From Gemmatimonadales bacterium (GTDB taxonomy: Bacteria; Gemmatimonadota; Gemmatimonadetes; Gemmatimonadales; GWC2-71-9): a DNA stretch of 54,490 nt. The stretch is taken from contig JBBQFH010000020.1 of assembly GCA_038321865.1 (NCBI GenBank), positions 1 through 54,490 on the forward strand. Reading direction: 5' to 3'. The notes beneath the pieces are model-generated. The model was not told where the DNA came from. It saw nothing but the letters and a program-made list of their open reading frames with translations, and did no database searches. Shown here piece by piece: positions 1-54,490 of the stretch (the stretch's first letter is position 1; each line of letters begins with the position of its first letter). The position numbers were made by a program, and so were the translations under genes.

Positions 1-332
1 ATGGCGAACTCATCGAGGTTGGTCTTGGCGGCGAGCAGCGCTCCGGCCATGCGGAGCCGTTCGACGACCGTCGCGTCGTAGGGCGAGACGTATCCTTTCA
101 GGATTCGAGATGCGCAGGTGGTCGGCGCGTCGATGGTCGCCAGGTTGTCCTTGAGCGCGACGGGCATCGCGGCGAGCGGCAGCGACTCGCCTCCGGCCAG
201 CCGGGCATCGATGCGCGCCGATTGCTCATCGAGGCTCGCCTGGGACCAGTGCAGCGTCGCGTTGAGGCCATCCGCATCGCACTTCGCGAGCGAGGCCCCC
301 GCGGCACGCGCGGCGAGGGCGGCGAGGCTCAC
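1..332 (-). CDS. gatA: Asp/Glu-tRNA amidotransferase subunit A, N-terminal part (runs off the window edge)
   Basis: Hand translation gives ...[38 protein letters not shown]...KTNLDEFA, the amidase signature. The GTG start overlaps the gatC stop (GTGA). Confidence 0.93.
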
Positions 333-628
333 TCGTCCTCCATGGCGCCGCGCCGCGGCACGAGAAAGAATCCGCCGGCGAATTCGGGCGCCATGGCGGA
401 AATCGGATGTGCCAGCGCCGCGGGCCGGACCACGTCCTCCCGCAGGCGCACTTCGGCGGGGCCGCCGAGGTATGGCGCCGCGGACTCGCCATCGGGGACC
501 TCATCGAGCTGGGCGACGTACTGCACGATACGGGAGACCTGCTCGACCAGGCGATCGAGCTCAGGGCCTTCGATCGCGATTTCGGCCAGCTGGGCCGCGT
601 GCAGCACCTGGTCCCGGCCGATGCTCAT
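329..628 (-). CDS. gatC: Asp/Glu-tRNA amidotransferase subunit C
   Basis: 99 aa with V.H.A.LA, LREDVV and [11 protein letters not shown] motifs; lies directly upstream of gatA. Confidence 0.92.
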
Positions 629-2901
629 GCGCTCTCCATTTCGCGCTCGAGGCCCGCATACGCCACGAGCAGGTTTTTCACTCCGATTTCCTCGTCGTCA
701 AAACTCACGACCACCTTGAGGTCGCGTCCGGCTCCGCTGAGTCCCTGAATGGTGCCACTGCCGAAGCGGCGGTGCCTGACACGTTCGCCCTTCACGAAGC
801 GCGGCGAGTCCTGCGACGCTTCCTCCGCGGGGAGCTCGCTCCGGGAGCTCGCCGCCGGGGTGGCACCGCTGCGCCACCCCGCCCTGCCCGCATCGCGGCG
901 CGGTGCACCCGATCCCCACGCCGGTGCCCAGAGCGAGGTAGTTCGCTGCTCATCGATCGCGGCCGCGGGAATGGCGCGCAGAAATCGGGACGGCGCGCCG
1001 GGCCGGAGCTCGCCGCCGCGCCTTCGGGCCCGCGCCCAGGTGACGTAGAGCTTGTCCTTCGCCCGCGTGAGGCCGACGTAGCAGAGGCGGCGCTCCTCCT
1101 CGACGCCATCGGGCTGCTCGGCGGCGCGGGCCAGCGGGAACAGACCGTCCTCCAGTCCGGCGAGCACCACGACCGGCCACTCGAGCCCCTTCGCGGTGTG
1201 AAGCGTCATGATCGTGACACCGTCATCCGCTCCCTCGATGCTGTCGTGGGATGACAGCAGGGCGGCTTCGGCCAGGAAGCGCTGCAGCGGAGTGCCACCC
1301 TCCTCGTCCTCCGGCAGCACGACTTCCGACCAGTTTGCCGCGCTGGCGACGAGCTCGCGAACGTTGTCCCAGCGATCGGCCCCTTCGGGGCCCTCAGCCT
1401 GGAGCACCGCTTCGTAGTCGATGGACCGGATGATCTGTTCCAGCACGTCGGCCGGCGCAAGATGCTCGGCGCGGTCGGCGAACTCGTCAATGAACGCCGC
1501 GTAGGCCTGGAACGCGTCGCGAACGTTTGGACGCAGGTCCTGGATCGTCGAGGCCAGGCGGGCGGTGTCAAGCAGCGTCTTGCCCCAGGCAGACGCCTGC
1601 CGGCCCAGCGTGGCGAGACTGGTCTCACCCAGCCCACGGCGGGGCACGCTGACCGCGCGGAGGAAGGCCTCGTCGTCGGCAGGGTTCGCGACGAGCCGCA
1701 GATAGGCCAGCAGATCCTTCACCTCACGCCGGTCGTAGAAGCTCGTGGCCCCCACGAGCCGATATGGAATCCCGGCGCGCCGAAACGCCTCCTCAAACGC
1801 CCGGGACTGCGCATTGGTCCGGTAGAGCACGGCCATGTCGCGATAGCCCCAGTCGCCCGCGGCGCTGCGCCGCTCCAGCTCGCGCGCCACCCACTCGGCC
1901 TCGTCCCGCTCATCCGCCGCGGCCAGCACGGTCACCTGCTCTCCGCCCTTCCGGCGGGTGCGCAGCGTCTTCCCGATGCGACCGCTGTTCTCCGCGATCA
2001 CGCCGTTCGCGGCGTCGAGCACGATCTGCGTCGAGCGGTAGTTCTCCTCCAGCCGAACCAGCTTGGTGGCCGGAAAATCCTCCTGAAATTCGCGCATGTT
2101 CCGCACGTCGGCGCCGCGCCAGCCGTAGATGGACTGGTCGTCATCGCCGACCGCGGCCACGTTGCCATGCGCACTGAGCAGACGGATGAGCTGGTACTGC
2201 GCCTTGTTCGTGTCCTGAAACTCATCGACGAGCACGAATCTGAAACGATCCTGATACAGTGCCAGGCGGTCGGGAAAGTCCCGGAACAGCGTCAGCGGGT
2301 GCAGCAGCAGATCGTCGAAATCCATCGCGTTGGCCGATTTGAGGGCCGGGCCGAGCGCGCTGAAAACGTCCGCCGCAACCTGCACGAGCCGGTCGAATGG
2401 CGAGCTCGCGGCGAGTCCGGACGGCTGGAGCATCCGGTTCTTGGCCCCGGAGATGATGGAGGCCACCACCCTGGGTGTGAAGGTCTTCACCGGATGGCCG
2501 CGCTGGTCCATGAGGCGGCGGATCAGGCTCAGCCGATCGTCTTCGTCATAGATCGTGAACCGCGGCGAGAAGCCGAGGAAGCCGCCCTCCCGTCGGAGCA
2601 GCCGCGCCGACAGGGAATGGAAGGTACCGATCCACAATCCGGATGGATCCCGCTCGAGGAGCTGGCCGATCCGGTGCTTCATCTCGCCGGCGGCCTTGTT
2701 GGTGAACGTGACGGCGAAGATTCGCTCGGGAGCCACACCGTGCTTGTCGATCAGGCTCGCGATCCGGGTCGTCAGGACGCGCGTCTTGCCCGACCCGGCG
2801 CCCGCGAGCACCAGCAGCGGCCCGTGCACATGTTCGACGGCCTCGCGCTGGGCGGGGTTAAGCGATCGGCTCCAGTCGCGTTCGGTCGGGCTGTCGATCA
2901 T
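625..2901 (-). CDS. pcrA: UvrD/PcrA superfamily 1 DNA helicase
   Basis: AGAGSGKT, DEFQDTN, VGDDDQSIYGWRGA, ENYRS, HTAKGLEW, EEERRLCYVGLTRA and a C-terminal Tudor-like GERVRHRRFG motif. Confidence 0.95.
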   Translation of the reverse strand: MIDSPTERDWSRSLNPAQREAVEHVHGPLLVLAGAGSGKTRVLTTRIASLIDKHGVAPERIFAVTFTNKAAGEMKHRIGQLLERDPSGLWIGTFHSLSARLLRREGGFLGFSPRFTIYDEDDRLSLIRRLMDQRGHPVKTFTPRVVASIISGAKNRMLQPSGLAASSPFDRLVQVAADVFSALGPALKSANAMDFDDLLLHPLTLFRDFPDRLALYQDRFRFVLVDEFQDTNKAQYQLIRLLSAHGNVAAVGDDDQSIYGWRGADVRNMREFQEDFPATKLVRLEENYRSTQIVLDAANGVIAENSGRIGKTLRTRRKGGEQVTVLAAADERDEAEWVARELERRSAAGDWGYRDMAVLYRTNAQSRAFEEAFRRAGIPYRLVGATSFYDRREVKDLLAYLRLVANPADDEAFLRAVSVPRRGLGETSLATLGRQASAWGKTLLDTARLASTIQDLRPNVRDAFQAYAAFIDEFADRAEHLAPADVLEQIIRSIDYEAVLQAEGPEGADRWDNVRELVASAANWSEVVLPEDEEGGTPLQRFLAEAALLSSHDSIEGADDGVTIMTLHTAKGLEWPVVVLAGLEDGLFPLARAAEQPDGVEEERRLCYVGLTRAKDKLYVTWARARRRGGELRPGAPSRFLRAIPAAAIDEQRTTSLWAPAWGSGAPRRDAGRAGWRSGATPAASSRSELPAEEASQDSPRFVKGERVRHRRFGSGTIQGLSGAGRDLKVVVSFDDEEIGVKNLLVAYAGLEREMESA

Positions 2902-4073
2902 GTCGTGCGGTCCGCCAATGGCATGCGAATGAGAAAGGTGCTGCCGTGTTCCGATGGCTCGAGCGACAACTCACCCTGATGGTTGTCTTCGACCACCCTG
3001 CGCGCCAGCGCCAGCCCGATGCCCCAGCCACCGCGCTTGGTGCTGATGCCGGGCTGGAACAGCGTTCGCCGGATTTCCTTGGGCACACCGGGACCGTCGT
3101 CGCTCACGCGGACCTCGCCCATGCCGCCGGCCGCGCCCACCCGAAGCGCGATGGCCCCGGTTCGGCCCTGCAGGGCATCGATCGCGTTCTTCACCAGCGC
3201 TTCGAGCGCCCATTCCAGCAGGACCGGATCCCCCACGACGAGCGGACCCGCCCCCGGCGCTTCCACCCTCAGCTCGACCTGGTTGGCGTGCCGCGGCAGT
3301 CGAGGCCGGAAATATCCGGCAACCCTGTCCGCCAGCGCGCCAAGCCCGATGGGCTCGCGCCGGGCAGGATTGCCAATGCGCTCGAAGCGCTGTGCCACGC
3401 GCTCCAGCCGTTCCGCATCCGCCGCGAGATGGTCGGCGAGATTGGCCGGCGGCGTCGGCCGCGAGCGGACGCTCTCGATCCATCCCTGGAGGCTGGTGAG
3501 CGGCGTGCCCATCTGGTGCGCGGCCTCACGCGCCATCGCGACCCACAGCCGGTCGCGTTGGGCCGCCATGGCACTCCGATAGGCGAAGACCGCGACCGCA
3601 ACCATGACGAAGATGGTCAGCGCCTGGAGGATCGCGAGCGCGGTGAGCTGCCGTTGGGCGGGCATCGGCCCGTAATGCACCGTCGTCCCAAGGAGCGAGT
3701 CGCGGATGGGTGGGTTGGTTCGATCGAGGCGGGCGGCAAACGCCTTCAGCGCTTCGGCGTCGAGCGGTGCCAGCCGAAGCGGCGATGGCAGGTTTGCGGC
3801 CTCGGTCACCCGGCCCGCGGCGTCGGTCACGACGAGCGGGAGGCCGAGGGCCCGCACCTGCTCTCCAAGCCGCAGCAGCGCCGCACCTTCACCGCCTGGT
3901 GTGGAACTGCTCAGCCCTTCGAAGACACCGGAGTAGAGTCGGCTCGTCGCGCGCGCATCCGCCTGGAAGTGGCGGGCGACGAGCATGCTCGTGCCCATGC
4001 TGATGCCAGCCAGCAGCGCCACCAGGAGCACCGCCGCCGTGGGCGCGAGCCGGCGGACCCGGTCCCTAGGCAC
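2898..4073 (-). CDS. Membrane sensor histidine kinase (orphan)
   Basis: Two TM segments, H-box AREAAHQMGTPL, N-box LVKNAIDA, G1 DDGPG and G2 GWGIGL. Confidence 0.9.
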   Translation of the reverse strand: MPRDRVRRLAPTAAVLLVALLAGISMGTSMLVARHFQADARATSRLYSGVFEGLSSSTPGGEGAALLRLGEQVRALGLPLVVTDAAGRVTEAANLPSPLRLAPLDAEALKAFAARLDRTNPPIRDSLLGTTVHYGPMPAQRQLTALAILQALTIFVMVAVAVFAYRSAMAAQRDRLWVAMAREAAHQMGTPLTSLQGWIESVRSRPTPPANLADHLAADAERLERVAQRFERIGNPARREPIGLGALADRVAGYFRPRLPRHANQVELRVEAPGAGPLVVGDPVLLEWALEALVKNAIDALQGRTGAIALRVGAAGGMGEVRVSDDGPGVPKEIRRTLFQPGISTKRGGWGIGLALARRVVEDNHQGELSLEPSEHGSTFLIRMPLADRTT

Positions 4074-5349
4074 GCGCCGCGAGCCGGTCGGACCCGAAGT
4101 ACGGCGTCAACGCCTCCGGAATCCGCACCGAGCCGTCCGCGGTCTGGTTGTTCTCGAGGAGCGCGATGATCGTGCGAGGGAACGCGAGGCCCGAGGCGTT
4201 GAGCGTATGGACGAACTCGGGCTTCGCCCCGGCCTCGGGCCGGAAGCGGATGTTGGCGCGCCGCGCCTGGAAATCGGTGAACGTGCTGGAGCTCGACACC
4301 TCCAGCCAGGCATCGACACCAGGTGCCCACGCCTCGAGGTCGTAGGTGCGAGCGGCGCCGAAGCCGGTGTCGCCCGCGGCGAGCTCGAGGACGCGGTACG
4401 GCAGCTGCAGCCGCTGGAGGACGGTCTCCGCGTGGCCCGTGAGCAGCTCATGCTCTGCGGCGGAATCGTCGGGCCGCGTCAGCCGCACCAGCTCCACCTT
4501 GTCGAACTGGTGCACCCGGATCAGGCCGCGGGTGTCCTTGCCGTGGGCACCGGCCTCGCGCCGAAAACACGGTGTATACGCCACGAACGTCGCCGGCAGC
4601 GCGGCGGCATCGAGCACTTCGTCCCGGTGGATGTTGGTGACCGGGACCTCCGCGGTCGGGATCAGGAAGACGTCGTCGGCGGCGCAGGCGTAGAGATCGT
4701 CCTCGAACTTGGGCAGCTGGCCCGTGCCGGTCAGCGTGGCACGGCTCACCACGTAAGGAGGGGCGACCTCGGTGTAGCCATGCTCCCGCGTGTGCAGATC
4801 GAGCATGAAGTTGGCGAGCGCGCGGATCAGGCGCGCACCCTGACCAGTGAACAGCGGAAATCCTGATCCCGCGATCTTGGCGCCGCGCGGCAGGTCGAAC
4901 AACCCGAGTGCGGTCCCCAGTTCCCAGTGCGGCTTCGGGACGAAGTCGAATGCCGGTCGCGTCCCCCAGGTGCGCACCACGCGATTGGCCGCCGCACCGC
5001 CGTCGGGGAGGTCCGGCAGCGGAAAGTTCGGCAGCCGCATCGCCGCGGCGTCGAGGGTTGCCTCCACCTCCCGGATCTCGACGTCGAGGAGCTTCACCTC
5101 ATCGCCGGAGGTCTTGAGGTGGCTGAGCAGCGCATCGGCGGCCTGCCCCGCTTTCTTCGCCCGGGCGACTTCCTCGGTTGCGGCGTTCCGCTCCGCTTTC
5201 CGCTGCTCGACGTGCGTCACAAGTTCGCGGCGCCGCGCATCGAGCGCGAGCACGCGATCGAGGAGCGGGCCGATGGAGTCGTCCAGCCGGCGGCCGAGCG
5301 CGACCCGCGCCGCGTCGGGGTCCTGTCGCAGTCGCTTGAGATCGATCAC
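4066..5349 (-). CDS. serS: Seryl-tRNA synthetase
   Basis: N-terminal coiled-coil arm; TGQLPKF, LIPTAEVP, CFRREAG, GLIRVHQFDKVE, EVSSSS.F.DFQARR and HTLNASGLA. Confidence 0.97.
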   Translation of the reverse strand: MIDLKRLRQDPDAARVALGRRLDDSIGPLLDRVLALDARRRELVTHVEQRKAERNAATEEVARAKKAGQAADALLSHLKTSGDEVKLLDVEIREVEATLDAAAMRLPNFPLPDLPDGGAAANRVVRTWGTRPAFDFVPKPHWELGTALGLFDLPRGAKIAGSGFPLFTGQGARLIRALANFMLDLHTREHGYTEVAPPYVVSRATLTGTGQLPKFEDDLYACAADDVFLIPTAEVPVTNIHRDEVLDAAALPATFVAYTPCFRREAGAHGKDTRGLIRVHQFDKVELVRLTRPDDSAAEHELLTGHAETVLQRLQLPYRVLELAAGDTGFGAARTYDLEAWAPGVDAWLEVSSSSTFTDFQARRANIRFRPEAGAKPEFVHTLNASGLAFPRTIIALLENNQTADGSVRIPEALTPYFGSDRLAARA

Positions 5350-5355
5350 GGCGTC

Positions 5356-5922
5356 CTACCGAAGCGGGAGGCCAGGCTCGAGACCGCTGTAACCGCAGTT
5401 GTTGTCGGTGAGTACGCGGAACGTGACGGTCCGGACGGCGGGATCGAGATTGATGGCCGTGATCTGGATCTTGCCGTACTGCGGGACGCCGAGCGTGGAA
5501 CAGACGACGCGCGAGCGGGCGACGTAGACGTCGCCGACGGCGATGTGAACCGTGTCGGCGGTCGCATAGCCGTTCCGCGGCGCATCGAGGATGCTCTCGA
5601 ATGTCTGGTCGGATTTGATGAAACCGGCGTTGGTGCCGGTGGTGACGCCGAGCCCGAGGACGAAGAGCGGCAGCAGCACCGGCTGGCCTGCGGGATCGAT
5701 ATTGAACGCAAAGTCGAATGCCGCGCCCTGATCTATGCGCACGGTGGCGGGTGCCGTCAGGGAATACGCACTGGGCGTCGCGATCGGCGTCCCGGTCAGG
5801 GCGTAGAGCGTGACCGACGTCTCGACATTGGTGATCGTCGCGTTGGCGAGGTCGTTCGGATTGCCGCAGGCGGCGGCGAGGCCGGCGAACGCCAGGGCGA
5901 GAGAGGCAGTGAATCGGCGCAT
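5356..5922 (-). CDS. Uncharacterised lipoprotein
   Basis: Signal peptide with lipobox LAAA-C, a beta-rich mature part and an upstream promoter. Confidence 0.75.
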   Translation of the reverse strand: MRRFTASLALAFAGLAAACGNPNDLANATITNVETSVTLYALTGTPIATPSAYSLTAPATVRIDQGAAFDFAFNIDPAGQPVLLPLFVLGLGVTTGTNAGFIKSDQTFESILDAPRNGYATADTVHIAVGDVYVARSRVVCSTLGVPQYGKIQITAINLDPAVRTVTFRVLTDNNCGYSGLEPGLPLR

Positions 5923-5931
5923 TGAACCGGA

Positions 5932-5960
5932 AGGTTAAGGGCGGTGCCAAGAGCGGTCAA
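5932..5960 (-). promoter_or_regulatory. Sigma70-type promoter for the lipoprotein-serS-kinase-pcrA-gatCA run
   Basis: TTGACC-17-TAACCT, 9 nt upstream of the ATG at 5922. Confidence 0.6.
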
Positions 5961-5974
5961 CCCACCATCTTTTC

Positions 5975-6003
5975 TTGACTTCGACCCTGTCGGCCTCTAC
6001 GTT
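5975..6003 (+). promoter_or_regulatory. Sigma70-type promoter, divergent, for the roadblock-manC cluster
   Basis: TTGACT-17-TACGTT. Confidence 0.6.
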
Positions 6004-6039
6004 GACGAGTCCTTTTTCCCCTGTCGCGGAGCGCAGCGA

Positions 6040-6456
6040 ATGGCTGGTTTGGCGGAAGTCGTCCGCGCGCTCGCGGCGCGCGACGGTGTCGCTGCCGTCG
6101 TCGTCGTCAGCCCGGACGGGCTGCCGATCGACCACGCCTCCCGCCAGGGCTGCGATGCCGATGCGCTCTCCGCCCTCGCGGCCACCCTCCTTCGGCCGGC
6201 CGGCCGGCTGGGTGACACCGTGGGCCATGGAGCGCTCGCGCGCGTCGTGCTCGAATATGCCGGCGGCCTTGCCATCATCGCCGTGCTGAGTGACGGGAAC
6301 GCGCTCGCGGTGCTGACGGACAGCGGGAGCGACGCCGGCACGCTGCTATACGACCTGCGCCGGCATGCGCCGGCGCTCAATGCGCTGCTCCAAGGCGCAA
6401 CCGATCATTCGACCACTGGTGCCGACCTTGCCGGCTCTCCCGAACGACGTGCGTGA
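6040..6456 (+). CDS. Roadblock/LC7 (MglB-like) domain protein
   Basis: L......GV.AVVVVSPDGLPI...DALSALAA...G.L..VVLEY.GG...L.VLT....G.L.Y pattern. The ATG at 6040 is preferred because it lies downstream of the promoter. Confidence 0.8.
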   Translation: MAGLAEVVRALAARDGVAAVVVVSPDGLPIDHASRQGCDADALSALAATLLRPAGRLGDTVGHGALARVVLEYAGGLAIIAVLSDGNALAVLTDSGSDAGTLLYDLRRHAPALNALLQGATDHSTTGADLAGSPERRA

Positions 6457-6471
6457 CGTCGCAGATTTCCA

Positions 6472-7497
6472 ATGAGGTGGGCTGTGTTGCTCGCCGGCGG
6501 ATCCGGCACCCGGTTCTGGCCGCTCAGCACGCCGAACAATCCCAAACAACTGCTTCCCCTCGCTGGACCAGGGTCGACCGCGGAGGACGCGGTGGGCCGC
6601 CTCGACGGACTGATCCCGCCGGAGCGCGTACTCGTCGTGACGGGTGCGGCGCTCGCCCCCAGACTTCAAGAGCGACTGGGAGTTCCGGCGGAGAACTATT
6701 TGGTCGAACCCCGTGCCGCATCGACCGGGCCAGCGCTTTTCTGGGCATCGTGGGAGGCCAGCCGGCGGGATCCGGAGGCCGAAGTGCTCTCGATGCACGC
6801 CGACTGGGCGATCGGAGACGCGGAGGCGTTTCGGCAGACCGCGGAGACGGCGCTCGCCTGCGGCACGCTGCACGACCGGCTGGTCACGGTCGGCATCGTG
6901 CCCTCGCGGCCCGAGACCGGATACGGCTACATCGTGCCGGGCGGGCCACTGGATGGCTCCGCGCGCAACGTCGCCCGCTTTTCGGAAAAGCCCGATGCGG
7001 CCACCGCGCTGGACCTCATGGCGGCCGGGGCGTTGTGGAACACGGGGCTGTTCGCCTGGCCCGCCGCCCGCCTGTTCCGCGAAGTGGAGCAGCACACTCC
7101 GGAAATCGCGCCGCATGTCGCCGCGCTTGCGCGGGGCGACGTGGAAGGGTTCTTTCGCGACGTCACGCCGATCTCCATCGACGTGGGGGTGCTGGAGCGA
7201 AGCCGCGCCGTCGCAGTGGTCAGCGGCGCCTTCGCGTGGGATGACGTCGGCACCTGGGAGGCACTCACCCGCGTCCGGGCGAAGGATCCGGCGGGGAACG
7301 TCGTGGTGGGGTCCGCGTTCATGCACCAGTCGCACGACTGCGTCGTCTGGGCCGAGAGCGATACGATCGTGGTGAGCGGTCTCGAGGACCTGATCGTGAT
7401 CCAGGCCCACGGCCGCGTCCTGGTCATGCGGCGCGACCAGGCGGCCGATGTCAAACACCTGCTCGATGCCCTTCCCGACGAGATCCGCGACGTCTGA
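6472..7497 (+). CDS. manC: Mannose-1-phosphate guanylyltransferase
   Basis: LLAGGSGTRFWPLS...PKQLL, EP...TGPA, PETGYGYI, FSEKPD, WNTGLF, ISIDVGVLE and WDDVGTW. Confidence 0.9.
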   Translation: MRWAVLLAGGSGTRFWPLSTPNNPKQLLPLAGPGSTAEDAVGRLDGLIPPERVLVVTGAALAPRLQERLGVPAENYLVEPRAASTGPALFWASWEASRRDPEAEVLSMHADWAIGDAEAFRQTAETALACGTLHDRLVTVGIVPSRPETGYGYIVPGGPLDGSARNVARFSEKPDAATALDLMAAGALWNTGLFAWPAARLFREVEQHTPEIAPHVAALARGDVEGFFRDVTPISIDVGVLERSRAVAVVSGAFAWDDVGTWEALTRVRAKDPAGNVVVGSAFMHQSHDCVVWAESDTIVVSGLEDLIVIQAHGRVLVMRRDQAADVKHLLDALPDEIRDV

Positions 7498-7498
7498 C

Positions 7499-8674
7499 GT
7501 GACCCCTCTCTACCTGCTCGAGCCACCGGGGCCCGGGTATGTCTGGTCCCCGTTCGACGGGGTGCGTCCCGTCGCGGAAATGCGCGCCGGCGCCTTCCGC
7601 CTGCGCGACCGCTGGCAGCGCGCCCTCGGCCTGACGCCTACTGCGATCCTCGGGGCATCGCTGGAGACCTTCCAGGACACGGACAGCCTCCCGTTGCGCC
7701 CGGCGATGCCAATCGACGGGCCGGCGATCGTCGCCGCTTCGTGGTTTGCCGCCGGACACGACGCCATCGTGCCGGCGCGCGGGGTCCTGCGTCTCACCTG
7801 TGGCGATGCGACCGTCGCGTGGCTGGTCCCGGCAGGCGCACGCTGGGAGGGCCCGACCGACCGGGGTGTCGCACAGCAGGTAGACGGCATCGTCCTCCGC
7901 GGCACCTTCGATCTCCTCACGGCGCTGGACGCCCTGCTGGCCGCGGACTGCGCTGCGCTCGCCGCCGCCGCCGGCGATTCCCTGCCGGACGGCACCATCG
8001 TGTTCGGCGAACGCGGCAATGTGGTGTCTCGAGGAGCGTCGGTCGAGCCCGGTGTGGTGTTCGACGTGCGGAACGGGGCGGTGATTCTCGAGGCCGGCGC
8101 CGAGATCCGCCACGGTACCCGCATCGAGGGTCCCTGTTACGTCGGCGAGGGAACGCGGGTGCTGGGCGGCTTCGTGCGCACCTCGGTGTTCGGGCCGCGC
8201 TGTGTCGTGCGGGGCGAGATCGCGTCGAGCGCGTTCTTCGGCTATGCCAACAAGAGCCATGACGGCTTCGTCGGGAGCAGCATCGTGGGCCAGTGGGTGA
8301 ATCTTGGCGCCGGCACGACGACATCGAATCTGAAGAACACCTATGGCCCGGTTCGGCTCGATGTCGCCGGGCACCGTCTGGATACCGGCCGTCTCAACGT
8401 GGGGAGCCTGATCGGGGACCACGCCAAGACCGCGATCGGCACCATGCTGGCCACCGGCACCGTGATCGGCGCGGGCGCGAACGTGTTCGGCGATGAGGGC
8501 GTGCCGAAGTATGTCCTGCCGTTCGCCTGGGGGAGCCGGAGTGACGAGCGCTTGAGCGAGGAGGGCTTCCTGCGGATCGCGGAACGGGTCATGCCACGGC
8601 GCAACGTGACGTTCACGGACGAGATCCGGCAGTCGCTAGCCGCGACCTACCGCCGCCTGACGGACGGCCTGTGA
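7499..8674 (+). CDS. GlmU-like putative sugar nucleotidyltransferase/acyltransferase with left-handed beta-helix
   Basis: N-terminal PF...RPVAEMRAG, hexapeptide repeats, NKSHDGF.G.S.VG.WVNLGAGT..SNLKNTY and GDHAKTAIGT. GTG start follows the manC stop. Confidence 0.8.
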   Translation: MTPLYLLEPPGPGYVWSPFDGVRPVAEMRAGAFRLRDRWQRALGLTPTAILGASLETFQDTDSLPLRPAMPIDGPAIVAASWFAAGHDAIVPARGVLRLTCGDATVAWLVPAGARWEGPTDRGVAQQVDGIVLRGTFDLLTALDALLAADCAALAAAAGDSLPDGTIVFGERGNVVSRGASVEPGVVFDVRNGAVILEAGAEIRHGTRIEGPCYVGEGTRVLGGFVRTSVFGPRCVVRGEIASSAFFGYANKSHDGFVGSSIVGQWVNLGAGTTTSNLKNTYGPVRLDVAGHRLDTGRLNVGSLIGDHAKTAIGTMLATGTVIGAGANVFGDEGVPKYVLPFAWGSRSDERLSEEGFLRIAERVMPRRNVTFTDEIRQSLAATYRRLTDGL

Positions 8675-9483
8675 CCACGCTGTACGTCCTGGGCTCCGGC
8701 TCGAGGGGAAATTGCTTCGCGGTCGAGTGCGGCGGGGCCAGCCTGCTGGTCGATGCCGGCTTCAGCATGAAGGAGATTCAGCGACGGGCCGCGCTCGCTG
8801 GGCTTCCACTCGATGCCGTGGTGGGCATCGCGCTGACACACGAGCATGGGGACCACGCGTGCGGCGCGGCGCGCCTCGCCCGCGTGCTCGGCGTGCCGGT
8901 ACTGACCGCCGCCGGCACCTGGGACAGCCTTTGCGCCGCGATGGAGGGTGCCGAGCATCGCGTGCTCAGCCTGACGATGCCCGCCGCGGCCGGAGCCTTC
9001 CGGGTCCGTGCGTGTCCCACCAGTCACGACGCCGTCGAGCCACTCGCGCTGGTGGTGGACGCGCCGGACGGCACCAGCGTCGGCATCGCCTATGATCTCG
9101 GGCGGCCGACCGCGGCGCTGCGTTACCTGTTCCGCGGGCTCACCGCCGTCGTGCTCGAGGCCAACCACGACGACGTACTCCTCCGCACGAGCGGATACCC
9201 GCCCTCGGTTCAGCAACGAATCGCCGGCGTGGGGGGCCACCTGTCGAACCGCGCGGCGGCCGAGCTGCTGACCGAGATCCATCACGATGGGCTGGGAGTC
9301 GTGGTGCTGGCGCACCTGAGCCAGCGATGCAACGACGCGATGGCAGCTCGCGCGGTGATCGAACCGGCGCTCCGGCGGGTCGGCTTTCGCGGCGACCTGC
9401 ACGTCGCGCTTCAGGACGAGCCACTGTCGCCGCTCCGCGTGACCGCCCCGCGGCGGGTGCAGATGGCGCTCGAGCTCTTCTAG
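8671..9483 (+). CDS. MBL-fold metallo-hydrolase (YycJ/WalJ-like)
   Basis: LGSGSRGN, DAGFS, THEHGDH, SHDA, LEANHD, GHLSN and LAHLS. Confidence 0.85.
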   Translation: MTTLYVLGSGSRGNCFAVECGGASLLVDAGFSMKEIQRRAALAGLPLDAVVGIALTHEHGDHACGAARLARVLGVPVLTAAGTWDSLCAAMEGAEHRVLSLTMPAAAGAFRVRACPTSHDAVEPLALVVDAPDGTSVGIAYDLGRPTAALRYLFRGLTAVVLEANHDDVLLRTSGYPPSVQQRIAGVGGHLSNRAAAELLTEIHHDGLGVVVLAHLSQRCNDAMAARAVIEPALRRVGFRGDLHVALQDEPLSPLRVTAPRRVQMALELF

Positions 9484-9493
9484 CGCCTGCCGG

Positions 9494-9889
9494 CTACCGC
9501 GCGCTCGCCCCGTCGGGATCGGGCGGCACCGGGACGGTTGCGGGACGCGGCGTTGGTGGGCCCGCGCGCTGGAAGCTTACCGGCTTTGTCAGATCGCCTT
9601 CCGAGAGCGTCAACGTCTGACCTTTCAGCTTCAGCTTGTAGTCCTCCCACTCTCCCCCGATCGCAAGCCACAACCGGTCTCCCTTGAGCCGCCACCGTGC
9701 CGTCTCGGTACCCCAGCTCGCGCTGCTGTCCTCCCGGACGATGACCAGCCGCGGGGCGTCCTTCCGCCGGGCAAGTTGTGCCGCATCGACGCGCCAGGTT
9801 CCGATTACGGTCGGCCGCGCTGACTGCGCGGTTACCGTGGTCGCCAGGCATCCGAGCGCGAGGCTTATGAGTAGTGCGGTGGGTCTCAC
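9494..9889 (-). CDS. Secreted hypothetical protein (possibly a lipocalin-like beta barrel)
   Basis: Signal peptide from GTG 9889, a VIGTW motif and alternating beta strands; has its own promoter. Confidence 0.6.
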   Translation of the reverse strand: MRPTALLISLALGCLATTVTAQSARPTVIGTWRVDAAQLARRKDAPRLVIVREDSSASWGTETARWRLKGDRLWLAIGGEWEDYKLKLKGQTLTLSEGDLTKPVSFQRAGPPTPRPATVPVPPDPDGASAR

Positions 9890-9938
9890 TGCGTTTCGAT
9901 CTCCGTTCGAGTGCCGGCTGATGACGCGCCGGAGCACA

Positions 9939-9967
9939 AATTTAATCCGCCAGCGTGGGCAGGCCAA
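9939..9967 (-). promoter_or_regulatory. Sigma70-type promoter
   Basis: TTGGCC-17-TAAATT. Confidence 0.45.
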
Positions 9968-9994
9968 CGGCGAGAACTGCGGGCAACGCGATGA

Positions 9995-10477
9995 CTACCT
10001 GGCGCCGAGCCGGGTAGCCAGCGTCGTGGCGTCTGCCGTCTCCGGCCGATCCGTGCCGGCGCCGTTCTCCAGCGGCGGGACCGCCTGCCGTACCAGTTTC
10101 GCCGCCGAGGCCGAGTCACTTTTTGCAAGCGCGATCCGGGCCTGCAGAAGGCGGACACGGCCAATTTCCGCGCTCAGCAGATCGTCGTGCTCGTGCTCAT
10201 GCGCCCGGACGAGGGCCTGCCGGGCCAGACTATCCGCCGCGTCGATGTCGCCGTCGCCGAACGCCATCCGCGCCTCGCGGCTGATGTAGACCCAGTACCC
10301 ATTCAGCCGGTCATTCCTATGCGGGAAGTCGAGCGAGCTCAGAAGGGCATGGTAGTGGTGCCGCGCCTCGCCCGGCTTTCCCTCGGCTTCGGCGATCCGG
10401 CCGCGCAGCACCAGGATCCGCAGAGGCGAGGCCTCCGGCCGGCAGACAGCGAGAGTACGCCGCTGGGCGGGTATCAT
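9995..10477 (-). pseudogene. TPR-like helical fragment, probably the remnant of a larger protein
   Basis: TPR-like helices (GRIAEAEGKPGEARHHY; GDIDAADSLARQAL) with a non-coding-looking 5' part; start uncertain. Confidence 0.4.
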
Positions 10478-10590
10478 GAGCGGGCTCCTGGCGAGGCACG
10501 AGGGGGTCAGCCATGGGCTTCCTGTCCTGTAATCGGATTTTCCCGGACTGAGGCGCCACGGGTCGCGCCACCGGCCCGTCGCCACAAGGC

Positions 10591-10621
10591 AAAACCCGCC
10601 CCGGCAAGCGCCGGGGCGGGT
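10591..10621 (-). terminator. Intrinsic terminator of groESL
   Basis: ACCCGCCCCGGC-GCTT-GCCGGGGCGGGT hairpin followed by Ts on the minus strand. Confidence 0.8.
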
Positions 10622-10649
10622 CTCGTGCCGCATCCTGCAGTGACCGAGA

Positions 10650-12634
<1,985 letters not shown>

Positions 12635-12683
12635 TGCCACCTCCACAACAGGTAAAATTGGTAACGAGTTATGCGACAGGCGT

Positions 12684-12710
12684 TTAGCACTCACGCGTGC
12701 CGAGTGCCAA
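12684..12710. promoter_or_regulatory. CIRCE operator (HrcA site)
   Basis: TTAGCACTC-N9-GAGTGCCAA, one mismatch to consensus, between the promoter and groES. Confidence 0.93.
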
Positions 12711-12722
12711 TGACTGGGCGGT

Positions 12723-12750
12723 AAGATAAGGTCTGCCCCGCCAGAGTCAA
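12723..12750 (-). promoter_or_regulatory. Sigma70-type promoter of groESL
   Basis: TTGACT-16-TATCTT just upstream of CIRCE. Confidence 0.7.
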
Positions 12751-12820
12751 GCGCGGTGCTTGACTTTGACCGCGTGGGACCCGACCTTCCGCCCTTCCCG
12801 TCAACGCCCGGAGAAACTGC

Positions 12821-13924
12821 ATGTTGGTGCTCGGCACGCTGCTGGCCATGTCGCTCGGCGCGGACACCCTCCGTCCGCTGCCTCGGCGCCTCGACACGCC
12901 CACGGTCAGGGTGGCGATCGATTCGTCCCGCCATACCGTGACCATCGTCACCGGCCCGTTCGACCTGCCGAACGAGATGCCGATGGACGAGATGATGGAG
13001 ATGGGCCACGACATGGCGCACGACGCACCGGTCCACCGGTTCGTCTGGCCGGTGGACGGCTGGCTGCGCGGCTTCGAATGGTCACTGGTCGACGCCCAGG
13101 GCAACACCGTGCCCCGGGAGGTGATGCACCACCTCATCATGGTGAACTTCGACCGCCGCCAGCTCCTTTACGACGCCGCCGAACGCCTGATGGGCGCCGG
13201 CAGCGAAACGGAAGACGCCACGGTGCCCAGGACGATCGGCATCCCGCTGACGGCCCGGACGCGGCTCGGCTTTTACATCAATTGGCACAACTCGACCGGC
13301 AAGGACCTCACGGGCGTATCACTCAAGCTGACGCTGCTCTGGACGCCGAGGAACCAGAACCCGCGCCCGGCCAATGCACTGCCGATTTACATGGACGTGA
13401 ACCTGACGGTCGGCGGCACCAACACCTTCGACGTGCCGGTAGGAAAGTCGAGCAAGGCGTACGAGTTCACGCTGCCCGTCGGTGGCAAGCTGCTCGGCAT
13501 CGGCGGGCACCTGCACGATTACGGGACCTCGGTGCGCCTGGAGGACGCCGCGACCGGCAAGGTGCTCACTCGCGTCATCGCGACGCGGGCGCCGGACGGC
13601 AGGGTGCTGAAGGTCAGTCGTCGGCTGTTCGGCGTCACCGGTGACGGGCTCGCGCTGAAGGGCAATCACCGGTACCGTGTCGTCGGCGAGTACGACAATA
13701 CGAGCGGCAAGCTGCGGCCTCAGGGCGCGATGGCCCACCTGGTCGGGCTCTTCGTGCCGGACGACCTCAGCCGGTGGCCGGCGATCGATCCGAACGACTC
13801 GACGTTCCGGCTCGACATGGCCTCGCTGAAGGCGGATCCGGCAGGAGAACCGCTCATCGCATCGGAAGCGGGCCAGGCCGGGAGAGACTCGGACCATCAG
13901 CACGGAAACGCCGCGAAGCCCTGA
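12821..13924 (+). CDS. Putative secreted type II copper monooxygenase-like (PHM/SURNod19-like) protein
   Basis: Hydrophobic N-terminus; H103H104, H156, H230-x-H232 and M304; Met/His-rich loop; GGAG SD. Confidence 0.65.
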   Translation: MLVLGTLLAMSLGADTLRPLPRRLDTPTVRVAIDSSRHTVTIVTGPFDLPNEMPMDEMMEMGHDMAHDAPVHRFVWPVDGWLRGFEWSLVDAQGNTVPREVMHHLIMVNFDRRQLLYDAAERLMGAGSETEDATVPRTIGIPLTARTRLGFYINWHNSTGKDLTGVSLKLTLLWTPRNQNPRPANALPIYMDVNLTVGGTNTFDVPVGKSSKAYEFTLPVGGKLLGIGGHLHDYGTSVRLEDAATGKVLTRVIATRAPDGRVLKVSRRLFGVTGDGLALKGNHRYRVVGEYDNTSGKLRPQGAMAHLVGLFVPDDLSRWPAIDPNDSTFRLDMASLKADPAGEPLIASEAGQAGRDSDHQHGNAAKP

Positions 13925-13964
13925 CCGCGTGACGCCGCCAGGCGAAGCTACCGGCGCCGCGCCG

Positions 13965-14924
13965 CTATCCGACGATCCGCCGGGCGCCGACCCACCGTTT
14001 GAACCACCACTTGCCGTAGGGATCGGTCGCGCTCAGCCGGCTGGTCTGCACGCCGCTGCTCGCGCTGTGGATGAAGCGGCCGTCGCCGACGTAGAGCCCG
14101 ACATGGGTGACGCCCTGGCCCGAGCTTGAGAACGTGAGGAGGTCACCCGGCTGAAGTGAGGCCAGCTCGCGGCCGACCTCGCGGCCGCGGGTCGCCTGCT
14201 CCCCGCTCGTTCGCGGCAGGGCGATGCCGTGACGGGCGTAGGCGTACTGAATCAGCCCGGAACAGTCGAAGCCACGGCCATCCTCGCCGCGGCCACCGAG
14301 GCGGTACCGTGCCCCGATCGCGGAATCCGCAGTGGCAATGACACCGTCGAGCAGCCGCGCGGCGTCGGCATGCGTGAGCGAACTGCCCGCTGTCCAGAGC
14401 GCCGGCGTGACCCGTTCAGGCACGCCCGCCGGGGAAACCGTCCGACCCACGGCGCCGAAATTGGCCCCGATGCGCACCGAGAGCTCCAGCCCCGAGCGCG
14501 CGGCCGGCCGGAACTCGCGGTAGCGGCCTTCGAGACCGAGCGAGAGGAAGGGCACCGGAATCAGCTCGTACCCCACGCCCGCCGACCAGGCATTCCACCA
14601 TTTTTCGGCGCCGCTGGTGCCGAACCCACCGGCGACGCCCGCGACCGCGTAGGCCCCGGGCCGGCCACCTCGAAAGAGCGAGAGGTCGGCCATCGCGCCG
14701 AGCAGGCGCCCATCCCTCGGCGCCGGGCCGTGCATGAGCGTGCCACCCAGCGACAGGGCCGCGGGACCGAACACCGGCTGCACCCAGGCAGCTCCCAGCG
14801 ACGTCCAGCCACCGTTGTTGAACAGCCGGCCCAGCTGAAACGCGACGCCCTGCGCCATGGCCGATGGGGCGCCGGCGAGGGCGAGCACGAGGACCAGCGC
14901 GATCCGGGCCGGGCGAATCATCAC
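13965..14924 (-). CDS. NlpC/P60 (C40) peptidase with N-terminal predicted beta-barrel
   Basis: Signal peptide, amphipathic strands, then Y..GG..GFDCSGL..Y, LPRTS..Q, PGDLL.F, HVGLY.G.G.FIHS. Confidence 0.85.
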   Translation of the reverse strand: MMIRPARIALVLVLALAGAPSAMAQGVAFQLGRLFNNGGWTSLGAAWVQPVFGPAALSLGGTLMHGPAPRDGRLLGAMADLSLFRGGRPGAYAVAGVAGGFGTSGAEKWWNAWSAGVGYELIPVPFLSLGLEGRYREFRPAARSGLELSVRIGANFGAVGRTVSPAGVPERVTPALWTAGSSLTHADAARLLDGVIATADSAIGARYRLGGRGEDGRGFDCSGLIQYAYARHGIALPRTSGEQATRGREVGRELASLQPGDLLTFSSSGQGVTHVGLYVGDGRFIHSASSGVQTSRLSATDPYGKWWFKRWVGARRIVG

Positions 14925-15304
14925 GGCCGAAGCGGGGTGGGTTGCCCGCTGCGCACGTTCACGAGGTACCGGGCGACTGGGCGGCAGGCGAGGTAGAGCA
15001 CGGCCTCGACGGTCGAATCATCGACGAATCGCGGCGCCTGCTCCGTATAGAGCAACGGGACCGGAGTACGGGTGGCACCGTGGCGGAATTCGATCGTGCG
15101 ATCGCGGCAGGTGACGGAGCCAGGCCCGCGGTCAGTGCGGGCCAGCGTGAACCAGACTTCGGTTCCGCCGGGTCCAGTAGCGATGAGCGAGTCGGCGATG
15201 ACGGGGACGGAGACGGCGGATGCGGAATCCGGCGCGCGGTCGGCCGCCGGAGCCGGGGTGCAACCGAGGCCGAGCCCGCCGGCGAAGAGCGCGCCCACTC
15301 TCAC
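14921..15304 (-). CDS. Hypothetical lipoprotein
   Basis: GTG start overlapping the upstream stop; lipobox-like LGLG-C. Confidence 0.55.
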   Translation of the reverse strand: MRVGALFAGGLGLGCTPAPAADRAPDSASAVSVPVIADSLIATGPGGTEVWFTLARTDRGPGSVTCRDRTIEFRHGATRTPVPLLYTEQAPRFVDDSTVEAVLYLACRPVARYLVNVRSGQPTPLRP

Positions 15305-15621
15305 GGCGACGGCCGTGCGCTGTCCTCCGGATCGAGAACGGTGCGCTCGCTGAGCCCTGCGGTGTCGGGCGTACCGTCCGCCGTAACGGCGAGCGCCTCG
15401 CGCAACGCGGGTCTGCTCCGCAGCAGGCGCAGCCAGAGAATAAGCGTCAGAAAACCCGCCGCGGCGCCGCAGGCGGCGGAGAGGAGCAACCCTGCCTTGG
15501 GGCTGGCCATCCGTGCCGCGATGACCTCGCCGGCCACACAGCCGAAAAACGAAGCTGCCCACGCCAGGAACGGCGTGAGCAGCCACCCGAATGCACGAAA
15601 GAAAAGCCGGACCCAGCGCAT
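15301..15621 (-). CDS. Small two-TM membrane protein
   Basis: Two hydrophobic helices; packed against its neighbours. Confidence 0.6.
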   Translation of the reverse strand: MRWVRLFFRAFGWLLTPFLAWAASFFGCVAGEVIAARMASPKAGLLLSAACGAAAGFLTLILWLRLLRSRPALREALAVTADGTPDTAGLSERTVLDPEDSARPSP

Positions 15622-15625
15622 CAGA

Positions 15626-16255
15626 TCACGCGCGTGATGCCCGCAGCGAGGCGACCGCCGCTGCGATGGCTATTCCGGGCAGGAACGCGACGCCGAAGGT
15701 GCCGAGGCCCCAGTGCGCTCCCGGAAAATGCGCAAGCACGGCGATCACGCCGACGAGCAGCGAGGCTGCCACCGCCATCGCCATCCCCGACACGATGGAT
15801 GGGCCCGCGCCGCGAGCCGCGCGGGCAGCGAGAATGAGGGCGCCCATCCAGGGCAGGAAGGTGCCGACCATCCACCAGACCGGATGATACCACCAGTTGC
15901 TGCCGCCGCCGATCTCGCGCCAGCGATTGGTGTAGACCCCGAACGGTTGCAGCAGCGTGACATCGAACAGCAGAAACACGGCGCTCGCGGCCAGCCCGAT
16001 GCCGGCGGCGCCGGCAATGCCCTCGATGGTGCGCGCCCGCGTCCAGGTGCCGGGGCCGAAGCTCACGATCGCGAGACCGCAGAGCAGCACCAGCCCACCC
16101 GCGACGGCCTCGACGATTCCGCCGGTGAGGCGCGTAATCACCGCCATCAGCACGACGACCACCGATTCGACGGCGCCGAGCATTACCGCGGCCCGGACGA
16201 TGCCGGGGAGGGCCGTCAGATCGAATTCACCGGGAAGGTCCACCGCCGAGCGCAT
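15626..16255 (-). CDS. Uncharacterised multi-pass membrane protein
   Basis: About 6 TM segments and a Trp-rich loop (YTNRWREIGGGSNWWYHPVWW); GGAG SD before ATG 16255; promoter TTGGCC-18-TATTAT at 16283-16312. Confidence 0.7.
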   Translation of the reverse strand: MRSAVDLPGEFDLTALPGIVRAAVMLGAVESVVVVLMAVITRLTGGIVEAVAGGLVLLCGLAIVSFGPGTWTRARTIEGIAGAAGIGLAASAVFLLFDVTLLQPFGVYTNRWREIGGGSNWWYHPVWWMVGTFLPWMGALILAARAARGAGPSIVSGMAMAVAASLLVGVIAVLAHFPGAHWGLGTFGVAFLPGIAIAAAVASLRASRA

Positions 16256-16321
16256 GCCGTCTCCGAAGGTGTGAAGGCGTGAATAATACAGTGTGGCTTC
16301 CGCGCGGGCCAAGGGGGAAGG

Positions 16322-17254
16322 TCAGGCCGCCCAGGCCAGGACCACGGCCAGATCCGTCACCGCCCAGGCCGCGAGCGCCCAGTACATGCCACGCTGGTGA
16401 TCGTTGGGCCGGCGGGCCAGCGCGGTGGCCCGCCACGGGATGAGGACGGACGCCCACGCCATCGCCGCAAGCGACATGGCGATCGAGTGCCCTGCGGCCT
16501 CGCCCCCTGCGGCCCATCCGGCCGTGCGTCCCGCGAGCGCGAAGAGTCCGAATGCGACGAGCGCGGCCGCGATCGAAAGGTTCAGACTGGGGATGACGCC
16601 CAGACGGACGGCGAGCGTGCGGTCACCGCGCCGGGTATCCTCGTCGATCTGGTACAGCTGAGTCAGGGGGTAGAGCGATGCGAAGAGCGGGCAGAATCCG
16701 GCCAGCAACAGCGCGTGCGCCAGATCCAGCGGACGGCCGGTCGCGGCCCATCCGGCGTACGGGGTGAGCGTCCCGAACCCCACCATGTTGATCAGCCAGT
16801 CGGCGCCGGCTACCGCCTTGAGGCGGAAGGGCGGCACCGAATAGAGGATCGACATTGCGACGCACACGGCGTACGCGATCAAGAATCCGCGCGGGAGCCG
16901 TGTCGCGAGGGCCAACCCCAGCAGCATGGCGCCGAGGCCGACAGCAAAGAGGTGCCGCGGCGGCGGCGGCGGCTGACGCAGGTAGGCCACGTCGCCCTCG
17001 TCACGGTCGAACGCGGAGTTGATGGCGAGGGTCCCGCCATTAAGGAGCACGACCCACACGAACAGTCCCAGTGCGCCAGCCGCCAGTGATGCGCCGGCCC
17101 GGACGCCGGCGAGGCCCACCGAGAGCACATATCCGAGCGCGGTGTGCGCCGCCATGATCGGCCACTCCGCCGGGCGAAAATGGAGGAGGTAGTCGAGGCG
17201 ATGCCCGAACAGCCGGTAGCCGGCCGCGCGCGCGCCGGCCACCGGCCGGTTCAC
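16322..17254 (-). CDS. UbiA-family prenyltransferase
   Basis: RP..W, NSAFDRDEGD, YSVPPFRLK and QIDEDTRRGDRTLAV motifs; multiple TM segments. Confidence 0.85.
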   Translation of the reverse strand: MNRPVAGARAAGYRLFGHRLDYLLHFRPAEWPIMAAHTALGYVLSVGLAGVRAGASLAAGALGLFVWVVLLNGGTLAINSAFDRDEGDVAYLRQPPPPPRHLFAVGLGAMLLGLALATRLPRGFLIAYAVCVAMSILYSVPPFRLKAVAGADWLINMVGFGTLTPYAGWAATGRPLDLAHALLLAGFCPLFASLYPLTQLYQIDEDTRRGDRTLAVRLGVIPSLNLSIAAALVAFGLFALAGRTAGWAAGGEAAGHSIAMSLAAMAWASVLIPWRATALARRPNDHQRGMYWALAAWAVTDLAVVLAWAA

Positions 17255-18030
17255 CAGCGCAGTCCGAGGTGCCCTGCCGCGAGGCGAAGGCCTCTGAGGG
17301 TGAGGTCACGCTCGATGCCGTCAATGCTGGCGCAGAATGGCACCACGAACGCCGCGAGGCCGCCGGTGGCGATCGCGCGCGGCGTGCCCCCGCCGGGCCA
17401 CTCTCGGCCAATACGCCGGATCATGCCGTCTACGGCATCGGCCGCGCCGTACAGCACACCCGACTGGATGCACTCTTCCGTGCGTCGGCCGATCACGCGT
17501 TCCGGAGCCGCCAGCTCGGTCGCGGGAAGCTTGGCCGCGCGACGAGTCAGCTGATCCGCCGACGTGCGCAGGCCCGGCATGATCGCGCCGCCGATGAATC
17601 GCCCATCGGCGGTGACGCAATCGAAGGTCGTGGCGGTCCCGAAATCGATCACGATCACGTCGGCGTGGTAGAGATCGGCCGCGGCGAGCACATTGACGAT
17701 GCGGTCCGCGCCGACGCTCATCGGCTCATCCACGTCGAGCACCACGGGGAGGGCCGAGCGCGCGTCAATCGCGACCGGCCTCGATCCGGTCGCGGCCTCG
17801 ACTCCTTCCGCGACGCTCTGGGTCGCGGCGGGTGCAACCGAGGCGAGGCACACCGCCCGCACCTCGTTCGGGGAGTGACCGGCCTGGATGAGAAAGGCCC
17901 CGATCGCGGCCGCCCATTCGTCCGGCGTTCGGTCCGGATTGGTGGTGAGTCGCCAGTGCGCGGACAGCGACTCTCCCTGGAAAAGTCCGGCCGTGATTTC
18001 GGTGTTGCCGATGTCGAGGGCGAGAAGCAT
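17251..18030 (-). CDS. coaX: Type III pantothenate kinase
   Basis: LDIGNT, SVGADRIVN, IDFGTATTFD, GGAIMPG and ATGG. Confidence 0.95.
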   Translation of the reverse strand: MLLALDIGNTEITAGLFQGESLSAHWRLTTNPDRTPDEWAAAIGAFLIQAGHSPNEVRAVCLASVAPAATQSVAEGVEAATGSRPVAIDARSALPVVLDVDEPMSVGADRIVNVLAAADLYHADVIVIDFGTATTFDCVTADGRFIGGAIMPGLRTSADQLTRRAAKLPATELAAPERVIGRRTEECIQSGVLYGAADAVDGMIRRIGREWPGGGTPRAIATGGLAAFVVPFCASIDGIERDLTLRGLRLAAGHLGLRW

Positions 18031-18033
18031 GGC

Positions 18034-18750
18034 TCAATCCGCCTGGAAGGAAACCGCGACTGCGGGGCCAACCCGTACCAGCTCGACCACTCCATCGGAC
18101 CGGCGGATGCGCAACGCGCCGTCGGGCGCCACACCCACCGCCAGTCCGGGCACTGGAGAGCGAACCCGCCGACCGGCAAGCCCGTCGCGCCGGTCGAACC
18201 CGGCGAGCTCGCGAGCATCGAGGGCGCTGGTGACAGCGGCCGCCGCACGCACCGCCTGGACGATCGGCAGGGCCAGATCGCTCGGGCGCATGCCGGGATG
18301 CACTTCCGCCAGCGCCATGGCCTGCTGGCGCAGCTCCGGCGGGACAGCGTTTGCGACGTTGAGCCCCACCCCGATTGCAATCCATCCGAGACGCTCGCCC
18401 AGCCAGCGCGCCTCGCACAGAATGCCGCCGGCCTTGCGCCCGTTGAGCATCAGGTCATTCGGCCACTTGAGCTGCACACCCGGAATTCCCTGCGCCTCGA
18501 GCGCCTCTGCCACGTACAGTGCCACGCGCACGCTCAGCGCCTCGGCCGGCGCTGCGTTGGCCGGCCGGGCCAACACACTGAGCCACAGGCCGCCGCGCGG
18601 AGATTGCCAGGCCCTGCCCCGCGACCCCCTGCCCTCTGCCTGTTCCCCCGCGACAACCGCCGCTCCGTCCGCGGCTCCGTCCGCACCGAGGTCATGAACG
18701 ATGTCCTGCGTCGACCCGACCCGGTCCGCCCACACGATCCGATCGCTCAC
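18034..18750 (-). CDS. birA: Biotin-protein ligase (no HTH domain)
   Basis: GSTQ, Q..GRGSRGRAW.SP.GGL, LKWPND, KAGGIL.E and GVGLNV; GTG start overlaps the uppP stop. Confidence 0.9.
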   Translation of the reverse strand: MSDRIVWADRVGSTQDIVHDLGADGAADGAAVVAGEQAEGRGSRGRAWQSPRGGLWLSVLARPANAAPAEALSVRVALYVAEALEAQGIPGVQLKWPNDLMLNGRKAGGILCEARWLGERLGWIAIGVGLNVANAVPPELRQQAMALAEVHPGMRPSDLALPIVQAVRAAAAVTSALDARELAGFDRRDGLAGRRVRSPVPGLAVGVAPDGALRIRRSDGVVELVRVGPAVAVSFQAD

Positions 18751-19553
18751 GCCGCAGGCCGGCCGAGGATGAAGGCGAGCAGAACGAGGCCGAACACGAT
18801 GCGGTACCAGGCAAACGGGCGAAAGCTGTGACTGGACACGAAGCGAAGGAAGGCGTGAACGACGACGAGCGCGCTCGCGAACGCAACGCCGAAGCCGACG
18901 GCGAATATCGGCGCGTCGCCTGATACGAGCCCATGCCGGCTCTTCCACAGGTCGAATACGGTGGCTGCGAGCATCACGGGTATCGCGAGCAGAAACGAAA
19001 ACTCGGTCGCTGTCCTGCGCGAGAGTCCCAGGCTGTAGCCGCCCAGAATCGTCGCGGCGGACCGCGAGGTGCCCGGAATGAGCGAGAGCACCTGGGCGAT
19101 TCCGATTCCGAGCGCAGTCCGCCGCGGGATCCGATCGATCTCCGACGTCGTGGTCGCCGGATGCCAGCGCTCGATCAGCAGGATCACGACGCCGCCCGCC
19201 ACCAGCGCGATCGCCACGACCACAGGATCGAACAGGTGACTCTTGATCCACGAATGGATCAGCAGCCCGACCACCGCGACCGGCAGAAACGCAATGAAGA
19301 GGTTGCCGATCACCGCGCGGGCACCCGCGTCGCGCGCGGCGCGGCGTGCGAGCTCGATCAGCCGCCCGCGATAGAGCCAGACGATCGCCAGGATGGCGCC
19401 GAGCTGGATAAAGATCTCGAACGCCTTGGCGCGATCGCCCTCGAAGCCGAGCCAGTGCCCTGCGAGGATCAGATGGCCGGTAGACGAAACCGGAATAAAT
19501 TCGGTGACGCCTTCCACCAGTCCGAGGATCACCGCAACCAGGTAAAGGCTCAC
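18747..19553 (-). CDS. uppP: Undecaprenyl-diphosphatase BacA/UppP
   Basis: GLVEGVTEFIPVSSTGH, IQLGAILA, PGTSRS.ATI, EFSFLLAIP and FAWYRI. Confidence 0.95.
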   Translation of the reverse strand: MSLYLVAVILGLVEGVTEFIPVSSTGHLILAGHWLGFEGDRAKAFEIFIQLGAILAIVWLYRGRLIELARRAARDAGARAVIGNLFIAFLPVAVVGLLIHSWIKSHLFDPVVVAIALVAGGVVILLIERWHPATTTSEIDRIPRRTALGIGIAQVLSLIPGTSRSAATILGGYSLGLSRRTATEFSFLLAIPVMLAATVFDLWKSRHGLVSGDAPIFAVGFGVAFASALVVVHAFLRFVSSHSFRPFAWYRIVFGLVLLAFILGRPAA

Positions 19554-20674
19554 CGGAGCACCTCGCGGTAGAGCTCCTCGTACATCGGCACGATGCGGTC
19601 GGCCGAGAATTCCCGGGCCTTGGCGATTGCGGCGTCGCGCATGGCCTGGTGCCGCGCCGCGTCGCGGAGCAATTCGGTCGCCCGGCGGCCCATCGCTTCG
19701 ACCGACCCCACGGGTTCCAGAATGCCGTTGATGCCGTCGTCGATCACCTCCGGCAGGCCGCCCGCTCGCGAGGCCACCACCGGCGCACCACATGCCATTG
19801 CCTCGAGCGCCGCAAGCCCGAACGACTCGGTCTGCGACGGCAGCAAAAACAGGTGGGTCGACTGCAGCAGGTTGGCCACCGTATCGAGCCGGCCGAGGAA
19901 CCGCACGTCATCGCTCACCGACAGCTCGCGCGCCTCCTGTTCCGCGTCGCTCCGGTCAGGGCCGTCACCGACCATCAGCAGCGTGGCAGGCATGGCGCGG
20001 CGCACGCGCGCAAACACCCGGATCACGTCCTTGACCCGCTTCACCTCGCGAAAGTTCGACACGTGCGTCAGCACCTTGTGCCCCTCGGGGGCGAGGCCTT
20101 CGCAGTGGGGATCGGCCGACGGCCGGTACTCGTTCAGGTTCACGAAATTCGGAATGGCGCGGATATCGCAGGTGCCACAGCCGAACGCCCGATGCGTTTC
20201 ATCCTTCAGAAACTCCGACACCGCCGTGACGGCATCGGACCGCTCGATGGAGAACTTGGTGATGGCGTAGAAGCCGGCCTCCTGCCCGACCAGCGTGATG
20301 TCGGTGCCGTGCAGCGTGGTGATCACCTTCAGCGGCAGCTCGCCGTCGAGCATCTCGCGGGCCAGATACGCGGTGGTCGCATGCGGGACGGCGTAGTGGA
20401 CGTGGAGGACATCCAGCTTCTCCCGGAGCGCCACTTCATGCTGCTTGGACGCGAGAGCGAGCGTATAGGGAAAATGATCGAAGAGCGGGTAGCGCCCCAT
20501 CCGCGTGTCGACTTCGTGGAAATAGACCCCTTCCGCATACCCGCGAAGCCGGAATGGCGAGGCGTACGTGATGAAGTGGACCTCGTGGCCGCGGCGCGCG
20601 AGGTCCAGCCCGAGCTCGGTGGCCACGGCCCCGGATCCGCCGTAGGTCGGGTAGCAGGTGATGCCGATCTTCAT
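19550..20674 (-). CDS. bshA: N-acetyl-alpha-D-glucosaminyl L-malate synthase
   Basis: MKIGITCYPTYGGSG.VATELG, HVHYAVPH, TTLHGTDITLVG, SNFR.VKR and ESFGLAALEAM. Confidence 0.92.
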   Translation of the reverse strand: MKIGITCYPTYGGSGAVATELGLDLARRGHEVHFITYASPFRLRGYAEGVYFHEVDTRMGRYPLFDHFPYTLALASKQHEVALREKLDVLHVHYAVPHATTAYLAREMLDGELPLKVITTLHGTDITLVGQEAGFYAITKFSIERSDAVTAVSEFLKDETHRAFGCGTCDIRAIPNFVNLNEYRPSADPHCEGLAPEGHKVLTHVSNFREVKRVKDVIRVFARVRRAMPATLLMVGDGPDRSDAEQEARELSVSDDVRFLGRLDTVANLLQSTHLFLLPSQTESFGLAALEAMACGAPVVASRAGGLPEVIDDGINGILEPVGSVEAMGRRATELLRDAARHQAMRDAAIAKAREFSADRIVPMYEELYREVLR

Positions 20675-21588
20675 CCGGTCCCCCATGCCTGTGCGATCTC
20701 GGCCGCCAGCGCGTCCGGCGGGCGCGTGGCATCGAGCGTGAGTCGTTCGCCGGCCAGCTGATGCCGGAACCAGGTCTCCTGCCGCTTGGCATACTGTCGC
20801 GTGCTGACCGCGATCGCATCGGCGACGCTTTCCCGTGACCGGGCTCCGTGCAGGTACTCGACGGCCTCCCGGATGCCGACGCCGTCCAGGCCGGGAGCGT
20901 GGGCCGCGTGCCCCTCCGACAGTACAGCCGCGGTCTCCTCGATGAGTCCGCGGCGGACCATCTCCTCTGCACGGCGCTGGATGCGGGCCTGCAGCACCGG
21001 CCGGGGTGCCGTGAGAACAATGTACCACGGGTCGAGCACGCTCCCCGCCCGCGCGCTCGCCTGCCAGGCAGAGAGGGGTCGGCCGGTCAGCAGAGCGATC
21101 TCGATCGTCCGCGACGCGCGCTGCCTGCCCCCGCCGCGAAAGCCAGGGTCGAGCCGGCCGGCCCAGCGCACCAACTCGCTGGGGTCGAGGCGCGAGGTGA
21201 AGGCATCGAGCGACCTCCGGCGGCCGGCGTCGATCGACGGCTCGGCGAACAGCCCTTCCGCGAGCGCCCGCACGTAGAGCCCGGTGCCTCCCACGACGAC
21301 CGGCAGGCGCCCGCGCCCGCGGATCTCCTCCAGCCACCCGCGCGCGTCTCGCGCGAATCGTCCCGCACTGTAGCGGGTGCCGGGCTCGATGAGGTCAACG
21401 CCATGGTGCGGCACCCGGGCGCGCTCTCGTGCTGTCGGCTTGGCCGTACCGATGTCCAGGCGTCGGTACACCTGTCGGGAGTCGGCTGAAATCACCTCGA
21501 TCGGCCAGAACGCGGCCAGGGCGAGCGCGACCGCGGTCTTGCCGATTCCGGTCGCGCCGACGAGGACCGGTGTCCTAACGCCGCCCAA
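20671..21588 (-). CDS. miaA: tRNA dimethylallyltransferase
   Basis: GATGIGKT, ISADSRQVY..LDIGTAKP, GGTGLY and TRQYAKRQETW. Confidence 0.95.
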   Translation of the reverse strand: MGGVRTPVLVGATGIGKTAVALALAAFWPIEVISADSRQVYRRLDIGTAKPTARERARVPHHGVDLIEPGTRYSAGRFARDARGWLEEIRGRGRLPVVVGGTGLYVRALAEGLFAEPSIDAGRRRSLDAFTSRLDPSELVRWAGRLDPGFRGGGRQRASRTIEIALLTGRPLSAWQASARAGSVLDPWYIVLTAPRPVLQARIQRRAEEMVRRGLIEETAAVLSEGHAAHAPGLDGVGIREAVEYLHGARSRESVADAIAVSTRQYAKRQETWFRHQLAGERLTLDATRPPDALAAEIAQAWGTG

Positions 21589-23281
21589 AGCGGCGCTCCA
21601 TCTCCTCGCGCGGGAGCTGCACGATCGTAGACCGGCCGTGCACGTCGTGCGGCGGGAGGTCGGTCGCGAAAAGCTGCAGCAGCAACTCGCGCATCTCCGA
21701 TTCGGCCAGCGGTTCCCCTGCCTTCACGGCAGCTCGGCAGGCATACGTGGCGGCAAACCGTTCCAGCCGATTGGACCATCCGCCAAACCTGCCGCGCGCG
21801 AGGTCCGCGACCATTTCCCGGAAGCAGGCGCCGGCATCGAAGCGCGGATGGGGCGACGGAACGGTGTGCAGGACGACGGTGCGTCCGCCGAATGACTCCA
21901 CGTCGAATCCGACGCGCGTCAGGACATCGCGATGCGCCTCGACCGCGTCGAGCTCCTCATCCGTCAACTCGAGCGTGAGCGGCAGCAGCATTCGCTGGCC
22001 GACCGCTGCCGATTCTTCCAGCTGCCCCATGGCGCGCTCGAAGAGCACCCGCTCGTGCGCCGAATGCTGATCGACGATCACCATCCCCTCAGGCGCTTCG
22101 TAGACGATGTACGTGTTGAAAACCTGCAGCAGCGGAACCCGGAAGGCGACCGCGGAGCGCGCGCGATCGCCCGGCGCCGCACCCTCTCCGTCGTCGCCGA
22201 AATCGAACGCGGCGCCCTCGGCTGCCCATGGGGCGGCAAACAGGGACGGGGATGCGGGCATCGGACGCCAATCCCCCACCGGGGCCGCCGCGGCCAGTGC
22301 GCCGATCGCGTCGCGCACGGCCTCCTCCACCGCGCGCTCGGCCGCGAGGCGCTCACGGAAACGAACTTCCAGCTTGGCTGGATGCACGTTCACGTCAACT
22401 TCGGCCGGATCGACGCCAAGGTTCAGATAGAGGGTGGGACGATCGCCCGGGTGGATGGCCGCGCGATAGCCGGCCTCGGCGGCACGGACCAGGAACGGAT
22501 CCTTGAACGGCCGGCCGTTGACGAAGAGCTGTGTGCGGCGGCCGGTGGGCCGCGCATCGCCGGGGCGCTGGACGAATCCTGCCACCTGGAATGCACCGGC
22601 CGCATATCGCACCGGCACGAGCGTGCCCGCGAGGTCACGCCCCCACACACCCGCCAGCCGCTCGGCTGCATCCTGGGCCGGCGGCACCTGGAGCCGCATG
22701 GCGGCATCGACCTCGAGCTCGAAGCCGGCTTCAGGATGCGCCAGCGCGAGGGTCGCGACGGTCTCCTGGATGGCGCGGGTTTCACTGGAGGCCGACCGCA
22801 GAAACTTGCGCCGAGCCGGGGTGTTGAAGAACAGCGCACGCACGCTCACCGTCGTACCACGCTGCCGGGCGGCCGGACCCACGCGATCGACTCGGCCACC
22901 GGCGATGGAGATTTCGGTGCCGTCGCCCCCCTCATCGCAGGTGACCATCGAGAATCGAGAGACCGACGCGATGGCCGGCAGCGCCTCCCCTCGGAAGCCG
23001 AAGGTGGTGATGCCCACCAGGTCGGCCGCCAGCCGGATCTTGCTGGTGGCGTGGCGATCGACCGCGAGCACGGCATCCTCCCGCCCCATTCCCGAACCAT
23101 CATCGCTGACATCGATGCGGGTCTTGCCGCCGTTTTCGACCGCGATGCGGACGTGAGCGGCCCCCGCGTCGAGGGCGTTCTCGACCAGCTCCTTCACGAC
23201 GGAGGCGGGCCGCTCGACCACCTCGCCGGCGGCGATCTGATCGGCGACGGCGTCGGGAAGGATCGCAATGCGGCGGCTCAT
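21575..23281 (-). CDS. mutL: DNA mismatch repair endonuclease MutL
   Basis: [53 protein letters not shown] clamp motif and ACRAAVK. Confidence 0.96.
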   Translation of the reverse strand: MSRRIAILPDAVADQIAAGEVVERPASVVKELVENALDAGAAHVRIAVENGGKTRIDVSDDGSGMGREDAVLAVDRHATSKIRLAADLVGITTFGFRGEALPAIASVSRFSMVTCDEGGDGTEISIAGGRVDRVGPAARQRGTTVSVRALFFNTPARRKFLRSASSETRAIQETVATLALAHPEAGFELEVDAAMRLQVPPAQDAAERLAGVWGRDLAGTLVPVRYAAGAFQVAGFVQRPGDARPTGRRTQLFVNGRPFKDPFLVRAAEAGYRAAIHPGDRPTLYLNLGVDPAEVDVNVHPAKLEVRFRERLAAERAVEEAVRDAIGALAAAAPVGDWRPMPASPSLFAAPWAAEGAAFDFGDDGEGAAPGDRARSAVAFRVPLLQVFNTYIVYEAPEGMVIVDQHSAHERVLFERAMGQLEESAAVGQRMLLPLTLELTDEELDAVEAHRDVLTRVGFDVESFGGRTVVLHTVPSPHPRFDAGACFREMVADLARGRFGGWSNRLERFAATYACRAAVKAGEPLAESEMRELLLQLFATDLPPHDVHGRSTIVQLPREEMERRFGRR

Positions 23282-23293
23282 GGGTCTCGAAAT

Positions 23294-25621
23294 CTACTCG
23301 CTGATGACCGCCAGCGCCCCGGCCGGTACCCAGCCTTCGCGCCCATCCGGCCCCAGTACCAGCCACCATCCGCGATCACTGCGGAGCGGGCGCACCGCCG
23401 CCGCCGCGGCCAGGGGGCCGACCTCGGGCGCGCGACCGTGCGGAGAGAGACGAAGCGGACTGCTGACCGTCATGACGGCGAGCGGCCGGGCATACCAGTC
23501 CCGCAGCGCGAAGGCGGCGCCGCCAAGCACGAGCGCCGCGCCGAGGGAGGCGATCACGCGTGCGCGCAGCGCGCGGCGACGAGCCAGAAATGCGCAGCCA
23601 ATGACCCAGCAGCCGGCCGCAGCCAGCGCGAGTTCCTCCGGGGTAACGGGCGCGGTCCATTCGCGCCGTTCGGACTCGTCGTCAGCCGCCGGAACCAGCT
23701 CCAGGGCGCGGCGAACCGAGCGTGACCGAGGTGCCAGCCGAACGGCCCGGAGCCAGGCAGCGGTGGCCCGAGCGTCCGCACCACGCCGGTATTCCGCTGC
23801 ACCGAGATCGTACCAATGCGCCACTACCGTGGGCTCAGCTCGGGCCCGGCGAGCGAAACCGTCCGCCGCCGCACGGAGCGACCCGGCGGAATACAGCTGT
23901 TCCGGGTTGGTCTGCGCCCGAAGCGGGAGCGCCATCGCCACGAGCAGCGCGACGATGGCGACCGCCCGTCGGGGACCACGAAGCGACGTCGCGCCGAGCG
24001 CGGCCGTCAGCTCGTCGAGCTCGCGCACGACGGCGCCGACGCCGGGATCGCCGGTCTGGCCCGGACCGTACCGTGCCGCGAAATACGCCTCGCGCGCCCG
24101 CGCCACCCGCGCAGCGACCGCCGGGTCGATGCCGGCGGCTCGCAGTGCCGCGGTGAGCGCCGCACCCGAATAGCGGTCCACATCGGGAACCAGGGCGCGG
24201 AGTGCTGCCTGGAGGCGGCGGTCGGCACCCGCGGGATCAGCGGGCCGCACCGTCCCGAGCGGGTGACGACGGCGCTGCGCCGCCAGCGCCGATGCGAGCA
24301 CGGCAAGCGCGGGCAGCACGGCGGCGAGCGCCCACGCCCAAACCGGAACCGCATCAACGACGCGCCGCGCGAGCGGTGGGCTTCCGGGCAGGAGCAGCGG
24401 CGGCGGCAGCGCGCGGGCCGTCAGCCCTTCCGCACCGGGTGCGACCGGAATCGTCGCGCGGGGCGCCGAGGCCGTGCGGTAGCTGCGCGTGTCGAGATCG
24501 AAATACGGATACGACAGCGCCGGAAGTGCGATCACCCCGGTGCTGTCCGGCACGACGAGATTCCGAAACGTTTTCGATCCGCCGAGGATCCCGTCGAGCG
24601 TTTCCAGGTGGTCGTCCACCTTGTCGGTGTAGGCACGAAGGCCGGCGGGCCAGCCGAACGCCGGCGCCGGCCACAGGGCGACGTTGCCGCTCCCGGTCAC
24701 GCTCACGTCCACGGCAAGGCCCTCACCGGCCCGGGCGGCCGCCGGGCGGATGGTGCGACCGATGCTGAGCGATCGGCCGACCGCACCGGCAAATCCGGCC
24801 GGCCGGCCGGCCGTCGGCAGTGGCACGACCGTCAGCGCGATCGGCTTGCTTTCGAGACTGAAGTGGTCTTCCTGGCTGAAGAACTGCATGGCGACCGGCA
24901 CGCTGTACCGAAGCGACGCCGCCGAGATCCGAAGCTGTCCAGGAACAAGGGGGAAGATCACCTGGTGCATGACGAAGAGGTCGTACCACGTTCCGGCGAC
25001 GCGCCGGCTGGCGGCGATACCGGGCGGCACCGGCTGCGGATAGCTCCAGACGCCGTCGGCGGTGGGAGGCTGCAGGGTCGGTGGCCGGCGGAGCTGTGAC
25101 CGCAGGTCGCGCGGGAACCAGGCGGCGGTGACGACGTCCACCTGCTCCCCGACGAACACGCTGTCGGCCGATGTGAGCACGGCGACCGCGGCCTTGCCCG
25201 GACGGCTGGGCGGCGGCGCCCGCTGGAGGACGCGACGAACGCGCGGGCTGAGGCTGGTAGCGGTGGAAGTCCCCGGCGTCCCGGATACCACAACCTTGAG
25301 CTCGCCCGTCTGCAGTATCTGCTGGCCCTGACGGGCCCGCACCGGTCCGAGTGACCACGTGCCCGGGCGGAGGGCGCGGAGCTGGACCTCGAGCGTCGTC
25401 GTGCGCTGCGGCCCGCTGACGGTGGAGACCTCCGTCTGTTCGGAACGACCCACGATCTCGAAGCCGTTCATCGGCGCGAGCGTGACCTGCAGCGGCTCCA
25501 CCGAGTGGCTGACGGCGCGGACGGTGAGGACGATCTCGTCGCCGACCGACACGCGATCGCGATCGACCGTCGCCGACAGCGACGGTCCCTGCCACAGCAG
25601 CAGCGCGACGAGCAGGCTCAC
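23294..25621 (-). CDS. BatD-like protein with C-terminal TPR/SH3 (BatE-like) region
   Basis: SATVDRDRVSVG, F.GAVG, GNV, TM segments, YDLGAA.Y..G TPR and GREGWVP; follows the VWA genes. Confidence 0.8.
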   Translation of the reverse strand: MSLLVALLLWQGPSLSATVDRDRVSVGDEIVLTVRAVSHSVEPLQVTLAPMNGFEIVGRSEQTEVSTVSGPQRTTTLEVQLRALRPGTWSLGPVRARQGQQILQTGELKVVVSGTPGTSTATSLSPRVRRVLQRAPPPSRPGKAAVAVLTSADSVFVGEQVDVVTAAWFPRDLRSQLRRPPTLQPPTADGVWSYPQPVPPGIAASRRVAGTWYDLFVMHQVIFPLVPGQLRISAASLRYSVPVAMQFFSQEDHFSLESKPIALTVVPLPTAGRPAGFAGAVGRSLSIGRTIRPAAARAGEGLAVDVSVTGSGNVALWPAPAFGWPAGLRAYTDKVDDHLETLDGILGGSKTFRNLVVPDSTGVIALPALSYPYFDLDTRSYRTASAPRATIPVAPGAEGLTARALPPPLLLPGSPPLARRVVDAVPVWAWALAAVLPALAVLASALAAQRRRHPLGTVRPADPAGADRRLQAALRALVPDVDRYSGAALTAALRAAGIDPAVAARVARAREAYFAARYGPGQTGDPGVGAVVRELDELTAALGATSLRGPRRAVAIVALLVAMALPLRAQTNPEQLYSAGSLRAAADGFARRARAEPTVVAHWYDLGAAEYRRGADARATAAWLRAVRLAPRSRSVRRALELVPAADDESERREWTAPVTPEELALAAAGCWVIGCAFLARRRALRARVIASLGAALVLGGAAFALRDWYARPLAVMTVSSPLRLSPHGRAPEVGPLAAAAAVRPLRSDRGWWLVLGPDGREGWVPAGALAVISE

Positions 25622-27249
25622 CAGTCCTTGTCTCCGCCGGTCGCGTTCGACTGCATCCGGTGCTGCTGGTCGGCCCGCGTACTCTGCTCCTGCCGGTCCA
25701 TCGAGTTGAGAATCTGCTCAGCCTGGCTGCGGGACAACCCACCCGCCGGTTTCTCGGCCGCGCTGGGCGGCGGCGGACCACCACCGCCTCCACCGCCGCC
25801 TCCCCCGCCACCGCCACCACTCTTGGGCGGCGGCGGCGGGCGGCGGCGCTCGGCGAGCTCGAGATTCCATTTTGCGCGCTCCGACGCCGGCTGCAGCATG
25901 AGGGCTTCGCGCAGGCGATCGCTCGCTTCCCCGAGCAGCTCATCGCGGTGGGCCGAATCGGCGCGGGCACCGAGCAGCGCGGTCAGGCCCAGGTTGTAGA
26001 GCGCACGGTAGCGCAGGCCCGGATCGAGCGACTTTGCAGCTTCTGTCAGCGCGCCCTTCGCGACGTCGAGCCGGCCCCCCTGCAGTGCCGCCGTGCCGGC
26101 GTTGTAGAAGGCGGTGTCGCGTGCCGTGCCGCTGCGCGCCTCGGCGAGGAACGCGGCGGCGGCCTGGGTCGGTTCACCGCTTGCCATGGCGCGTTCGCCC
26201 GGTGTGGGGCGCTGGGCGCTCGATGCGCGGGGCAGCAGGAGCAGGCCGGCCAGCGCCACCAGCGCGGTGCCGCGGCGGGTGACGGTGTACAGCAGCAGCA
26301 CGAGTGCCGCGGCCAGGAGTGGAATCCAGGCGCGGGGGACCAGGTCGGTGGTGCGTGTCTCGGCGCTGGGGCTCCGCTTGAAGGTGGCCAGCAGGTCGCG
26401 AACGGCGCCGGCCTGATCGAGAATGTCAGCGCCGACCAGCGTGCCGTCGCCGGCATTGGCGATCTGCGTCAGGATATCGTCGCGACGACGCGTTTCCACC
26501 ACGGAGCCGGCTTCATCGCGCTTGTACTCGATGAGCGCGCCGAGCGAGTCCCGGATCGGGATCCGCGCGGGCTGGTCGGAGCCTTCAGCCACCAGCACCA
26601 GTCGGACGCCGGCCGCTTTCACCGCCTTCGCAGCCGCCAGCGTTTCGGTCAGTGTGTCATGCGTTTCGCCGTCGGTGAAGATGACCAGCACGCGGTCCGA
26701 TACCTCCCCGGTGCCACGAAGCAGTTCGGTGCCCTGCGTGAGCACGCTCGCGAGGCTGGTGCCGCCTTCGCTCGCGAGGTCGGGATCGAGCGCATCGAGA
26801 TTGAGCCGGATGGCGCCGCCGTCAACGGTGAGCGGAGCCAGGATGTAGCTTCGGCCAGCGAACGCGATCAGGCCGGCGCGGTCGTCCGGCGAGTCCTCGA
26901 GGAGGCGGCTCGCTTCCCGGACCGCGCGCCGCAGGCGGCTCGGCTTCACGTCTTCGGCCAGCATCGAACGGCTGATGTCGACGGCCATCACGATGCTGAG
27001 CGCATGCGAACGCGTGGTGACGGACGCCCGGCCGCCGCGCGGGCCGGCGAGCGCCACGGTGGCGATGAGCCCCATCGCGCCGAATACCACCGGCGCCCAC
27101 CGCCCCCGGGCCCTGGCGGCCCGCTCGAGCCCCGCCGACCAGGCGCGCGCGAGCCGAATCCGCCGCCGGCGTGCCAGCAACACGAGGCCGGCCACCAGCA
27201 GGGCCACGATGGGCGCGAAAACCAGGAGCAGCGGGGCGTCGAAGATCAC
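25618..27249 (-). CDS. VWA + TPR protein (BatB/BatC-like fusion)
   Basis: MIDAS DISRSMLAED, PLT.D and FTDGE; then YNAG and YNLG TPRs, a Gly/Pro linker and a QAEQIL...KDW end. Confidence 0.85.
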   Translation of the reverse strand: MIFDAPLLLVFAPIVALLVAGLVLLARRRRIRLARAWSAGLERAARARGRWAPVVFGAMGLIATVALAGPRGGRASVTTRSHALSIVMAVDISRSMLAEDVKPSRLRRAVREASRLLEDSPDDRAGLIAFAGRSYILAPLTVDGGAIRLNLDALDPDLASEGGTSLASVLTQGTELLRGTGEVSDRVLVIFTDGETHDTLTETLAAAKAVKAAGVRLVLVAEGSDQPARIPIRDSLGALIEYKRDEAGSVVETRRRDDILTQIANAGDGTLVGADILDQAGAVRDLLATFKRSPSAETRTTDLVPRAWIPLLAAALVLLLYTVTRRGTALVALAGLLLLPRASSAQRPTPGERAMASGEPTQAAAAFLAEARSGTARDTAFYNAGTAALQGGRLDVAKGALTEAAKSLDPGLRYRALYNLGLTALLGARADSAHRDELLGEASDRLREALMLQPASERAKWNLELAERRRPPPPPKSGGGGGGGGGGGGGGPPPPSAAEKPAGGLSRSQAEQILNSMDRQEQSTRADQQHRMQSNATGGDKDW

Positions 27250-28217
27250 GGCACACGGACCACGAGTGTCGCGCTCAACAGCAGCTCGAGGGCCAGTGCA
27301 ACCAGGCCGACGAGAATGAGCGGACGGGTTTCTTCGTCGTACCGGGCGTAGCGCGTGATCTGGATCGGCGTCTTCTCCAGTTGATCGATCTGGCTGAAAA
27401 TGCGGCTCAGCGCTTCGCTGTCCGTCGCCCGGAAATAGCGCCCGCCCGTCTCCTGCGCGATCTCTCGCAGGAGCGGCTCATCGATGCGTACCGGCAGCAT
27501 TTCATAGCGAAAGCCGCCCACGCCGCGCCCGGTCGGGATGGGCGCCTCGCCGATGGTTCCGACGCCGATCGTGTAGACTTTCACACCGTATGCTGCCGCG
27601 GTCGCCGCGGCAGTGCGCGGATCAATCAATCCCTTGTTGTTCTCGCCGTCCGTGAGCAGCAGCACGACCTTGGACCGGTTCGGCGTCCGCCGCAGCCGGT
27701 TGACTGCGGTCGCCAAGCCACTGCCGATCGCGGTGCCGTCCTCCAGACTCCCGATCTTGATGTCCATGACGGCCTGTTCGACCACCGCATAGTCCAGCGT
27801 CACGGGAACCTGGGTGAGCGCCTCGCCGGCGAAGGCCACCAGCCCGATCCGGTCGGCTTTCCGGCCGCGAATGAATCCCACCGCATCGCGCTTGGCGACC
27901 TCCAGCCGGTTGGAAGGAGCAAAGTCCTCCGCCAGCATGCTGCTGGATATGTCGATGGCGATCACGATCGCGATCCCTTCCTGCTTCATCTCTACGGTGT
28001 CGCCGCCCAGGCGCGGGCCGGCGGCCCCCACGATCCAGGCGGCCAGGGCCAGGCCGCGAAACGCCGTCGGCAGCCGGGTCCACCACGGCGTCACGGCGAC
28101 CGCCGCGGGCAGGCTGACATCGCTGTAGGGCACGGCATCCCCGCCCTTCCGCCGGCGCCACCACCACAGGACGAGGCCCAGCAGCAGCAGCAGCAGCCAT
28201 GGGCGGGCGAACGTCAT
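27246..28217 (-). CDS. batA: VWA domain protein BatA
   Basis: MTFARPW, DISSSMLAEDF.P.NRL, PVTLDY, GTAIG.GL..AVNRL, LLTDGENN and TGGRYFRA. Confidence 0.88.
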   Translation of the reverse strand: MTFARPWLLLLLLGLVLWWWRRRKGGDAVPYSDVSLPAAVAVTPWWTRLPTAFRGLALAAWIVGAAGPRLGGDTVEMKQEGIAIVIAIDISSSMLAEDFAPSNRLEVAKRDAVGFIRGRKADRIGLVAFAGEALTQVPVTLDYAVVEQAVMDIKIGSLEDGTAIGSGLATAVNRLRRTPNRSKVVLLLTDGENNKGLIDPRTAAATAAAYGVKVYTIGVGTIGEAPIPTGRGVGGFRYEMLPVRIDEPLLREIAQETGGRYFRATDSEALSRIFSQIDQLEKTPIQITRYARYDEETRPLILVGLVALALELLLSATLVVRVP

Positions 28218-29041
28218 GCCGTCACCACCGGCGCCTCGATGCGCGCTGCAAGCGCGATTGCCCGCTCGTACAGGGCGAGCACATCGGCAGGAGGCGCGAG
28301 GGCGAAGCGGGCGGAATCCAGCGACCCCAGGACATCCTCGATCTCGGCCAGCGGCCATCCCGGGCGGCCCTCGAGCGTCGAGACCAGCGTCGGCGTGTCC
28401 AGGCCTTCGTGAAGGTCGGGCACCCGTACCGCGATGGCGTGACGGACGCGTGCCGCGCCCGCGGCGAGCACGGTGCGTGCCTCGCCGGCCCCGGCCCAGC
28501 GCTCCAGAGGCGGTGATGACGCCTGCCGCGTGGCGACCTTCTCGGGATTGCGGCGCCCGCGCCGCCGCCACCACCAATGCAGTGGCGACAACAGCAGCGC
28601 GGCGAGCGCGGTGAGGATCAGCACCGGCATCCAGGTCACTGTGGTGCGATGGACCAGTCCGGCCCGCGGCTGCGGCCGGAGCGCGGTGTCCGCCGCCCCG
28701 GGTGGGAGGACGCTTGCAACGGTAATCGTCGTGTCGGACGCGGGCAGCGAGTCGATGCTTCCGTCGGCCGCGAGGAGGAGCGGCCCTGGCACGTGGAGGG
28801 TATGTGCCCCCGGGGTCCACGCAACGAGCGGATAGGCGATCTCAGCGCTGCCCGCGCCGGATATCACGCGCGCCGGCCCCAGCAGCTCGACGTCGCCGGT
28901 CATCTCCCATGCCGCCGCCCGGATGCCGTGCCGCGCCGGCAGCAGGAGCCGGCGCACGATCCAGATGGTGTCGCCGACCGTCGCGCGATGCGGCGCCTGC
29001 TGTGGCGCCTGCAGCGACAGCGCGAACAGCAGCGTGATCAT
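28214..29041 (-). CDS. Bat-operon membrane-anchored protein
   Basis: Signal peptide, TVGD, a TM followed by RRR and a DSARFA motif; occupies the usual slot between DUF58 and batA. Confidence 0.7.
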   Translation of the reverse strand: MITLLFALSLQAPQQAPHRATVGDTIWIVRRLLLPARHGIRAAAWEMTGDVELLGPARVISGAGSAEIAYPLVAWTPGAHTLHVPGPLLLAADGSIDSLPASDTTITVASVLPPGAADTALRPQPRAGLVHRTTVTWMPVLILTALAALLLSPLHWWWRRRGRRNPEKVATRQASSPPLERWAGAGEARTVLAAGAARVRHAIAVRVPDLHEGLDTPTLVSTLEGRPGWPLAEIEDVLGSLDSARFALAPPADVLALYERAIALAARIEAPVVTA

Positions 29042-29925
29042 CCGCGGCGGAGCCGGCGGGCGCGCAGGGCGAACGCCCGTCGGAGCGGTCGCGCGTAGTC
29101 GGCGTCGGTCCGGAGCAGGATCTGGTCGACGCCGGCCGCGCCGAGCAGCCGCGCGCGATCGGCGCGGCGTCGCTCCGCCAGGGCCCGCAGCCGCTCGCGC
29201 ACCTCCCGGTTCCCGGTGTCCACCAGCACGCGCGCCCCGGTCTCGGCGTCGGCGATTTCGACCCATCCCGACTCGGGAAGCTCGTTCTCGCGCGGATCCT
29301 CGATGACGATGCCCACGACTTCGTGGCGGGCGGCCAGCCGGCGGAGGGGCTTCTCCCATCCCTCCGCGAGGAAATCCGAGAGCACCACGACGACCGCGCG
29401 GTGCCGCAGGAGCCGGCTCGCATAGGACAGGCTCGCCGCGAGGTTGGTGCGGCGACCGCTCGGCGCGAATGCGACGAGATCCCGGATCACCCGCAGCGCG
29501 TGGCGGCGGCCCTTGGCCGGCGGAATGACGCGCTCGACCTCGTCGGCGAACAGCAGCGCCCCCACCCGATCGTTGTGGTGCGCCGCCGCCAGGGCGAGCA
29601 CCGCGCCGACCTCGATGGCGAGCGCCCCCTTCGTGACCGGATCGCCGAAGTGGGTGGACCCGGACTGGTCCACCACCAGCATGACCGTCAGCTCACGCTC
29701 CTCCGTAAAGGTCTTGACGTAGGGGCTGGCCAGGCGCGCCGAGACGTTCCAGTCGATCGCACGGAAGTCGTCGCCGGGCTCGTAGGCCCGCACTTCGGCG
29801 AACTCCATCCCCTGGCCGCGGAACACCGACCGGTATTCCCCGGCAAACAGCGACGTCACGAGCCCGCGCGTGCGGAGCTCGATCCCCTTCACCTGTCGGA
29901 GTACTTCGGCAGAAACGGTTGGCAT
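29038..29925 (-). CDS. DUF58 protein
   Basis: YRSVFRGQGMEFAEVR.Y.PGDD.R.IDWNVSAR, EEREL and SDF. Confidence 0.93.
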   Translation of the reverse strand: MPTVSAEVLRQVKGIELRTRGLVTSLFAGEYRSVFRGQGMEFAEVRAYEPGDDFRAIDWNVSARLASPYVKTFTEERELTVMLVVDQSGSTHFGDPVTKGALAIEVGAVLALAAAHHNDRVGALLFADEVERVIPPAKGRRHALRVIRDLVAFAPSGRRTNLAASLSYASRLLRHRAVVVVLSDFLAEGWEKPLRRLAARHEVVGIVIEDPRENELPESGWVEIADAETGARVLVDTGNREVRERLRALAERRRADRARLLGAAGVDQILLRTDADYARPLRRAFALRARRLRRG

Positions 29926-29963
29926 GGCTGGAAGCGGCGGGGGCTACGGGCGGCCCAGGCGCG

Positions 29964-30944
29964 TCAAGGAACCCGTACGGCGTCGAGCACGCGGCTGACC
30001 ACATCGTCGCTGGTCACGTTTTCCGCCTCCGCCTCGAACGTCAGTACCACCCGGTGGCGGAGCACGTCGGGCGCCAGCGCGCGCACGTCCTCGGGAACGA
30101 CATAGTTGCGGCCGCGGAGAAAGGCGTGGGCCCGCGCCGCCTGCGCCAGGGAGATCGATGCCCGCGGCGATCCGCCGAACGCGATGAGCGGCTTCAGGTC
30201 GCCCAGGCCGACGCCGGAGGGATCGCGGGTGGCACGGACGACGTCGACGATGTAGTCGACGACCTTCTGGTCCATGTACAGCTCGGCGATGACGCGGCGG
30301 GCAGCCAGGATGGTGGCGGGGCTGAGCAGCCGCTCGACGCTGATCTCCTGACCGCCGCTCATCCGCAGCAGAATCTCCTTCTCCTCGTCACGCGTCGGAT
30401 AGCCGACGTGCACCTTCAGCATGAATCTGTCCAGCTGCGCCTCCGGTAGCGGATAGGTCCCTTCGTTCTCGATCGGATTCTGGGTCGCGAGCACCATGAA
30501 GGGCTCTTCGAGTCCGAAGGTCGTGCCGCCGATCGTGACCTGCTTCTCCTGCATCGCCTCCAGCAACGCTGCCTGCACCTTGGCCGGCGCACGGTTGATC
30601 TCGTCGGCCAGGATGATGTGGGCGAACAGCGGCCCCTTCTTCACGTAGAAGTCCTGGGTCTTCTGGTCGAACACCATCGTACCGATGACGTCCGCCGGCA
30701 GGAGGTCCGGCGTGAACTGGATGCGGGAGAAGGATGCGTGAATGATCTCGGACAGCGTCTTGACCGCCAGCGTCTTGGCAAGCCCCGGCACCCCCTCCAG
30801 CAGGATGTGCCCGCCGGTCAGCATGCCGACGAGCAATCGCTCGACCATCATGTCCTGGCCGACGATGCGGCGGGAGACTTCCTTGACTACACGCTGCAGC
30901 AGGGCGACGTCCACCGGCCCGGCTGCGACGGCTGCTTCGGCCAT
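29964..30944 (-). CDS. moxR: MoxR-family AAA+ ATPase
   Basis: GVPGLAKT, RIQFTPDLLP.D, LADEINRAPAKVQ and ATQNPIE.EGTYPLPEAQLDRF. Confidence 0.95.
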   Translation of the reverse strand: MAEAAVAAGPVDVALLQRVVKEVSRRIVGQDMMVERLLVGMLTGGHILLEGVPGLAKTLAVKTLSEIIHASFSRIQFTPDLLPADVIGTMVFDQKTQDFYVKKGPLFAHIILADEINRAPAKVQAALLEAMQEKQVTIGGTTFGLEEPFMVLATQNPIENEGTYPLPEAQLDRFMLKVHVGYPTRDEEKEILLRMSGGQEISVERLLSPATILAARRVIAELYMDQKVVDYIVDVVRATRDPSGVGLGDLKPLIAFGGSPRASISLAQAARAHAFLRGRNYVVPEDVRALAPDVLRHRVVLTFEAEAENVTSDDVVSRVLDAVRVP

Positions 30945-30960
30945 CAGTGCCTCCGAAAGT

Positions 30961-31692
30961 TCAATCCTTGGTCGGGTCGAGCTTGACCGCGCGGTATAGC
31001 GCCCGCTCTTCTGCCGGTGTGAGGGGGCGATATCGCCCTACCGGCAGATCGGCGAGCCGCACTGGGCCGTAGGACAGGCGGGCCAGCCGTTCCACTTTGA
31101 GCCCCAGCTCTTCGCACCACTTCCGCACGATCCGGTTGCGGCCCTCCTGCAGCGTGAGGTCGATGATGCTGCGGCCATCCTTCCCCGGACGCACCCGGAT
31201 GTCGTCGGGTTCCACCGTGCGCCCATCGATTACCACTTTTTGCCGGACTGCCGACGCAACCTCGGCCGGCGTGCGCCCGTGAACCAGCGCGGTGTAGCGG
31301 CGCGGGATCCGGTAGCGCGGATGGGTCAGCCGGTTGACCGCCTCGCCGTCGGTCGTGAGCAGCAGCAGACCCGTGGTCATCACATCGAGCCGTCCGACGT
31401 AGGTGAGACCCTTGGCATCCGGAATGAAGTCGAACACCGTCTGGCGGCCCTCCTCATCCGACGCCGTCGTGACGACGCCGAGCGGCTTGTGAAAGGCGAG
31501 CCAGCGTTTCGCGACGGCGCGTACGACCTTGCCCCCAACCGTGATCCTCTGCCGCTCGGGATCAACCTTGCTGCCCAGCGCGGCGACCTTGCCATCCACC
31601 CGAACCTTCCCCGCCTCGATCAATTCCTCGGCAGCGCGCCTGGAGGCCACGCCCGCGCGGGCGAGCGCCCGCTGCAATCGCATCTCGCTCAT
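30961..31692 (-). CDS. rluB: rRNA pseudouridine synthase (RsuA/RluB family)
   Basis: S4 domain (RLQR.LA.AG.ASRR), GRLD..TTGLLLLT.DG and EGRNR; follows scpB. Confidence 0.85.
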   Translation of the reverse strand: MSEMRLQRALARAGVASRRAAEELIEAGKVRVDGKVAALGSKVDPERQRITVGGKVVRAVAKRWLAFHKPLGVVTTASDEEGRQTVFDFIPDAKGLTYVGRLDVMTTGLLLLTTDGEAVNRLTHPRYRIPRRYTALVHGRTPAEVASAVRQKVVIDGRTVEPDDIRVRPGKDGRSIIDLTLQEGRNRIVRKWCEELGLKVERLARLSYGPVRLADLPVGRYRPLTPAEERALYRAVKLDPTKD

Positions 31693-32270
31693 GATTCGGA
31701 TGGCACGCTGATGCTGGCCCCTTCGGTGTCGCCGGTGGCCTGGTGCGGCTGCAGGGCGATGGTGAGTTCTTCGGCTTTCGGCAGGTCGGCGAGGTCGCGG
31801 AGGCCGAGCAACTCGAGGAACAACGGCGTGGTACCGTAGAGGAGCGGGCGCCCGAGGGCGTCGGAGCGTCCGACCACCTCGATCAGGCCGCGTTCCTGGA
31901 GCGAGCGCAGCACGCCGCCCGCCGACACGCCGCGGATCTCCTCGATCTCGGCGCGCCCGACCGGCTGGCGGTAGCCGATGACGGCGAGCGTTTCGAGCGT
32001 CGCGGCGGTGAGCTTCGGCGTACGCACGGAAAACTGGGCTCGCTCGATCGCGGCGGCGTGAACCGGCCTGGTCAGGATCTGATAGCCGCCTCCGAGCTCG
32101 ACCAGTTCGACCCCGTGCTGGTCGAAATCGTAGTGCTCGCGCAGCTGCTCCAGCGCAACGCGCACATCGGGCAGCGTCGCGTCGGTGTCCAGCGTGCCGA
32201 GCTCCTCCACCGTGAGTGGGCGCGCGGCCGAGAACAGCGCGGCTTCAAACAGCTGAGCGAGAGGCGTCAC
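31689..32270 (-). CDS. scpB: SMC-Scp complex subunit ScpB
   Basis: EAALF, LETLAVI.YRQP..RAEIEEIRGV and GRPLLYGTT..FL. Confidence 0.95.
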   Translation of the reverse strand: MTPLAQLFEAALFSAARPLTVEELGTLDTDATLPDVRVALEQLREHYDFDQHGVELVELGGGYQILTRPVHAAAIERAQFSVRTPKLTAATLETLAVIGYRQPVGRAEIEEIRGVSAGGVLRSLQERGLIEVVGRSDALGRPLLYGTTPLFLELLGLRDLADLPKAEELTIALQPHQATGDTEGASISVPSES

Positions 32271-32991
32271 GGGCAATGACCATCGGCGAAAATGCCGCCG
32301 GTTGAGAGATACGCAGCGCGCCTCGCTTGGCGAGCTCGAGAATCGCGAGCAGCGTGGAGAGCACATCGACGATCGTCGGCCGGGGGCCCAGCGCCTCGAG
32401 CCACCCGATCTCCTCGCGCTCCGCCAGCAGCGCTTCGATGCGGCGGGTCGCGCTTTCGACGTCCAGCGGACGGGCGACCACGTTGTGCATGACCGGCGAT
32501 GGAATGGCGGCGATCACCCGCTCCACCGCCTGCAGCATCTCGAGCATGTCGAGCGTAAGCGGTAGCGGCGGCAGCGCCGGCGGCGGCGGCAGATACCCGC
32601 GGGCGAACCGCTCGGAGCGTCGCTCCGCCGACCGGCCGAGCCAGAGCGCGATCTCCCGAATCTGCTGGTACTCGAGCAGCCGCCGCACCAGCTCGGCCCG
32701 CGGATCCTCCCAGCCGTCCTCCTCGGAGCGCCGCGGCAGGAGCATCTGGACCTTGAGCCGTACCAGCCGGCTCGCCATCTCCAGGTAGTCCGCCGCCTGA
32801 TTCAGGCCCAGCAGGTGGATGGAGCGCAGAAACTGATCGGCGATCCGGGCAATCGGAATGTCCGAGATGTCGATCTGCTCTTCACGCAGCAGGTGCAGCA
32901 GCAGGTCGAGCGGGCCCGAAAATGCGTCGAGCTCGACGACGAACCCGGGACCGGCGCCGAGCGCACGGGTCGGCGCGGTGGATGCCGTCAC
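32245..32991 (-). CDS. scpA: Segregation and condensation protein A
   Basis: FSGPLDLLLHL, A.YL.MA..L..LK..LLP, DPR.ELVRRLLEY and LLAILEL.K. Confidence 0.93.
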   Translation of the reverse strand: MTASTAPTRALGAGPGFVVELDAFSGPLDLLLHLLREEQIDISDIPIARIADQFLRSIHLLGLNQAADYLEMASRLVRLKVQMLLPRRSEEDGWEDPRAELVRRLLEYQQIREIALWLGRSAERRSERFARGYLPPPPALPPLPLTLDMLEMLQAVERVIAAIPSPVMHNVVARPLDVESATRRIEALLAEREEIGWLEALGPRPTIVDVLSTLLAILELAKRGALRISQPAAFSPMVIARDASRSAV

Positions 32992-33686
32992 GAGCCCAGC
33001 ACGTTCCACGTTGGCCCGACGGCAAACGGCGCCAGGGTCGCGGCCATGAAGCGGTAGCCCCAGCTGACTGGAGCGAGCAGCACCCGGAGCACCGGGCTGA
33101 AAAAGACCAGGAGCAGAATCACCGGAAGTGCGCCGAGGCGATCCAGGCTTCGATAGCGCGCGCCGAGTCCGGCCGGCAGCACATGATAGAATACCTTGGA
33201 CCCGTCCAGCGGCGGAATCGGCAGCGAGTTGAAGACGACCAGCAGGATGTTCAGATAGAGTCCCCACATCATCATCCGCTGGGCCGTCTCGATCGCGGCG
33301 GCGGCGCCGGACGCCTGGGCGAGGTAATGCAGCAGAATGAATAGCGTGGCGAATACCAGGACCAGCACGGCATTGGTGAGGACCCCGGCAGAGGAGACGA
33401 TCAGGTCCCCGCGGCGATAATTCCGGAATTTGCGGGTGTTCACCGGAATCGGCTTGGCCCCCCCGAAGACGAACCGCCCCCCGCTGGCGAAGAACATCAC
33501 GCCCGGAAGCAGGATGCTCTGGATCGGATCGATGTGTGGCAGCGGATTCAGCGTCAGCCGGCCGAGCATGTACGCTGTATCGTCACCCTGGCGCAGGGCC
33601 GCGGCGCCATGCGCATATTCGTGCGCCACCATCGAGAAGACGAGCACCGGGAGAATGAGGATGAAGTCGCCGAGCAGCTGGTCCAG
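32988..33686 (-). CDS. Site-2 (M50) intramembrane metalloprotease
   Basis: HEYAH, GRLTLNP..H.DP, AKP.P and FNSLPIPPLDG; start is either CTG 33686 or GTG 33647. Confidence 0.9.
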   Translation of the reverse strand: MDQLLGDFILILPVLVFSMVAHEYAHGAAALRQGDDTAYMLGRLTLNPLPHIDPIQSILLPGVMFFASGGRFVFGGAKPIPVNTRKFRNYRRGDLIVSSAGVLTNAVLVLVFATLFILLHYLAQASGAAAAIETAQRMMMWGLYLNILLVVFNSLPIPPLDGSKVFYHVLPAGLGARYRSLDRLGALPVILLLVFFSPVLRVLLAPVSWGYRFMAATLAPFAVGPTWNVLGS

Positions 33687-33717
33687 TGCGGATCATCCTG
33701 GTGAGAGTTCGGCCGGA

Positions 33718-33746
33718 AGGTTAAACGCCCGGATAGGTCAAGTCAA
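33718..33746 (-). promoter_or_regulatory. Sigma70-type promoter of the S2P-scpAB-moxR-mutL operon
   Basis: TTGACT-17-TAACCT. Confidence 0.6.
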
Positions 33747-33759
33747 AACCCGTCTGCGC

Positions 33760-33788
33760 TTGACGTTGCGGGTTGCCTCGGCTATTCT
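33760..33788 (+). promoter_or_regulatory. Sigma70-type promoter of rpsT
   Basis: TTGACG-17-TATTCT. Confidence 0.7.
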
Positions 33789-33842
33789 TTCGGGCTCGTG
33801 TTACCAGCTGTCAATACGTCCAACTTCGTACCCGGGATCGTC

Positions 33843-34103
33843 GTGCCGAGAATCAAGTCCGCCAAGAAGCGCATGCGTCAGGCGAAGGGCGCCACGGCGC
33901 GGAACCGCACGCAGCGCAGCCAGCTCCGTACCGCCATCAAGAAGGTCCGGGCCGCGAGCGGCAGCGAGGCCACGACGGCGTATGCGGAGGCGGTGAGAAT
34001 CATCGATCGGGCGGGGCGGAAAAACCTGATCCACCGGAACGCGGCGGCCCGGCAGAAGAGCCGGCTGGCCAAGGCGGTGGCGAAGGCGACGGCAGCGAAG
34101 TAG
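33843..34103 (+). CDS. rpsT: 30S ribosomal protein S20
   Basis: PRIKSAKKRMRQ...RN...RS.LRT.IKK...IHRNAAAR.KSRL. Confidence 0.96.
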   Translation: MPRIKSAKKRMRQAKGATARNRTQRSQLRTAIKKVRAASGSEATTAYAEAVRIIDRAGRKNLIHRNAAARQKSRLAKAVAKATAAK

Positions 34104-34127
34104 AGCAAGCCAGCGGCAGACCTGCAA

Positions 34128-34160
34128 CGGGGGGCGCGTCGGCGACGCGCCCCCCGCTTT
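34128..34160 (+). terminator. Terminator hairpin after rpsT
   Basis: CGGGGGGCGCGTC-GGC-GACGCGCCCCCCG (13-bp stem) followed by CTTT. Confidence 0.65.
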
Positions 34161-34235
34161 CATGTCCGGCCCCCTCGAAGTCGCTTGAGCTTCGCGTCCT
34201 ATCCCGCAGTCCGGCCAGGGTTTCGATCGATCCTG

Positions 34236-35120
34236 TCAGAGTGCGGCCAGCTCGGCTCCGCAGCGCTCACAGTACCATTCACTCGGGCGATTCATCGCGC
34301 CGCACTCGGCACACTTGAGCGTCTTCGCCGGCGAGCCGGCGGCGGCGGCCTTGCCGGTCGCGGCAGCGGGGGCCGCGTTCACCGGCGGAGGTGCTGCGGC
34401 GGCCTCAGGTGGCGCGGGATGACCTCCCGACCCCCGTGACCGCGCGGCACCGGCCTGATGACCGGTGACTGATTGAAGGAACGCGAGTTCATCGTCCGGC
34501 GCGGATGGGGCGGGCCCGCGCGGGACGAAGCGCGGTGCAGCGCCGGGCTGCGGTGCCGCGGCCGCAGGCGGCTCATCAGGCATGTCGATCTCCGGTTCCC
34601 ACTCGGGCTCCGGAACAGCCGGCGGCGGCGCCGGCGTATCGGCGGCGGTGGGCGTCGGCGCGGCCGCGGGGGCCACGGCGGGCGGAGCGGCGGTAATGAG
34701 CGACTGCACCTCGGCCAGCCGCGCGATCTCAGCCTGAACTCTGCCCAGCTCCGCGCGCGTTCCGGCGAGCCCCCGGTTCGCCTCCTCGCTGATGGACTGC
34801 CACTTCGACTCCTCGAACTCGCCCACCGCGTGGCGCACTTCGGCCTCGGCGATACGCTCCTGAGCCTCGGCTTCCCGCTGTTGCAGCTCCGCCTGCGACG
34901 CCCGGAAGCGGTCGAGATCGGCGCCGATGGTGTCGCCATGGGTCCGCAACTCGTCCATCACCGCGCGCAGGCGGGCCTCGTAGTCGGCCCGCACCCGGAG
35001 ACGCACCGCATCGGGGGCCGCGTTGCCGGCGCCGGCAAGCCGCGACAGCCAGTCCTGATACTGTTTGCGCTGTTGCAACAGCTGCTCTATGGCGGCACCG
35101 GATTCGGTGGGTTCGACCAT
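34236..35120 (-). CDS. Coiled-coil protein with Pro/Ala linker and C-terminal C4 zinc ribbon
   Basis: Heptad-rich N-terminal half; CAECG.MN.PSEWYCERCG at the end; AAGG SD. Confidence 0.75.
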   Translation of the reverse strand: MVEPTESGAAIEQLLQQRKQYQDWLSRLAGAGNAAPDAVRLRVRADYEARLRAVMDELRTHGDTIGADLDRFRASQAELQQREAEAQERIAEAEVRHAVGEFEESKWQSISEEANRGLAGTRAELGRVQAEIARLAEVQSLITAAPPAVAPAAAPTPTAADTPAPPPAVPEPEWEPEIDMPDEPPAAAAPQPGAAPRFVPRGPAPSAPDDELAFLQSVTGHQAGAARSRGSGGHPAPPEAAAAPPPVNAAPAAATGKAAAAGSPAKTLKCAECGAMNRPSEWYCERCGAELAAL

Positions 35121-35206
35121 GGCGGCACCTTTCGATCAACGGCCTGACGCAGAGACACCCCTGCCCAATGTAACGCGCCCGGGGCGGGCGCAAAACGGGC
35201 GGCGGC

Positions 35207-36493
35207 TCAGATGCGGCGGAACACGATCTCACCCCGGACCACGGTCAGGTCCGCCCGCCCGCGCAGCCGTCGCCCGCCGAACGGGGTGTTGCGGCTCTTG
35301 CTGAAGAATGCTTCCGGCCGGACGTCCCACTCGACGGTGGGATCGAACACCACGACATCCGCTGGGGCGCCGACGGCCAGTGTTCCGCCCGGCAGGCCAA
35401 AGATGCGCGCGGGGGTGGTGCTCATCCGGTCCACGAGCTGGGGCAGCGAGAGCACGCCGCCGTCCACCAGCTCCGTGATCGCGAGCCCCAGCGCCGTCTC
35501 CAGGCCGATGATGCCGTTCGGGGCGTCGTCGAACTCGCGCTCCTTCGCGTCGTAGTGGTGCGGCGCATGGTCGGTCGCGATCACGTCGATCGTTCCGTCC
35601 CGGAGCGCGTCGCGGATCGCGTCACGATCCGCCGCCTCCCGGAGCGGCGGATTCATCTTCGCGTTCGTGTCGTATCCCTCACACCGCTCGTGCGTGAGCG
35701 AGAAATGATGGGGGCAGGCCTCCGCCGTCACCCGGAGACCCTGGGCCTTGGCTCGGCGGATCAGCTCGACCGAGCCGCGAGTGGACATGTGGCAGAGATG
35801 CACATGGCCACCGGTCAGCTCGGCGAGGATGATGTCGCGCGCCACCATGATTTCTTCCGCCGCGGCGGGGATTCCCTTGAGCCCGAGCCGCGTCGACACC
35901 AGCCCCTCGTGCATGGCGCCGCCCTGCGCCAGCGTGGGATCTTCGCAATGATCGGCGACCGGAATGCCGAAGGTCCGGGCATATTCGAGCGCCGTGCGCA
36001 TGAGGTGGCTCGAGACGACCGGCTTGCCGTCGTCGCTCACCGCCACCGCGCCGGCGCCGACCAGTTCACCGAATTCGGCGAGCTGCTGCCCCTTCTGGCC
36101 GACCGAGATGGCCCCGATCGGATAGACGCGCGCCTTCGCGGCCCGCTGCGCCTGGCTCACGATGAAACCGACGGCCGCCTGATTGTCGGTGACAGGATCC
36201 GTGTTCGGCATCGCACAGACGGCGGAGAAGCCACCGGCGGCCGCCGCCATCGCACCGCTCGCGACCGTTTCGATATCCTCCTGCCCCGGCTCGCGCAGGT
36301 GCACATGGAGATCGATCAGCCCGGGTGCCACGACCTTGCCGGCGGCATCGATGATGGTCACGCCGTGGCCCACCGCAATGTTTCGCCCGACGGATTCGAT
36401 CCGGCCGGCGGACACCAGCACGTCTGCAACGCCATCGCCGCCGCGCGACGGGTCGATGACGCGGCCGCCCCGGATCAGAATCTCGGCACTCAC
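35207..36493 (-). CDS. pyrC: Dihydroorotase
   Basis: [22 protein letters not shown] and ATDHAPH. Confidence 0.95.
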
Positions 36494-37446
36494 CGCTCCT
36501 CCCCTCCCTGCGCCTGGTGCGGGCCGGGCGAGCCGCCGGCGAGCAGGTAGAGCACCGCCATGCGGACCGCCACGCCGTTGGTCACCTGCGGCAGGATCAC
36601 GCTGTGGGGCCCGTCGGCGACGTCACTGTCGATCTCCACTCCGCGATTCATCGGACCCGGGTGCAGGATCAGCAGGTCCTTGGGTGCCCGTGCCAGCCGC
36701 TCGGCCGTGACGCCGAAAACGCGGTTGTATTCCCGCAGGGAGGGAATGAAGCCGGCGGTCATGCGCTCGAGCTGCAGCCGGAGCACGTTGAGCGCATCGG
36801 CCCAGGCGATCGCGTCCTCGATCCGCGGGAGCACGGTCACGCCCAGCTCCTTCACGTCGCGAGGCAGCAGGGTGGCCGGACCGCACACCCCCACCTCGGC
36901 GCCGAGCTTGAGCAGCCCCCAGATGTTGCTCCGTGCCACCCGGCTGTGGAGCACATCGCCGCAAATGGCCACCTTGAGTCCCTCGATCTTGCCGAACCGG
37001 TCGCGAAGCGTCAGCAGGTCGAGCAGCGCCTGGGTCGGGTGCTCATGCTTGCCGTCCCCGGCATTGATGACGTTGGACCCGATGCGCTGGCCGAGGAACT
37101 GCGCGGCGCCCGAGGAGCCATGGCGGATGACCACCATGTCGATCCGCATCGCCTCCAGGTTCTTGGCGGTGTCCACCAGCGTTTCGCCCTTGGACACCGA
37201 GGAACCGGACGCGGCGACGTTGACCGTATCGGCGCTGAGGCGCTTTTCGGCGAATTCGAACGAGATGCGGGTGCGGGTGGATGCTTCGAAGAAGAGATTG
37301 ACGATCGTCTTGCCGCGGAGCGCCGGGACCTTCTTGATGGCCCGCTCGCTGACTTCCTTGAACGGCTCCGCGGTGTCGAGAATGAGGCGAATCTGGTCGG
37401 CGCTGAGCGGCTCGAGGCCGACCAGGTCCTTGCCGAGCGCCGTCAC
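36490..37446 (-). CDS. pyrB: Aspartate carbamoyltransferase catalytic subunit
   Basis: [36 protein letters not shown] and HPGPMNRG. Confidence 0.97.
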
Positions 37447-37983
37447 TCAGGGCCCTCGAACCAGTTCAACCGCGTCACGCCCATCGAGCTCCGAGACGAA
37501 GACATCGACGCGCTCGGTGGGCGCAACGGTCATGGCGGAGCCGACGATGTCGGCCTGGATCGGCAGCTCGCGGCCGCCGCGGTCGACGAGCACGCAGAGC
37601 AGCACCCGGCGGGGCCGGCCGAAATCGGCGCACTCATCAAGTGCCGCGCGCACGGTGCGGCCGGTATAGAGCACGTCGTCCACGATCACGACGGTGCGCC
37701 CCTCGAGATCGGGCAGCTGCGTCTCACCGACCACGGGCCGCGGGCCGATGGTCTGGAGATCGTCACGGTAGAGCGTGATATCGAGTTTGCCGCAGGGGAT
37801 GTTGCCGTGCTCGACGCGGTCGATGAGCCGTTTGAGGCGGTACGCCAGCTCCACGCCGCGGCGCTGGATGCCGACGAGCACCAGATCCTCCGTCCCCCGG
37901 CAGCGCTCGACGATTTCCGATGCCATTCGCGCCAGGGCGCGCGCGATGGCGGTCTCGTCGAGAAGCGGGGTCCGGGTAGTCAT
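37447..37983 (-). CDS. pyrR: PyrR bifunctional regulator / uracil phosphoribosyltransferase
   Basis: LDITLYRDD, VDDVLYTGRTVRAALD and VDRG.RELPIQAD. Confidence 0.95.
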   Translation of the reverse strand: MTTRTPLLDETAIARALARMASEIVERCRGTEDLVLVGIQRRGVELAYRLKRLIDRVEHGNIPCGKLDITLYRDDLQTIGPRPVVGETQLPDLEGRTVVIVDDVLYTGRTVRAALDECADFGRPRRVLLCVLVDRGGRELPIQADIVGSAMTVAPTERVDVFVSELDGRDAVELVRGP

Positions 37984-37994
37984 CTCGGGGCGAG

Positions 37995-38023
37995 AAGCTA
38001 TCGCGCACGGCTGCGCAAAGCAA
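37995..38023 (-). promoter_or_regulatory. Putative sigma70 promoter of pyrRBC
   Basis: TTGCTT-17-TAGCTT, 11 nt upstream of the ATG. Confidence 0.45.
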
Positions 38024-38035
38024 CCTCGCGAGGAA

Positions 38036-38122
38036 CGGACAGGGTGGGATTCGAACCCACGGTACCCTTTCAAGTACACACGCGTTCCAGGCGTGCGCCT
38101 TAAACCACTCGGCCACCTGTCC
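38036..38122 (-). tRNA. tRNA-Ser(GGA)
   Basis: GGACAGG acceptor stem, anticodon arm CACGC-CT-GGA-AC-GCGTG, long variable arm and GTTCGAATCC; no encoded CCA. Confidence 0.95.
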
Positions 38123-38196
38123 TGGCGGCCCCGGAACCGCATCGGGACGCTTGAGCCGGCGGCAACTTACCGGGACCGGAGTGAACGCGGCAAGAG

Positions 38197-38532
38197 CTAG
38201 CTCGAGGCTGCCCCGCCACCACCTGCGTGCGCTTTGGCCGCGGCGGCGGGAATGGACGCCGCACCGCCCTCGCCGCCCGGCCCGAGCAGCGTGGCGATGC
38301 CGTAGCCGAGCCCCTTCAGCGGGTTCCGCCAGAGGATGGTGCCGGTCGTCGCGTCGAGGCAGAAGGCCTGGCCCATGGTGGTGGCATAAAGGCGCTCGCC
38401 GTCGGTCATCAGCACGACGAGCTGTCCCCGCTTGAGCCGGGTGCGCCAGCGCTCCGACCCGGTGGTGCGGTCGAGCCCGACGACGGCACCCGACAGGCCC
38501 ACATACATCATGTCGCGAGGAAGACCAGGCAT
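38197..38532 (-). CDS. Small protein with two PQQ-type beta-propeller repeats
   Basis: LDRTTG.ERW and LDATTG.ILW blade motifs. Confidence 0.75.
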   Translation of the reverse strand: MPGLPRDMMYVGLSGAVVGLDRTTGSERWRTRLKRGQLVVLMTDGERLYATTMGQAFCLDATTGTILWRNPLKGLGYGIATLLGPGGEGGAASIPAAAAKAHAGGGGAASS

Positions 38533-38551
38533 GCGCGCTCCGGGTAGAGGA

Positions 38552-38764
38552 TCAGGAGCCGAACGGCCGACGGCGCCCGCCGCGAACGCCGGCGAGTCCA
38601 GCCGCGACCAGGCCGACCGCCACGAACGGTACCCCGGACGAGGGTCCGGGGGACGCGACGCGCCGGCAGAACCCGGTGGCGAGACAGTAGCTGCTTCCGG
38701 GATCGTCGAGCGGGACCGGGGCCTGGCCCGCGAGCGCGAGTGACAGCGCGAGGAGGGCGATCAT
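38552..38764 (-). CDS. Small secreted/membrane-anchored peptide
   Basis: ATGA-coupled to the upstream gene; signal peptide, C-x5-C, hydrophobic tail then RRR. Confidence 0.5.
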   Translation of the reverse strand: MIALLALSLALAGQAPVPLDDPGSSYCLATGFCRRVASPGPSSGVPFVAVGLVAAGLAGVRGGRRRPFGS

Positions 38765-39387
38765 TCGATGGGCTGCACGGCACGGTCACAGTACCGGCAC
38801 ACCTGGGCCCGCGCGAGAATCTTCTCGGCGCAGTACGGACATTCGCGCTCGACGCGGGACTCGGCCGGTGCCGCCGGCAGCGGCGCCCCGCCCACTGCGC
38901 GCCGATCTTCGTTGGCCACGATCTGCGTCTGCACCTGCCGCCGAAACTCGAGCGGGGCCGCGATGCGCTCGAACGTTTCCCGGGTTCCGCCGGTGCCGAC
39001 GATCGTGATGGTGCCGTAGCCGAGCATGCGGCCCCACACCGTCTGGTCGACGCTGATCGCCTCGACCTTGCTCAGGAGGGTCTCCAGCGAATCGCGCTGC
39101 AGCAGGCCGACCTTCACAAGCACACGCTTATCGGTCACGGCGAATTCGGAGGAGCTCCGCTTGAGATACGGGCCGATGGCAAACAGCAGTGCCAGGGCCG
39201 CGAGCGCGGCGGGCACCCAGAGCTTCCACGGATCCACCGCGGGCGTGGTCTGGACCAGCTGGCCGCCGATGGCGACCGCGACAGCGAGGACGACCAGCAG
39301 GATGCTCCAATGGAATGCCATCCAGTGCAGATGCGCGCGGTAGACCACGCGCTCGCCGGGCAGGAGGTGCTCATCCACGTAGCTCAT
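38761..39387 (-). CDS. Membrane protein with bacterial PH (bPH_2) domain and C-terminal zinc ribbon
   Basis: Two TM segments, EFAVTDKRV..K.G, V.Q...GRML.YGTI and CPYCAE.I...A.VCRYC. Confidence 0.85.
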   Translation of the reverse strand: MSYVDEHLLPGERVVYRAHLHWMAFHWSILLVVLAVAVAIGGQLVQTTPAVDPWKLWVPAALAALALLFAIGPYLKRSSSEFAVTDKRVLVKVGLLQRDSLETLLSKVEAISVDQTVWGRMLGYGTITIVGTGGTRETFERIAAPLEFRRQVQTQIVANEDRRAVGGAPLPAAPAESRVERECPYCAEKILARAQVCRYCDRAVQPIE

Positions 39388-39420
39388 CGCGACCTTCGCG
39401 TTCCGGGGAACCCGTTCGGA

Positions 39421-39447
39421 AAGACGAAAGGCGACCCGATGGTCGCC
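39421..39447 (-). terminator. Terminator after tRNA-Ser(CGA)
   Basis: GGCGACC-ATCG-GGTCGCC followed by TTTCGTCTT on the minus strand. Confidence 0.6.
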
Positions 39448-39454
39448 CCGCAAA

Positions 39455-39541
39455 CGGACAGGGAGGGATTCGAACCCTCGATACCCTTGCGGGTATGCCG
39501 GTTTTCGAGACCGGTTCCTTCAACCACTCGGACACCTGTCC
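39455..39541 (-). tRNA. tRNA-Ser(CGA)
   Basis: GGACAGG acceptor stem, CCGGT-CT-CGA-AA-ACCGG anticodon arm, long variable arm and GTTCGAATCC. Confidence 0.95.
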
Positions 39542-39613
39542 AGGCACCGCGCAACTCACGAGCCGCGGGAAGTTTACATCGCTCGCGCCAAGTTTTCCAG
39601 CGCCGCGGCGATG

Positions 39614-40081
39614 TCACCGCCTGGCGCCGAAAAAGCGCCGGAGCAGTTCCCCGCACTCTTCGGCCAGCAGACCGCTCAGGACCTCCGGCCGATGGTTGAG
39701 GCGGGGCTCCCGGAGCAGATCGAAAACGGAACCCGCCATGCCGCAGCGCCGGTCGGAAGCCCCGAAGACGAGCCGGTCGACCTTCGCAAGCACGATCGCG
39801 CCGGCGCACTGGGCACAGGGCTCCAGCGTGACGTACAGCGTGGCCCCGGTGAGGCGATCGGAGCGCGTCGCGGCGAGCGACCGCTGAATCACCAGCAGCT
39901 CGGCATGCGCCGTGGGGTCGTGGCGTTCGATGGTCTCGTTGTGCGCCTCGCCGAGGATATCACCGTCCCGGATGATCACGGCGCCAACGGGCACTTCCTC
40001 CCGCACCGCGGCGGCGCGAGCCAGCCGCAGCGCCGCAGTCATGCCCATCAGATCTGACGGGGACGGCGTGCCTCTACGCAC
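39614..40081 (-). CDS. tadA: tRNA adenosine(34) deaminase
   Basis: [28 protein letters not shown] and C..LL..FF..RR; start GTG 40081 or ATG 40048. Confidence 0.92.
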
Positions 40082-42695
40082 TCGCCGCCGCCACGAGCGA
40101 TTCCGCCCGCGAGAAGACCAGTCCCTTGTCCCCACGCTCCACCACGACCGTGTCACCATCGTGGTATCGGCCTTCCAGCACCGCCATGGCGAGCGGATTC
40201 TGCAGCTCGCGCTGGATGACGCGCTTGAGCGGCCGGGCGCCGTACACCGGGTCGTAACCCAGGCTGGCAATGAGCTCCCGCGCCTCGGGAGTCACCCGAA
40301 GATGCAGGTGCCGGGCATCCATCATCTTCTCCAGCTTGGTCAGCTGCAGCGCGACGATGTGTGCCAGATCGTCCCGCGAGAGGGGGCGGAACACGATGAC
40401 ATCGTCCACCCGGTTGAGGAACTCGGGTCGGAAGTGGTGTCGCAGCTCGTCGCGCACGCGCGCCTCGACACTTTCCCAGGCCTTCGCGTCGGTCTCGCCC
40501 GAATCGACGATCAGCTGGCTGCCGATGTTCGACGTCATGATGATGACGCTGTTCCGGAAGTCCACCACGCGGCCCTGGCTGTCGGTCAGGCGACCATCAT
40601 CAAGAATCTGCAGCAGGACGTTGAAGACATCGGGATGCGCCTTCTCGATCTCGTCGAACAGGATGACGCTGTACGGCCGCCGCCGCACCGCCTCAGTGAG
40701 CTGGCCGCCTTCTTCGTGCCCGATGTAACCCGGTGGGGCGCCGATCATGCGCGCCACCGAATGCTTTTCCATGTATTCGGACATGTCGAGTCGCACCATC
40801 GCGCGCTCATCGTCGAACAGAAACTCGGCCAGCGCGCGCGCCGTCTCCGTCTTGCCGACGCCCGTGGGCCCGAGGAAGATGAACGAGCCGGTGGGCCGGT
40901 TGACATCCTGCAGCCCGGCCCGGCTCCGCCGCACCGCATTTGCCACGGCTTCGACTGCGGCTGCCTGCCCGACGACACGCCGTCCCAGCTCCGCCTCCAG
41001 CCGCGTAAGGCGGTCACGGTCGGACTCGAGCATCTTGGCGACCGGAATCCCGGTCCAGCGCGCGACGATCTCCGCGATATCCTCGGAATCCACCTCCTCG
41101 CGCAGGTACTTCGCCTTCGACTGCACTTCCTGCAGGCGTGACTGGTCTTCGGCGAGCTTGCGCTCGAGCTCGGGAATGCGTCCGTAGCGCAGCTCCGCCG
41201 CCTTCTGCAGGTCGCCGCGCCGGGTGGCCTGATCGACCTCGCCACGGAGCGACTCCACCTCGGCCTTGATCTGCTGCAGCTCGCCGATCGCGCTCTTCTC
41301 CGACTGCCACTGTGCCTTCATGCCGGCGGAGCGCTCGCGCAGCTCCGCGATCTCGTGCTCGACGGCGGCGCGCCGTTCGCGGCCGGCCTTGTCCTTCTCC
41401 TTGAGCAGGGACTGGCGCTCGATCTCCAGCTGCACGATCCGGCGCTCGACTTCGTCGATCTCCTGCGGCAGGCTGTCGATTTCGATCCGCAGCCGGCTCG
41501 CGGCCTCGTCGATCAGGTCGATCGCCTTGTCCGGCAGGAAGCGGTCCCCGATGTACCGGTCCGACAGCGTGGCGGCCGCGACGATCGCGTTGTCGGTGAT
41601 CCGGACGCCGTGGTGAACCTCGTATTTCTCCTTGAGGCCGCGCAGAATGGCGATGGTATCGGCAACGCTGGGCTCACCGACCAGCACCGGCTGAAATCGC
41701 CGCTCCAGGGCGGGGTCCTTCTCCACATGCTTCCGGTACTCGTCGAGCGTCGTCGCGCCGACCACATGCAGTTCACCCCGGGCGAGCGCCGGCTTGAGCA
41801 TGTTGGACGCATCGACCGCCCCTTCGGCCGCGCCGGCGCCGACGATCGTGTGCAGCTCGTCGATGAACACCACGTAGCGGCCCTGCGCCTCGACCAGTTC
41901 CTTCACCACCGACTTGAGGCGTTCCTCGAACTCGCCGCGGTACTTGGCGCCCGCCAGCAGCTGTCCGATGTCCAGCGACACGAGCTCGCGATTCCGGAGC
42001 GACTCGGGCACGTCACCGTTGACGATCCGCTGGGCGAGGCCTTCGACGATCGCCGTCTTCCCCACTCCGGGCTCGCCGATCAGGACCGGGTTGTTCTTGG
42101 TCCGGCGTGAAAGCACCTGCATGACCCGGCGCACCTCTTCATCCCGGCCAATGACGGGATCCAGCTTTCCCTTCCGGGCGAGCTCGGTCAGGTTTCGGGT
42201 ATAGCGTTCCAGCGACTGGTACTTGTCCTCCGGCGCCTGATCGGTCACGCGGTGCGAGCCTCGCACGCCCTCGAGGGCCTCGCGCAGGTCCGCCGCGCTG
42301 ACCCCCTGCGTCGTGATCAGCTCGCGCGCCGTCGTGCCCTTCTCCTCGGCCAGGGCGAGCAGCAGGTGTTCCGTCGAGATGTACGCATCCCCAAGCTGCT
42401 TCGCCTCCTGCTCGGCGCGATCGAACACCTTGTTCAGCTCGCGACTGTAGGTCGGTTCGCCGCCGCCACTCTGGGACGGAAACCGCGCCAGCTCGCGCTG
42501 CGTCGACTCCCCGAGCGCGGCCACGTTGAGACCGGCCTTCTGCAGGAGCGGCTGCACCACGCCTTCGTCCTGCGCCAGCAGCGCCGCGAAGAGATGCGCG
42601 TCGTTCACCACCGGATTGCCCCGCGTACGGGCGAGCTCCCCCGCGTCGCGAAACGCTTCCTGGCCCTTGATCGTCAGTCGCTCCGGCCTGATCAT
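40074..42695 (-). CDS. clpB: ATP-dependent disaggregase ClpB
   Basis: Two AAA modules ([16 protein letters not shown]) and a coiled-coil M-domain (AAELRYG.IP). Confidence 0.97.
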
Positions 42696-42744
42696 CTCAT
42701 GCTCCTCGCTTCGGATCCAGGCAATGTCGCGTCACCCGCTGCAG

Positions 42745-42780
42745 GCAAGCGCGATGCCGGGAAACGCTGCCACTTTGGCA
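42745..42780 (-). promoter_or_regulatory. Putative sigma54 promoter plus upstream palindrome for clpB
   Basis: CCGGCATCGCGCTTGC (GG-N10-GC) on the minus strand; TGCCA-CTT-TGGCA at 42768-42780. Confidence 0.5.
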
Positions 42781-42827
42781 ATGGCGAAAAGCGCGGCCGC
42801 CAGTTCGAGCGGACCGCGCTTCCTGCG

Positions 42828-43265
42828 TCACTTCGCACTGGTGACGCGCCGCTGCACGATCATGCGCCTCGTGTAGGGCCGCCCATCCACAATCAGCCGG
42901 CACCAGTAGACGCCGGTCGTCACATCCCGCTGGCCGTCGAGGTACTTCCCATCCCAGAATGCCTTGTAGCTGCCACAGTTGAGCCGGATGCCCTCGAGCC
43001 GCTGCGGCTGATCCTCGGCCACCGCCGGAATGGCGACGACCTGGGCGATCACATTCAGCACTTCCAGCCTCACCCGGGGGCGATAGCCCCGATTGCACAC
43101 CTCCGCGCGAATCTCGAAGGGGATGGTCGTCGACGGATAAAACGGGTTGGGGTAGTTCTCCTTCAGCTCGACGGGAGGGACCGAGTCCCTGATCTGTGCC
43201 GCGGCGGGCGGACCTGCCCCGACCAGAAGCCCGAGCCACCACCCCGGCCACGCATAGCGCACCAT
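42828..43265 (-). CDS. Stand-alone T9SS type A CTD / FlgD-Ig-like secreted protein
   Basis: Signal peptide, then ENYPNPF.P.TTI.F, WDG and GVY..RL; AGGAG SD. Confidence 0.75.
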   Translation of the reverse strand: MVRYAWPGWWLGLLVGAGPPAAAQIRDSVPPVELKENYPNPFYPSTTIPFEIRAEVCNRGYRPRVRLEVLNVIAQVVAIPAVAEDQPQRLEGIRLNCGSYKAFWDGKYLDGQRDVTTGVYWCRLIVDGRPYTRRMIVQRRVTSAK

Positions 43266-43484
43266 GTGGGCTCCTTCCTGACGGAAAGGGTTAAGGTGGT
43301 GGCACCTCCATGAAAGTAGTGTCGCAAATACACTTACGCGGCTGACCTAAAATGCGTTGGAAGCGGATCGAGTGTCAAGCCGGCCTCGCCGCGGGCTTAC
43401 CCGACGGCGCGGCTCCGGGTAGGTTTCAGGGTCGCACCCTACGCTACTATTCATCACCCGGCGGACGCGCCGGCAGAACGGTTT

Positions 43485-43868
43485 ATGGCCCACCCCGCCC
43501 GGCGAGTCTTCGGCAAACCAACCGCCCTCATCGTGGACGACGACCCGGCGATCCTTGCCATCATGGCGCGTGCGCTCGAAGCCGACGGGTATCGCACCAT
43601 CGTGGCAGGGGACGGGCGCGAGGCGCTGCGCCGGCTGGCCGACGAGGAAGCGGACGTCGCTGTCATCGTGGCCGATCTGCAGATGCCGCACCTGGATGGC
43701 CGCATGCTCGCGGCCCATCTCGCCGAGCGGCACAGCGCCCCTCCGATCCTGTTCGTGTCCGGCTACGATGCACCGGGCGGCTCGGGGCAGCTGCCCGGCC
43801 CATTCCTGGCCAAACCGTTCACTCCGGAGCTGCTTCGGCGGCGGGTACGCGAGCTGCTGGGCCGCTAG
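43485..43868 (+). CDS. Single-domain response regulator (receiver only)
   Basis: IVDDD, ADLQMP..DG, VSGY and LAKPF. Confidence 0.9.
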   Translation: MAHPARRVFGKPTALIVDDDPAILAIMARALEADGYRTIVAGDGREALRRLADEEADVAVIVADLQMPHLDGRMLAAHLAERHSAPPILFVSGYDAPGGSGQLPGPFLAKPFTPELLRRRVRELLGR

Positions 43869-45729
43869 CCTCGAACCGGGGTGGCCGCCGGCTGGCCGGG
43901 CGCAGGAGGCGCACGTCCCCGGATCGCATCGTGACCCCCGCGGCATCGGCCCACTCGAGCAGCGGGATCAGATACTTGCGGCTGAGGCTCAGCCGATCCC
44001 GCACCATCCCGACCGTGATCTCGCCTTCGCTTCCCAGCTCGACCAGCGCATCCACGAAGCGGTTCAATGCGGCCCGGCCGAAGTACCGCTCCCGTTCTAC
44101 CGCCTCGATGAGCCCAGCCGCGGCCGCCAGCCGGAGTGACGTTCGCGCGTCGGGGCGCTTGAGTTGGGCGACGAGCTCATCCGTCGTCGGCGGCGTCAGG
44201 CCGGCCGCCTCCACCAGGCCTGCCACTCTTTCGATCTCTCCCGCGCTTCCCGCTCCCGAAATACGAAACCCGGGCAGGCGGACCAACGCGCCATCGGCAA
44301 GCAGCGTGCGGCGCTCCACCGCGAGCGCGAGCGCCGCATTCGCCAGCCACGCCGGAACCCGGAGTGCCTGGCGGACGGTCTCGCCCGGCATGCCCGGCTC
44401 CGCGGCGTTTGCGCCGTGATAGTCTGAGACGATGGTGGCGACCCGAGCCGCCAGCGACGCGATCGAGTCACCGCCGATCCAATGGTCCCCGACACGGACA
44501 AGGGCGCCGTCCGCCTGGGCCGCCGCGGCACACTCCGCCGGCGAGAGGCCCACGAGCACCGGCAGGGCGCGGGCGGCCACCCCGTGCCGGCGTCGCAGCA
44601 CGAGCGCCCCGAGCCGCCGGGCGAGGTCCGGCTCGGTCAGCTGCTCGAGCCAGGCGGCGCCGCGGAGGGGTGGTGCGGGATCAAGCACCTCGCCGCCACC
44701 GATAGTGCTCACCGGGCTGAAGCTCCGCAGCACGAAGCGATCGCCGCCCCTGGCGACGATGGCCTGCTCCACCGTCAGCCGGGCGACCCCGCTCCCGCCC
44801 GCCGCCACCGCTGCGCGGGGCGAGATCCATCCGATCCACTCGCCCGTACCCAGGTGGATCCGGACGCGCTGCCGGCGCCGGAGAGGCCGGGCGGCCGTGG
44901 AGGCGAGCTCGACTCGCACATCGAGAACCCGAGACACGATCCACGGCGCGTCGGCCGATACCGCGATGTCTCCCCGATGAATCTCGGCGCGCTCCAGACC
45001 CGCGAGCCCGATCGCCGTCCTCGAGCCCGGCTTGACGGCGGCGGCTGAGCCGTGCGATTCGATCGACCGCACCCTGGCGTCGCGGCCCGACGGAAGGATC
45101 CGAATCGTTTCGCCCACACTCGTCGCGCCAGACCAGCAGGTCCCGGTGATGATCGTGCCGATGCCGTCCACGGAGAACGCGCGGTCAATGGGCAGGCGGA
45201 AGAGATCGTCGCGCGGCCGGGCGGGAATCGACGCCAGGCGCATCAGCAGGCGCCGGCGCAGGTCGGCAAGGCCGTCCCCGCTGCGTACCGAGACCGCCGC
45301 TGGGCGCTCGAAGGGGACGCGCGAGAGTGCCAGTCGCTCGGCGAGATCGGCGACGACGAGGTCGAGCCACTCCGGTTCTACCAGGTCGATCTTGGTCAGC
45401 ACCGGAATGCCTGCCGGGACGCCCAGCTGCTCGAGCACGAGCAGATGCTCGAGCGTCTGCGGCATGATGCCCTCGTCCGCCGCGACGACCAGCAGCGCCA
45501 GGTCCACGCCGGACGCACCCGCCACCATGGTGCGGATGAAGTCCTCGTGCCCCGGCACATCCACCACGCCGGCCATCCGTCCGTCATCGAGTGGGAACGG
45601 CGCGAAGCCCAGATCAATCGTGATCCCGCGCTCCTGCTCCTCGGCCAGCCGGTCCATGCGGTGGCCGGTCAGGGCGGCCACCAGCGACGATTTGCCGTGA
45701 TCGATGTGGCCGGCCGTGCCGACGATCAT
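43819..45729 (-). CDS. selB: Selenocysteine-specific elongation factor
   Basis: GTAGHIDHGKS, ERGITIDLGF, DVPGHEDF, RLPIDRAF.V.G.GT, GDRFVLR and C-terminal winged-helix SRKYLIPLLE..D. Confidence 0.94.
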   Translation of the reverse strand: MIVGTAGHIDHGKSSLVAALTGHRMDRLAEEQERGITIDLGFAPFPLDDGRMAGVVDVPGHEDFIRTMVAGASGVDLALLVVAADEGIMPQTLEHLLVLEQLGVPAGIPVLTKIDLVEPEWLDLVVADLAERLALSRVPFERPAAVSVRSGDGLADLRRRLLMRLASIPARPRDDLFRLPIDRAFSVDGIGTIITGTCWSGATSVGETIRILPSGRDARVRSIESHGSAAAVKPGSRTAIGLAGLERAEIHRGDIAVSADAPWIVSRVLDVRVELASTAARPLRRRQRVRIHLGTGEWIGWISPRAAVAAGGSGVARLTVEQAIVARGGDRFVLRSFSPVSTIGGGEVLDPAPPLRGAAWLEQLTEPDLARRLGALVLRRRHGVAARALPVLVGLSPAECAAAAQADGALVRVGDHWIGGDSIASLAARVATIVSDYHGANAAEPGMPGETVRQALRVPAWLANAALALAVERRTLLADGALVRLPGFRISGAGSAGEIERVAGLVEAAGLTPPTTDELVAQLKRPDARTSLRLAAAAGLIEAVERERYFGRAALNRFVDALVELGSEGEITVGMVRDRLSLSRKYLIPLLEWADAAGVTMRSGDVRLLRPASRRPPRFEASGPAARVPAAEAAPE

Positions 45730-46487
45730 GCCGCCGTCCAGGGGCGCCGTTCCCAGAAATCGAGGGCCGGGAGCACCGCACCTTCACCCAGATGATACCG
45801 GATGAACCGGGAGACGAGCCGGCGGTGGGCCGCGGCGTGCCGCGAGTCGAGCAGCGGGGGCGGCGATGCGAGATCGAGCAGCGCGTCGAGGTCGGCGCGG
45901 GCTTCCGACGGCAGCGTCGTCACGGCGTGGTCCGCCGCACACGACGGGCAGAGGGCCCCGCCCTCCCGCGTACTGAAGGCGAGCGGCCCGGCAGGATCGA
46001 GCAGCGTTCCGTCACGTACGCACGCGTCGAGCGAGGGAGAAAATCCCAGCGAGCCGACGAGCGCCCAGAGCAGGCGCAGCCCGGTGGTCTCAACCCGCTC
46101 GGCCGGGACCTGCTCGAGGAGGTCCAGCGCGTCGCGCAGCAAATCGAAACTGTCCGGATGGGGATCGGGCGGCGCGAATCGCAGCATGACCTCGCCCAGT
46201 GATGACGCTGCCGCGTATCGCTCGAGCTGCTCGGCGAGACCGATGCGCACGCGGCCGACGTCGAACGCGGTGAGCAGCTGAAGCTCCCGGTTTTCCCTGA
46301 CGAGCAGATGGGCAATGCCGTCGCTTAGCAGCTGCAGCCCTCCGCCAAACCGGCTCCTGGGCCGCGACGCCCCCTTGGCGATCGCTGATTGCACGCCGCA
46401 CTCCCGCGTGGCCAGGCGTACGATCTTCGATGTTTCGCTGTAGCGCAGCGACGAGAGCACGACGGCCGGCGTGGTAACGAGGGACAT
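45726..46487 (-). CDS. recO: DNA repair protein RecO
   Basis: Y.ETSKIV.L.TR..G...AIAKGA.RP.SRF, LG..P.L..C and GG.LC..C. Confidence 0.92.
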   Translation of the reverse strand: MSLVTTPAVVLSSLRYSETSKIVRLATRECGVQSAIAKGASRPRSRFGGGLQLLSDGIAHLLVRENRELQLLTAFDVGRVRIGLAEQLERYAAASSLGEVMLRFAPPDPHPDSFDLLRDALDLLEQVPAERVETTGLRLLWALVGSLGFSPSLDACVRDGTLLDPAGPLAFSTREGGALCPSCAADHAVTTLPSEARADLDALLDLASPPPLLDSRHAAAHRRLVSRFIRYHLGEGAVLPALDFWERRPWTAA

Positions 46488-46535
46488 GCCGAAATCTATC
46501 CGGTCGATGTGTCCGACGGGCTCGCACCGCGCTGC

Positions 46536-48497
46536 TCAGAAATCGAGACGGGCGCCCGCCAGCAACCCTCGCCTCCGGCCGGGAAAGCCGACGACGGACT
46601 CGTATGCGGCGTTGAACAGGTTCTCCACCCGGGCCGTAAGTGCGAGACTCGGCCGGCTCGGGCCCGTGAGGACGGTGATTGCCGCCGCCACTTCGATGGT
46701 ATGATAGGCAGGGAGCGTCACGCGCTCCGCCGGAAACGGGCGAAAATCCACGTCGTCCCGCCGGCCGACGAAGTTCGCATTGGCAAACAGGCTGACGCGC
46801 TCCTGCGGCCGCAGGTGCAGGCCGACCCGACCGGTGTGCGCCGGCCGCCGCACCAGCTGCTCTCCAAGGGCAAAGACCGGCGACGCGCTCGCACCGGCGT
46901 CCGTTACGCGGGTCCGGAGCCAGGTGTACTGCGCGACGAGCGTGAGCCCACGGATCGGAACCGAGCTCGCGGTGAATTCGAGGCCTCTCGATCGCGCCGC
47001 GGCGAGATTGGCATAGGTCGGCTCCCCCGGCGCCGCCGAGAGATACTGGATGAGCTGGCGGAACCGCTGATCGAAGTAGGTGGCGCCAACGGTGACCGCA
47101 CGGCGCGCCAGCGACTGCTCCGCGCCGACTTCCCAGCTGTTCGAGCGCTCGGGGCGAAGGTTCGGATCCCCGACTTCGAATGGGCTGACCGCGAAGTTCT
47201 CCGAGAAGGTTGGCGCCTTGTACGCGTTCCCGGCCGACGCCCGGACCCGCGTGCCGCCCAGCCGCACGCTCGCACCGGTGCGATACGTCACGAACGTGCC
47301 GAACGCGCTGTTGTCGTCGAGCCGTGCACCAGCGTCAAGCGAGGCATGGTGGCCGAGCTCCGCAGCCGCCTCCGCATACCCTGCCCAGGTGTGCCGGGCC
47401 GCATCGAACACATTCGCGTCGGTTGCGGGGCCCCCGCCGAAATCGGAGGACGTCTGGCTCGACTGCCGCTCCCGCTCGAGCTCGAGCTGGCTTCCGGCCG
47501 TAAGCGACAGCCCCGGCTGAGGCCGGAAGACCAATCGTGCGTCGGCACTGCGTCGTGACGTGCTGGCCAGCCGATCCGACGCGAAGGCGAATCCGGTGCT
47601 ATCGGCCGGACCGTCCGGTCGATCGTCGAATGCGTCATCAGTGGCGTGCAGCGCCAGGCCCAGCCGCGCGGTCAGCCGCGACGCCAGGCGCCGGCCGGCG
47701 TCGAGGCCGATCGTCACGCCATCGCCGTTCGAAACCTGGTTGCTGTCGACCGCATTGCCCGAGCCATCGGTCGGAAACCGATACGTGCGGTCGGCGTACC
47801 GGATCGTCACGGCGGCGTCGGTCAGCGAGTCCGGGCGCGCATCCATCCGGGCATCGAGGGTGGTGTTCCGGTAGTGGCTGTTGAACGCATAGCTGCCGCG
47901 CGTGTTGATCCGGGCAATCCCGACCGAGTATCCAGCCCTGGCATCCCCACCCGAAACGCTGGCGTCGAGGGTGCTCGCGCCGAGCGTGCCCCCCTGCGCT
48001 GCGGCCGTGCCGTGCGCCCGACCGATGCCACGGCGGGTGAATATCTGGACCACGCCGGTCACCGCGTCCGAGCCATAGATCACGCTGGCCGGGCCGTGCA
48101 CTACCTCGATCCGTTCCACATCGGCGGTGGTGAGGTCCGAGAAGTCGAACGCGCCGCCGGACTGGTTCATCGGCACGCCGTCTACCAGCACCTTCACGTA
48201 GTTGCTGTTTCCTCCCCGAAGGAACAGCGAGGTCAGCCCGCCGAACGACCCGACCTGAACGACCGCGGCCCCCGGAACGTCGCGGAGCGCGTCGAGGACG
48301 AACCGGGTGCCGCGAGCTCGCAGCTCGTCGCCGGTAATCACCGTCGTGGCGGATGTCACCCGATCGACCGGCGCCGCGCGCCTGGACGGTGTGATGACCA
48401 CCGGGGCCAGCTCGACGGTATCGGCGGGCTGCTGGGCCCGCGCCGCCGGCACGGCGATCAGCATCGTGATCACGGCGGCATACAGCTGACGGGTCAT
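46536..48497 (-). CDS. btuB: TonB-dependent receptor, probably the cobalamin receptor BtuB
   Basis: Plug motifs LRGG, VLVDG and ERIEV..GP.S.IYGSDA..GVV; C-terminal F; lies in the riboswitch-controlled operon. Confidence 0.82.
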   Translation of the reverse strand: MTRQLYAAVITMLIAVPAARAQQPADTVELAPVVITPSRRAAPVDRVTSATTVITGDELRARGTRFVLDALRDVPGAAVVQVGSFGGLTSLFLRGGNSNYVKVLVDGVPMNQSGGAFDFSDLTTADVERIEVVHGPASVIYGSDAVTGVVQIFTRRGIGRAHGTAAAQGGTLGASTLDASVSGGDARAGYSVGIARINTRGSYAFNSHYRNTTLDARMDARPDSLTDAAVTIRYADRTYRFPTDGSGNAVDSNQVSNGDGVTIGLDAGRRLASRLTARLGLALHATDDAFDDRPDGPADSTGFAFASDRLASTSRRSADARLVFRPQPGLSLTAGSQLELERERQSSQTSSDFGGGPATDANVFDAARHTWAGYAEAAAELGHHASLDAGARLDDNSAFGTFVTYRTGASVRLGGTRVRASAGNAYKAPTFSENFAVSPFEVGDPNLRPERSNSWEVGAEQSLARRAVTVGATYFDQRFRQLIQYLSAAPGEPTYANLAAARSRGLEFTASSVPIRGLTLVAQYTWLRTRVTDAGASASPVFALGEQLVRRPAHTGRVGLHLRPQERVSLFANANFVGRRDDVDFRPFPAERVTLPAYHTIEVAAAITVLTGPSRPSLALTARVENLFNAAYESVVGFPGRRRGLLAGARLDF

Positions 48498-49300
48498 GGT
48501 TTGCCAGACTCGGTGGAAGATTCCGCGGGGCGGAGGGGAATGACCTGCGGGGACCCGTCACACCAGGTCGTGACGGCGACTGGCCAGCCGAACACCCGAC
48601 TGATGACGTCGCGGTCGAGGACCTCGTTCGGGCGGCCGGTACGGACGACCCGCCCCTGATCGAGCAGGAGCATGCGATCGGCGAAACGGGACGCGAGGTT
48701 GAGCTCGTGCGTGATGACAATGCCGGCCAGGCCGTCATCCACGAGCTGCCGCACGAGCTCGAACAACTCCATCTCATGCCGGACGTCGAGCGAGACAGTG
48801 GGCTCGTCCAGGATGAGTACCCGCGGCTCCTGGGCGATTGCCCGTGCCAGCCGCACGCGCTGCCATTCGCCGCCCGAGAGCTCGTCCACGCGCCGATGCG
48901 CCAGCTGGGTCGCATCGCAGCGGGCGAGCGCGCGCGCCACGGCGTCGCGGTCGCCCGGCTGGGCCGGGGCCGTCGGACCCAGCCGGGCGTACCGCCCCAG
49001 CATGACCATCTCGCGGACGCGAAGCGGGAACACGATCTCCTCGCGCTGCGGGACGACCCCGACTTCGCGAGCCAGCGCGTCGCGCGCCCACCCGCCCACC
49101 GGGCGCCCGCCAATGAGGGCAACACCGCGCCGGAGGGGCAGCAGGCCCAGCAGTGCCCGGAGCAGCGTCGTCTTTCCGCTGCCGTTCGGCCCCGTGACGG
49201 CGAGCAGCTCCCCTGGCTCGGCGCCGAACGAAACGCCCTCCAGCGCGTCGGCCGGTGCGCTTCGATAGCGGACGGTGAGATCCCGCGCCTCGATGATCAT
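48494..49300 (-). CDS. btuD: Cobalamin/iron-siderophore ABC transporter ATPase
   Basis: GPNGSGKT, LSGGE.QR, LDEPT and HELNLA. Confidence 0.82.
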   Translation of the reverse strand: MIIEARDLTVRYRSAPADALEGVSFGAEPGELLAVTGPNGSGKTTLLRALLGLLPLRRGVALIGGRPVGGWARDALAREVGVVPQREEIVFPLRVREMVMLGRYARLGPTAPAQPGDRDAVARALARCDATQLAHRRVDELSGGEWQRVRLARAIAQEPRVLILDEPTVSLDVRHEMELFELVRQLVDDGLAGIVITHELNLASRFADRMLLLDQGRVVRTGRPNEVLDRDVISRVFGWPVAVTTWCDGSPQVIPLRPAESSTESGKP

Positions 49301-50271
49301 GCCAGCGTGCGCCGGAGCAGGACGGCGAAAAGGGGTACGCCGACCAGCGCGGTGACCACGCCCACCGGAAGCTCGAGCGGCGGCAGCAGGCTACGCGCGA
49401 GTGCATCGGCGAGCACCAGGAAGATGCCGCCGGTGAGAAACGTCACCGGCAGCAAGGTGCGATGCAGCGGCGACCACACCAGGCGGCAGGCGTGCGGCAC
49501 GACGAGGCCGACGAACCCGATGATCCCGCATGTTGCGACGCTGGCCGCGGTGAGGAGCGATGCGGCCACGAACACGAGCCGCTTGGTTCGCTCGACATCG
49601 GCACCGAGGTACTCGGCCGTCTCCTCGCCGAGCGCGAGCAGGTCGAGACTCCGCGCCTTGGCGAACAGGACAGCGATCGGCAGCGCCGCGTACGCGCTAA
49701 ATACGCCGAGGGCCTGCCACGAGGCGCCGCCGAGCCCGCCGAGCAGCCAGAGGAAGGCGTTCCGCAGCGTCGGCGCATCGGACAACACGATGATGGCGCT
49801 CATCACCGCGGCGGCGAACGCTCCAACCACGACACCGGCCAGGAGCAGCACCCTGGGATCCAGCCGGCGCCCGCTCACGACAGCGAGACGGTAAACGAGC
49901 GCCACAGCCCCGATTGCGCCGGCGAAGGCGGAGACCGGTACCGCCCACGCACTGCCCGCGTGGAGGGCGATCGCCGCGACCGCGCCGAGGCCCGCCCCGC
50001 CGGACAGCCCGAGCAGGTAGGGGTCCGCCAGCGGATTTCGCACCAAAGCCTGGAGCGCCGCCCCGCACAGCCCAAGGCTGCCGCCAACCATGAAGGCAAG
50101 GAGTACGCGGGGCAGCCGCAGCTGGCGGACGATCGCCGCCGATCCGGCGTCGGCATCGAATATCCCGCGGATCACCTCACCGGGCGCGAGGCGTACCGAT
50201 CCGACCCCAATGGCCAGCAGGATCGCGGCCGTGACGCCGACGCCGAGAAGCGCGTTCCGCGGCACGCTCAC
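49297..50271 (-). CDS. btuC: FecCD/BtuC-family permease
   Basis: LRLPR, RNPLADPY.LG, G.IGFVGLVVPH and ELPVGVVTA. Confidence 0.85.
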   Translation of the reverse strand: MSVPRNALLGVGVTAAILLAIGVGSVRLAPGEVIRGIFDADAGSAAIVRQLRLPRVLLAFMVGGSLGLCGAALQALVRNPLADPYLLGLSGGAGLGAVAAIALHAGSAWAVPVSAFAGAIGAVALVYRLAVVSGRRLDPRVLLLAGVVVGAFAAAVMSAIIVLSDAPTLRNAFLWLLGGLGGASWQALGVFSAYAALPIAVLFAKARSLDLLALGEETAEYLGADVERTKRLVFVAASLLTAASVATCGIIGFVGLVVPHACRLVWSPLHRTLLPVTFLTGGIFLVLADALARSLLPPLELPVGVVTALVGVPLFAVLLRRTLA

Positions 50272-51164
50272 CTGGCAGCCCCGGCGAGGGCGTCGGTGAG
50301 CCGGCGAATGGCGGCGGGTGCGCGCGGGCTCGGCCGACTGAATTCGGAGCCCGTTCCGTGGATGAAGCGCCGTTCGCGGACGGCAGTGACAGCCTGCCAC
50401 TCCGGACGCGCTGCAAATGCAGGAATGCCCGGCGCAGCGGTGAACACGTAGGCCGGGTTTCGCACCGCCGCGGCCTCTACGCTGATCTGGCCGGACGACG
50501 CGGCCAGATCGGCGAATACGTTGCGGGCCCCGGCGCGAGCCAGCAGCTCGCTCAGGAAGCTGCCGGCGCCGACCGTCATTGGTGGTTCGTCCCAGACCAG
50601 GATGAAAACCCCGGGTGGGTGGGCCGGCGGCGTCACGGTCGCCGCGGCGAGCTCATCGGTGAACACCTTCGCCATGGAATCGGCGGCGGCGACGCGGCCG
50701 GTGAGGTGCCCCAGCAGCCGCCCGAGGCGTGGCACGTCGGCGAGTTGGTCGCTCCGGACCCGGATCGCGGGGATGCCGAGCGCGCGCAGCCGCTCGGCGG
50801 CGCTCCCATTTTGCCCGGAGAGGTAGAGGACGACGAGATCGGGGCGCGCACCGACAATGGCTTCCAGGTTGGGATTGATGCCGTCGCCGAGGTCGGGAAT
50901 CTTCGCCGCCGCGGCGGGATAGTCGCACCAGCGGGTGCGCCCGACGAGCCGGTCACCGGCCCCGATGGCGAACATGAGCTCGGTCGCGGCGGGGATGAGT
51001 GACACGACGCGGTGTGCCGGGGCGACGACGCGAACGGTATCGCCGGCATCGTCCACGACCGACAGCGAGGTCGATGGAGCCGCGGCTCGGCCACATGCCA
51101 CTGCCGGCAGGACCAGCGCGAGAACCAACCAGCGACGACGGATCCACAAATGACGATCGCCCAT
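50268..51164 (-). CDS. btuF: Cobalamin-binding lipoprotein (helical backbone metal receptor)
   Basis: Lipobox AVA-C, RVVSL.P..TE, CDYP, P.LE.I...PDLV and FSRPSPR. Confidence 0.85.
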   Translation of the reverse strand: MGDRHLWIRRRWLVLALVLPAVACGRAAAPSTSLSVVDDAGDTVRVVAPAHRVVSLIPAATELMFAIGAGDRLVGRTRWCDYPAAAAKIPDLGDGINPNLEAIVGARPDLVVLYLSGQNGSAAERLRALGIPAIRVRSDQLADVPRLGRLLGHLTGRVAAADSMAKVFTDELAAATVTPPAHPPGVFILVWDEPPMTVGAGSFLSELLARAGARNVFADLAASSGQISVEAAAVRNPAYVFTAAPGIPAFAARPEWQAVTAVRERRFIHGTGSEFSRPSPRAPAAIRRLTDALAGAAR

Positions 51165-51252
51165 CCCGGGCGGACCGAGATGGGCGCAGAAAGGCCGCGG
51201 ACGCGGCGCTTCATCACGCCACCCGACCCTCCCCCGAGGGTTGTTGTGGTGG

Positions 51253-51390
51253 CGCGAACGGAGAGGTCTCCTGGCTTCGGGCCTCCGCTCGCCTTCCCGG
51301 TTTCCCAGTGGCGATCGAGCGGAGCTGACTGCCCATCACAGTGGCGGGGCCGCGCCGGTCTTTCACCGGCTTCCGAGCGCCCCGTTCGCG
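51253..51390 (-). ncRNA. Cobalamin riboswitch
   Basis: P1 CGCGAACGG/CCGTTCGCG; GGAAGCCGGTGAAAGACCGGCGCGGCCCCGCCACTGTGA; GCCACTGGGAAACCGGGAAGG; B12 box AGCCAGGAGACC; upstream of the btu genes. Confidence 0.93.
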
Positions 51391-51415
51391 TTGCTTCAAT
51401 TTTCTTCCAGCGGAA

Positions 51416-51444
51416 AGTCTAGACCCTGGTGCCGCGCTCCGCAA
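51416..51444 (-). promoter_or_regulatory. Sigma70-type promoter for the riboswitch/btu operon, overlapping the upstream stop codon
   Basis: TTGCGG-17-TAGACT. Confidence 0.5.
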
Positions 51445-52531
51445 GCGCCGCCAGCAGCGCCGACTTCAGTCGCGCCCGCTCCGATTCGTACGCCGCTCGG
51501 ACGACCGCCTCCCGCGCGTCGCTGCGGCGTGCCTGGCTGGCGTCCAGCCGGGCGATCGCCTCCAGCAGATCGTCCGCGGTAGGCGCTGCGGGCACGGAAG
51601 CCGTTCGCCGAAGGGCCCGCGCCGTACCGGCACCGAGTGTCAGGATCAGCAGCGTCACCAGAGCCGCCAGCGTCCAGCGGCCCGGCCGCAGCGGCGTGCG
51701 GAGTCGAATGGTGAGCGCCGAGCCCGCGGGCATGGGCCCTTCCCATCGGCCAAACCCCCGGCCCTGAATCGTCTGTGAGTCCGGGCGGGTGGTCAGGCCT
51801 CCCTCGACGCGGGCGGACTTCTCCTCGAGCATCACGTTCACCAGCGGAACCGCCTCATCGAACGGAAACCGCGCGGCGCCCAGGTCGCCGGGAAGCGAGT
51901 ATTCCAGGACCACCTGCTTGTCACCCGGCGCGACGGGCGCGAGCACCATGACCGTGTCGCCGCGCCGAACGACCGTTTCCGGGGAAAAATCTCCCTGCCC
52001 CGCGGTGAACCCGGTTGCCGCACCCGGAATGCGCAGGACCCACGTCGGCCGGGTCGTATCGGCGGAGACCCGTGCCAGCGGCCCGGCGTTGTGCAGGACG
52101 ATCACCTCGACCACCGCCCGCGCATCATGCTCGTCCGGCGCGCTCACCACGACGTGGCGGGCGATCATCCGGACCGGCGCCAGGCTCGACGTATCGGAGA
52201 CCAGCAGATCGATGGCGGTGTCCGGTCGCTCCGGATTGGTGTGGATCGGGTCGGCGAAGTAGGCGATGCCGGCGTGCCGCGCGCTGAGCAGATACACCGC
52301 CGTGGTGTCGGCCACAAACCGAAATGCAAAACGACCGGCCGGATCGGTGACGATCGAATCCACCGGCCCCTGCTCCAGGCGGCCGACACGGTGCATGACG
52401 ACCCGAATGCCGCCGGCCTGGATGGTGTCCGTCGGCGTGACGCGCCGCACCCGCCCCGCAGCCACCACTCGCACCTGCGCCTGGAGGGACGTGGCGGTCA
52501 GGACCGCACAGGCCAAAAGCGGACCGGACAG
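51419..52531 (-). CDS. Membrane-anchored periplasmic hypothetical protein
   Basis: Signal-like segment after the DUF151 stop (CTG 52531 or TTG 52516 start), beta-sandwich-like region (TD..GRFAF), C-terminal TM then LL.AIARLD...YE.ER.RLK helices. Confidence 0.7.
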   Translation of the reverse strand: MSGPLLACAVLTATSLQAQVRVVAAGRVRRVTPTDTIQAGGIRVVMHRVGRLEQGPVDSIVTDPAGRFAFRFVADTTAVYLLSARHAGIAYFADPIHTNPERPDTAIDLLVSDTSSLAPVRMIARHVVVSAPDEHDARAVVEVIVLHNAGPLARVSADTTRPTWVLRIPGAATGFTAGQGDFSPETVVRRGDTVMVLAPVAPGDKQVVLEYSLPGDLGAARFPFDEAVPLVNVMLEEKSARVEGGLTTRPDSQTIQGRGFGRWEGPMPAGSALTIRLRTPLRPGRWTLAALVTLLILTLGAGTARALRRTASVPAAPTADDLLEAIARLDASQARRSDAREAVVRAAYESERARLKSALLAALAERGTRV

Positions 52532-52532
52532 C

Positions 52533-53024
52533 TTACGGATTGAACTTGCCGAAGTCCTGCGGATCCATCTTCTCGAGGTATTCCTTAAGTGCATCCGCAT
52601 CGAGGGATGGATCCGGGGCCGGATCGTCGCTCTCGATGCCGCTTTCATCGAGCAGACGATCGCTCGTGAAAATTGGAGCATTGAGTCTGAGCGCGAGCGC
52701 GATGCTGTCACTGGGCCGGGCGTCCACCTGAAACACGTGGTCGTCGCGCCGAATCAGCAGCTCGGCGAAATAGGTGTTCTCCTTCACGGAGCTGATGACG
52801 ACCCGGCGCAGGTCGCCCCCCAACCCCAGGATGATCTGCTTCAGGAGATCGTGGGTCAGCGGCCGCTGGGCCTTGAGGCCCTGCAGCTCCATCGCGATGG
52901 CGCTCGCTTCCGCCGGGCCGATCCAGATCGGCAGCACCCGCGTGCCGTCCTTCTCCCGAAGGATCACCACCGGTGTGTTGGTCGTGCGGTCGAGGCCCAG
53001 GTGCGCCACAGTGACTTCGAGCAT
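52533..53024 (-). CDS. Bifunctional nuclease family (DUF151) protein
   Basis: LPIWIGPAEA.AI, RPLTHDLL and DARPSD.IALALR. Confidence 0.92.
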   Translation of the reverse strand: MLEVTVAHLGLDRTTNTPVVILREKDGTRVLPIWIGPAEASAIAMELQGLKAQRPLTHDLLKQIILGLGGDLRRVVISSVKENTYFAELLIRRDDHVFQVDARPSDSIALALRLNAPIFTSDRLLDESGIESDDPAPDPSLDADALKEYLEKMDPQDFGKFNP

Positions 53025-53027
53025 CGC

Positions 53028-54254
53028 TCAGACGGCCGACAGCAGGTCCTGCACGCGTCCGGTCTGCTCCCACGTGAAAAAGTCCTGCTTCCGCGCCTCA
53101 TCGTCGTAGCGGCGGCTGAACGGCCGGCGCCCGAAGTGTCCATACGCCGCGGTGGGGCCATAGATGGGACGCTTGAGCTTGAGCGCCTTGATGATGCCGC
53201 CCGGCGTGAGATCGAAAACCTCGCGCACCGCCTTCTCGAGCTTGGCGTCCGGCACACGCCCGGTGCCGAAGGTGTCCACCATGACAGATACCGGCTGCGC
53301 GACGCCGATCGCGTAGGCCACCTGCACCTCGCATCGGCGGGCGAGCTTCGCCTCCACGATCGTCTTCGCCACCCAGCGCATCGCATAGGCGGCGGAGCGA
53401 TCGACCTTCGACGGATCCTTGCCGCTGAAGGCGCCGCCGCCGTGGCGGGCCATCCCGCCGTAGGTGTCCACGATGATCTTGCGCCCGGTCAGGCCGGCGT
53501 CGCCGTGCGGTCCACCGATGACGAAGCGGCCGGTCGGATTGATCAGAAACTTGACCCGCGCCGAGTCCAGGCCGGCCGCGTCGAGCACCGGGCGGACGAC
53601 TTCCTCGATCATCGCCTCCCGGATCGTGCCCGGGCTCAGCCGGCGGGATCCGTTCCGCTCCGCGTGCTGGGTAGACACGACGATGGTCTTCACCCCGATG
53701 GGTCGATCGCCTTCATACTCGACCGACACCTGGCTCTTGCCGTCGGGACGCAGCCAGCCGATGCCGGCCCGGCCATCGATGCCCTTGCGCACCGCCGCGA
53801 GCCGCTCGCTGATGCGATGCGCCAGCAGGATGGGCAGCGGCATCCGCTCGCGCGTCTCGTTGGTGGCGTACCCGAACATCATACCCTGGTCGCCGGCGCC
53901 CTGCTCGTGATCGGGATCGGAGTCGACGCCCATCGCGATGTCGGGCGACTGCCGATCGATGGACGTGATGACCGCGCAGGTCCGGGCGTCGAACCCGTAG
54001 GACGCGTCGGTGTAGCCGATGCGTTCGATGGTGCGGCGAACCAGATCAGGAATGTTGACGTAGGTCTTCGTCGTGATCTCGCCGGCGACGATCGCCATGC
54101 CGGTCGTCACCATCGTCTCACACGCGACGCGACCCTCCGGGTCCTTCGCGAGGATCGCGTCGAGGATCGCGTCGGAGATCTGGTCCGCTACCTTGTCGGG
54201 GTGGCCTTCAGTGACGGACTCGGAGGTGAAGACGTGGCGCTTCGCTGCGGCCAT
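53028..54254 (-). CDS. metK: S-adenosylmethionine synthetase
   Basis: [33 protein letters not shown] and TAAYGHFGR. Confidence 0.98.
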
Positions 54255-54307
54255 GATCGCGGGTTCTCGGTGTTGGAGTCGGGCGCCCGCGGTTCGGGCG
54301 ACGGAGC

Positions 54308-54337
54308 AAGGTAGCGAAGCGAGGCGGCGGGTCGCAA
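54308..54337 (-). promoter_or_regulatory. Putative sigma70 promoter of metK
   Basis: TTGCGA-18-TACCTT. Confidence 0.4.
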
Positions 54338-54341
54338 CGCC

Positions 54342-54490
54342 CTACATGCGGCCGATCAGGCGGAGATCCACGAAGTCCCGCACCCCTTCGCGCAGCGCCT
54401 CGACCACGTCCCGGGTGTCGATGGCGGCGAGCGCCGCGGTCGCCGCGCGGCGCGCCGCTTCTTCCGGAACCGTACGAATGACCCACTTGA
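54342..54490 (-). CDS. ptsI: C-terminus of probable PTS enzyme I (partial)
   Basis: Hand translation KWVIRTVPEEAARRAATAALAAIDTRDVVEALREGVRDFVDLRLIGRM* resembles the enzyme I terminal helices. Confidence 0.55.
   Translation of the reverse strand, partial: KWVIRTVPEEAARRAATAALAAIDTRDVVEALREGVRDFVDLRLIGRM

Follow-up and report, generated by a model that had tools for sequence, protein, structure and literature searches.

A bacterial protein family with a predicted PHM/DBH fold appears to have lost the third CuH histidine

PHM and DBH are the two-copper enzymes behind amidated hormones and noradrenaline. Here we describe a gene of a Gemmatimonadales bacterium whose product is predicted to share their fold, and whose family conserves the CuM triad and the His103-His104 pair, i.e. 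five of the six PHM ligand positions, while the canonical third CuH histidine appears, from alignments, to have been lost throughout, being replaced mostly by Met and, in the branch of the query, by Ala, Gly or Asn. The reading that we put forward, and of which we are about half convinced, is a periplasmic copper oxygenase with an intact CuM site, a rewired CuH site, a closed active site, reduction by a cupredoxin and a non-peptide substrate. The window mentioned below is the whole stretch of DNA analysed (54,490 nucleotides), and papers are cited by PMC number.

The gene, its distribution and its upstream region

The gene, hereafter the query, and the elements around it in the window are the following:

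12821-13924, plus strand: gene for a PHM/DBH-fold (double jelly-roll) protein of 367 aa, with ATG start and no Cys; model pLDDT 89.5
12810-12813, plus strand: GGAG ahead of the 367-aa ORF, from the sequence
12821-12862, plus strand: hydrophobic N-terminus, residues 1-14 (model helix 2-13; hydrophobicity test)
12977-13036, plus strand: Met/His-rich loop, residues 53-72 (composition; low pLDDT, 60-75)
12760-12788, plus strand: likely own promoter of the query gene (-35 TTGACT, 17-nt spacer, weak -10)
12723-12750, minus strand: sigma-70-type promoter of groES-groEL (promoter scan; conserved in aligned loci)
12684-12710, no strand assigned: CIRCE operator in the groES leader (palindrome; part of groESL)
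13965-14924, minus strand: NlpC/P60 peptidase, N-terminal region beta-barrel-like by eye, heading a conserved operon

Sequence comparison indicates that 12821-13924 is a real, conserved gene. The open reading frame, His103 and His104, His156, His230 and His232, Met304, the Met/His-rich loop, the hydrophobic N-terminus and the absence of cysteines had all been correctly located in a preliminary description of this DNA, which had also taken the product to be exported. Export is likely: residues 1-14 are predicted as a likely Sec signal peptide, with a best 9-residue Kyte-Doolittle mean of 2.4, and a value of at least 2.0 was reached within the first 60 residues in 89 of 105 distant relatives, while a stretch from inside the protein, taken as control, gave 8 of 105. 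These 105 representatives, used throughout, were chosen from 149 new ones, with fragments and proteins longer than 460 aa dropped. The mature part is Cys-free in 120/120 close relatives, but only in 48/105 distant ones. In the loop, nine of 20 residues are Met or His versus 27 of 367 across the whole protein, and M55, M61 and H67 are conserved in 206, 209 and 211 of 214 close relatives; Met/His-rich loops and tails are widespread across the family.

A homologue search gave 1327 matches among 5946 candidate proteins, with 729 clusters (50% identity) reaching E 1e-10, and a second search yielded close relatives only. The family was found in 79 of 151 Gemmatimonadota genomes, with 1-4 matches each, and in 65 of the 72 belonging to the query's own taxonomic family. 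The source genome holds no paralogue of the query gene and no PF03712 match. Plasmids searched with two family proteins (P0001, P0247) gave no match, and a metagenome scan with a third (P0192) returned three loci with housekeeping neighbours. In a first set of 46 genome loci, 45 are labelled Gemmatimonadota or a subgroup, and the remaining one, labelled Bacillota, is syntenic and 78% identical. Neighbours were compared in a second set of 46 diverse loci, made up of 6 from the first set and 40 others, and vary widely. As side observations, three loci (L034, L035 and L037) carry tandem duplicates of the query gene beside groES, and one protein (P0122) consists of two complete fused copies of the family.

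As previously described, the query gene faces away from CIRCE-groESL: groES-groEL lie on the minus strand, divergent from the query, and the two promoters are back-to-back. A possible role in stress had also been raised at that stage; one through CIRCE did not find support. The palindrome at 12684-12710 is the only match in the genome with at most 3 mismatches; hrcA was found in the same genome. Relative to the groES promoter the operator is downstream. Its distance to groES is 46-64 nt in every one of the 29 loci where both occur, and in 22 of these 29 it is more than 1 kb from the query orthologue, mostly because a DUF1207 gene intervenes. Since CIRCE stays with groES and downstream of its promoter, the operator would serve groESL, leaving a heat-stress role for the query unsupported. 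Heat-shock co-regulation was consequently rejected, as CIRCE is neither at nor just downstream of the query promoter. For the latter, the TTGACT element, 17-nt spacer and weak -10 can be read in six of six compared intergenic regions, one copy falling outside the aligned block; a consensus promoter scan did not flag the 12760-12788 element.

Other features of these loci may be mentioned. The DUF1207 gene (e.g. L006:4986-5816), with an outer-membrane-type C-terminal motif, is divergent from the query orthologue in 29/46 loci of the first set and has no match in the source genome. One genome shows two CIRCE-like palindromes (L040:5637 and 5714) between groES and the query orthologue. Downstream, the NlpC/P60 operon is convergent with the query gene in 38/46 loci of the first set, and also includes three unannotated ORFs and a UbiA-family gene, along with what we take to be pantothenate kinase-like and biotin ligase-like genes.

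Predicted fold and related proteins

Searches of Pfam (up to E 1) and NCBIfam with the 367-aa query gave no matches, nor was there a significant match in the PDB by sequence or profile. With the PF01082 and PF03712 profiles, none of 125 family members matched at E 0.05, and the query did not match at E 1. An AlphaFold2 model built on a 125-row alignment (pLDDT 89.5) consists of two beta-sandwiches, and Foldseek placed PHM (3mlj, E 2.4e-10) first, followed by DBH (4zel, 4.6e-7), PNGase F and viral double jelly-rolls. After structural re-alignment of these matches, 26 PHM/DBH entries came out on top with Z values of 13.7-17.1, the next family reaching at most 8.1. The PHM-like fold anticipated in the preliminary description is thus borne out by the model, and the query protein can be assigned a predicted PHM/DBH fold. 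PHM and PNGase F have been placed in one clan, PHM being termed eukaryotic (PMC8812541).

With PHM (1PHM, 6ALA, 6AMP) the query shares the double jelly-roll, over residues about 30-320, and a His-His pair followed by the CuM His-x-His and Met in identical order. It differs in lacking disulfides, a His corresponding to H172 and a Glu ahead of the Met, in the Gly, His and Val that occupy the R240, N316 and Y318 positions, in an identity of only 10-12%, in the closer fit of its model to the closed conformer, and in the addition of the Met/His loop, a GxET motif and a C-terminal arm. DBH (4ZEL, closed chain A) has in common with it the fold, an H-N-P stretch after the third-ligand position and, in the model, the closed arrangement; however, the query family has Asn, Ala or Met at H333, lacks DOMON and dimerisation domains, and is bacterial.

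Closer to home are canonical PHM-like proteins (PF03712, Cu2_monoox_C; L107-L110, alignment A4) present in 4 of 101 genomes of the same phylum, to which the query family aligns with an HHalign probability of 96% (E 3.9e-9):

L108:409-1770, L109:487-1845 and L107:1351-2958: canonical six-ligand PHM-like proteins, with 944 relatives for L108

Unlike the query family, these keep all six ligands and the Glu-Met motif, and those of L107-L109 carry an N-terminal CxxCH. Given that the query family shows neither the Glu-Met motif nor the third CuH His, nor any match to the Pfam profiles, it should not be filed as a PHM/DBH member. Its modelled fold and CuM site suggest that the query would work like PHM/DBH.

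The likeness to the plant SURNod19 family (PF07712) pointed out earlier did not translate into membership. The query has no match up to E 1, the best family member scores 15.2 bits versus a cut-off of 25, and one distant member reaches E 0.0095 over 27 residues; this separation is at the profile level only. Among named Atlas clusters, the nearest (0.93, 0.91) is one in which 13% of the members are PF07712, and SURNod19 is a neighbour in feature space only. A different Atlas cluster, with 162 members and commonest in Nitrospirota (rank 2, score 0.93), is possibly a sister family. The literature searched (listings and abstracts, few subscription journals) contained no account of the family or of a characterised bacterial PHM; within it, this unannotated family, its ligand change and its predicted closed state are undescribed.

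Conserved ligand positions and family-specific residues

In rat PHM, CuH is bound by H107, H108 and H172, and CuM by H242, H244 and M314. The positions relevant for the comparison are listed here:

13127-13132, plus strand: His103-His104, CuH pair at the PHM H107/H108 position (conservation)
13205-13207, plus strand: Glu129 of the family-specific GxET motif, an invariant acid
13280-13282, plus strand: Asn154, homologous to the third CuH histidine, DBH H333 and PHM H172 (alignment)
13286-13288, plus strand: His156, homologous to DBH H335 (alignment)
13508-13516, plus strand: His230-x-His232, CuM histidines (aligned with the HxH of canonical proteins)
13730-13732, plus strand: Met304, CuM methionine (104/105 distant representatives)
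13760-13828, plus strand: conserved C-terminal arm, W319-P320 to helix 327-335, with D332 (conservation, model helix)

Conservation of six ligands had been expected, and five of them stood, with H103, H104, H230, H232 and M304 present in 102-105 of the 105 distant representatives (102, 103, 105, 102 and 104, respectively); the sixth, H156, is kept in 56. For H103 and H104, the counts in the whole set are 437 and 438 of 441 sequences. HHalign misaligned the stretch containing this pair, which sits at the start of a strand in the model and was matched to PHM through motif and fold instead. The residue before Met304 is Gly in 58 and Ala in 42 of the 105, the canonical Glu being gone; this Glu precedes the CuM Met in 36/36 canonical bacterial rows and also in PHM and DBH.

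We take N316 and Y318 of PHM to be substrate-site residues alongside R240. The corresponding positions in the family (n = 105) are G228 (Gly in 83, Ser in 19), H306, which is variable, and V308 (Gly, Ala or Val), so that, as far as the alignment goes, the peptide-binding residues of PHM are absent from the family. R240 of PHM is the substrate carboxylate site (PMC12164859).

Besides the ligands, R113, R122, E129 and T130 are invariant in the family. The column of Glu129 holds Glu in 101 and Asp in 4 of the 105 representatives, and one or the other in 439 of 441 sequences. In a mean-field covariation analysis (441 sequences, effective number 199; noisy) the pair D132-L231, at rank 19, ties the GxET loop to the CuM HxH. 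Glu129 is a candidate bridging or second-sphere residue. The C-terminal arm (W in 92, P in 95 and D in 96 of 105) shows weak covariation couplings to the N-domain and may clamp both domains.

Loss of the third CuH histidine at position 154

The register around the third ligand was fixed using the canonical six-ligand bacterial proteins of the same phylum as a bridge to DBH. The bridge profile placed its His-Tyr-x-Asn on the His-Tyr-His-Asn of DBH. The leading His of the DBH stretch, at chain position 294, corresponds to H333 with an offset of +39; the same offset gives H412/H414 for the HxH. H333 is listed among the CuH ligands of DBH, and H335 is outside the six ligands listed there (PMC4846438). 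HHalign of the query family against the bridge is gap-free from P136/G140 to N157 (probability 95-96%), and leaves N154 opposite the ligand His and H156 opposite the DBH H335 position; the distance from the anchoring Gly/Ala to the 154 position is 14 residues in both. The equivalence of H156 with PHM H172, which had been assumed earlier, has hence to be abandoned in favour of DBH H335, with N154 taking the H333 position.

Among the 105 distant representatives, residue 154 is Met in 67, Ala in 21 and Gly in 8, while the 214 close relatives have Ala (203), Asn (6) or Met (5). His is found at this position in none of 534 rows, some of which are duplicates; the third CuH His is kept in 36/36 rows of the canonical bridge family. 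The gap-free placement of N154 on H333 and the absence of His in the 534 rows together argue for a family-wide loss of the canonical histidine. A FastTree tree shows one large clade with mostly Met154 and a second one, containing the query, that alternates between Met and small residues (deep supports are mixed). Changes among Asn, Met and Ala occur in relatives 66-79% identical, which suggests that the ligand at this position is dispensable. In PHM, single-ligand mutants, H172A included, keep at most about 5% of activity, H-abstraction being about 12,000-fold slower in H172A (PMC12164859).

It could be argued that H156 is a shifted third CuH ligand in the branch of the query, which would then be a conventional two-site, open-cleft monooxygenase. 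This residue points to the same side of the strand as 154 and is invariant among the 214 close relatives, and a coupling between F110 and G150 fits a register with 156 opposite H104. Nevertheless, it is missing in 49 of 105 distant members, some members of the close branch have Ala or Ser at both 154 and 156, and the residue equals DBH H335 within the shared H-N-P motif; moreover, the predicted strand stops at 155 and the model prefers closed forms. We regard this enzyme with a shifted H156 as quite unlikely.

A candidate replacement ligand

If position 154 does not supply the third ligand in the query's branch, the Met/His loop offers a candidate:

13019-13021, plus strand: His67, candidate stand-in third CuH ligand (covariation, clade counts)

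In the covariation analysis H67 is the top partner of residue 154 (rank 20), and A66 and A69 are partners as well; the method cannot tell strand register 258 from 260. Counting without gaps from the invariant P77, His67 is present, within the query's clade, in 26 of 53 members with a small residue at 154 versus 2 of 32 with Met154. In independent pairs, the comparison of His at 66-68 with residue 154 gave 7:2 with 8 ties (p 0.18, not significant). By eye, W76-P77-V78-D79 of the query pairs with L86-P87-V88-D89 of PHM, which would bring residues 67-69 near PHM Y79, presumably a neighbour of H172. These data are suggestive of His67 being a plausible stand-in CuH ligand, in which case copper loading may not be the only task of the Met/His loop.

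Closed versus open conformer

Closed conformers are known for PHM (6ala, PMC6123673) and DBH (4zel chain A, PMC4846438), the former described in that paper only in a one-copper mutant. The query model fits closed forms (6ala_C, Z 17.1, rmsd 3.0; 4zel_A, Z 16.7, rmsd 3.6 over 254 residues) better than open 1phm (Z 15.3, rmsd 4.5). A canonical six-ligand bacterial protein folded in the same way fitted open and closed forms equally (Z/rmsd of 22.5/3.0 with 1phm, 22.7/3.3 with 6ala_C and 22.1/3.8 with 4zel_A), so a general bias of the method does not account for the closed fit of the query in this comparison, the preference being defined by one control protein, metal-free models and rmsd values instead of ligand distances. 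The query protein is thereby predicted to adopt the closed domain arrangement. It is disputed whether the reaction of PHM and DBH involves two coppers that stay 11-14 A apart or a binuclear site in a closed state (PMC4846438, PMC12164859).

An invariant Glu suits harder metals, and one could think of a one-metal or non-copper protein in which His103/His104 and the CuM residues share a single ion, or Fe or Zn is bound with Glu129, with a function in hydrolysis or binding. In favour of this, the one-copper closed mutant (6ala, H108A PHM) is the closest structural match, Glu129 is invariant, and hydrolases, PNGase F among them, have this fold too. Yet PNGase F resembles the query model much less (Z about 8), and the invariant Met304 plus four invariant His exceed what a single ion needs and favour copper, which makes this explanation very unlikely in our opinion. 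A query homodimer predicted with Zn showed no contacts in the output.

Gene neighbourhoods: copper and lipids

The query's own neighbourhood contains no copper or lipid genes. Blue-copper genes are found near family members in 7 of the 46 diverse loci, in two settings, six of the seven being the same block, in which a family member is accompanied on the same strand by a plastocyanin-like lipoprotein, a phosphodiesterase and a VTT protein. The seventh is a copper island:

L086:765-9234: a family member surrounded by two cupredoxins, DUF5676 and CtaG

One of these cupredoxins has a twin-arginine-like leader and the other is fused behind a larger domain. The source genome encodes two blue-copper proteins elsewhere.

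The recurring lipoprotein block faces an operon of genes that are serine-palmitoyltransferase (Spt)-like, GNAT, epimerase and PAP2:

L098:6089-10393, L087, L096, L103 and L104; in the source genome, C27:39-3219 and C10:98186-99788: Spt-like/GNAT/epimerase/PAP2 operon

In bacteria, ceramide is made by Spt, an acyltransferase and a periplasmic reductase (PMC11087976). The names CerS-like and CerR-like given to the GNAT and epimerase genes reflect only their place in the operon and their domains, no model having named either, and the Spt-like profile match is sub-threshold (530 versus a cut-off of 640 bits). The GNAT gene of the operon is present in 96/151 Gemmatimonadota genomes, and in 71/72 of the query's taxonomic family, which suggests, at the sequence level, that sphingolipids are widespread in Gemmatimonadota. 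A family member lies within 12 kb of the GNAT gene in 23 of 79 genomes, 22 of them from one syntenic family; in the remaining genome (G113, of another family) the member immediately precedes the Spt-like gene, in the same orientation. Members beside the Spt-like operon belong to the Met154 clade and not to that of the query, and in the source genome the plastocyanin-like lipoprotein (C10:98186-98650) and the Spt-like operon are on other contigs than the query. Co-occurrence with the ceramide-synthase-like gene (74 of 79 positive genomes) was dropped as support, since it follows taxonomy and is confounded by kinship; within one family (f2) this gene is in 2 of 6 family-positive genomes versus 5 of 31 overall.

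In two further loci (L045:88-11182 and L044) a distant member is found amid glycosyltransferases, a sulfatase-type protein, an NTP transferase, a TPP enzyme and an aminotransferase-like ORF, a cluster that, with gene labels partly presumed, resembles phosphonate biosynthesis.

These neighbourhoods also bear on another function for the monooxygenase fold, that of a periplasmic Cu(I) buffer, chaperone or cuprous oxidase, in which His2Met sites and the Met/His loop and tails would capture Cu(I) without any organic substrate. His2Met is a soft, Cu(I)-type ligand set, and Met154 creates a second such site in 67 of 105 distant members; the widespread Met/His-rich loop and tails, the member in the L086 copper island and the missing PHM substrate residues point in the same direction. 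Bean Nod19, a fold-level look-alike, rises with copper excess (PMC3882225). On the other hand, none of the annotated neighbours (70 of 99 picked, in the 46 diverse loci, plus L086) is a copper ATPase, Cus or multicopper-oxidase gene, and the invariant R113, R122, E129 and T130 along with up to 4 matches per genome are more typical of an enzyme family. We consider such a Cu(I)-handling role possible, if somewhat unlikely.

Proposed mechanism

In the copper oxygenase that we propose, the exported enzyme would activate O2 at the conserved His230-His232-Met304 site, and the second copper would be held by His103 and His104 together with Met154, or with His67 in the branch of the query, the two sites being predicted to form a closed, near-binuclear centre. 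From the GxET loop at the domain interface, Glu129 could extend to the CuM site, where it would bridge, add a fourth ligand or relay protons, and the C-terminal arm would hold the domains together in place of disulfides. Because a heme module is missing from the protein, the electron donor would be a small blue-copper lipoprotein. As substrate, a small hydrophobic molecule of the envelope is likely, and not a glycine-extended peptide, a ceramide-type lipid being the only named candidate, and a weakly supported one. A bolder proposal, which we judge unlikely, is that a large branch of the PHM/DBH fold is natively a closed, coupled-dicopper enzyme with a Met/loop-His swap, a bridging Glu and a blue-copper donor, of which a sub-branch hydroxylates a periplasmic ceramide-type lipid.

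Concluding remarks

A natural, disulfide-free bacterial family that does without a histidine essential in PHM and is modelled in the closed state would make the dispute between separate and binuclear coppers directly testable with protein produced in E. coli, and could provide a simple test case for the mechanism of PHM and DBH. It would also add an unannotated family of putative copper proteins, found in about half of the sampled genomes, to the biology of a common soil phylum.
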